DNA of 32,000 nucleotides from Nitrosomonas europaea (GTDB lineage Bacteria; Pseudomonadota; Gammaproteobacteria; Burkholderiales; Nitrosomonadaceae): contig NZ_FUWK01000026.1 in the NCBI RefSeq assembly GCF_900167395.1, forward strand, positions 1 to 32,000, given 5' to 3'. Positions 1-32,000 of the stretch are shown here, in pieces. Below the pieces are notes generated by a model. That model had not been told where the DNA came from. It worked only from the letters and a program-made list of their open reading frames with translations, and searched no databases. Positions within the stretch are counted from its first letter, which is position 1; every line of letters starts with the position of its first letter. A program made the position numbers and the translations under genes.

Positions 1-119
1 GCCACCAGAAGCATGGTAATCATGCCAAATTTGTAAAATTTGGAGTCATACCACAGTGACATGTCATAGCCTCTCGACGAGACTGATGAGGCACTGCTCG
101 TTCCTAACGTAGTTGCCAT
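1..119 (-). CDS. amoC: Ammonia monooxygenase subunit C (AmoC), first 39 codons only; gene continues beyond the left edge
   Basis: ATG at 119-117 (minus) is preceded by GGAGG at 132-128 with an 8-nt spacer. The frame is open to the window edge, so it is missing from the ORF track. The translation [40 protein letters not shown] matches my memory of the beta-AOB AmoC N-terminus ([15 protein letters not shown] followed by the first TM helix). amoA/amoB would lie left of the window, so operon versus singleton copy cannot be decided. Confidence 0.7.
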
Positions 120-156
120 CTCTTTATCCTCCTATTCACCACATTTTGTTAAAACC

Positions 157-184
157 AGTGATGAAAACTAAACTTTTCATCACT
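157..184 (-). promoter_or_regulatory. Perfect 11-bp stem / 6-nt loop hairpin in the amoC 5' leader
   Basis: agtgatgaaaa (157-167), ctaaac (168-173), ttttcatcact (174-184): the arms are exact reverse complements. On the minus-strand mRNA the hairpin ends 37 nt upstream of the amoC ATG. The structure is seen directly; its function (mRNA stability or translation control) is inferred. Confidence 0.5.
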
Positions 185-825
185 CACTATCGCAAAGAAA
201 CCACAATAACATCATGGTCTCCGCTTGATTTTCGACTCCGTATTTCTCGTTTTGTTCCGGCAAAGCTCCAATACCTCCGCCAGATACATCTGAAAGGCTA
301 GTCACCTTGACCTTTTTAGTCAAGCCCTTTTTTATCCAAACAACCAGCAGCATCAGTAGAATATCAAAAAATCAATCAGTTAAAATAATCAACCCATCCC
401 ACAACCATCACAAAAATTACTCACACCACTCAAGAGAAATTAACCATCTCGGGATTATGGATATAGGTTATTATATTTATCTTTAATAACAATTTACTGT
501 TTGGAAGTGGAACCGACAGCTGCCGAAAGAAATTGCAAGACACCATACAAACTAAAACGATGGCAGCGACAAAAAAGACCGGGATTGAAATCAGAATGAA
601 AATAAGTGTGTTCTGAAAGCACGCGAGAAAGGTGAAAGCAGGAGTAACGAGCCGGGTAGTAAATTACCCAAGATCATGTCTACTATTCCAAGTAACTTTA
701 AGCAAGTCCCTTTGATTATCGTACCGCTATAATTGCCATCGGGAGAGATGAATGTCATCCGGAACCGCTGGATTGCTTTACTAAACTGATTACTCTCCTA
801 CCTAAAGGAGTAATACTGACCAAAA

Positions 826-1350
826 TCAAGGACTGCAGACTTGGGATCCGAGCCAAGGCATTTCTCGTTTAGTTAGATACTTAGAGATACATACCCGGAG
901 TTGGCGAAGTAGCTGCGGTATTCTAGAGGCATCAAAGGATCGTTCAACAGCTTTACGCAGGAGGATCTTGATTTTGGAAAAGGCCTGCTCAATGGGATTG
1001 AAGTCAGAAGAATAGGGCGGTAGATAAAAGATTTTTGCGCCTTTGTCCTTGATCGAACGCCGGCGACCTTGTAGCTGCCCAATTGTTGCAGACGACGATA
1101 TCACCTGACTTGAGGGCAGGACAGAGCTGGGTTCCCACACAAGCCAGGAAAGCTGCGCCGTTCATGAGAGCATCCAGACACTACGGCGCAAGCAGGCCAC
1201 CAAATCCACATTTTCCAAATTTTCGTCAGTTCTCCTTAAGAATCGCACAAACCACCGGAGTATGGAGACTGTTGATCTGTCTCACATAATCTGGGGCACA
1301 TAACCGTACCGCATCTGTAACAACAGGAATAATGAGATTAAAGACATGGA
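826..1350 (-). pseudogene. IS630-family (Tc1/mariner-type DDE) transposase relic, 5'-truncated and frameshifted
   Basis: ORF 826..1140 carries KIFYLPPYSSDFNPIEQAFSKIKILLRKA, the LPPYSPxLNPIE region typical of IS630 transposases. Adjoining transposase segments sit in the other two frames: LDALMNGAAFLACVGTQLCPALKSGDIVV (about 1180-1090), SYKVAGVRS and EYRSYFANSGY (ORF 873..1082). This implies at least 3 frame changes. The N-terminal HTH part is absent because intact rlpA ends at 1452. The boundaries are approximate. Confidence 0.7.
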
Positions 1351-1451
1351 ATTTGCAATCAAACCCACTTGCGTTGCCTTTTCTCAACCCAGACTCCGGG
1401 CTTGAAATCAAAAATGACTCAGCCCTCAACAAGCCTGACAGATTGCTAATA

Positions 1452-2372
1452 TCAGTAAGTATGTCGCACCAATATCGGTTCTGGAGATCCGGCTGTAGTA
1501 ATGATATTTGCTGTTCGATTAGCAGCCTCCAAGTCATGAAACGGCCCTACGAATATCTTATGCAGTCCATTTGCCTGATTGATATGAGTTTGCTGAGTAA
1601 TCGAAGGAAACTCTGACTTTAGTTGCATCAGATAAGACTGCGCATTATGTGCCGATCCGAATGCAGCAAGCTGCAAATAAAATTTCCCATTATCCCCACT
1701 GGAAGCTACTTTTGGCTCCCCACTCGTCTGTTTCCGTGTCATAGCAGGAGGATCAGCACTGCCGAAACGGCCGGGAATGATACTTTCAACCTCTACCCGA
1801 GCACTACCGTTTGCCAGGACACCAAGTTTATAGGCCGCCACATAAGATAGATCAATGAGACGATTTTCCAGAAATGGACCTCTGTCATTGATACGAACGA
1901 CCGCAGAGTTTCCATTCTGCAAATTTGTAACACGCACATAACTTGGTATAGGCAAGGTCGGGTGAGCCGCAGTCATGGAATACATATCATAAATTTCTCC
2001 GGAGGCTGTACGTTTACCATGATAGCGCTTACCGTACCATGAAGCGTGACCACGAGCCTTATAAGGCTTGAGCGCAGTCATGGGTGTGTAGGTTTTACCC
2101 AACGCAACATAGGGACGCATCGTAGTAGTTTTCAGGGGTTCGATACGAGGAACTGCATCAGGAACAGAATCAAGGTTTGAAGGAGGATTCTGTTCCGGGC
2201 CATCATCAAGATAATACCCCCCTCCCGCTCTGGTATGTGAATGTGTGGATGATTGACCCAATCGCGGAGTGTTGCTGCAGGCAGAAACTATGAGCACCAC
2301 CATGACAGCAAGAAGAACAAACAGCGTATTTTTATGCGTGATTGCAAAACAGAAATCAAAATTTATTTTCAT
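1452..2372 (-). CDS. rlpA: Septal ring lytic transglycosylase RlpA (lipoprotein, DPBB + SPOR domains)
   Basis: Lipoprotein signal ..LLAVMVVLIVSAC. RlpA double-psi beta-barrel core: HASWYGKRYHGKRTASGEIYDMYSMTAAHPTLPIPSYVRVTNLQNGNSAVVRINDRGPF. C-terminal SPOR domain: FYLQLAAFGSAHNAQSYL...IFVGPF. I chose the ATG at 2372, 4 nt after the rodA stop; the track start at 2390 is a TTG. Confidence 0.85.
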   Translation of the reverse strand: MKINFDFCFAITHKNTLFVLLAVMVVLIVSACSNTPRLGQSSTHSHTRAGGGYYLDDGPEQNPPSNLDSVPDAVPRIEPLKTTTMRPYVALGKTYTPMTALKPYKARGHASWYGKRYHGKRTASGEIYDMYSMTAAHPTLPIPSYVRVTNLQNGNSAVVRINDRGPFLENRLIDLSYVAAYKLGVLANGSARVEVESIIPGRFGSADPPAMTRKQTSGEPKVASSGDNGKFYLQLAAFGSAHNAQSYLMQLKSEFPSITQQTHINQANGLHKIFVGPFHDLEAANRTANIITTAGSPEPILVRHTY

Positions 2373-2376
2373 ATTT

Positions 2377-3486
2377 TTACGTTTTAACAAGTTTTGGATG
2401 GGTATGAATGCTCATGAGAATTCCAAATCCCAGCAATATAGTAACCATGGAAGTCCCACCGTAACTGATGAGCGGCAGTGGTATTCCAACAACGGGCAAA
2501 ATACCACTTACCATACCCATATTGACGAACACGTAAGTGAAAAAAGTTAAGGTAATCGATCCGGCAACCAGCCTTGTAAACCGTGTTGGCGCTCTTGCCG
2601 TAATCACCAGGCAACGTCCGATTACTATCAGGTAAAGCGACAGTAACAAACTGTTACCAATCAGCCCGAATTCTTCCGAAAATACTGAAAAGATGAAATC
2701 TGTACTGGGTTCGGGCAGAAAGTCAAGCTGGGATTGGGTGCCTTTCAGCCACCCTTTACCTGAGATTCCTCCTGACCCAATAGCAATGCTGGATTGTATC
2801 GTATGATAACCGGCACCCAAAGCATCTTGTGAAGGATCAAGCATGGTCATGACCCGTTTACGCTGATAATCGTGCATACCGAAAGTCCAGAGTAAAGGCA
2901 GACTCACCGCTACCGCAACTGCCAGACCGACTATAATCCGCCACGATAAGCCCGCCAGAAAAATCACATAAAAACCACTGATCAAGATAAGTAGGGCAGT
3001 GCCCAGATCAGGTTGGCGCGCAATCAATAAAACTGGCAACAGTAAAATCAGCACTGCCACAACATAATCACGCCAGCGCAATGTGATGTGAGCCTTGTCG
3101 AAATACCACGACATCATGAGTGGTGCTGCAATTTTGAGCAGTTCCGAGGGCTGAATATTAATAAACCCAAGATTCAACCAGCGACGCGCTCCATTCTGCA
3201 CCTCGCCAAACAACGCTACGGCAACCAGCAGAATGATACCCATTACATAAATTGGAAAAGCGAGCCGCATAATCCTCTGGAGCGGAATATTGGCTACCGT
3301 CCACATCACCACAAATGCAACAATCATGTTAATCAGTTGGCTGATTACCCGGGTAAGATTCCCGCCGGTAGCACTATACAGCACGATTAATCCGGTCAGC
3401 ATGAGCAGAAAAATTCCGGCAAGCAGAAAATTATCGATATAGCGAGTGAAGTAGTACCATATCTTTTTGATATCCAGAGTGATCAT
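2377..3486 (-). CDS. rodA: SEDS-family peptidoglycan glycosyltransferase RodA (MrdB)
   Basis: Polytopic membrane protein with the FtsW/RodA motif region GSGGISGKGWLKGTQSQLDFLPEPSTDFIFSVFSEEFGLIG. It lies directly downstream of mrdA. I chose the ATG at 3486 (MITLDIKKIW...) over the upstream TTG at 3525. Confidence 0.9.
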   Translation of the reverse strand: MITLDIKKIWYYFTRYIDNFLLAGIFLLMLTGLIVLYSATGGNLTRVISQLINMIVAFVVMWTVANIPLQRIMRLAFPIYVMGIILLVAVALFGEVQNGARRWLNLGFINIQPSELLKIAAPLMMSWYFDKAHITLRWRDYVVAVLILLLPVLLIARQPDLGTALLILISGFYVIFLAGLSWRIIVGLAVAVAVSLPLLWTFGMHDYQRKRVMTMLDPSQDALGAGYHTIQSSIAIGSGGISGKGWLKGTQSQLDFLPEPSTDFIFSVFSEEFGLIGNSLLLSLYLIVIGRCLVITARAPTRFTRLVAGSITLTFFTYVFVNMGMVSGILPVVGIPLPLISYGGTSMVTILLGFGILMSIHTHPKLVKT

Positions 3487-3596
3487 ATTGTGACCAGAAT
3501 CCTGAAATTCACAGCTAATCAGCAAAATTTACGGCAATCATGAAATTGCTTTCTCCATTGCCGAAATCGAATCGCTGCGAGAGTGGTATATATTCT

Positions 3597-5474
3597 TTAT
3601 CCCGCCTTTTCTGCCGGTTCAGGCATTTTGCCCAGAAAAAAATAATCCAGTACCTTACGTGCAATGGGTGCTGCGGTTGATCCACCTGAACCACCGTTCT
3701 CAACCAACACCGTCAGAACGATTTTCGGATCTTCAGCAGGCGCGAAAGCTGTAAACAAGGCATGATCGCGATGCCGCTCATTGATTCTGCTGGCATTGTA
3801 ACGCTCCCCTTGTTTGATATTGATTACCTGGGAAGTACCGGTTTTGCCAGCAAAAGTGTAGGCTGCATTGGCACCCGCCCGGGAAGCCGTACCACCAGGG
3901 CGTGTCACATCTGTTAGCGCCTGTTTGACATAATCCAGGTACTCCTGCTTCAAATTGAGCCGGTACATTTCTTCTACAAAATTATCCTCAACAAGATGTT
4001 TGTTGTGATCTACCTGCTGTTTAACGAAATGAGGCTTGTAAGCCCTGCCATCATTGGCCAGCAGCATCATTGCAAAGGTCAGCTGAAATGGAGTGGATAA
4101 ATTGAATCCCTGACCGATACCCACCGAAATCGTATCGCCCGGCAACCAGTTCTGTTTGAATCGCTTCTTCTTCCATTCCGGCGAAGGCAACAGTCCACGG
4201 ACTTCTCCAGGAATATCGATACCGATCTCCCTGCCAAAACCAAATTGTCCGATGAAATTATGAATATTGGTAATACCCAGATCATGGGCAAGCATGTAGT
4301 AATAGGTATCACATGAAATCACCAGAGATTTACGCAAATCAACCCAGCCATGCCCTCCGGGTTTCCAGTCACGAAAACGGTGCGAGCTACCGGGCAAACT
4401 GAAGAAGCCTGGATCATTGAATGCGTAACGAATAGAACGTTTACCCAGCTCCAGTCCGGCCAGTGCCATAAATGGCTTGAAAGTGGAACCGGGAGGGTAC
4501 ACACCGCGCAATGCGCGGTTGTTCAACGGTCTGTCAATGGATTCATTGAGCAAACGCCAGTTGGCATGATCGATGCCATCAACGAACAGATTGGGATCAA
4601 AACCCGGTTTGCTGACAAAAGCAAGGATTTCCCCATTGGATGGATCCAGTGCAACCAGAGCACCGCGATAATCCCCAAAGGCCTGTACGGCTGCCTGCTG
4701 CAGGCCAATATCGAGAGAAAGTGTAAGATCGTTCCCGGCAACCGGCGCAACTCGGGATAAGGTACGTACAGGGCGGCCAACGGCATCCGTCTCAACCTGT
4801 TCAAAACCCGTCTGCCCATGTAAAGCATTTTCATAGCTCTTCTCGATACCAATACGCCCGGTGTGCGTAGAACCACGGTAATTCTTGAGCCGTTTATCAG
4901 CTTCAAACTGTTCCAGATCCTTATCATTGATACGGCCAATATAGCCAATCACATGAGAAACCAACTCTCCCCTCGGGTAATGTCTGAGTGGATGTGCCTT
5001 GATATCCATTCCGGGAAAACGATATTGATTTTCCGCAAACCGGGCCACTTCGATGTCTGTCAGGCGGGAACGTATGGGCAGACTCTTAAATCGCGTACTT
5101 TCCCGCTTCAGCTTGTTGAAGCGCCTGCGATCTTCGGGTGTGATTTCGACTACAGTTGCCAGCTCATCAATAGCTGACTCGAGATTTTTAACCTGATCGG
5201 GAACTATTTCCAGAGTGTAGGCCGTGTAATTCTGAGCCAGAATTTCTCCGTTGCGATCAAATATCAGCCCCCGGTTAGGCGTCAGTGGCTGAATAGTAAT
5301 ACGATTTGCTTCTGCAAGTGTCGTATAGTGTTCACCCTGTGATACTTGCAAATAGAAAAAACGGCTAAATAACAAACCGAACAAAATGATGACGATGACT
5401 GCACAGATAGCCAGTCTGATACGAAAAAGCCGAATCTCTCGTGTATGGTCACGCAGTTCTACGGTATTGTTCAT
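3597..5474 (-). CDS. mrdA: Penicillin-binding protein 2 (elongasome transpeptidase)
   Basis: N-terminal membrane anchor. Transpeptidase motifs STFK (GSTFKPF), SxD (ISCDTYY) and KTGT (AGKTGTSQV). The start overlaps the mreD stop (ATGA). Confidence 0.9.
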   Translation of the reverse strand: MNNTVELRDHTREIRLFRIRLAICAVIVIILFGLLFSRFFYLQVSQGEHYTTLAEANRITIQPLTPNRGLIFDRNGEILAQNYTAYTLEIVPDQVKNLESAIDELATVVEITPEDRRRFNKLKRESTRFKSLPIRSRLTDIEVARFAENQYRFPGMDIKAHPLRHYPRGELVSHVIGYIGRINDKDLEQFEADKRLKNYRGSTHTGRIGIEKSYENALHGQTGFEQVETDAVGRPVRTLSRVAPVAGNDLTLSLDIGLQQAAVQAFGDYRGALVALDPSNGEILAFVSKPGFDPNLFVDGIDHANWRLLNESIDRPLNNRALRGVYPPGSTFKPFMALAGLELGKRSIRYAFNDPGFFSLPGSSHRFRDWKPGGHGWVDLRKSLVISCDTYYYMLAHDLGITNIHNFIGQFGFGREIGIDIPGEVRGLLPSPEWKKKRFKQNWLPGDTISVGIGQGFNLSTPFQLTFAMMLLANDGRAYKPHFVKQQVDHNKHLVEDNFVEEMYRLNLKQEYLDYVKQALTDVTRPGGTASRAGANAAYTFAGKTGTSQVINIKQGERYNASRINERHRDHALFTAFAPAEDPKIVLTVLVENGGSGGSTAAPIARKVLDYFFLGKMPEPAEKAG

Positions 5475-6022
5475 ATTTCATCAGGTTCGATTCGCTGTTT
5501 TCGAAAACTCCCCAACAAAAATACGAACAGGGGCCAGCATAGTGCTCCAGTTACACTGCCAAGAAAAAAATACCATTCGGGAATATAAGTACCCGCCAGA
5601 ATTCCAGTCAGGAATATCATCGCCTGACCGAGTAACAGTATCCATAAAACGGCAGGAATCTGCCGGAAAGCACTGAACAGCCGCAAGCGCCGATGCAAAA
5701 TCAGGGCAAAAAATGTCATTAGACAATAAGCAATTGCGTGCTGTCCCATAATACTGGTATCGACGACATCCATTACCAGCCCGCACAAGAAAGCAATACC
5801 CATACCTGCCTGCTGCGGCTGGTGAATATTCCAGTAAAGCAGTGTCAAAGCCACGAAATCCGGGCGCAAAACCAGTATCACCTTATCAAATGGCATCAGG
5901 TTGACTAACACTGCCATTATCAGATTCAGATAAACCAGCGATCTTCTTGCAGGAAGAGAAAATTCCTGGGCAACGTAATCATGTTCCGTGATTCTTGGTT
6001 TGCCGGTTTTTCTGGGGCGCAT
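5471..6022 (-). CDS. mreD: Rod shape-determining protein MreD
   Basis: Small polytopic membrane protein following mreC. The region RRSLVYLNLIMAVLVNLMPFDKVILVLRPDFVALTLLYW aligns by eye with E. coli MreD (..[23 protein letters not shown]). The only in-frame start upstream of TM1 is the ATG at 6022, which overlaps mreC by 44 nt. Confidence 0.8.
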   Translation of the reverse strand: MRPRKTGKPRITEHDYVAQEFSLPARRSLVYLNLIMAVLVNLMPFDKVILVLRPDFVALTLLYWNIHQPQQAGMGIAFLCGLVMDVVDTSIMGQHAIAYCLMTFFALILHRRLRLFSAFRQIPAVLWILLLGQAMIFLTGILAGTYIPEWYFFLGSVTGALCWPLFVFLLGSFRKQRIEPDEI

Positions 6023-6881
6023 AGGATTCAGGGTTATCTGAAATTTCCGGAGTGGGCACAGAGCCGATCAGGACGAGCACCTGCCTGTGACGATCCACAC
6101 CCGCTACGGGGACACATATGATACGCGCAAACTTATGTGAACGATCATATTCGATATGAGCCACCCGCCCCACAGGCAGACCAGGCGGGTAAACACCACC
6201 GATCCCCGAGGTGGCCAACAAATCACCTTCCCGGATATCTGTATTGATCGATAAAAAACGCAGCTCCAGTTCACTGTTTTTGCCAGCCCCGGAGATCACC
6301 GTTCTCAAACCATTACGATCGATCTGCACAGGAACCATGTGATTCTTATCTGTGATCAACGTCACTTCTGATGTCCAGGGAAAAACCCGTGTTACCTGGC
6401 CGATCACACCGAGATCGTCGATAACGACCTGCCCCGGTTTGACCCCATTCGAGCTTCCTTTACCCAATGTTATCTTACGACTGAAAGGATCACGCGGTGT
6501 ATAAAGTATCTCCGCCAGAACTGTCTGAATTTCTGTTTGCCTGGCAGCCCCAAGCAGTGCGCGCAAATGCTCATTCTCACTCGCCAATGCCTGTAACCGG
6601 AAGAAATCATGCCGGCTGGTCAGGTATTCACGCCTGAGATGATCAATCTCCTCGATGAGCTTGAAGTCCGAAATATACTGATCCACCTTCTCCTGCAGGG
6701 AAAAAGGCAGATACGCCAGTTTCTGCAACGGAGAAATAGCGACCCCAATCACACGCCTTGCTTCAGCAATAAAATCTGATCGGGAATCAGCGATCATTAT
6801 GAAGACAGATAACAATACAAAGAAAAACATCCGTGTCAGCGGGCTCGGACCTACCTTGAAGAACTGCGGGGGAGTGTGCAT
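5979..6881 (-). CDS. mreC: Rod shape-determining protein MreC
   Basis: MHTPPQFFKVGPSPLTRMFFFVLLSVFIMIADSR resembles the E. coli MreC N-terminus (..GPSLQIRLILAVLVALGIIIADSR). It has a coiled-coil segment and beta-rich core (GVIGQVTRVFPWTSEVTLITD.. GIGGVYPPGLPVG). I chose the ATG at 6881 with GAGAGG upstream over the track start at 6956. Confidence 0.85.
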   Translation of the reverse strand: MHTPPQFFKVGPSPLTRMFFFVLLSVFIMIADSRSDFIAEARRVIGVAISPLQKLAYLPFSLQEKVDQYISDFKLIEEIDHLRREYLTSRHDFFRLQALASENEHLRALLGAARQTEIQTVLAEILYTPRDPFSRKITLGKGSSNGVKPGQVVIDDLGVIGQVTRVFPWTSEVTLITDKNHMVPVQIDRNGLRTVISGAGKNSELELRFLSINTDIREGDLLATSGIGGVYPPGLPVGRVAHIEYDRSHKFARIICVPVAGVDRHRQVLVLIGSVPTPEISDNPESYAPQKNRQTKNHGT

Positions 6882-7258
6882 GTAGCCTCTCAGCATTTGT
6901 TCCTGTACCCAAATCGATAAACTGGGCCTGATGTCTGTAAACAGGATCGCCGACAACCAGGAAGCTTAAATAAATGGCATATAATACATCAGTATACCAA
7001 AGCTCCCGAGATACAACGCCACACGGTAACATTGCTGAAAAAGAACTGGAACTCGAAACGATCAACCTGTTTCACCAAACTCACCATTTCGGCAAATCGG
7101 TCATCAAGGTTTGCAAAGGAATGTTTTTCAATCTGATACGAGCAGATTGCAGTAGCGGCATCAGATTCGAAGTACCCAATAACTCACGCTATAAAAAACT
7201 TTTATCGTAAAAGAAGATAAGCATATCTGTAACCAGGCACGCTTACCTCGAAGAGGTA

Positions 7259-8350
<1,092 letters not shown>

Positions 8351-8478
8351 TTATTGCTCAGCAGGAATTTTGTAAGTCTGGCCTTGGAACAAGCGCCACA
8401 GACACATAAAAATATACGTTTGACAGGTGTGCATGATACTCTATTAGCTGTCTTGGTATAAATAGAAAGCTTCAAAAT

Positions 8479-8766
8479 ATGACCTTGTCACTGAACGATA
8501 TCAAACGTGTTGCAAAGCTCGCCCGCATTGAAATCAGCGAAACGGATGCTCAGCAGAATCTGGTCCGATTATCCGGAATATTTGATCTGATCGAACAAAT
8601 GCGGGCAGTTGATACGCAGGGAATCAAGCCAATGAGCCATTCTCAGGATATGGTGCAAAGGTTACGTGAAGATATTGTCACTGAATCCGATCAGCGTACT
8701 CTGTTTCAATCAGTTGCTCCTCAGATCGAGGATGGATACTACCTGGTTCCCAAAGTAATCGAATAA
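8479..8766 (+). CDS. gatC: Asp/Glu-tRNA amidotransferase subunit C
   Basis: 95 aa. The N-terminus (LSLNDIKRVAKLARIEISETDAQ) and C-terminus (DGYYLVPKVIE) are typical of GatC. It is followed by gatA and gatB. Confidence 0.95.
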   Translation: MTLSLNDIKRVAKLARIEISETDAQQNLVRLSGIFDLIEQMRAVDTQGIKPMSHSQDMVQRLREDIVTESDQRTLFQSVAPQIEDGYYLVPKVIE

Positions 8767-8828
8767 CGCAGACTGTAAAATCCGCATTTTTGCCCGTCTA
8801 TTTCCAATATATTCCACTGCACTGACAC

Positions 8829-10289
8829 ATGTTAAATGCCAGCCTCAGGCAGCTTTCCTTGTTGCTCTCAGAAAAGAAAATATCCAGCACCGAACTCACC
8901 AGTGAGTTTTTATCCCGCATCAAAGCGCTTAATCCTGATCTGAATGCCTTTATCACTATCGATGAGGAAAAAAGTCTGGATCAGGCCAACGTTGCCGACA
9001 AGATGATTGCTGCAGGACGATCGACTCCTCTCACCGGAATACCCATTGCACAAAAAGATATTTTCTGCGCCAGGGGATGGCTGACCACCTGCGGATCAAA
9101 AATGCTCTCAAATTTTGTTTCACCCTATGATGCCACCGTGGTGGAACGATTCGATCAGGCAGGCATGGTGAATCTGGGTAAAACCAATATGGATGAGTTC
9201 GCCATGGGATCAAGTAACGAGACATCCTATTATGGTCCGGTAAAAAATCCCTGGGACAGATTGGCCGTACCGGGTGGCAGCTCGGGCGGCTCAGCCTGCG
9301 CAGTAGCAGCCAGACTGGCGCCAGCGGCAACTGGTTCTGATACGGGGGGCTCCATTCGTCAACCGGCTGCATTATGCGGAATCAGTGGAATCAAACCCAC
9401 TTATGGCCTGGTTTCCCGCTACGGCATGATCGCATTTGCCTCCAGCCTGGACCAGGGCGGACCCATGGCCAAATCTGCTGAAGACCTGGCCTTGTTGTTG
9501 AATACCATGGTCGGATTTGATGAGCGTGATTCAACCAGTCTGCAACGAGCAGAAGAAAACTATACGCAAGATCTGGAAAAACCGGTGAACGGGTTGCGCA
9601 TCGGTCTGCCGAAGGAATTTTTTGCGGAAGGCATGAGCAGCGATGTTTCCAACGTGATTGAAGCCGCTCTGGCAGAGTATCGCAAACTGGGTGCAACATT
9701 TGTCGAGGTTTCCCTGCCGAACAGCAAGCTTGCCGTCCCGGTTTACTATGTGCTCGCACCTGCTGAAGCATCCAGCAATCTGTCGCGTTTCGATGGCGTG
9801 CGATATGGCTATCGCACCGCACAATACAGCAGTCTGGAAGATTTATATACCAAAACCCGGGCAGAAGGATTCGGTGAAGAAGTGAAGCGCCGCATTCTCA
9901 TTGGTACTTATGTATTATCCCACGGCTATTATGACGCCTACTACCTTCAGGCTCAGAAATTACGCCGCCTGATTGCCGAGGATTTCAGGAAAGCTTTTGA
10001 ACAGTGCGACCTGATCATGGGGCCGACTACACCTACCGTGGCATTCAATATTGGCGAGAAATGCGATGACCCCATCCAGATGTACCTGTCCGACATCTAT
10101 ACCAGTACCGCCAGCCTGGCAGGATTGCCGGGTATGTCGATACCGGCCGGATTCGGCAGTAAAAACAGGCCGGTAGGTTTACATATCATCGGAAACTATT
10201 TCAGGGAAGCACAAATGCTGAATGTCGCCCACCGCTACCAGCAGGTAACAAACTGGCACGAACTCACTCCGCCGGAAACCAGTAACTGA
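8829..10289 (+). CDS. gatA: Asp/Glu-tRNA amidotransferase subunit A
   Basis: Amidase signature [13 protein letters not shown]...[13 protein letters not shown]. Its size and position between gatC and gatB fit. Confidence 0.95.
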
Positions 10290-10344
10290 GATACGTCCCT
10301 GTTTTCTAACAGCAAACGATTAAAAGCAAAAGGATTAGCTGATC

Positions 10345-11781
10345 ATGCAATGGGAAACTGTCATCGGCCTTGAGATACACGCACAGTTATCAACCCGATC
10401 CAAAATTTTTTCCGGTGCATCGGTAGCATACGGCGCCGAGCCGAATTCACAAGCCTGTGCCGTGGATATCGCCCTTCCCGGAGTATTGCCGGTATTAAAC
10501 CGGCAAGCAATCGAATATGCCATCCGGTTTGGCCTGGCAATCGATGCAACTATCAACTCACCCTCTGTTTTCGCACGGAAAAACTACTTTTATCCCGATT
10601 TACCCAAAGGCTACCAGATCAGTCAGCTGGAACACCCGATCGTTGAAGGCGGACATGTCGCCATTCAGACAGGAGATCAGGAAAAAACCATACGCCTGAC
10701 TCGCGCCCATCTGGAAGAAGATGCCGGAAAATCGACGCACGAAGAATTTCACGGGATGACAGGGATCGACCTGAACCGTGCCGGAACAGGGCTGCTGGAA
10801 ATCGTCTCGGAACCGGATATGCGCAGTAGTGCCGAAGCCGTAGCATACGCAAAAGTGCTGCACTCACTGGTACGCTGGATCGGTATATGCGACGGCAATA
10901 TGCAGGAAGGATCATTCCGCTGTGATGCCAATGTTTCAGTACGGCCTGCGGGCTCGGAAGCACTCGGAACGCGCTGTGAAATAAAAAACCTCAATTCATT
11001 CCGTTTTCTCGAACGAGCCATCGATTACGAAGTGGCAAGACAAATCGACATTCTGGAAAGCGGTGGCAGCATCACCCAGGAAACCCGCCTGTATGACGCG
11101 GATCGGGATGAAACCCGCACCATGCGCAGTAAAGAAGATGCGCATGATTACCGCTATTTCCCGGATCCAGATTTACTGCCAGTAATCATTCCCCAGGAAT
11201 GGATAGATCAGATCAGGGAAAAACTGCCGGAGTTGCCGAAGGACAAGCGTAATCGTTACATTCAGGATTTCGGCCTGCAGACCTATGATGCAAATATACT
11301 GACTGCAGCACGTGAGCTCGCAGATTATTTTGAGCAAATGGTCAGCGTTCTTCCCGGGCAAAGCAAACTCTGCGCTAACTGGATCATGGGTGAAGTCAGC
11401 GCGAGGTTGAATAAGGAAGGACTCGAAATCGCCCGGAGCCCGATCAGCCCCGAACAACTGGCCGGATTGCTGCTACGCATTACTGACGGCACCATATCAG
11501 GAAAAATAGCCAAGGATGTGTTCGACAGCATGTGGCAAAGTAACGGTGACAGCGCAGACACAATCATCGATGCAAAAAACCTCAGACAGATCTCAGATGA
11601 TAGTGAAATTGAGAAATGGGTTGATGATGTACTTGCCGCGAACCCACAACAGGTGGCCGATTACCGTGCCGGGAAAGAAAAAGCATTCAATTCCCTGGTT
11701 GGGCAGGTAATGAAAACTTCAAAAGGGAAGGCCAATCCCGCTCAGGTCAACTCAGTGCTCAAAAAACGCCTGACGGAATAA
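10345..11781 (+). CDS. gatB: Asp/Glu-tRNA amidotransferase subunit B
   Basis: The N-terminus [15 protein letters not shown], the LEEDAGK motif and the C-terminal YqeY-like tail are typical of GatB. Confidence 0.95.
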
Positions 11782-11967
11782 GGCTTAGACAAACCTGGAA
11801 AAACATACGATTCAATTATAAAGAAACTCTGGAAAAGACTTTGGCTTGTACTTTTTAGCCCCTGCAATCCATTGCCAATCCAGACTTGACGATTCAGGCC
11901 TGATGGCACTACAGAAGAACCCTGTAAACCGAGCCTGAATCCTCAGCAAGAAGTGTATTACCTGTAT

Positions 11968-12156
11968 TTATTTGGGTAAAGCATTGCACTTATCAATAAA
12001 TGCCTGCCGTTCGGCTTCATTATTCTTGTAAAAATCCAATGCTCTTTCCATTCCTCTTCCTGCACAATTCTCTGCGCTTACTTCCGGAGGTCCGCTGCAA
12101 CCGATCAAAGCGGTACTAAGACCCAGAATACAAACGATGTAGTATTTAAAGTTCAT
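11968..12156 (-). CDS. Small hypothetical lipoprotein (62 aa)
   Basis: GAGGAA is 6 nt upstream of the ATG. Signal peptide with lipobox (..LSTALIGC) followed by a short hydrophilic domain with two more Cys. I recognise no family. Confidence 0.55.
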   Translation of the reverse strand: MNFKYYIVCILGLSTALIGCSGPPEVSAENCAGRGMERALDFYKNNEAERQAFIDKCNALPK

Positions 12157-12364
12157 TAAAATTTCCTCTATAAAAATTCGCTAAAGCCAGACTGGTTTGT
12201 CTACCTTTTGCGATCCTGAATCAGGTACTGAAATCCCAGCCACCTGAAACTGCCAGGCATTCACGGCCAACGGCCACTGGTAAAGCTATTCTACCTGACT
12301 TCCTGTAACTTGAGATTGTTTCAGATCTGCTCACGCTGAATGGAGTAAACGCAACAGCCATCGT

Positions 12365-12392
12365 ACAAACGGGGCCCGGAAGCCCCGTTTGT
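12365..12392 (-). terminator. Hairpin terminator candidate downstream of hsp20
   Basis: acaaacggggc / ccggaa / gccccgtttgt: a perfect 11-bp stem with a GC-rich core and a 6-nt loop. It starts 9 nt past the hsp20 stop. On the minus strand the 3' arm ends in GTTTGT rather than a clean U-run. Confidence 0.55.
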
Positions 12393-12400
12393 CATCCATT

Positions 12401-12835
12401 TTATTGTGCGGTGACACTGACTTTTTTGGGTTGAACTGCTTCCCGCTTGGGGATGGTGACAACCAGCACCCCATCTTTGGTAACAGCCGAGATCGCACCC
12501 AGGTCGGCAGTATCCGGCAGACTGAAGCGGCGGTAAAAAGAACCATGGGTTCGCTCAACCCGTTTATACCCTTCTTTCTCGGTTCTCGCTTCGGTCTGCT
12601 TTTCACCCTTGATCGTGAGCACTCCGTTTTCTGTCGTCACATCGATTGCTTCAGGTTTCACTCCGGGTAAGTCAGCATGCACAATAAACTTATCGCTTTC
12701 CTCCTTGATATCGACTGCCGGTGCCCATTCAGCAATTGCTGAAGCTCCCTCGGTCGCCATATCATCCCGAGCCCGCTCCAGTTCCCGTTGTAATTGTGTC
12801 AGTAATCCCCATGGTTCATATCGCGTAATTGCCAT
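12401..12835 (-). CDS. Small heat-shock protein, Hsp20/alpha-crystallin family (IbpA-like)
   Basis: Alpha-crystallin domain: PAVDIKEESDKFIVHADLPGVKPEAIDVTTENGVLTIKGEK...YRRFSLPD...GVLVVTIPK. The ATG at 12835 has GGAGG 6 nt upstream; the track start at 12862 is further upstream. Confidence 0.9.
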   Translation of the reverse strand: MAITRYEPWGLLTQLQRELERARDDMATEGASAIAEWAPAVDIKEESDKFIVHADLPGVKPEAIDVTTENGVLTIKGEKQTEARTEKEGYKRVERTHGSFYRRFSLPDTADLGAISAVTKDGVLVVTIPKREAVQPKKVSVTAQ

Positions 12836-12986
12836 AATAGCCTCCACATAAATCACAAACATTTACAAAATAGGCTGTCACCCAACACAGTGTGACTCAC
12901 CCGACCAAAACACTCTGTCTGAATATTTTCAATCATTAAAAAATACCCGCTTCGATGATTGTTCACATTCTATGAATGCTGGCAGT

Positions 12987-13014
12987 AATATAAGCATGTC
13001 TTCGGTATTTTCAA
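12987..13014 (-). promoter_or_regulatory. Sigma-32-like heat-shock promoter candidate for hsp20
   Basis: The minus strand reads CTTGAAA-N14-CTTATATT, against the sigma-32 consensus CTTGAAA-N13-17-CCCCATNT. The -35 element is exact; the -10 is only partial. It lies about 150 nt upstream of the hsp20 ATG. Confidence 0.35.
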
Positions 13015-13068
13015 GTCGGACACCCGGTAAAAGATGAACAGTGCCGACCTCTCGGCCGATCCACCCCT

Positions 13069-15954
13069 TCAGACCCGGATCGAATCCGGTCTTCCCATAA
13101 ACTGCATCAGCTGGGTGGTCGATAGCGGGCGGCTGAAATAATAGCCCTGTTGCAGATAGCAGTGATGTTTGCGCAAAAATTCCATGTGTTTCTCGGTTTC
13201 CACACCTTCTGCAATCACTCCCAGCCCGAGATTATCACCCAGCGCGATGATCGCCCGGGCAATTGCAAAATCAAACTTCTCATCACCGGGGTGGTCCTGT
13301 TCGATGCCTTGGATGAAGGACTTATCGATTTTCAGAATATCCAGCGGCAACTCACGCAGCAGGCTCAGTGAAGAATAACCCGTACCAAAATCATCCAGAG
13401 CAATGGCAACTCCCAATGCCTTCAAGCGCACCAGTGCTTCTGCTGCACGCGGTAAATCGCTGATAACGGCGCTCTCGGTAATTTCCAGCATCAGCCGCCC
13501 GGCCGGCAAACCGGTACGTTCCAGCACACCAGCCACCTTCTGCAGAAAATCCGGATGCAGCAACTGCCGTGAAGCCACATTGACGGAAATATCGACTGCC
13601 TGCCCTACCTTTGCCAGATCAGCAGCGATCCTGCAGGAAATCCACAACACCAGATCTCCCAGTTGTCCGATCAATCCGACTCGTTCGGCAAGCGGAATGA
13701 AATCACCCGGAGACAACAATCCACGTGTGGGATGGGCCCAGCGTACCAATACTTCATTGTGGACAACTCGCTTTTGCTGAACATCGACAATGGGCTGGAA
13801 CAGAACATGCAGAGCCTTATCCTGATTCTCGATCGCCAGCCGGAAATCCCTTTCGAATTCGAGCTGCTCACGCGTCCAGGCATTCATCTGCCCCGAAGCA
13901 TAAAACTGGAAACCATTTCCTCCCTGCCGTTTGACACGCCGCATGGCAGAAACCGCTTCATCCAGAAAAATTTCACTCTTTTCATCCACCTGGTCAGGCT
14001 GGGAAGATATCCTGATACCAATGCTCGCCGAGATGAAAACCTCCTGTCCGTTGATCTCAAATCTACGATTGATGGTTTCCTGGACTTTCCTGGCAAACTG
14101 CAGTTCCTGGCCTTCCCGCACTGGCCTGTCCACCACCAGCATAAACTCATCCCCGCTCCAGCGGGCAATCAAATCTTCACTGCAAACCAGTTTAAGCAAC
14201 CGGTCGGCGATCATTTTCAACAAAGCATCTCCGGAGTGATAACCGAAAGCATCGTTGATCTTACTGAAATTATCGACTGACACCAGACAGACAATCAGTG
14301 CCGCGCCATGCTGCCGAGCAGAAACAGCCAGTTCACCAAAACGGGAAAGCAGAAAATTCCGGCTGGGCAGCATCGTCAGTACATCGTAATTGGCCTGGCG
14401 GGCAATTTGCTGCTTCATCTCCAGCGTATCGGAAATATCCGAAATCGTTACCACGGCACCCGCCGGAATACGCCACCTGTCATACAGCGCCCGATGTGTC
14501 ACGCGAATGGTACGCCTGTCCCCGGAAGGCAGCGTGAGGACACAATGCTGTATCCGGGAATCCGGACGTGTATCAGCAGATCCAGAGCCATTCACATCTC
14601 TATCCTGTTTATCAGGAATCAGACACACCCCGATCAGCTGCTCCAGCGGCTTCCCGATCAGCTGTTCCGATCTCGCACCCAGAATTCGTTCACTCTCCTG
14701 ATTGAGATAGAGAATGTTGCCCTTTGCATCGACTGTAATCACGCCCTCCTGCACTGAATCGAACACAGCCTGCAGACAGGATCCGGTGATGAATTGCGAT
14801 TGTATGAACTCATTGATACGTTGCCAACTCTGTAACGGATACACAGCCAGTGTCCCGATCAGGGCTACCCCCGGCGGCAGCCAGATATGAAATACACCGA
14901 GCAGCATCGTCACCAGTCCAATACCTGCTGCGAGTGACACCAGAAGCACGAGACTCCTGAATCGCCCCGGTACGATATTGACGACGAGCAATACCGCCAG
15001 CACCCATAATACCGTCACCGCGATAGCAACCATTTCGGGAACAGGATAAATCGAACGCCCGTTACGCAGCATGTCAACCACACTGGCGTGCCACTCGACA
15101 CCGCTCATATAGTTATGCCGGGTAAGTGAAACGGGTGTCAGAAAACCCTGCTGCAAACCAGTGGCCGTCATACCAACGATGATGATTTTTCCCCGCAAGT
15201 CATCCAGCAGATCATCATCATTGAGTAATCTGGCATAAGAAATCCGGGGATAAGTACCCGGCGGCCCGGCGAAAGGCACCATGATTTCACGCGAACGCAC
15301 CCAGCTATTCCCGGTATTCACGATTGTTTTATCTGCCTCGGGCATCCGGCTCAGCAGACGCATACGATTCGGCAGACTGCCTTTATCCGCCAGCGCCAGA
15401 CCCAGCGCCGGAAATGCAGGAATATCGATACCGGCGTACAGAAAAGTCCTGCGTGCCACGCCGTCCCGATCCAGCTCGACATCCACGTGACCAAGCGTGG
15501 CACGACGTTGTAACGATGCAAGCGGCTGGATGAGAGAGAATCTGTCACCGGAAGCATTCTGCGCCGGTGCAACCGGCAACACGACATTACCATGCGTAAA
15601 AATTGCCGTCTTGAGACGCTTATCGGCTTCCGGATGATCAACATCGGGTTCAGACAACAACAAATCAAGTGCTACCACATTCGAGCCAATCTGACTCAGG
15701 CGATCGATCAACCCGGCATGCAGCTCGCGCGACCAGGGCCATTTACCAATGGTTCGCAGGCTTTCTTCGTCGATTGCCACAATGACGATATCGCTATCCG
15801 GCTGAAAAGACTGACGACTGATGATTTCATCATAAACCAGCCAATCGAGACGCTGCAGCCAGCCCGACACCGACAGCAGCCCGACGACTACCAGCAACAT
15901 TGCGGCACGAAGTTTAGAGGTACCGGTAATACTGCGTATACCCCACCCCGCCAT
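13069..15954 (-). CDS. CHASE2-TM-PAS-GGDEF-EAL c-di-GMP turnover protein (961 aa)
   Basis: N-terminal periplasmic CHASE2-type region (VIVAIDEESLRTIGKWPWSRELHAGLIDRL..ALDLLLSEPD) followed by TM helices. PAS segment: VQEGVITVDAKGNILYLNQESERILG. GGDEF domain with an SGDEF variant (RWSGDEFMLVV). EAL domain with EVLVRW, VNVAS, EITES, DDFGTGYSS, KIDKSF, EGVE and QGYYFSRP. Confidence 0.9.
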   Translation of the reverse strand: MAGWGIRSITGTSKLRAAMLLVVVGLLSVSGWLQRLDWLVYDEIISRQSFQPDSDIVIVAIDEESLRTIGKWPWSRELHAGLIDRLSQIGSNVVALDLLLSEPDVDHPEADKRLKTAIFTHGNVVLPVAPAQNASGDRFSLIQPLASLQRRATLGHVDVELDRDGVARRTFLYAGIDIPAFPALGLALADKGSLPNRMRLLSRMPEADKTIVNTGNSWVRSREIMVPFAGPPGTYPRISYARLLNDDDLLDDLRGKIIIVGMTATGLQQGFLTPVSLTRHNYMSGVEWHASVVDMLRNGRSIYPVPEMVAIAVTVLWVLAVLLVVNIVPGRFRSLVLLVSLAAGIGLVTMLLGVFHIWLPPGVALIGTLAVYPLQSWQRINEFIQSQFITGSCLQAVFDSVQEGVITVDAKGNILYLNQESERILGARSEQLIGKPLEQLIGVCLIPDKQDRDVNGSGSADTRPDSRIQHCVLTLPSGDRRTIRVTHRALYDRWRIPAGAVVTISDISDTLEMKQQIARQANYDVLTMLPSRNFLLSRFGELAVSARQHGAALIVCLVSVDNFSKINDAFGYHSGDALLKMIADRLLKLVCSEDLIARWSGDEFMLVVDRPVREGQELQFARKVQETINRRFEINGQEVFISASIGIRISSQPDQVDEKSEIFLDEAVSAMRRVKRQGGNGFQFYASGQMNAWTREQLEFERDFRLAIENQDKALHVLFQPIVDVQQKRVVHNEVLVRWAHPTRGLLSPGDFIPLAERVGLIGQLGDLVLWISCRIAADLAKVGQAVDISVNVASRQLLHPDFLQKVAGVLERTGLPAGRLMLEITESAVISDLPRAAEALVRLKALGVAIALDDFGTGYSSLSLLRELPLDILKIDKSFIQGIEQDHPGDEKFDFAIARAIIALGDNLGLGVIAEGVETEKHMEFLRKHHCYLQQGYYFSRPLSTTQLMQFMGRPDSIRV

Positions 15955-17576
15955 TACATAAACCCTAGAAACGGCAGAAAGAAAGGAAAACGATACGGAA
16001 TCTCGAATGACTGGACTGGCCCGAATACCCCTTCTTCACCATCGGCTCTGATCGGTTTGATACGCAGGTAATAACGGCCACCACCAGAATTGGGGATGAC
16101 GACTCTCGGTTCACTGACCAGGACATCACTGATGATGTTATCGAATCCGGAATCACGCGCCATCTGGAACTGGAACTGTTCACCCGTCTCTCCTGCAGGC
16201 CAGGCAAATCTGATTTCTTCACGCTCGATCTCGACCGAATCCAGTTCCGGACCCGGTACCGGCACTTTGAAAGATACCGAATCACTGTAAGGCCCCACCC
16301 CAATGATCTCGGATTCAGCAGCTATCCGCCACCAGTATTCGCCCGGTGTCAATGGTTCCGACAACATGAAATATCCTTCTGGAGAATCAGATTCATATTT
16401 TCTTGATTCTCTGAAATCAGCTGTACGATCTACTTCGATCAGATAACGTTTGATATCCGGCCGGGTAGCCCACTCAAAAACCGGTCGATTATCCCCGACT
16501 CTTGCACCCGATTGAGGTGCCATGATGAATGGCGGTTCCGGACGAGCATGTACCCTGATTTTCTTGACACCATCCTTGCCTTCCAGTCCCGACACATCCT
16601 GCCCGCGTACCCGCAGCCAGTAATCGCCATCGGCCAGTTCACGACCGCGCAGTGGCAGATTCATCGCGACCAGATCAGTCGAAATCTGCCTGAACTCAGG
16701 ATCCAGGGCAATCTGCACCCGATACGAACGTGCACCTGCCAGAGGTTTCAGAGAAATGATCAGAGGTACCCTCTCGTACAAATCCGGTGTCGCGGAAAAA
16801 TCCGGTCCGGGCAATAATTCAACCGGGCTGACGGGTGACTGGTCCGGCCGCGTAACCGTGCCATACCCCTCTCGTACCTGCACATTCCGTCCCTGTGCAC
16901 TCACCTCCAGCAGCCCCTCCAGAACTTCGCTGCGGGTAGTGCCATCCTGTTTATCCGCCCCTACACGAAAACGGGTACCCCGCACTGAACTCACGGCAGC
17001 AGGCGTCCGTATCCTGAATCGGGTGGCAGGCTCCGATCCATGCGGAGCGATATTTACCGTGCGGCCGGACTCCAGCTCGACTTCTGTCATCACCACCCCA
17101 TCCTGCCCCAGTACCTCGGCCTGTTTCAGGCGGATTTTACTTTCACTTTCCACTCGCAGCCGGGATCGATCCCTGAATTCGAGTGTAACCTGGGAATCCG
17201 GCCCGGTACTGATTTCATCCCCGATTGCCACACGCAATTTTTCCGTAACCGGTAAAATCTCAGCACTGGCAGCACGTCTAAGGGTTGCCGTCCCGTAACA
17301 ATCAACGATCTCAGCATCCCCCGGCCGGCGGGTCGCCCATTCGACCGGAATCCGGATTACCTTGCCTGGCGGAATATGATGCGGATCATGGATGCGGTTG
17401 AGCTGCTGCAGACGCGGCACATATTTCATGCTGACCAGATGACGTTCTGCCACGTTCCAGAGATTATCCCCTGAACGAATCGTGTATAGCCAATCCTCGG
17501 CTCTGACACCATCGGAACCTATCAGCAGGAAAAGCGCATACACCGGCAGCAACCAGTAAATCGTCTTATCACACAC
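15954..17576 (-). CDS. Secreted LysM + FecR-domain protein with three C-terminal beta-sandwich-like repeats
   Basis: Likely GTG start at 17576, giving the signal peptide (M)CDKTIYWLLPVYALFLLIGSDGVRA/EDW. LysM segment: YTIRSGDNLWNVAERHL...IPPGKVIRIPV. FecR-like segment: GDEISTGPDSQVTLEFRDRSRLRVESESKIRL...RFRIRTPAAVSSVRGTRFRV. Its stop TAA overlaps the CHASE2 gene ATG (TAATG at 15952-15956). The 68-codon upstream extension in the track is AT-rich and looks non-coding. Confidence 0.8.
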   Translation of the reverse strand: MCDKTIYWLLPVYALFLLIGSDGVRAEDWLYTIRSGDNLWNVAERHLVSMKYVPRLQQLNRIHDPHHIPPGKVIRIPVEWATRRPGDAEIVDCYGTATLRRAASAEILPVTEKLRVAIGDEISTGPDSQVTLEFRDRSRLRVESESKIRLKQAEVLGQDGVVMTEVELESGRTVNIAPHGSEPATRFRIRTPAAVSSVRGTRFRVGADKQDGTTRSEVLEGLLEVSAQGRNVQVREGYGTVTRPDQSPVSPVELLPGPDFSATPDLYERVPLIISLKPLAGARSYRVQIALDPEFRQISTDLVAMNLPLRGRELADGDYWLRVRGQDVSGLEGKDGVKKIRVHARPEPPFIMAPQSGARVGDNRPVFEWATRPDIKRYLIEVDRTADFRESRKYESDSPEGYFMLSEPLTPGEYWWRIAAESEIIGVGPYSDSVSFKVPVPGPELDSVEIEREEIRFAWPAGETGEQFQFQMARDSGFDNIISDVLVSEPRVVIPNSGGGRYYLRIKPIRADGEEGVFGPVQSFEIPYRFPFFLPFLGFM

Positions 17577-17858
17577 TTGGTAACTCGAACGGATTGATAG
17601 ACCATCATATTGAAAAAACAGACAAATACCATAATACCTGATACTGGAAAAGAAAATCTGATTATTCAAAATGAATATATGTTTCCACTGGATTGGAAAA
17701 AATAAGCCCTTAATAAGCCCTTGCAGGGCCTGCAACAGTAATTTCGCAACGACAGAAAAATTGAGTGAAATCATACGCAACCAGATAAGGCCGGGTTATG
17801 ATTGACACGGACTGTCCGTCGAGTCCGATATCGAAACCAGTTACATCAAGGTGATACC

Positions 17859-18887
17859 ATGATTTCAAATCCGGTCAATTCTGCAGTTATTGTGTCTGCC
17901 ACCCCAACTGATGCAATTTCACAAACTCGGCCGGTCAGTGCAGTTACCCCGGTACCGGATGCCACACAATCGGATACACCTGCCTTTATTCTGGGCCAGA
18001 AATATAGGGCACAGATCGGTGAACGGCTGACGAACGGCCATTCCCTCGTCAATGTCGCCGGCAGATGGCTGCAAATGCGCATGCCCGCTTCGGCAAACCC
18101 TGGAAATATTCTGGAATTAACGTTGATCGAGCAGTCTCCCCGGCTGAAATTCTTGCTGCACAGCGGTACTCAAGGTGGCAATAACCCGACAACACTCAGT
18201 CCGGCCGGCAGACTCATCGCACAGTTGCTGAGCCAGCCTGCCCCACCTGCCATGAAAACTGCGAACGAAGCAGCCCCGCTGTTGCCGATACCACCCGCTA
18301 CCGGTAGAGAAAGAATTCAGTTGCCCGCTCAACTGCAGCAAGCACTGTCAGCCAGCGGGTTATTCTACGAAGCTCATCTGGTGCAATGGCTCAGCGGCAA
18401 CCGTTCGCTGCAACAACTCCGGCAGGAACCGCAAGGCAAACTGCCCGCACCGGCAACCGTATCCACAACGATTACTGATTCAGCCACGGCTTCACCAGTC
18501 GCATCCCAGGCAGTGTCACTGATACAACAGCAACTGCATACCCTGGAAACCGGAACCATCCAGTGGCGGGGAGAAATCTGGCCAGGACAGACCATGGAAT
18601 GGGATATCACCGAATATCCGGATGATCAGGGGAAAGAACAGGCCGACAATGAAAAAACCGGGAAATCAGGTCGCTGGCAGACCCGGATTCACCTGCAACT
18701 GCCAAATCTGGGAAAAATCACTGCCACTATCATGATCGAACCACAGGGTATGCGAATCCGGCTGGATGCCGATTCCGATGAAATTACACGACAGCTCAGG
18801 AAAGAACAGATTACGCTGGCAAGCGCCATGCAAACGACCGGGCTGACGATTCGTGCGATGGACATTCAGCAACATGAAGCGACCTGA
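17859..18887 (+). CDS. FliK-like protein (flagellar hook-length control C-terminal domain), second copy outside the fliFGHIJK operon
   Basis: The ATG at 17859 has AAGGTGA upstream. C-terminal Flg_hook-type module: RWQTRIHLQLPNLGKITATIMIEPQGMRIRLDADSDEITRQLRKEQITLASAMQTTGLTIRAMDIQ. Compare canonical FliK at 28997..30142: AELKLHPAHLGPIEISLQLSDDQRLTAQFISHHPAVREAIEANLPRLREIMAENGITL. Confidence 0.7.
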   Translation: MISNPVNSAVIVSATPTDAISQTRPVSAVTPVPDATQSDTPAFILGQKYRAQIGERLTNGHSLVNVAGRWLQMRMPASANPGNILELTLIEQSPRLKFLLHSGTQGGNNPTTLSPAGRLIAQLLSQPAPPAMKTANEAAPLLPIPPATGRERIQLPAQLQQALSASGLFYEAHLVQWLSGNRSLQQLRQEPQGKLPAPATVSTTITDSATASPVASQAVSLIQQQLHTLETGTIQWRGEIWPGQTMEWDITEYPDDQGKEQADNEKTGKSGRWQTRIHLQLPNLGKITATIMIEPQGMRIRLDADSDEITRQLRKEQITLASAMQTTGLTIRAMDIQQHEAT

Positions 18888-19233
18888 GCCAACCGGGCAA
18901 GAGAATCAGGGCGAACCGACTGATTCACCCGCCCCACCAGAACATACTCCGATTCCCGGAGCAGTAGCACTCGCCTATCACAGCGGCATGACTGCTCCCC
19001 AGGTGGTTGCCAAGGGCCGGGGACTGATTGCTGAAGAAATCATTCGCCGCGCTCAGGAAGCCGGCGTGTATGTGCATGAATCGGCAGAACTGGTGGCACT
19101 GCTGATGCAGGTCGATCTGGATGATCACATTCCACCGGAACTGTATATCGCCGTAGCAGAGTTGCTGGCCTGGCTCTATCGGCTGGAAAACGATCTGGCG
19201 ATGCCCGCCGACTCACCCGATCCTTCTCAGTGA
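18874..19233 (+). CDS. FlhB C-terminal-domain-like protein (soluble EscU/YscU/FlhB-C homologue, YlqH-like)
   Basis: AVALAYHSGMTAPQVVAKGRGLIAEEIIRRAQEAGVYVHESAELVALLMQVDLDDHIPPELYIAVAELLAWLY matches the post-cleavage C-terminal subdomain of FlhB. There are no TM segments and no NPTH motif. The ATG at 18874 overlaps the upstream gene by 14 nt. Confidence 0.8.
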   Translation: MKRPEPTGQENQGEPTDSPAPPEHTPIPGAVALAYHSGMTAPQVVAKGRGLIAEEIIRRAQEAGVYVHESAELVALLMQVDLDDHIPPELYIAVAELLAWLYRLENDLAMPADSPDPSQ

Positions 19234-19295
19234 CAGTGTTACCGGATCACACACTGCCATGCAGCTCGCGGCTAATAGTGCATGTATGGCTTGTA

Positions 19296-19327
19296 ATTCC
19301 ATTCCCAAATCAAAAATGACACGAAGG
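19296..19327. repeat. Dispersed intergenic repeat, copy A (32 nt identical to 26153-26184)
   Basis: attccattcccaaatcaaaaatgacacgaagg occurs identically at 19296-19327 and 26153-26184. Copy A lies between the convergent flhB-like and ycgR-like genes and has only a degenerate inverted partner (about 19343-19364). Confidence 0.85.
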
Positions 19328-19375
19328 GCAGGAGTAATGATGACATCAGATTTTTTAATGTGATCTGTAACGATG

Positions 19376-20173
19376 TCAGAAGTGTGATTTCGTATCGAAT
19401 TTTCTGGCCTGTTGTTCGAGCCAGATAATGTAACGTTGTATCAGCGTCCCTGATTTCTCAGACAAATTTACAAATTCACAACCGATGCGCGAGCAGGTGT
19501 TGCCATTGGAAAGAATGGCCATACTGATGCTCACGATCCGGACGGTAGTTTCAATCGTGTCGAATTCCGGTAATTCAATCCGGCAGTGCTCCAGCGTCAT
19601 ACCAGCTTCCAGCGGCGCATCGGTATCCGGCCGATCGATCAGCGCCATGCCACCGCGGCTGATATCCAGCAGATTGAGCGTAAGAAAAACTTCCTCATGT
19701 TGCCTCAATGGTGGAATGACGCAAGTTGCAGGGTTTGCCACGGGCGTTGCGATCCGATAAAAATTGCGCCGCTGCAGACGTTTCAGCGATGTCGGGAGAT
19801 CTGCACTGAATGCATTGCGACCCTCAAACCGGATGTGCTGCAGGTTGTTGCAATCGAATTCGATCCTGATGCGGTTATGGCTGGTGACACAACGCAACAT
19901 CCCGCTCTTGAGTGCCATTTGATTGAGTGTTTCATTGATCCCGTAATCCAGTACCAGTAACTTCTTTTGCAAATCGACAGCCAGAATGGATGAGAGAATC
20001 GCAGAGTGGCTGTTGCGGGCGAGATGCAGTGAAATCAGTGATTTTTCCTGCATGATTCCATTGAGGAAAAAACATACTTCAGTCAGAGAATGCACGATGT
20101 AGTCGGATTCATTCGTATCCCGCGATACGGATGAAGGCGCTGCCAATTCTGGATTTTTCCGAAGTATGGCCAT
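19376..20173 (-). CDS. ycgR: YcgR-like flagellar brake protein (PilZN + PilZ c-di-GMP receptor)
   Basis: PilZ signature RRxxxR (LQRRNFYRI) and D/NxSxxG (LLDISRGGMAL), preceded by a YcgR-type N-terminal domain. GAGGAA RBS. It starts 31 nt after the fliE stop on the same strand. Confidence 0.8.
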   Translation of the reverse strand: MAILRKNPELAAPSSVSRDTNESDYIVHSLTEVCFFLNGIMQEKSLISLHLARNSHSAILSSILAVDLQKKLLVLDYGINETLNQMALKSGMLRCVTSHNRIRIEFDCNNLQHIRFEGRNAFSADLPTSLKRLQRRNFYRIATPVANPATCVIPPLRQHEEVFLTLNLLDISRGGMALIDRPDTDAPLEAGMTLEHCRIELPEFDTIETTVRIVSISMAILSNGNTCSRIGCEFVNLSEKSGTLIQRYIIWLEQQARKFDTKSHF

Positions 20174-20204
20174 GATTTCCTCGCTATTTTTTATCGGCCC
20201 GACG

Positions 20205-20534
20205 CTACACTTGCATGTTCATGATCTCCTGATACGCTGTTACCAGTCGGTTGCGTACCTGAATCATGGACTGAAAGGAAACATTCGCCTTCTGCAGAGA
20301 AATCATGACATCGTGCAGTTCGACATCCTGATTGCCACCCACGAATTCCCGACTCAGCTGACTGGCAGTCTGCTGAACAGTATTGACCTGATCGACCGCA
20401 GACTTGAGCAGTTGGCCGAAATCTGCCTGTGAAACCGTGGAAACGGTTGCAGAAGGTTTACTGCCACCCGCTGCCAGATCCGAAGTGGCCTTGAGCTGCG
20501 CCAGAATCTGATCCATGCCTGATGTAACGTTCAT
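20205..20534 (-). CDS. fliE: Flagellar hook-basal body complex protein FliE
   Basis: 109 aa. The C-terminal region [36 protein letters not shown] is typical of FliE. GGAGAA RBS. Confidence 0.9.
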
Positions 20535-20646
20535 ATTTCTTTCTCCAGTATCTGGTTACTTCGGAAAACCTGCCGTACGGCTGAATCACTGTGGCGCATC
20601 TTCACTCACCCCGCGCCTGTCATGTTGATATGCCTCGGAAAATTCG

Positions 20647-20663
20647 AACCGCCTGTAACGGTT
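20647..20663 (-). terminator. Weak hairpin downstream of fleR (possible attenuating terminator)
   Basis: aaccg / cctgtaa / cggtt: a 5-bp stem, about 30 nt after the fleR stop. On the minus strand it is followed by CGAATTTT. The stem is short and the U-run is interrupted. Confidence 0.3.
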
Positions 20664-20692
20664 TTTACCGAAATACTCATTTATAAAATCGA

Positions 20693-22006
20693 TCAACACC
20701 GGGCAAGCCGGTATTGCTGCAGTTTGTAACGCAAGGTGCGCTCGGAGATACCGAGTTTCTGCACCGCCAGCTTACGTGAGCCATTCACCGCCGCCAGCGT
20801 TTGCAGAATATGATCCCGTTCGAGTGATTTGATATCGCGTAGCGGTGAATCACCTTCCCTCTGTGCTTCTCCCCGGAAGGTATCTCTGGCAGAGGATCCC
20901 GGCAGATTCAGGTGTTCAGCCTCGATCGAACCCGTTGCCAGAATCATGGCACGCTGAATCACATTTTCCAGCTCCCGTACATTTCCCGGCCAGGTATACC
21001 GTTCCAGACTGCGTATGGCTGATTGCGCCAACACACAGCGCGGCTGGGCAGATCGATCCAGAATACGCTGCGCCAGCGGCACGATATCCTGCGGACGTTC
21101 ACGCAGCGGCAAAATTTCCAGAGGAAAAACATTGAGGCGATAGTACAAATCTTCCCGAAAGCGGCCTTCCTGCACATACATCGGCATATCCCGATTGGAA
21201 GTCGCAATCAGGCGTATATCCAGCTTGACGGGTTTACTCCCGCCTATCCGCTCCACCTCACGTTCCTGCAGGATACGCAGCAGTTTCGCCTGAAGACCGA
21301 GCGGCATTTCCGAAATTTCATCCAACAGCAAAGTTCCCCCGTTGGCCCGCTCGAATTTTCCTGCCTGCGCCTGAGATGCCCCGGTAAACGATCCTTTTTC
21401 GTATCCGAACAGCGTCGATTCCAGCAGATTTTCAGGGATGGCAGCACAATTGATGGCGACAAACGGTCGAGATGCACGCGGTGAATGGCGATGAATGAAT
21501 CGGGCCAGTACTTCCTTGCCACTACCGCTCTCGCCCGTCAGCATCACCGTGGCGCTGGTTGCAGCCACCTTCTTCGCAAGAGACAACAATGTCAGGGTGC
21601 GAGGGTCTTCAGCAACGATTTCCGATTCATCCTCATCGCTGACGGTCAGCAGATAATGCCTGACATGCGCCAGCAGACTGTGCGGATCAAACGGCTTGAG
21701 CAGGTAATCACTGGCGCCGGAACGCATCGCAGCCACGGCCTTGTCCACTTCGCCATAAGCGGTCATCAATACGACCGGAATCCAGGGATGACTCCGCTTG
21801 ATAGCCTGCAGCAATGTATAACCATCCATCGGGCGCATCTGCACATCACTGATGACCAGCCCTGCCGGATGAGTCCGCAGCAGATCGATCGCCTGCTCGC
21901 CACTACTGGCAGCCAGGGTGGTGTATCCGTCCAGCTTGAGCGTTGCGCACAATGCCTCCAGCAGATCCGGATCATCTTCCACTATCAATACAGGCAAATT
22001 CCGCAT
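20693..22006 (-). CDS. fleR: Sigma-54-dependent response regulator (receiver + AAA+ EBP + Fis-type HTH), FleR/FlrC-like
   Basis: Receiver domain: LIVEDDPDL...VISDVQMRPMDG...K. AAA+ domain with Walker A GESGSGKE, a GAFTGA-type loop (EKGSFTGA) and the ESELFGHEKG-like LESTLFGYEKG. C-terminal HTH: AVQKLGISERTLRYKL. The symbol is assigned by analogy from its position beside fleS, fliE and fliF. Confidence 0.85.
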   Translation of the reverse strand: MRNLPVLIVEDDPDLLEALCATLKLDGYTTLAASSGEQAIDLLRTHPAGLVISDVQMRPMDGYTLLQAIKRSHPWIPVVLMTAYGEVDKAVAAMRSGASDYLLKPFDPHSLLAHVRHYLLTVSDEDESEIVAEDPRTLTLLSLAKKVAATSATVMLTGESGSGKEVLARFIHRHSPRASRPFVAINCAAIPENLLESTLFGYEKGSFTGASQAQAGKFERANGGTLLLDEISEMPLGLQAKLLRILQEREVERIGGSKPVKLDIRLIATSNRDMPMYVQEGRFREDLYYRLNVFPLEILPLRERPQDIVPLAQRILDRSAQPRCVLAQSAIRSLERYTWPGNVRELENVIQRAMILATGSIEAEHLNLPGSSARDTFRGEAQREGDSPLRDIKSLERDHILQTLAAVNGSRKLAVQKLGISERTLRYKLQQYRLARC

Positions 22007-22019
22007 TTCTTATCTGTCC

Positions 22020-23255
22020 TCATTTTTCGGCTGTTTCAGCCTTACTCCGCAAATCAGGTACATTCTCAAACTCTTTTGCCGTTCTCGGCAGGCTGATCGT
22101 AAACCGGGTACCGGTACCGGGTACCGAATCGATCCGGATTTCACCTCGCATCGACTGGATCAGATTATGCACGATCGCCAGCCCCAACCCGGTTCCCTCC
22201 GTTCGTGTCGTGAAGAACGGCTCAAACACCCGCTCACGCAGGGTGGGATCGATTCCCGGACCCTCGTCACTGACGATCAGCCTGGCTTCATCTTCCGTTG
22301 TTTCACAAGTCAGTGTGACGAGGCTGCCGACAGGAGAAACCTGCACGGCATTATCGAGCAGATTCGCCACGGCATTGCTCAGCGCCGCACGATCCACATT
22401 CAGACTGACTCCCCTGCTGTTATCCTGAACAACAAACCGCAGATTACGCTGCTGCATCTGGGGTGCCATCACCCGCTGCATTTTGCGTAGCAGTACAGAC
22501 AGTTTCACCCGCCCTGCCGGCACCGGTTCACCTTTCACGAACTGCAGCATGTTACGGATCAGATGCTCCAGATGGTGGAGCCGCTCAATCGCTTTAACGG
22601 CAAATCTTTTTCTTTCCTGAGGATCGAGTGCTTCACCGCTCAAATGCCCGGCATACAGCAATGCAGTGGATAACGGCGTGCGCAGCTGGTGTGCCAGGCC
22701 GGCAGCCATTTCGCCCATTGCCGCAAGCCGCTGGTTACGGCGATTCTGTTCGCGCAGTGCATAGGCTTCTGTCATGTCGTGGAGCAGCAGAATGCACTCC
22801 CCGGTCATTTCCGAAACACTGCTCTCGATATACAGTCTGCGCGGACAGAATAGAGCGAGATCTTCCTTTCCCGCATGCCATTCACCGGCCACACCTGTCG
22901 GCTGTAAACGCTCCTGTACGATCTGCTGCCACGTCATCCCCAGTAATGGCTCTCCCAGTAAACGAATCGCTGCCGGATTGACCCGGCTGATACTGTTCTG
23001 GTGATCCAGCACCACAACACCACCAGGCAGTGCCGTCAGCAATTGCCCGAGCTGCTGCGACAACGCTTCCTTGGCAGCCAGCTCGCGCTGCAGCTCTCCA
23101 TTGGCCAGCGCCAGTTCTTCCGTCAGGCGGAAAACCTGCTGCTGCAATTCACGATAGATCCCGGAAAGCTGGCTGGATGCCTGACTGAATACGGCAAAGG
23201 CCTGCCGGAGCTGTTCATGATCGGCCACCGGTGTAACGCCTACCTCTGTTTTCAT
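22020..23255 (-). CDS. fleS: Cytoplasmic PAS histidine kinase, FleS/FlrB-like
   Basis: No TM helices. Coiled-coil N-terminus, a PAS-like segment, H-box AHQLRTPLS, then N and G boxes (LLDNAVQ.., DEGPGI.., GTGLGLAIV). The ATG at 23255 has GGGAGA upstream; the track start is a GTG 30 nt further up. Confidence 0.85.
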   Translation of the reverse strand: MKTEVGVTPVADHEQLRQAFAVFSQASSQLSGIYRELQQQVFRLTEELALANGELQRELAAKEALSQQLGQLLTALPGGVVVLDHQNSISRVNPAAIRLLGEPLLGMTWQQIVQERLQPTGVAGEWHAGKEDLALFCPRRLYIESSVSEMTGECILLLHDMTEAYALREQNRRNQRLAAMGEMAAGLAHQLRTPLSTALLYAGHLSGEALDPQERKRFAVKAIERLHHLEHLIRNMLQFVKGEPVPAGRVKLSVLLRKMQRVMAPQMQQRNLRFVVQDNSRGVSLNVDRAALSNAVANLLDNAVQVSPVGSLVTLTCETTEDEARLIVSDEGPGIDPTLRERVFEPFFTTRTEGTGLGLAIVHNLIQSMRGEIRIDSVPGTGTRFTISLPRTAKEFENVPDLRSKAETAEK

Positions 23256-23486
23256 GGAGAAAATCTCCCGATTTCGACGCTGCACAGCTTAGCACCACGC
23301 ACTACGCTGATCATCGATGAAATAACACGAGCAAATGTTCTCTTTTCAGAGATTCAGGCCCAGAGAATATCCCGATAATGCCGGTATTCATCAAACCGCA
23401 ACACATATTCAAATGACAAACCAGAGCGGGCTCAGATATCCGTCAGGCTTCGTAAATCTCAAAGAACAAGGCAGGAGGTGATCGTT

Positions 23487-25133
23487 ATGGCAACCGTCCA
23501 GGAAGAAATCCAGGAAGAAAAAAAGACATTCAGTCAACTGGATAAAATCAAACAACTGCCCACCCAGAAGAAACTGGGTCTGATGGTGGCAGCCGCCGCC
23601 GTCATTGCCCTGATCGCCGGTACATGGCTATGGAGCCAGTCGCCGGATTACCGGGTTCTTTATGCCAGCTTGTCGGATCAGGAAGGGGGAGCGATCATCG
23701 AGGCCCTGCAGAAGATGAATGTTCCGTACCAGTTCAGCGAAAGTGGCGGCTCGATTCTGATTCCGGCCAGTCAGGTGCATGAAGTCCGCCTGCGTCTGGC
23801 AGGGCAAGGGCTGCCCAAAGGCAATCTGTCCGGTTTCGAGATTCTGGAAAACCAGAAATTCGGCTCCAGCCAGTTCCTGGAACAAGTCAATTATCAGCGC
23901 GCCCTGGAAGGTGAACTCTCCCGTTCGATTCAATCCCTGTCAGCCGTTCAGGGGGCACGCGTGCACCTGGCGATTGCCAAGCCGAGCGTATTCACCCGGG
24001 AGCGTCCGCAACCAAGAGTTTCCGTGCTGCTGAACCTGCATCCCGGACGGATGCTGAGCACCGAACAGGTCAGCGCAATCGTTCATCTGATTTCCAGCAG
24101 TATTCCCGATATGCCGGTCAAAAACGTTACCGTTGTCGATCAGCAAGGTAATCTGTTGAGTGGTCAGAAAGACAACCAGGCGGAAACCGGACTCGACCCC
24201 GGCCAGCTCAAGTATGTGCAGGATATGGAGCAGAATTTCGTCCGGCGCATCGAGGCCATTCTGACACCCATCACCGGTGAAGATAACGTACATGCACAAG
24301 TGACCGCAGATGTCGATTTTTCCCGCATCGAACGTGCCGAAGAAATCTACAAACCCAACAACAATCCGGCAGAAGCAGCTGCAGTTCGCAGCCAGCAACA
24401 ATCCGAGTCGGTTTCCATTTCCCAGCCGGAAGGAGGAGTACCGGGTGCGCTGTCGAATCGTCCTCCTGCTCCGGCCGAGGCACCGATAGAAGCCAAACAG
24501 AGTTCGGAAGCAGCTGCCAAGACGACTCCGACCGATACGCGTAGGGAATCAACGACCAACTATGAAGTGGATAAAACCATTTCACATACCCGCCAGGCAA
24601 CAGGCCGCATCAACCGGCTTTCAGCGGCAGTGGTCATCAATTACCGGACGAAGCTGGATACTGAAGGCAATCCGGCCAATGAACCGCTTTCCGGTGAAGA
24701 GATCGAGAAAATCACCGCCCTGGTGAAACAGACCATCGGTTTCGATGAAACACGCGGCGATACGCTGACGGTTACCAACAGCCAGTTCAACCTGAAGGGA
24801 GATTCACTGGAAGAACTGCCACCCTGGAAAGATCCGGATACCGTCCTGCTTGCCAAAGACATTGGCAAGCAACTGCTGATCGCGGCAATCGTACTGTTCT
24901 TCCTGCAAAAGATCTTCCGACCGTTTCTCAGGAATTTGCTGCCTCCTCCACCACCGCCACCCGTTCCGGCATTAGCTGTCAAGAATGGATTGGAACACAG
25001 CGAAGCCGAGGTGAGTACTGTCAGGGTGGTGACGCTGGAAGAAAATCTGGAAAAAGCCAGATTACTGGCTGTCACTGAACCGGCTATCGTAGCCAACGTT
25101 GTAAAAGGATGGGTGTCAGGCAATGAGCGATGA
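23487..25133 (+). CDS. fliF: Flagellar MS-ring protein FliF
   Basis: AGGAGG RBS before the ATG at 23487. N-terminal TM. Typical FliF segments: YRVLYASLSDQEGGAIIEALQKMNVPYQF, VHEVRLRLAGQGLPKG, QVNYQRALEGELSRSI. It has a second TM near the C-terminus and overlaps fliG by 11 nt. Confidence 0.95.
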   Translation: MATVQEEIQEEKKTFSQLDKIKQLPTQKKLGLMVAAAAVIALIAGTWLWSQSPDYRVLYASLSDQEGGAIIEALQKMNVPYQFSESGGSILIPASQVHEVRLRLAGQGLPKGNLSGFEILENQKFGSSQFLEQVNYQRALEGELSRSIQSLSAVQGARVHLAIAKPSVFTRERPQPRVSVLLNLHPGRMLSTEQVSAIVHLISSSIPDMPVKNVTVVDQQGNLLSGQKDNQAETGLDPGQLKYVQDMEQNFVRRIEAILTPITGEDNVHAQVTADVDFSRIERAEEIYKPNNNPAEAAAVRSQQQSESVSISQPEGGVPGALSNRPPAPAEAPIEAKQSSEAAAKTTPTDTRRESTTNYEVDKTISHTRQATGRINRLSAAVVINYRTKLDTEGNPANEPLSGEEIEKITALVKQTIGFDETRGDTLTVTNSQFNLKGDSLEELPPWKDPDTVLLAKDIGKQLLIAAIVLFFLQKIFRPFLRNLLPPPPPPPVPALAVKNGLEHSEAEVSTVRVVTLEENLEKARLLAVTEPAIVANVVKGWVSGNER

Positions 25134-26118
25134 AGGGATTTTTAAAAGTGCAATTTTGTTGATGTCGCTGGGGGAAGAAGAAGCTTCCCGGGTGTTTCGC
25201 CATCTCGGCCCCAAGGAAGTTCAGAAACTGAGTGAGGCCATGGCCGCCCTCAACGATATCAAGCAGGAAACCATCGAAAGCGTACTGGAAGAGTTTTGTC
25301 ATCTTGCGAATGGCAAAACCTCACTGGGACAGGGAGCACTCGACTACCTGCGCACAGTGCTGACCAAAGCACTGGGAGAGGAAAAAGCAGCGGGGCTGAT
25401 GGATCGCATCAGCCAGGGAGATGACACCAGCGGGATAGAAAGCCTGAAATGGATGGATGCTGCTTCTGCTGCCGAACTGATCAAGAACGAGCATCCGCAG
25501 ATCATTGCCACTATCCTGGTGCATCTGGAACGCGATCAATCCAGCGCTATCCTGGCACTGTTTACCGAACGACTGAGAAATGATGTTCTGCTGCGTATCG
25601 CCACACTGGACAGCGTTCAGCCGACGGCACTGCGCGAACTGAACGGTGTGCTGAGCAAATTGCTGTCGGGCACCGACAGCATCAAGAAGCCGCGCATGGG
25701 CGGTATTCGCACTACGGCAGAGATTCTGAATTTCATGCCGACCGCACTGGAAAGCAACATCATCGAGAATTTCAACCAGTATGACGAGGAAATTGCACAG
25801 AAAATCATGGATGAAATGTTTGTCTTCGATGATCTGTTGCATGTCGATGACCAGGGCATCCAGCTTCTGCTGAGAGAAATCCAGTCCGATGCACTCATCA
25901 CCGCACTCAAGGGTGCCAAGGAAGAATTACGCATCAAAATCTTCAAGAACATGTCACAACGTGCTGCCGAAACGCTACGTGAGGATCTCGAAAGCAAAGG
26001 GCCCGTTCGTGTTTCCGAGGTAGAAACCGAACAGAAGAAAATCCTCAAGACTTTGCGACAGCTTGCCGATGATGGTCGTATCGCACTGGGTGGAAAAGAA
26101 GGAGACGGTTTCATCTGA
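25123..26118 (+). CDS. fliG: Flagellar motor switch protein FliG
   Basis: 331 aa. Typical FliG motifs: AAILLMSLGEEEA-type N-terminus, EHPQIIATILVHL, MFVFDDL, ALKGA..ELR.KIFKNMSQRAAE.LREDLE. Confidence 0.95.
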   Translation: MSDEGIFKSAILLMSLGEEEASRVFRHLGPKEVQKLSEAMAALNDIKQETIESVLEEFCHLANGKTSLGQGALDYLRTVLTKALGEEKAAGLMDRISQGDDTSGIESLKWMDAASAAELIKNEHPQIIATILVHLERDQSSAILALFTERLRNDVLLRIATLDSVQPTALRELNGVLSKLLSGTDSIKKPRMGGIRTTAEILNFMPTALESNIIENFNQYDEEIAQKIMDEMFVFDDLLHVDDQGIQLLLREIQSDALITALKGAKEELRIKIFKNMSQRAAETLREDLESKGPVRVSEVETEQKKILKTLRQLADDGRIALGGKEGDGFI

Positions 26119-26152
26119 TCGGCGCTGTCCGATCTGGCCACCCGACCATATC

Positions 26153-26255
26153 ATTCCATTCCCAAATCAAAAATGACACGAAGGCGAGCCGCAGACAGTA
26201 TAAATAATACGGCCAGGCGAAGCCGACAAAGTTAGTTCTGATTTAGAAATGGAAT
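26153..26255. repeat. Palindromic intergenic element (~103 bp, MITE/REP-like), copy B, inserted between fliG and fliH
   Basis: The left arm attccattcccaaatcaaaaatgac (26153-26177) pairs with the right arm gttagttctgatttagaaatggaat (26231-26255). 20 of 25 positions are complementary plus one G-T wobble, including a perfect terminal 8 bp. The first 32 nt are identical to 19296-19327. Confidence 0.8.
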
Positions 26256-26315
26256 CAAAGCCCGTAATCATCTTTCATCAGGCACCTCGTCAACTCGTAT
26301 AAGGAAACAACGGAT

Positions 26316-27035
26316 ATGGAAGCAGCTTACGTCATTCCAAAGAAAGAACTCTCTTCCTGGCAGAAATGGGAATTTGGCTCGCTCGATCCGCTTAAATCCC
26401 GGCAGAAAACTGAATCTCCGGAAAAAACACCCCATACTGCCAGATCAGCAGATCAGCCTGAAAATCAGATAGCAGCCGGGGCAAAAACCACAGCACACGA
26501 AGCCATTGTTTTACCCACCGCCGAACAGATCGAGCAAATCTACCAGCAAGCCCGTGAAGAAGGCAAAACGGCGGGTTACCAGGAAGGCATGCAACAGGCA
26601 AAACATGCCGCCCTGGTAGAAGTCAAGCATTTGCAATCGCTTACTGGTGCTCTGGAACAGGAATTGAAACAAATCGATCAGACCATGGCACAGGATTTGC
26701 TGACACTCGCCATCGATCTGGCCAGAAAAATCACCAGCCATGCGCTGGAAATCAAACCTGAACTGATTCTTCCGGTCGTCGAGGAGGCATTGCGTCAACT
26801 GCCCGCTGTCTCGCAGTCGATCCGGCTGACCCTGCATCCCGATGATGCCGCGCGAATACGAGATCATCTGGAAAATCATCCGGCCCACCCCAAGTGGCAT
26901 ATATATGAAGATACACAGATCGAGCCCGGTGGCTGCCGGATCGAATCCGGTGGCTGTGAAGTGGATGCAACGCTGGCTACCCGCTGGCAGCGTACTCTGG
27001 CTGTCCTCGGCCAGGAGCAGCCCTGGCTGGTATGA
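26316..27035 (+). CDS. fliH: Flagellar export apparatus protein FliH
   Basis: 239 aa. A central charged coiled region ([25 protein letters not shown]) is followed by a FliH/YscL-type C-terminal domain ([13 protein letters not shown]...[21 protein letters not shown]). Its stop overlaps the fliI start (ATGA). Confidence 0.85.
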
Positions 27036-28468
27036 CAATACCAGACGGATACCACGACCACGTGGATACCACCGGATCAGTCCACACCCCACTCTGGCGT
27101 GATTTCCTCCAGAACTGCCAGCGACTGATCGAGCCTGCGAATTCCTTTCTCGTCAGCGGTACGCTTACCCGTGTTGCCGGGCTAGTAATGGAAGCCGTTG
27201 GCCTCAAGCTGGCAGTAGGTACCAGCTGTATCGTTTTTCTCCCGAACGGAAACAGCGTCACGGCAGAAGTAGTTGGTTTCTCCGGAGAACGGCTTTTTCT
27301 GATGCCCTCTGGCGATATTTATGGACTGACGCCCGGTGCAAAAGTCGTCCCTACCGAATATACCGGCGCAGTACCCCGCATCGGAACCCTGCAGCATCCG
27401 CGACGCCGTGCGGCCGATCGGACAAAACATATCAGTGTCGGCCCGGAGCTGTTGGGGCGCGTTTTGAATGGATCCGGCGATCCACTCGATCGCTATGGCC
27501 CGCTCCATTGTGGGCATAGTGTGCCGCTTTACAGCCGTCCGTTCAATCCGCTGGAACGGGCACCGATCGAAAAAACACTGGATGTCGGTGTACGTGCGAT
27601 CAATACATTGCTGAGTGTGGGGCGTGGCCAGCGCATGGGATTGTTTGCCGGCAGCGGCGTGGGTAAAAGTGTCTTGCTCGGTATGATGGCACGTTATACC
27701 AGCGCAGATGTCATTGTTGTCGGCCTGATTGGCGAACGAGGCCGCGAAGTCCAGGAATTCATCGAACATATTCTCGGCCCGGAAGGACTGGCACGCTCGG
27801 TTGTCGTTGCCGCACCAGCCGATACTTCACCACTGATGCGTTTGCACGGCGCCGCCTATGCTACTGCCATTGCCGAATATTTCCGGGATGAAGGCAAGCA
27901 TGTGCTGCTGATCATGGATTCCCTCACCCGCGTTGCCATGGCGCAGCGGGAGATTTCACTCGCCATTGGCGAACCGCCTGCCACCAAGGGCTACCCCCCC
28001 TCCGTATTCGCCCGCCTGCCCCAGCTGGTAGAGCGTGCGGGTAACGGCCGGCGGGGAAGCGGATCGATCACTGCCTTCTATACCGTGCTGACCGAGAATG
28101 ATGATCCCAATGATCCGATTGCCGATAATGCACGCGCCATTCTCGATGGCCATATCGTATTGTCACGGCGCCTGGCCGAGGCGGGTCACTATCCGGCAAT
28201 CGACATTGAGGCCTCGATCAGCCGCGTGATGGCCAGCCTGGTAACACGTGAACAGCTTGGTCAGGCGCAGCGCTTCAAGGCCCTGTACTCCCGTTATCAG
28301 CGCAGCCATGATCTGATCAGCGTGGGGGCATACGCAAGCGGCAGTGATCCGCAACTGGATCGGGCCATCGAGCTTTACCCGGTACTCGAATCATTTCTGC
28401 AGCAAGGCATGTTCGAGCAGGAAAGCTATATCGAAAGTATGGAAAAGCTTTCGGCGTTACAACTGTAA
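27032..28468 (+). CDS. fliI: Flagellum-specific ATPase FliI
   Basis: Walker [14 protein letters not shown], Walker [11 protein letters not shown], and F1/T3SS ATPase core motifs ([19 protein letters not shown]). Confidence 0.95.
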
Positions 28469-28485
28469 AACAGTAAGCGCAAAAG

Positions 28486-28938
28486 ATGGCTACCCCCCAT
28501 TCACTCAAACTGCTGCTCGACCACGCCCGCAAACAAACGGACGATGCCGCCATCAATCTGGGCAAGCTGAATCTCAAGCAGCAGGAAGCTGAGAAAACCT
28601 TACAGCTGTTAGTCGAATATCGCGAAAATTACCAGTCGCAATTCATGGAATCCGCCGGGAGCGGTATCAGTCCGGTTGAATGGCGAAATTTCAAGGCATT
28701 CATCTGCAAGCTCGATACTGCCATTCAGTCACAGCAAAGACTCGTCACGATGACGCAACAGCATACGGAAGCAGGAAGCACGCAATATCACGCCCACCGT
28801 CAAAAGCTGAAATCCTATGACACCCTGTCGCAGCGCGCCGAGCTTCACCACCAGGCACGCTTACAGAAACAGGAACAGCGTCAGCTGGATGAACATACGG
28901 CGCACAACTTCAGCAAACAGCAAAAGAACGCAGATTAG
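28486..28938 (+). CDS. fliJ: Flagellar export chaperone-like protein FliJ
   Basis: 150-aa predicted coiled coil. N-terminus LKLLLDHARKQTDDAAINLGKLN and motif LVEYRENY typical of FliJ. It sits between fliI and fliK. Confidence 0.85.
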   Translation: MATPHSLKLLLDHARKQTDDAAINLGKLNLKQQEAEKTLQLLVEYRENYQSQFMESAGSGISPVEWRNFKAFICKLDTAIQSQQRLVTMTQQHTEAGSTQYHAHRQKLKSYDTLSQRAELHHQARLQKQEQRQLDEHTAHNFSKQQKNAD

Positions 28939-28996
28939 TGGCATGAGAATTGCTTGATACTTGCCATACAACAACAAATCTTCTTCGAGGACTACC

Positions 28997-30142
28997 ATGC
29001 CGAATCTGCCCGCCCTTCCAGATATGGGTCTGCCTGTCGTAACCAGCGACCTCACAGCAACCCTTTTACCGGGCGTTGCCAGCCCCATTGTTCCCGGACA
29101 GCCAATCGAACAGGCATTTAGCAGCATCCTGATCAGTATGATGAAAAGCGATCAGGCCATTGAAGACGACACCGAAAATCCGGCACCGGTATCAATCGAT
29201 GCACTCATAGCCGGCATGATAGCTGCGCCGGCCAATCCACCTCAGCTCGTTCCATCTCAGCCCGCACCGGATGCACTGGACACACCGAATGCACCGGACG
29301 CACCGGCGGAAGAACTGTTATCCATGCTGGCGACAAGCATGATGCCGAATACCGGCCAGCCAGTGACGGATGAGCCTGTTACCTTCCCCGCAGGCGGACT
29401 GGCATCTGCAACGCCGCCAAATCTGCCATCGGACTCTGGCCGACACGCTGCCGATCCACTCCAGACAACCAGCCAGGCTCACGCTGCTCCTCTCCCTGCT
29501 GAACTCCCGGCCGGAAATATCAGTACAAGTACCCCGTTTCCCGCTCCTGTGAACAGCTTTAATCAGGCAATCGATGCGGCAAATTTTGCCGATAGCGGCA
29601 AATCCTTGCCGCCTTCGATGACATCTGTCCCGGTAACACCTGTAGCCGCACATACCAGCAGCACGCCACTGACTGATATTGCTGCTGATACCACGGCGAA
29701 TGATGCGCCGGCTATTGCCGCAGAATTTGGCCAGCCGGACTGGCCGGAAGAATTCGGCCGTAAAATCACCTGGCTGGCGACACAGCGGATGCAAGCGGCA
29801 GAACTGAAACTGCATCCAGCCCATCTCGGCCCGATAGAAATTTCACTGCAGTTATCCGATGATCAGCGGCTTACGGCACAATTCATTTCACACCACCCCG
29901 CAGTCCGTGAAGCCATCGAAGCCAATCTGCCAAGATTGCGTGAGATCATGGCAGAAAACGGAATTACGCTGGCTGATACCTCAGTCAGTGCAGATACACC
30001 CGGGCAGCAGGCAGAAAACAGACAAGGCAGTCCCTTCCGCCGCCCGGCAGCCGGTGATCACTCCACCTACGATTCCACCAGTCCGCAGACACCAGCCTTA
30101 CAGGCAACCAGACGTTCCAGCCTCATCGATACGTTCGCCTGA
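28997..30142 (+). CDS. fliK: Flagellar hook-length control protein FliK
   Basis: The ATG at 28997 has GAGGA 6 nt upstream; the track start at 28961 is a TTG. It has a Pro/Ala-rich central region and the C-terminal Flg_hook module (DWPEEFGRKITWLATQRMQAAELKLHPAHLGPIEISLQL...). Confidence 0.85.
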   Translation: MPNLPALPDMGLPVVTSDLTATLLPGVASPIVPGQPIEQAFSSILISMMKSDQAIEDDTENPAPVSIDALIAGMIAAPANPPQLVPSQPAPDALDTPNAPDAPAEELLSMLATSMMPNTGQPVTDEPVTFPAGGLASATPPNLPSDSGRHAADPLQTTSQAHAAPLPAELPAGNISTSTPFPAPVNSFNQAIDAANFADSGKSLPPSMTSVPVTPVAAHTSSTPLTDIAADTTANDAPAIAAEFGQPDWPEEFGRKITWLATQRMQAAELKLHPAHLGPIEISLQLSDDQRLTAQFISHHPAVREAIEANLPRLREIMAENGITLADTSVSADTPGQQAENRQGSPFRRPAAGDHSTYDSTSPQTPALQATRRSSLIDTFA

Positions 30143-30276
30143 CAAGCTTACCGCTTCTGCTTCACACTCACTCCCTCATGCCCGGCATCGGCAAGGGCCA
30201 TCTGCTTCATTGATAAGCCCGACAGGTAAAATCCAGGTCCCTTGCCAGAATCAAAAAGTCTTCTTCAGAAATTCCC

Positions 30277-30304
30277 TAAATGTAACAAGACGCTATGCCG
30301 TAAA
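30277..30304 (+). promoter_or_regulatory. Sigma-28 (FliA)-like promoter candidate upstream of the repeat-protein gene
   Basis: TAAA (30277-30280), a 16-nt spacer, then GCCGTAAA (30297-30304). The consensus is TAAA-N15-GCCGATAA, so the spacer is one nt too long and the -10 element matches 6 of 8. It lies about 118 nt upstream of the ATG at 30423. Confidence 0.3.
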
Positions 30305-30422
30305 GAGAAATAACGCCATAAAGGCTAGCGTAATGCCCGTAATACTGAGCATATTTTAGATCTAATGCCCTTATCCGCATTGATACCGAATAGGGACCCA
30401 ACAAGTTTTGGAGAAAATAATT

Positions 30423-32000
30423 ATGTCGATTATCAGCAGCCTGACCCCAACCCAAATCTCTGCGTTGACAACGACGCAGATAAAAGATCTCACCACAGGA
30501 GATATGAAAGCGCTTTCTGACAAGCAGATCAACGCGATGACATCCACTCAGATCGCGGCCATTGAAACGCAAGATCTGGTCATCCTGAGCGGCAAGCAGA
30601 TCGGGGCTTTTAATCCAAACCAATTTACCTACGGTTTGACCACCACACAAATCCAGGCGATTAATAAGGCGCAGGCCACCGGGCTTACCGCTGCCCAACT
30701 AAAAGACATGAATAGCGGCGATCTCTCCAGCCTGAGTGCAGACGCACTGGGCGCATTGTCCGCCAAGCAAATTCAGGGATTGAATTCCACTAACATCGAA
30801 TCACTTACAACAGCTCAGGCAGCCGTACTCAGCTACCAACAAATAGCAGCTATTAGCATAGATGCCGTCAAGGGATTTGAAACCGAGGATCTGGCTCAAA
30901 TTAGCACCGCTGCCATCAAAGGTTTGACTGCTGCACAACTCGGTGCCCTGAACAGTGAGCAATTCAGCTCTCTGGATTCCAGCCAGGTGCAAGCCCTTTC
31001 CGCCAAACAAATCCAGGCGCTGGGCACGGATGTAATCAAGAATTTAACAACCAGCGACATGAAGGAGTTCTCTGCCACCCAGGTCGCTGCCCTGAGTAGC
31101 GCACAACTGAAAGAACTCTCCAGCGGCCAACTTTCAGCCCGAAGTACAGACGCACTGGGTGCATTGTCTGCCAAGCAGATTCAGGGGCTGGATGCAACCA
31201 ACTTATCCACCGACACTATCAGTGCACTGACCGCCAAACAAATCGCAGCACTGACCACAACTCAATTGAGTGGAATGAACAGCAGCCAGATCGGAGCTAT
31301 CTCAACGAGTGGCATCGCCAGCCTGACCGCCGCACAAATCAAGGGATTGAGCAGTGCAAACGTGGAAGCGCTAACCTCAGATCAGGCTAAAATCCTGTCT
31401 GCCAAACAGCTTGCAGGCCTTGGCACAGATGCCGTCAAGGGATTTGAAACCGCAGATCTGGCTAAAATTGATGCCGCCGCCATCAAAGGTTTGACTGCCG
31501 CGCAACTCGGCGCACTGGGCAGTGCACAATTCAACTCTCTGGATTCCAGCCAGGTGCAAGCCCTTTCTGCCAAACAAATCCAGGCGCTGGGCACGGATGT
31601 AATCAAGAATTTAACAACCAGCGACATGAAGGAGTTCTCTGCCACCCAGGTCGCAACGCTGACCACAGCTCAGTTAAACGCTATGGATAGCGACCAGATC
31701 GGCGCTATCTCAACGAGTGGCATCGCCAGCCTGACCGCCGCACAAATCAAGGGATTGAGCAGTGCAAACGTGGAAGCGCTAACCTCAGATCAGGCTAAAA
31801 TCCTGTCTGCCAAACAGCTTGCAGGCCTTGGCACAGACGCCGTCAAGGGATTTGAAACCGGTGATCTGGCTCAAATTAGCACCGCCGCCATCAAGGGTTT
31901 GACTGCCGCGCAACTCGGCGCGCTGGGCAGTGCACAATTCAACTCTCTGGATTCCAGCCAGGTGCAAGCCCTTTCTGCCAAACAAATCCAGTCACTGGGC
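30423..32000 (+). CDS. Large octad-repeat protein, N-terminal 526 codons (open at the window edge); no signal peptide; family not recognised
   Basis: The ATG at 30423 has GGAGAA 8 nt upstream. I translated the frame by hand and it stays open for exactly 526 codons to position 32000. It is absent from the ORF track because there is no stop. The product is a continuous array of 8-residue units: TQISALTT TQIKDLTT GDMKALSD KQINAMTS TQIAAIET ... Confidence 0.85.
   Translation, partial: MSIISSLTPTQISALTTTQIKDLTTGDMKALSDKQINAMTSTQIAAIETQDLVILSGKQIGAFNPNQFTYGLTTTQIQAINKAQATGLTAAQLKDMNSGDLSSLSADALGALSAKQIQGLNSTNIESLTTAQAAVLSYQQIAAISIDAVKGFETEDLAQISTAAIKGLTAAQLGALNSEQFSSLDSSQVQALSAKQIQALGTDVIKNLTTSDMKEFSATQVAALSSAQLKELSSGQLSARSTDALGALSAKQIQGLDATNLSTDTISALTAKQIAALTTTQLSGMNSSQIGAISTSGIASLTAAQIKGLSSANVEALTSDQAKILSAKQLAGLGTDAVKGFETADLAKIDAAAIKGLTAAQLGALGSAQFNSLDSSQVQALSAKQIQALGTDVIKNLTTSDMKEFSATQVATLTTAQLNAMDSDQIGAISTSGIASLTAAQIKGLSSANVEALTSDQAKILSAKQLAGLGTDAVKGFETGDLAQISTAAIKGLTAAQLGALGSAQFNSLDSSQVQALSAKQIQSLG
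30861..31087 (+). repeat. Older partial copy of the super-repeat (module DAVKGFET...TQVA)
   Basis: 30861-31087 aligns with 31428-31654 and 31836 onward. The last ~130 nt (ctctggattccagccaggtgcaagccc...cccaggtcgc) are almost identical. Confidence 0.85.
31287..32000 (+). repeat. Tandem 408-bp (136-codon, 17-octad) super-repeat inside the repeat-protein gene, 1.75 units visible
   Basis: 31287-31694 and 31695-32000 align with offset 408. I counted roughly a dozen mismatches over 306 nt, about 96% identity. Confidence 0.9.

Follow-up and report, generated by a model that had tools for sequence, protein, structure and literature searches.

An ALTTAQ-repeat protein encoded next to fliK in Nitrosomonas europaea: a predicted alpha-helical screw and possible partner of an OGT-type glycosyltransferase

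Several bacterial systems are known in which an acceptor protein is paired with a dedicated cytoplasmic transferase that glycosylates it; these include flagellin and FlmG, HMW1 and the GT41 enzyme HMW1C, the serine-rich-repeat adhesins and GtfA/B, and the pilin of Synechococcus and its GT41 enzyme Ogt. For most bacterial homologues of OGT, of which XcOGT is the best studied, the substrates modified in the living cell are, to our knowledge, yet to be named. Glycosylation of flagellin by TPR-glycosyltransferases takes place in the cytoplasm (PMC7591256), and flagellin glycosylation islands include GT41/SPINDLY-type enzymes and FkbM methyltransferases (PMC4875605). A different kind of comparison is offered by LapA/SiiE-type adhesins and FrpC-type 'clip-and-link' RTX proteins, which are Sec-less, acidic, Cys-free and dominated by repeats. 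With respect to fold, the relevant molecule is HeliScrew4, a designed 8-residue alpha-helical screw of 120 residues, which was crystallised (PDB 9ZEM) and reported in a preprint (bioRxiv 10.64898/2025.12.04.691947). According to the same source, the superhelix of helical screws is tight, with 2.5-4 units per turn, the designed proteins are soluble monomers in the cytoplasm of E. coli, and the fold, whose sole natural example in the PDB is 7QLR, was termed 'dark matter'.

The window analysed here is a stretch of 32,000 nucleotides of Nitrosomonas europaea DNA, and the features considered below lie at its 3' end:

28961-30142, + strand: fliK (Pfam Flg_hook, 1.5e-23), the final gene of fliFGHIJK and the upstream neighbour
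30275-30370, + strand: promoter and leader block, near-invariant across Nitrosomonas lineages
30277-30304, + strand: sigma-28-like promoter candidate TAAATGTAACAAGACGCTATGCCGTAAA, of the pattern TAAA-N16-GCCGTAAA
30409-30412, + strand: Shine-Dalgarno sequence GGAG, 9 nt 5' of the ATG, kept in L001, L003 and L018
30423-32000, + strand: 5' 526 codons of the ALTTAQ-repeat gene (open frame, PF20080), which runs past the window edge
30426-30470, + strand: N-terminal motif MSIISSLTPTQISAL, a start shared by orthologues of many lineages
30594-30644, + strand: first register break, a 9-residue unit at aa 58-66, KQIGAFNPN-QFTYGLTT
30666-31940, + strand: higher-order DNA repeats of 258-300 nt, 63-91% identical, with spacings of 408 and 567 nt
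31197-31211, + strand: second register break, the 5-residue unit TNLST at aa 259-263

Translation of 30423-32000 in the + frame is stop-free from the ATG at 30423 to the window edge (526 codons), as originally described. The ORF begins 280 nt after fliK, with fliF-G-H-I-J-K directly upstream, and no + strand terminator-like site was found between fliK and the ORF. Only antisense ORFs had been listed at 30423-32000, and this was confirmed; the reason is that the ORF lister omits frames leaving the window. FliI and FliJ of the window are identical to the proteins of N. europaea ATCC 19718, and the locus is 99.9% identical to L002 and L007, where the ALTTAQ gene ends after 726 codons, as it does in the complete genome L001. 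Since the gene of a near-identical genome ends there, the protein is not giant in N. europaea. The window protein is identical to that of L002 over the first 411 aa and lacks repeats amounting to 53 aa that are present in the latter; its gene is expected to have a total length of ~670-730 codons. The 699-aa products called for L001 and L002 had no exact match in the protein collection.

It had been stated that the octads could not be placed in a described repeat family, and this has to be revised. They belong to Pfam PF20080 (ALTTAQ_rpt), which matches the window product in 22 stretches, above the Pfam gathering cutoff (293.3 bits against 26.4, E=2.2e-89), and the full-length L002 orthologue with 405.6 bits (E=1.7e-124); NCBIfam gave no match to the window product. 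In addition to this direct HMM membership, the protein shares with the family the tandem octads, the Q, aliphatic and L positions and the S/T turns, and most members likewise begin their repeats at residue 1, with no signal peptide. Some proteins of the family exceed 4,000 residues, and close relatives of the window protein are often giant (2,000-4,554 aa). These were found by an exhaustive search, the first homology search having missed them and returned only proteins below 920 aa with at most 42% identity; a word-indexed search with the N-terminal 168 aa gave nothing at E<=1e-8. A contig scan with a single protein, using over-specific patterns, returned one locus, L018.

What sets the window protein and its subfamily apart from other PF20080 members is that they consist of repeats only and have an N-terminal motif of their own and a GT41 neighbour, whereas many other members add calpain, an FrpC-type self-processing module, SBBP, He_PIG, EF-hands, DUF4347 or SelO. 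Orthologues start with the consensus M-x-S-I-x-S-S-[LYF]-[ST]-x-x-Q-I, the 726-aa L002 protein is made of repeats right up to its last residues, Nitrosomonas alleles of differing length share a strictly conserved end, ...QIQHLNFGS, and C-terminal caps with hydrophobic ends are conserved among orthologues. As judged from these sequences, the repeats-only proteins, of 0.5-4.5 thousand residues and with a conserved N-terminus, are a distinct subfamily. The wider family leans towards the extracellular, with fusions to He_PIG, SBBP, DUF4347 and the FrpC self-processing module and a few members that carry lipoprotein or Sec signals. In the SPM-type ALTTAQ proteins examined, the position of the FrpC Asp-Pro cleavage reads S/T-Pro.

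It could be argued that the 30423 ORF is a spurious or decaying low-complexity frame with no product, given that gene callers disagree about its start codon (699 or 726 aa) and that short-read assemblies break or split the gene. Such a view has to contend with the strong Pfam match, with the 1,582 related protein clusters (at 50% identity) held in public data, and with a frame which stays open in every strain despite repeat-multiple indels (53 aa) and whose start, Shine-Dalgarno sequence, N- and C-termini are all conserved. We consider it effectively refuted, with a negligible probability. The ORF is evidently a genuine gene, with a product of ~700 residues, an ordinary size in N. europaea.

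The 526 visible residues form ~65 octads with the consensus x-Q-[ILV]-x-[AG]-L-[ST]-[TAS], and the reported lack of C, W and H, with R occurring once and P twice, proved exact. The residue counts are A 88, S 66, L 64, T 54, Q 53, I 40, G 37, K 30 and D 28, and lags 8 and 16 give hydrophobic autocorrelations of 0.81 and 0.78, side peaks being seen at 3 and 5. In a register-corrected profile of the 64 in-phase octads, Q is found at position 2 in 59%, position 7 is S/T in 66% and S/T/N/D/G in 94%, and the hydrophobic residues fall at positions 3 (I/L/V/M/F, 92%) and 6 (L/I/F/M, 98%), where they had been predicted. The array had been described as uninterrupted, and octads do occur throughout, but strict continuity does not hold: one 9-residue and one 5-residue unit are off phase and, together with the 64 octads, span residues 2-526. 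Around the first of these breaks, the block LSGKQIGAF-PN-FTYG is kept in divergent alleles and distant orthologues. The protein is acidic (59 D+E against 41 K+R) and Cys-free, and Ser and Thr make up 23% of it, mostly in surface turns. Signatures of heptad coiled coils, pentapeptide and hexapeptide repeats are absent, as anticipated, and so is that of LRR, the period being 8; LRR matches were only marginal (E ~0.05-0.7, single sequence). Pfam matches to LRR, CAAP1, DUF4351 and phage tail-chaperone models were attributed to repeat composition, because they lie over the repeats and cover parts of the models only.

At a higher level, a super-repeat of 136 aa, equal to 17 octads, was confirmed, one copy spanning residues ~264-399. 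The DNA repeats at 30666-31940 are a substrate for copy-number change, and length variants are seen among strains, where changes in repeat number are frequent. Tandem Repeats Finder found no repeat in the DNA, because the copies have drifted apart in sequence and do not follow one another in strict tandem. In L003, L004 and L029, FliK is 92-98% identical, whereas identity over the first 200 aa of the ALTTAQ protein falls to 44%. Thus, on comparison of alleles, the protein is hypervariable between strains in a manner typical of exposed proteins.

Structure prediction, which had been suggested as a check, gave one helix of 4-6 residues per octad (AF2, DSSP), the pLDDT being 88.9 over all 526 aa and 95.8 when a 128-aa piece was modelled. 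In phmmer the window protein matched HeliScrew4 at E=3e-10, and the ALTTAQ family profile matched 9ZEM at E=1.4e-33. The helix predicted for each octad, combined with this sequence match, supports an alpha-helical-screw rod. The natural and designed proteins share the 8-residue period, two core hydrophobics, a polar (S/T) N-cap, Q at N3 and one short helix per repeat, and the same core and N-cap logic was described for the design (bioRxiv 10.64898/2025.12.04.691947). They differ in that HeliScrew4 has Pro at helix position N1, whereas the ALTTAQ protein is almost Pro-free (2 Pro in 526 residues) and has T/A/S at position 8/1; natural ALTTAQ proteins are also 6-40 times longer and contain super-repeats. 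Pro at N1 is a frequent, not a defining, trait of the design cluster. Foldseek against the PDB gave no match at E<=0.001 for the 128-aa model and weak generic alpha-solenoids for the 526-aa model, mesothelin and others being best (TM <=0.45). Since 9ZEM and 7QLR were returned for neither model, the proposed three-dimensional identity with helical screws is based on sequence and secondary structure. Family membership can be regarded as secure, and we hold the fold, as modelled, with the same high confidence.

The genomic surroundings of orthologues often point to the flagellar apparatus. ALTTAQ genes adjoin flagellar genes (fliK, fliT, fliC) in at least seven different arrangements, among them:

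fliK followed by the ALTTAQ gene: the window, L001-L009, L022, L023, L026, L027, L029
fliC-flaG-fliD-fliS-fliT followed by the ALTTAQ gene: L018, L024
fliK2-flhB'-ycgR-cheV-TPR followed by the ALTTAQ gene: L015
ALTTAQ gene followed by a small TPR gene and fliC: nine loci
fliC followed by the ALTTAQ gene: L056, L087, L099
ALTTAQ gene amid three flagellin genes and fliEFG: L081

The nine loci with the small TPR gene are distant ones that do not include N. europaea, and no FliS/FlgN-like partner for the ALTTAQ protein was found. An ORF upstream of the L018 gene, orf128, was considered as a partner and rejected, being a degenerate Fic-like fragment that is absent elsewhere. The flagellar link is not universal, because many ALTTAQ-GT41 pairs lie away from flagellar genes.

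The sigma-28-like candidate upstream of the gene, which had been noted before, is the sole match to TAAA-N16-GCCGTAAA in the window, with 0.06 expected; 6 of 100 shuffles contained at least one match to the pattern. It is identical in every fliK-linked Nitrosomonas locus. The surrounding promoter and leader block shows one or two changes in ~95 nt in L026, where FliK is just 79% identical, and in L029; the ALTTAQ allele of L029 is divergent. In L018, where the upstream genes are others, the block is kept from the -10 onward, and fliD of this locus is preceded by TAAA-N15-GCCGTTAA. The possibility of a riboswitch or structured leader was dismissed, as the leader (30275-30370) has no Rfam match, a folding z-score of +0.33 and no unusual fold. 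No strict sigma-28 pattern was found upstream of non-Nitrosomonas orthologues, nor upstream of their fliC, and for the latter reason the strict pattern, as a test, lacks both sensitivity and independence. The idea of a surface protein co-regulated with motility is supported by the context, that is by adjacency to fliK, fliT or fliC in several arrangements and by the near-invariant promoter block. We give flagellar co-regulation in Nitrosomonas about an even chance. Neither fliJ nor fliK of N. europaea was represented in the supplements of a microgravity transcriptome paper, and our literature searches found nothing for the locus tags NE2085-NE2090 and, among 8 million papers, no work mentioning ALTTAQ or PF20080.

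A second recurrent neighbour is an OGT-type glycosyltransferase. A GT41 gene is present in 29-35 of 78 metagenomic ALTTAQ loci, and among the 23 well-flanked ones (at least 3 kb on both sides) a TPR-GT41 gene lies directly beside the ALTTAQ gene in 14-16; ORF clustering placed 14 within 350 bp, and tblastn added two where an antisense ORF had masked GT41. These neighbours fall into 24 clusters of less than 70% identity, in DNA of 49-69% GC. In L015, which belongs to another genus, the ALTTAQ gene is followed by a GT41 gene whose product is 57% identical to that of Nitrosomonas. The pair is adjacent in L023 and L029 and parted by an AbiE toxin-antitoxin insertion in L001 and L002, where AbiEi/AbiEii and TPR-GT41/methyltransferase genes occupy the 6-8 kb downstream. 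The Nitrosomonas enzyme aligns near full length with human OGT (E=1e-87) and XcOGT (3e-86) and is a true, intact OGT homologue; the alignment retains the histidine of HP and the lysine of FN..K, two motif residues. Other PF20080 branches showed no GT41 neighbour (five loci, four branches). XcOGT (XCC0866) itself differs in having no ALTTAQ neighbour, its context in Xanthomonas and Stenotrophomonas being hemA-prfA-OGT. We found no report of the ALTTAQ-GT41 gene pairing in the literature.

This arrangement resembles the pairs of acceptor and dedicated transferase described above in that a repetitive or filament-forming, non-classically exported, Ser/Thr-rich protein would be encoded beside a TPR/GT-B or GT41 enzyme, with a tie to a flagellar glycosylation island. 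It differs from them in that glycosylation of the ALTTAQ protein is putative and the GT41 enzyme might act on flagellin instead. A GT41 gene beside flagellar genes could simply encode a flagellin glycosyltransferase. OGT substrates are normally extended peptides, and the predicted N-cap Ser/Thr belong to folded helix caps, which counts against their modification by OGT. A functional partnership between the ALTTAQ protein and GT41, suggested by gene order, seems somewhat probable to us.

The location of the protein and its route of export are harder to decide. The claim that there is no Sec, Tat or lipoprotein signal withstood examination (the first 19 aa contain no basic residue, and no 12-residue stretch within the first 40 aa exceeds a hydropathy of 0.86). 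It was proposed that the gene encodes a giant type I substrate with a C-terminal signal past the window; on this reading the product would be an unfolded, acidic, Cys-free adhesin that leaves the cell through an ABC/MFP/TolC system. For N. europaea this is unsupported: the orthologue ends after 726 codons, it contains neither GGxGxD motifs nor the full RTX nonapeptide GGxGxDxUx and has no RTX Pfam match, and neither the window, over 22 kb upstream of the gene, nor L001, L002 and L007, over 6-8 kb downstream, showed any ABC, MFP or TolC-like/OMP genes. Nor was there a recurrent transporter family among the neighbours in 81 loci, L051 only having an ABC exporter two genes upstream, which speaks for the type I route; a type I system encoded elsewhere in the genome could also serve the protein. 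The expectation of giant size does hold for relatives elsewhere, which in this respect are like LapA-type adhesins, and another branch of the family ends in an FrpC-type self-processing module and Ca-binding segment, a hallmark of type I substrates. The acidic, Cys-free composition, the missing N-terminal signal and the conserved C-terminus with hydrophobic caps would also suit this route, but LapA, SiiE and FrpC-type proteins differ from the ALTTAQ protein, which lacks RTX repeats, Ig-like (BIg) domains and linked ABC/MFP genes and is predicted to be an alpha-helical solenoid and not to have beta-rich repeats. With a product of only ~700 aa in N. europaea, we consider type I secretion unlikely.

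Export through the flagellar type III apparatus after hook completion, as a substrate or structural accessory associated with filament or hook, would agree with the position directly after fliK, fliT or fliC, with a sigma-28-like promoter as for late substrates, and with a conserved extreme N-terminus in a protein that lacks a Sec signal; the small TPR protein encoded before fliC could be a chaperone. However, most GT41-paired orthologues are encoded outside flagellar clusters, 2,000-4,500 aa would be an unprecedented cargo for this route, and flagellin-like terminal coiled-coil domains are absent. The N-terminus is predicted to be folded and helical (pLDDT 92-97, above 90 from residue 3), unlike that of typical flagellar export substrates, and this route appears to us unlikely too. 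A protein that is never exported and acts in the cytoplasm as scaffold, decoy or regulator, with the OGT-like enzyme or in flagellin glycosylation or assembly, would need no signal peptide whatever and would meet the cytoplasmic GT41 enzymes; designed helical screws are soluble there, and numerous proteins of the family carry a fused protease of calpain type, as a rule an intracellular enzyme. A hypervariable allele beside 98%-conserved flagellar genes, with frequent change in repeat number, would be unusual for a scaffold, and the giant orthologues and the fusions to extracellular modules elsewhere in the family also argue against a cytoplasmic role, which we regard as rather improbable. Whether the protein is extracellular at all is, in our estimate, evenly poised.

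The mechanism that we favour combines these elements. The ALTTAQ gene would be transcribed with late flagellar genes from the sigma-28-type promoter. In its product each octad would form an N-capped helix of five to six residues, with an [ST]-x-x-Q capping box, followed by a three-residue turn, and the short helices would wind tightly about one axis as an alpha-helical screw, with position 3 (I/L/V) and position 6 (L) in the core and the Ser/Thr-rich turns outside. The result would be a soluble, acidic, Cys-free rod whose length is set by the strain-dependent number of repeats. The adjacent OGT-like enzyme may then O-glycosylate exposed Ser/Thr in the cytoplasm, and the protein may be exported with no Sec signal, by type I secretion or through the flagellar export gate, to become a variable, glycan-decorated fibre at the surface or associated with the flagellum. 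Taken as a whole, the chain that leads to a surface rod of the late flagellar regulon, cytoplasmically O-glycosylated and exported independently of Sec, is a tentative proposal in which the function is inferred.

The ALTTAQ family is widespread, its repeat is already catalogued, and Pfam lists it as a family to which no function has been assigned; its octads match a fold demonstrated only lately, by means of a designed protein, and it may supply abundant natural examples of the 'dark matter' fold. It is possible, and we put this forward with considerable reserve, that a clade of bacterial OGT homologues finds its long-sought native acceptors in the repeats-only ALTTAQ proteins with the M-x-S-I-x-S-S-L start, as part of a two-gene module that builds glycan-coated helical-screw fibres, often flagellar. 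If this is true, an undescribed module would produce fibres of 70 kDa to more than 450 kDa in the setting of the flagellar apparatus or a glycosylation island. If the pairing with GT41 is one of enzyme and substrate, it would provide a testable entry to bacterial O-GlcNAc-type protein glycosylation and a new class of surface or flagellum-associated fibre in a model nitrifier.

The forward-strand frame that begins at the ATG at 30423, downstream of fliF, fliG, fliH, fliI, fliJ and fliK, was described as open to the edge of the window at 32000, and translation bears this out, with 526 sense codons and zero stops. As had been stated, the ORF track has only antisense ORFs in this region (three, all short); the frame itself is missing from it because frames running off the window were omitted by the lister. 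The following elements precede the ATG:

30275-30370: block of ~95 nt, from TAAA to ~70 nt past GCCGTAAA
30277-30304: sigma-28-like promoter candidate, TAAA-N16-GCCGTAAA
Nine bases 5' of the ATG at 30423, plus strand: GGAG in the Shine-Dalgarno position

The composition of the product is as described (no Cys, Trp or His, one Arg and two Pro, with Ala, Ser, Leu, Thr and Gln dominant), and the first 40 residues show no apparent signal of the Sec, Tat or lipoprotein kind, since a basic n-region is absent and the maximal 12-residue hydropathy is 0.86. Hydrophobic autocorrelation reaches 0.81 at a lag of 8; lags 3 and 5 give side peaks. In 64 octads, with the register corrected, position 2 was Gln in 59%, position 3 aliphatic in 92%, position 6 Leu, Ile, Phe or Met in 98%, and position 7 Ser or Thr in 66% (94% with Asn, Asp and Gly added). 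Octads run throughout, but the array is not uninterrupted, as it had been called: a 9-residue unit (58-66) and a 5-residue unit (259-263) break it. The super-repeat of 17 octads (136 aa) was found again. The octad ORF observed earlier is confirmed, its being a real gene is strongly supported, and a spurious ORF is hardly conceivable.

The original prediction knew of no described family for these repeats, and here it was wrong: Pfam PF20080, the "ALTTAQ repeat", matches the ORF at E=2.2e-89 in 22 stretches (293 bits, where the gathering score is 26.4). Every testable feature of membership in this family was found in the window gene, and its assignment is strongly supported; NCBIfam profiles gave no match to the ORF. 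Since the family entry exists and a literature search found neither ALTTAQ nor PF20080 mentioned in any paper, the family is catalogued yet functionally undescribed.

HMMER, run exhaustively against 1.84 billion representatives, yielded 1,582 related clusters, 672 of them with E<=1e-10, and many of the relatives have 2,000-4,500 residues. They are heterogeneous in added domains: many carry a calpain-type protease after N-terminal repeats, others the C-terminal self-processing module of the Neisseria RTX protein FrpC (6SJW, profile E=6e-30), and further members SBBP, He_PIG, EF-hand, DUF4347 or SelO domains. An N-terminal signal occurs in only five of 120 family proteins. The FrpC-type module, a "clip-and-link" homologue, ends many ALTTAQ proteins, and in three of them (P0009, P0014 and P0047) the position of the FrpC Asp-Pro cleavage reads Ser/Thr-Pro (SPLVLDLNGDG). 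Another relative, P0007 (810 aa), lies on a contig (L019, 510-10433) which encodes ubiquitin, a Ulp1-type (C48) protease and a large ResIII helicase, and which looks like eukaryotic or giant-virus DNA; the match P0086 is from the amoebozoan Planoprotostelium.

In a PDB sequence search, the ALTTAQ sequence (E=3e-10) and the family profile (1.4e-33) matched HeliScrew4 (9ZEM), a designed protein of 8-residue repeats, which in its crystal structure (2.2 Å) forms a tightly wound "alpha-helical screw" with a core of apolar side chains and Ser, Thr, Asp or Asn as N-caps (bioRxiv 10.64898/2025.12.04.691947). Its authors name a single natural PDB example, 7QLR, and term the fold protein "dark matter" (same preprint). 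The ALTTAQ octad, [ST]-x-x-Q-[ILV]-x-x-L, reads as a capping box with two core positions after it, the same logic as in HeliScrew4, although it lacks the Pro at N1 of that fold. AlphaFold2, with a 71-sequence alignment, predicted for every octad a single helix, 4-6 residues long, and a turn of some three residues (mean pLDDT 88.9 over the 526 residues, and 95.8 when a 128-residue piece was modelled). The only Foldseek matches of these models were weak ones, to generic alpha-solenoids and mesothelin. That each octad forms one short helix is a strongly supported prediction, and identity, at the level of sequence, with a crystallographically validated helical screw is strongly supported too; sequence similarity and predicted secondary structure together argue for such a fold.

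FliI and FliJ of the window are identical to those of N. europaea ATCC 19718, and exact-protein look-up found this locus again in several assemblies (L002-L014) and in L001, a complete Nitrosomonas genome. Up to position 31654, L002 and L007 match the window at 99.9% identity; in them the same ATG starts a 726-codon gene, ending ...QALSAKQIQAFTTDQIQHLNFGS, whose product consists of octads from the first residues to the last few and in which no GG.G.D motif was found. Gene callers annotate an internal ATG, giving 699 aa, while the upstream ATG and GGAG are kept in every strain. The window allele has 53 repeat residues fewer than L002, in frame, and is therefore expected to encode ~673 residues; a length of ~700 residues in N. 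europaea is strongly supported. On the 3' side these genomes have an AbiEi/AbiEii pair, a TPR+GT41 glycosyltransferase and a TPR-methyltransferase-GT2 protein, and no ABC, MFP or TolC genes. With this length and this downstream region, the proposal of a giant type I secretion substrate is unsupported for N. europaea.

The coding region is hypervariable: in L003, L004 and the Nitrosomonas contig L029 the first 200 residues are 44% identical, FliK being 92-98% identical there. The europaea-type allele has conserved termini and a middle that varies, giving 537 to 726 residues in assemblies whose short reads may collapse the repeats. Strain variability of the gene is strongly supported. Metagenome and draft-genome contigs very often end inside it (L005, L008-L014, L018, L026 and L027), with N-gaps there in L003 and L004; therefore lengths read from short-read assemblies cannot be relied on, and protein databases under-represent the gene. 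In a collection of 15 billion proteins the exact 699-aa products were not found. Toxin-antitoxin modules are inserted around the gene, and the region behaves like a variable island:

L001 14337-15948 and L002 14336-15947: AbiEi/AbiEii between the ALTTAQ and GT41 genes
L024 and L028: toxin-antitoxin ORFs of 208 and 340 aa
L018 1668-5137 and 9255-9641: fliC-fliT locus of strain SJ624, with MazEF, ParE and a Fic-like fragment

An alignment of Nitrosomonas-type N-termini, used to scan metagenome contigs, gave 78 loci, whose ORFs were then clustered. These subfamily relatives consist of repeats only, up to their stop codons, mostly with 2,000-4,554 residues, and share the N-terminal motif M-x-S-I-x-S-S-[LYF]-[ST]-x-x-Q-I. 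By far their commonest neighbour is a TPR+GT41 protein (29-35 of the 78 loci). Where at least 3 kb flanks the gene on both sides, 14 of 23 loci have a GT41 gene within 350 bp, and tblastn revealed two more among these 23, masked by an antisense ORF. Usually the GT41 gene follows directly on the same strand, or lies upstream in divergent orientation. The neighbour proteins fall into 24 clusters of <70% identity, from DNA of 49-69% GC. In N. europaea (L001, L002) the AbiE module splits the pair, which is adjacent in the Nitrosomonas contigs L023 and L029. The Nitrosomonas protein aligns over almost its whole length with human OGT (E=1e-87) and Xanthomonas XcOGT (3e-86), retains the HP and FN..K active-site motifs in the alignment, and is a genuine OGT homologue. 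Conserved pairing of the ALTTAQ gene with an OGT-type enzyme is strongly supported. In five loci of four other ALTTAQ branches (calpain-type and others) the GT41 neighbour is absent, and XcOGT, the model bacterial OGT, has no ALTTAQ neighbour in Xanthomonas and Stenotrophomonas loci. XcOGT (XCC0866), which is structurally characterised, and its Stenotrophomonas orthologue directly follow hemA and prfA, overlapping or abutting prfA:

L100 8919-11707: XcOGT-type gene, housekeeping context without a repeat-protein neighbour
L101 8914-11701: XcOGT-type gene, same context

The flagellin-FlmG, HMW1-HMW1C and serine-rich-repeat adhesin systems show gene pairing similar to that of ALTTAQ and GT41. According to its abstract, a report on a cyanobacterial Ogt found it necessary for pilus subunit glycosylation.

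Flagellar genes recur beside the ALTTAQ gene in several different arrangements, and this repeated context is strongly supported:

N. europaea lineage: fliK, then ALTTAQ
Nitrosomonas sp. SJ624 (L018, L024): fliC-flaG-fliD-fliS-fliT, then ALTTAQ
L015, another genus: fliK-like, flhB-like, ycgR, cheV and TPR genes, then ALTTAQ, then GT41 (57% identical to the Nitrosomonas GT41)
Nine loci: ALTTAQ, a small TPR protein, then fliC
Three loci: fliC, then ALTTAQ
L081: ALTTAQ in the midst of three flagellin genes; fliE-F-G follow shortly downstream

Flagellin glycosylation islands are known to have GT41/SPINDLY-type transferases and FkbM methyltransferases among their predicted components (PMC4875605), and flagellin is glycosylated in the cytoplasm, before export, by TPR-glycosyltransferases such as FlmG (PMC7591256). 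The small TPR protein, which is conserved (158-167 aa, Pfam TPR_14 only), stands between a giant ALTTAQ gene and a short fliC (~275 aa) in one betaproteobacteria-like group (L042, L044-L046, L057, L065, L072, L074 and L081); it could be a chaperone or adaptor. Other features of the window have counterparts elsewhere: its FliK-like/FlhB-like/YcgR trio also precedes the ALTTAQ gene in the unrelated L015, and in the distant locus L030 (7311-9491) a CHASE2-cyclase gene lies directly upstream of it.

13069-17780, minus strand: CHASE2-PAS-GGDEF-EAL protein and LysM-FecR protein, just upstream of the flagellar cluster
17802-19233, plus strand: second FliK-like (Flg_hook) ORF overlapping a small FlhB-C-terminal-like (Bac_export_2) ORF
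19376-20173 and 20205-20534, minus strand: ycgR (PilZN-PilZ) and fliE, next to the FliK-like and FlhB-like ORFs

The sigma-28-like candidate proposed earlier is the single match in 32 kb, against 0.06 expected. The block around it is nearly invariant in L026, where FliK is 79% identical, and in the divergent-allele lineage L029; in L018, with different upstream genes, it persists from the -10 element onward, and fliD of that locus carries TAAA-N15-GCCGTTAA. Across Nitrosomonas lineages both the coding region and the intergenic DNA on either side are far less conserved than the block itself. The block contains three consecutive GCC(G/A/C)(G)TAA(A/T)-like -10-type strings, and showed no Rfam match and no unusual or stable RNA structure. 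Outside Nitrosomonas the strict pattern was not found, nor was it found upstream of the fliC genes of those loci, which therefore offer no independent test of the promoter.

The favoured mechanism would be that the gene is transcribed from a sigma-28-type promoter, that surface Ser/Thr residues of its product are O-glycosylated in the cytoplasm by the neighbouring GT41 enzyme, and that the protein is exported without a Sec signal to form a variable, glycan-coated surface or flagellum-associated rod. We hold this chain as a whole only tentatively, at somewhat less than even chances. Extended peptides are the usual OGT targets, many GT41-paired orthologues lie outside flagellar clusters, and where a GT41 gene adjoins flagellar genes, its product may act simply as a transferase for flagellin; all three weaken it.

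Export by an unlinked type I system is improbable, and where RTX/type I features could be looked for they failed to appear, there being no nonapeptides and no linked transporter. That the protein is a genuine component of the flagellum and leaves the cell by the flagellar gate is improbable to the same degree. Both are alternative routes inside the glycosylated-rod picture, not contradictions of it. A cytoplasmic scaffold or regulator, for which no export would be needed, is slightly less probable still. The PF20080 family was already known; the ALTTAQ-OGT module with its flagellar association is an unreported lead that merits follow-up.
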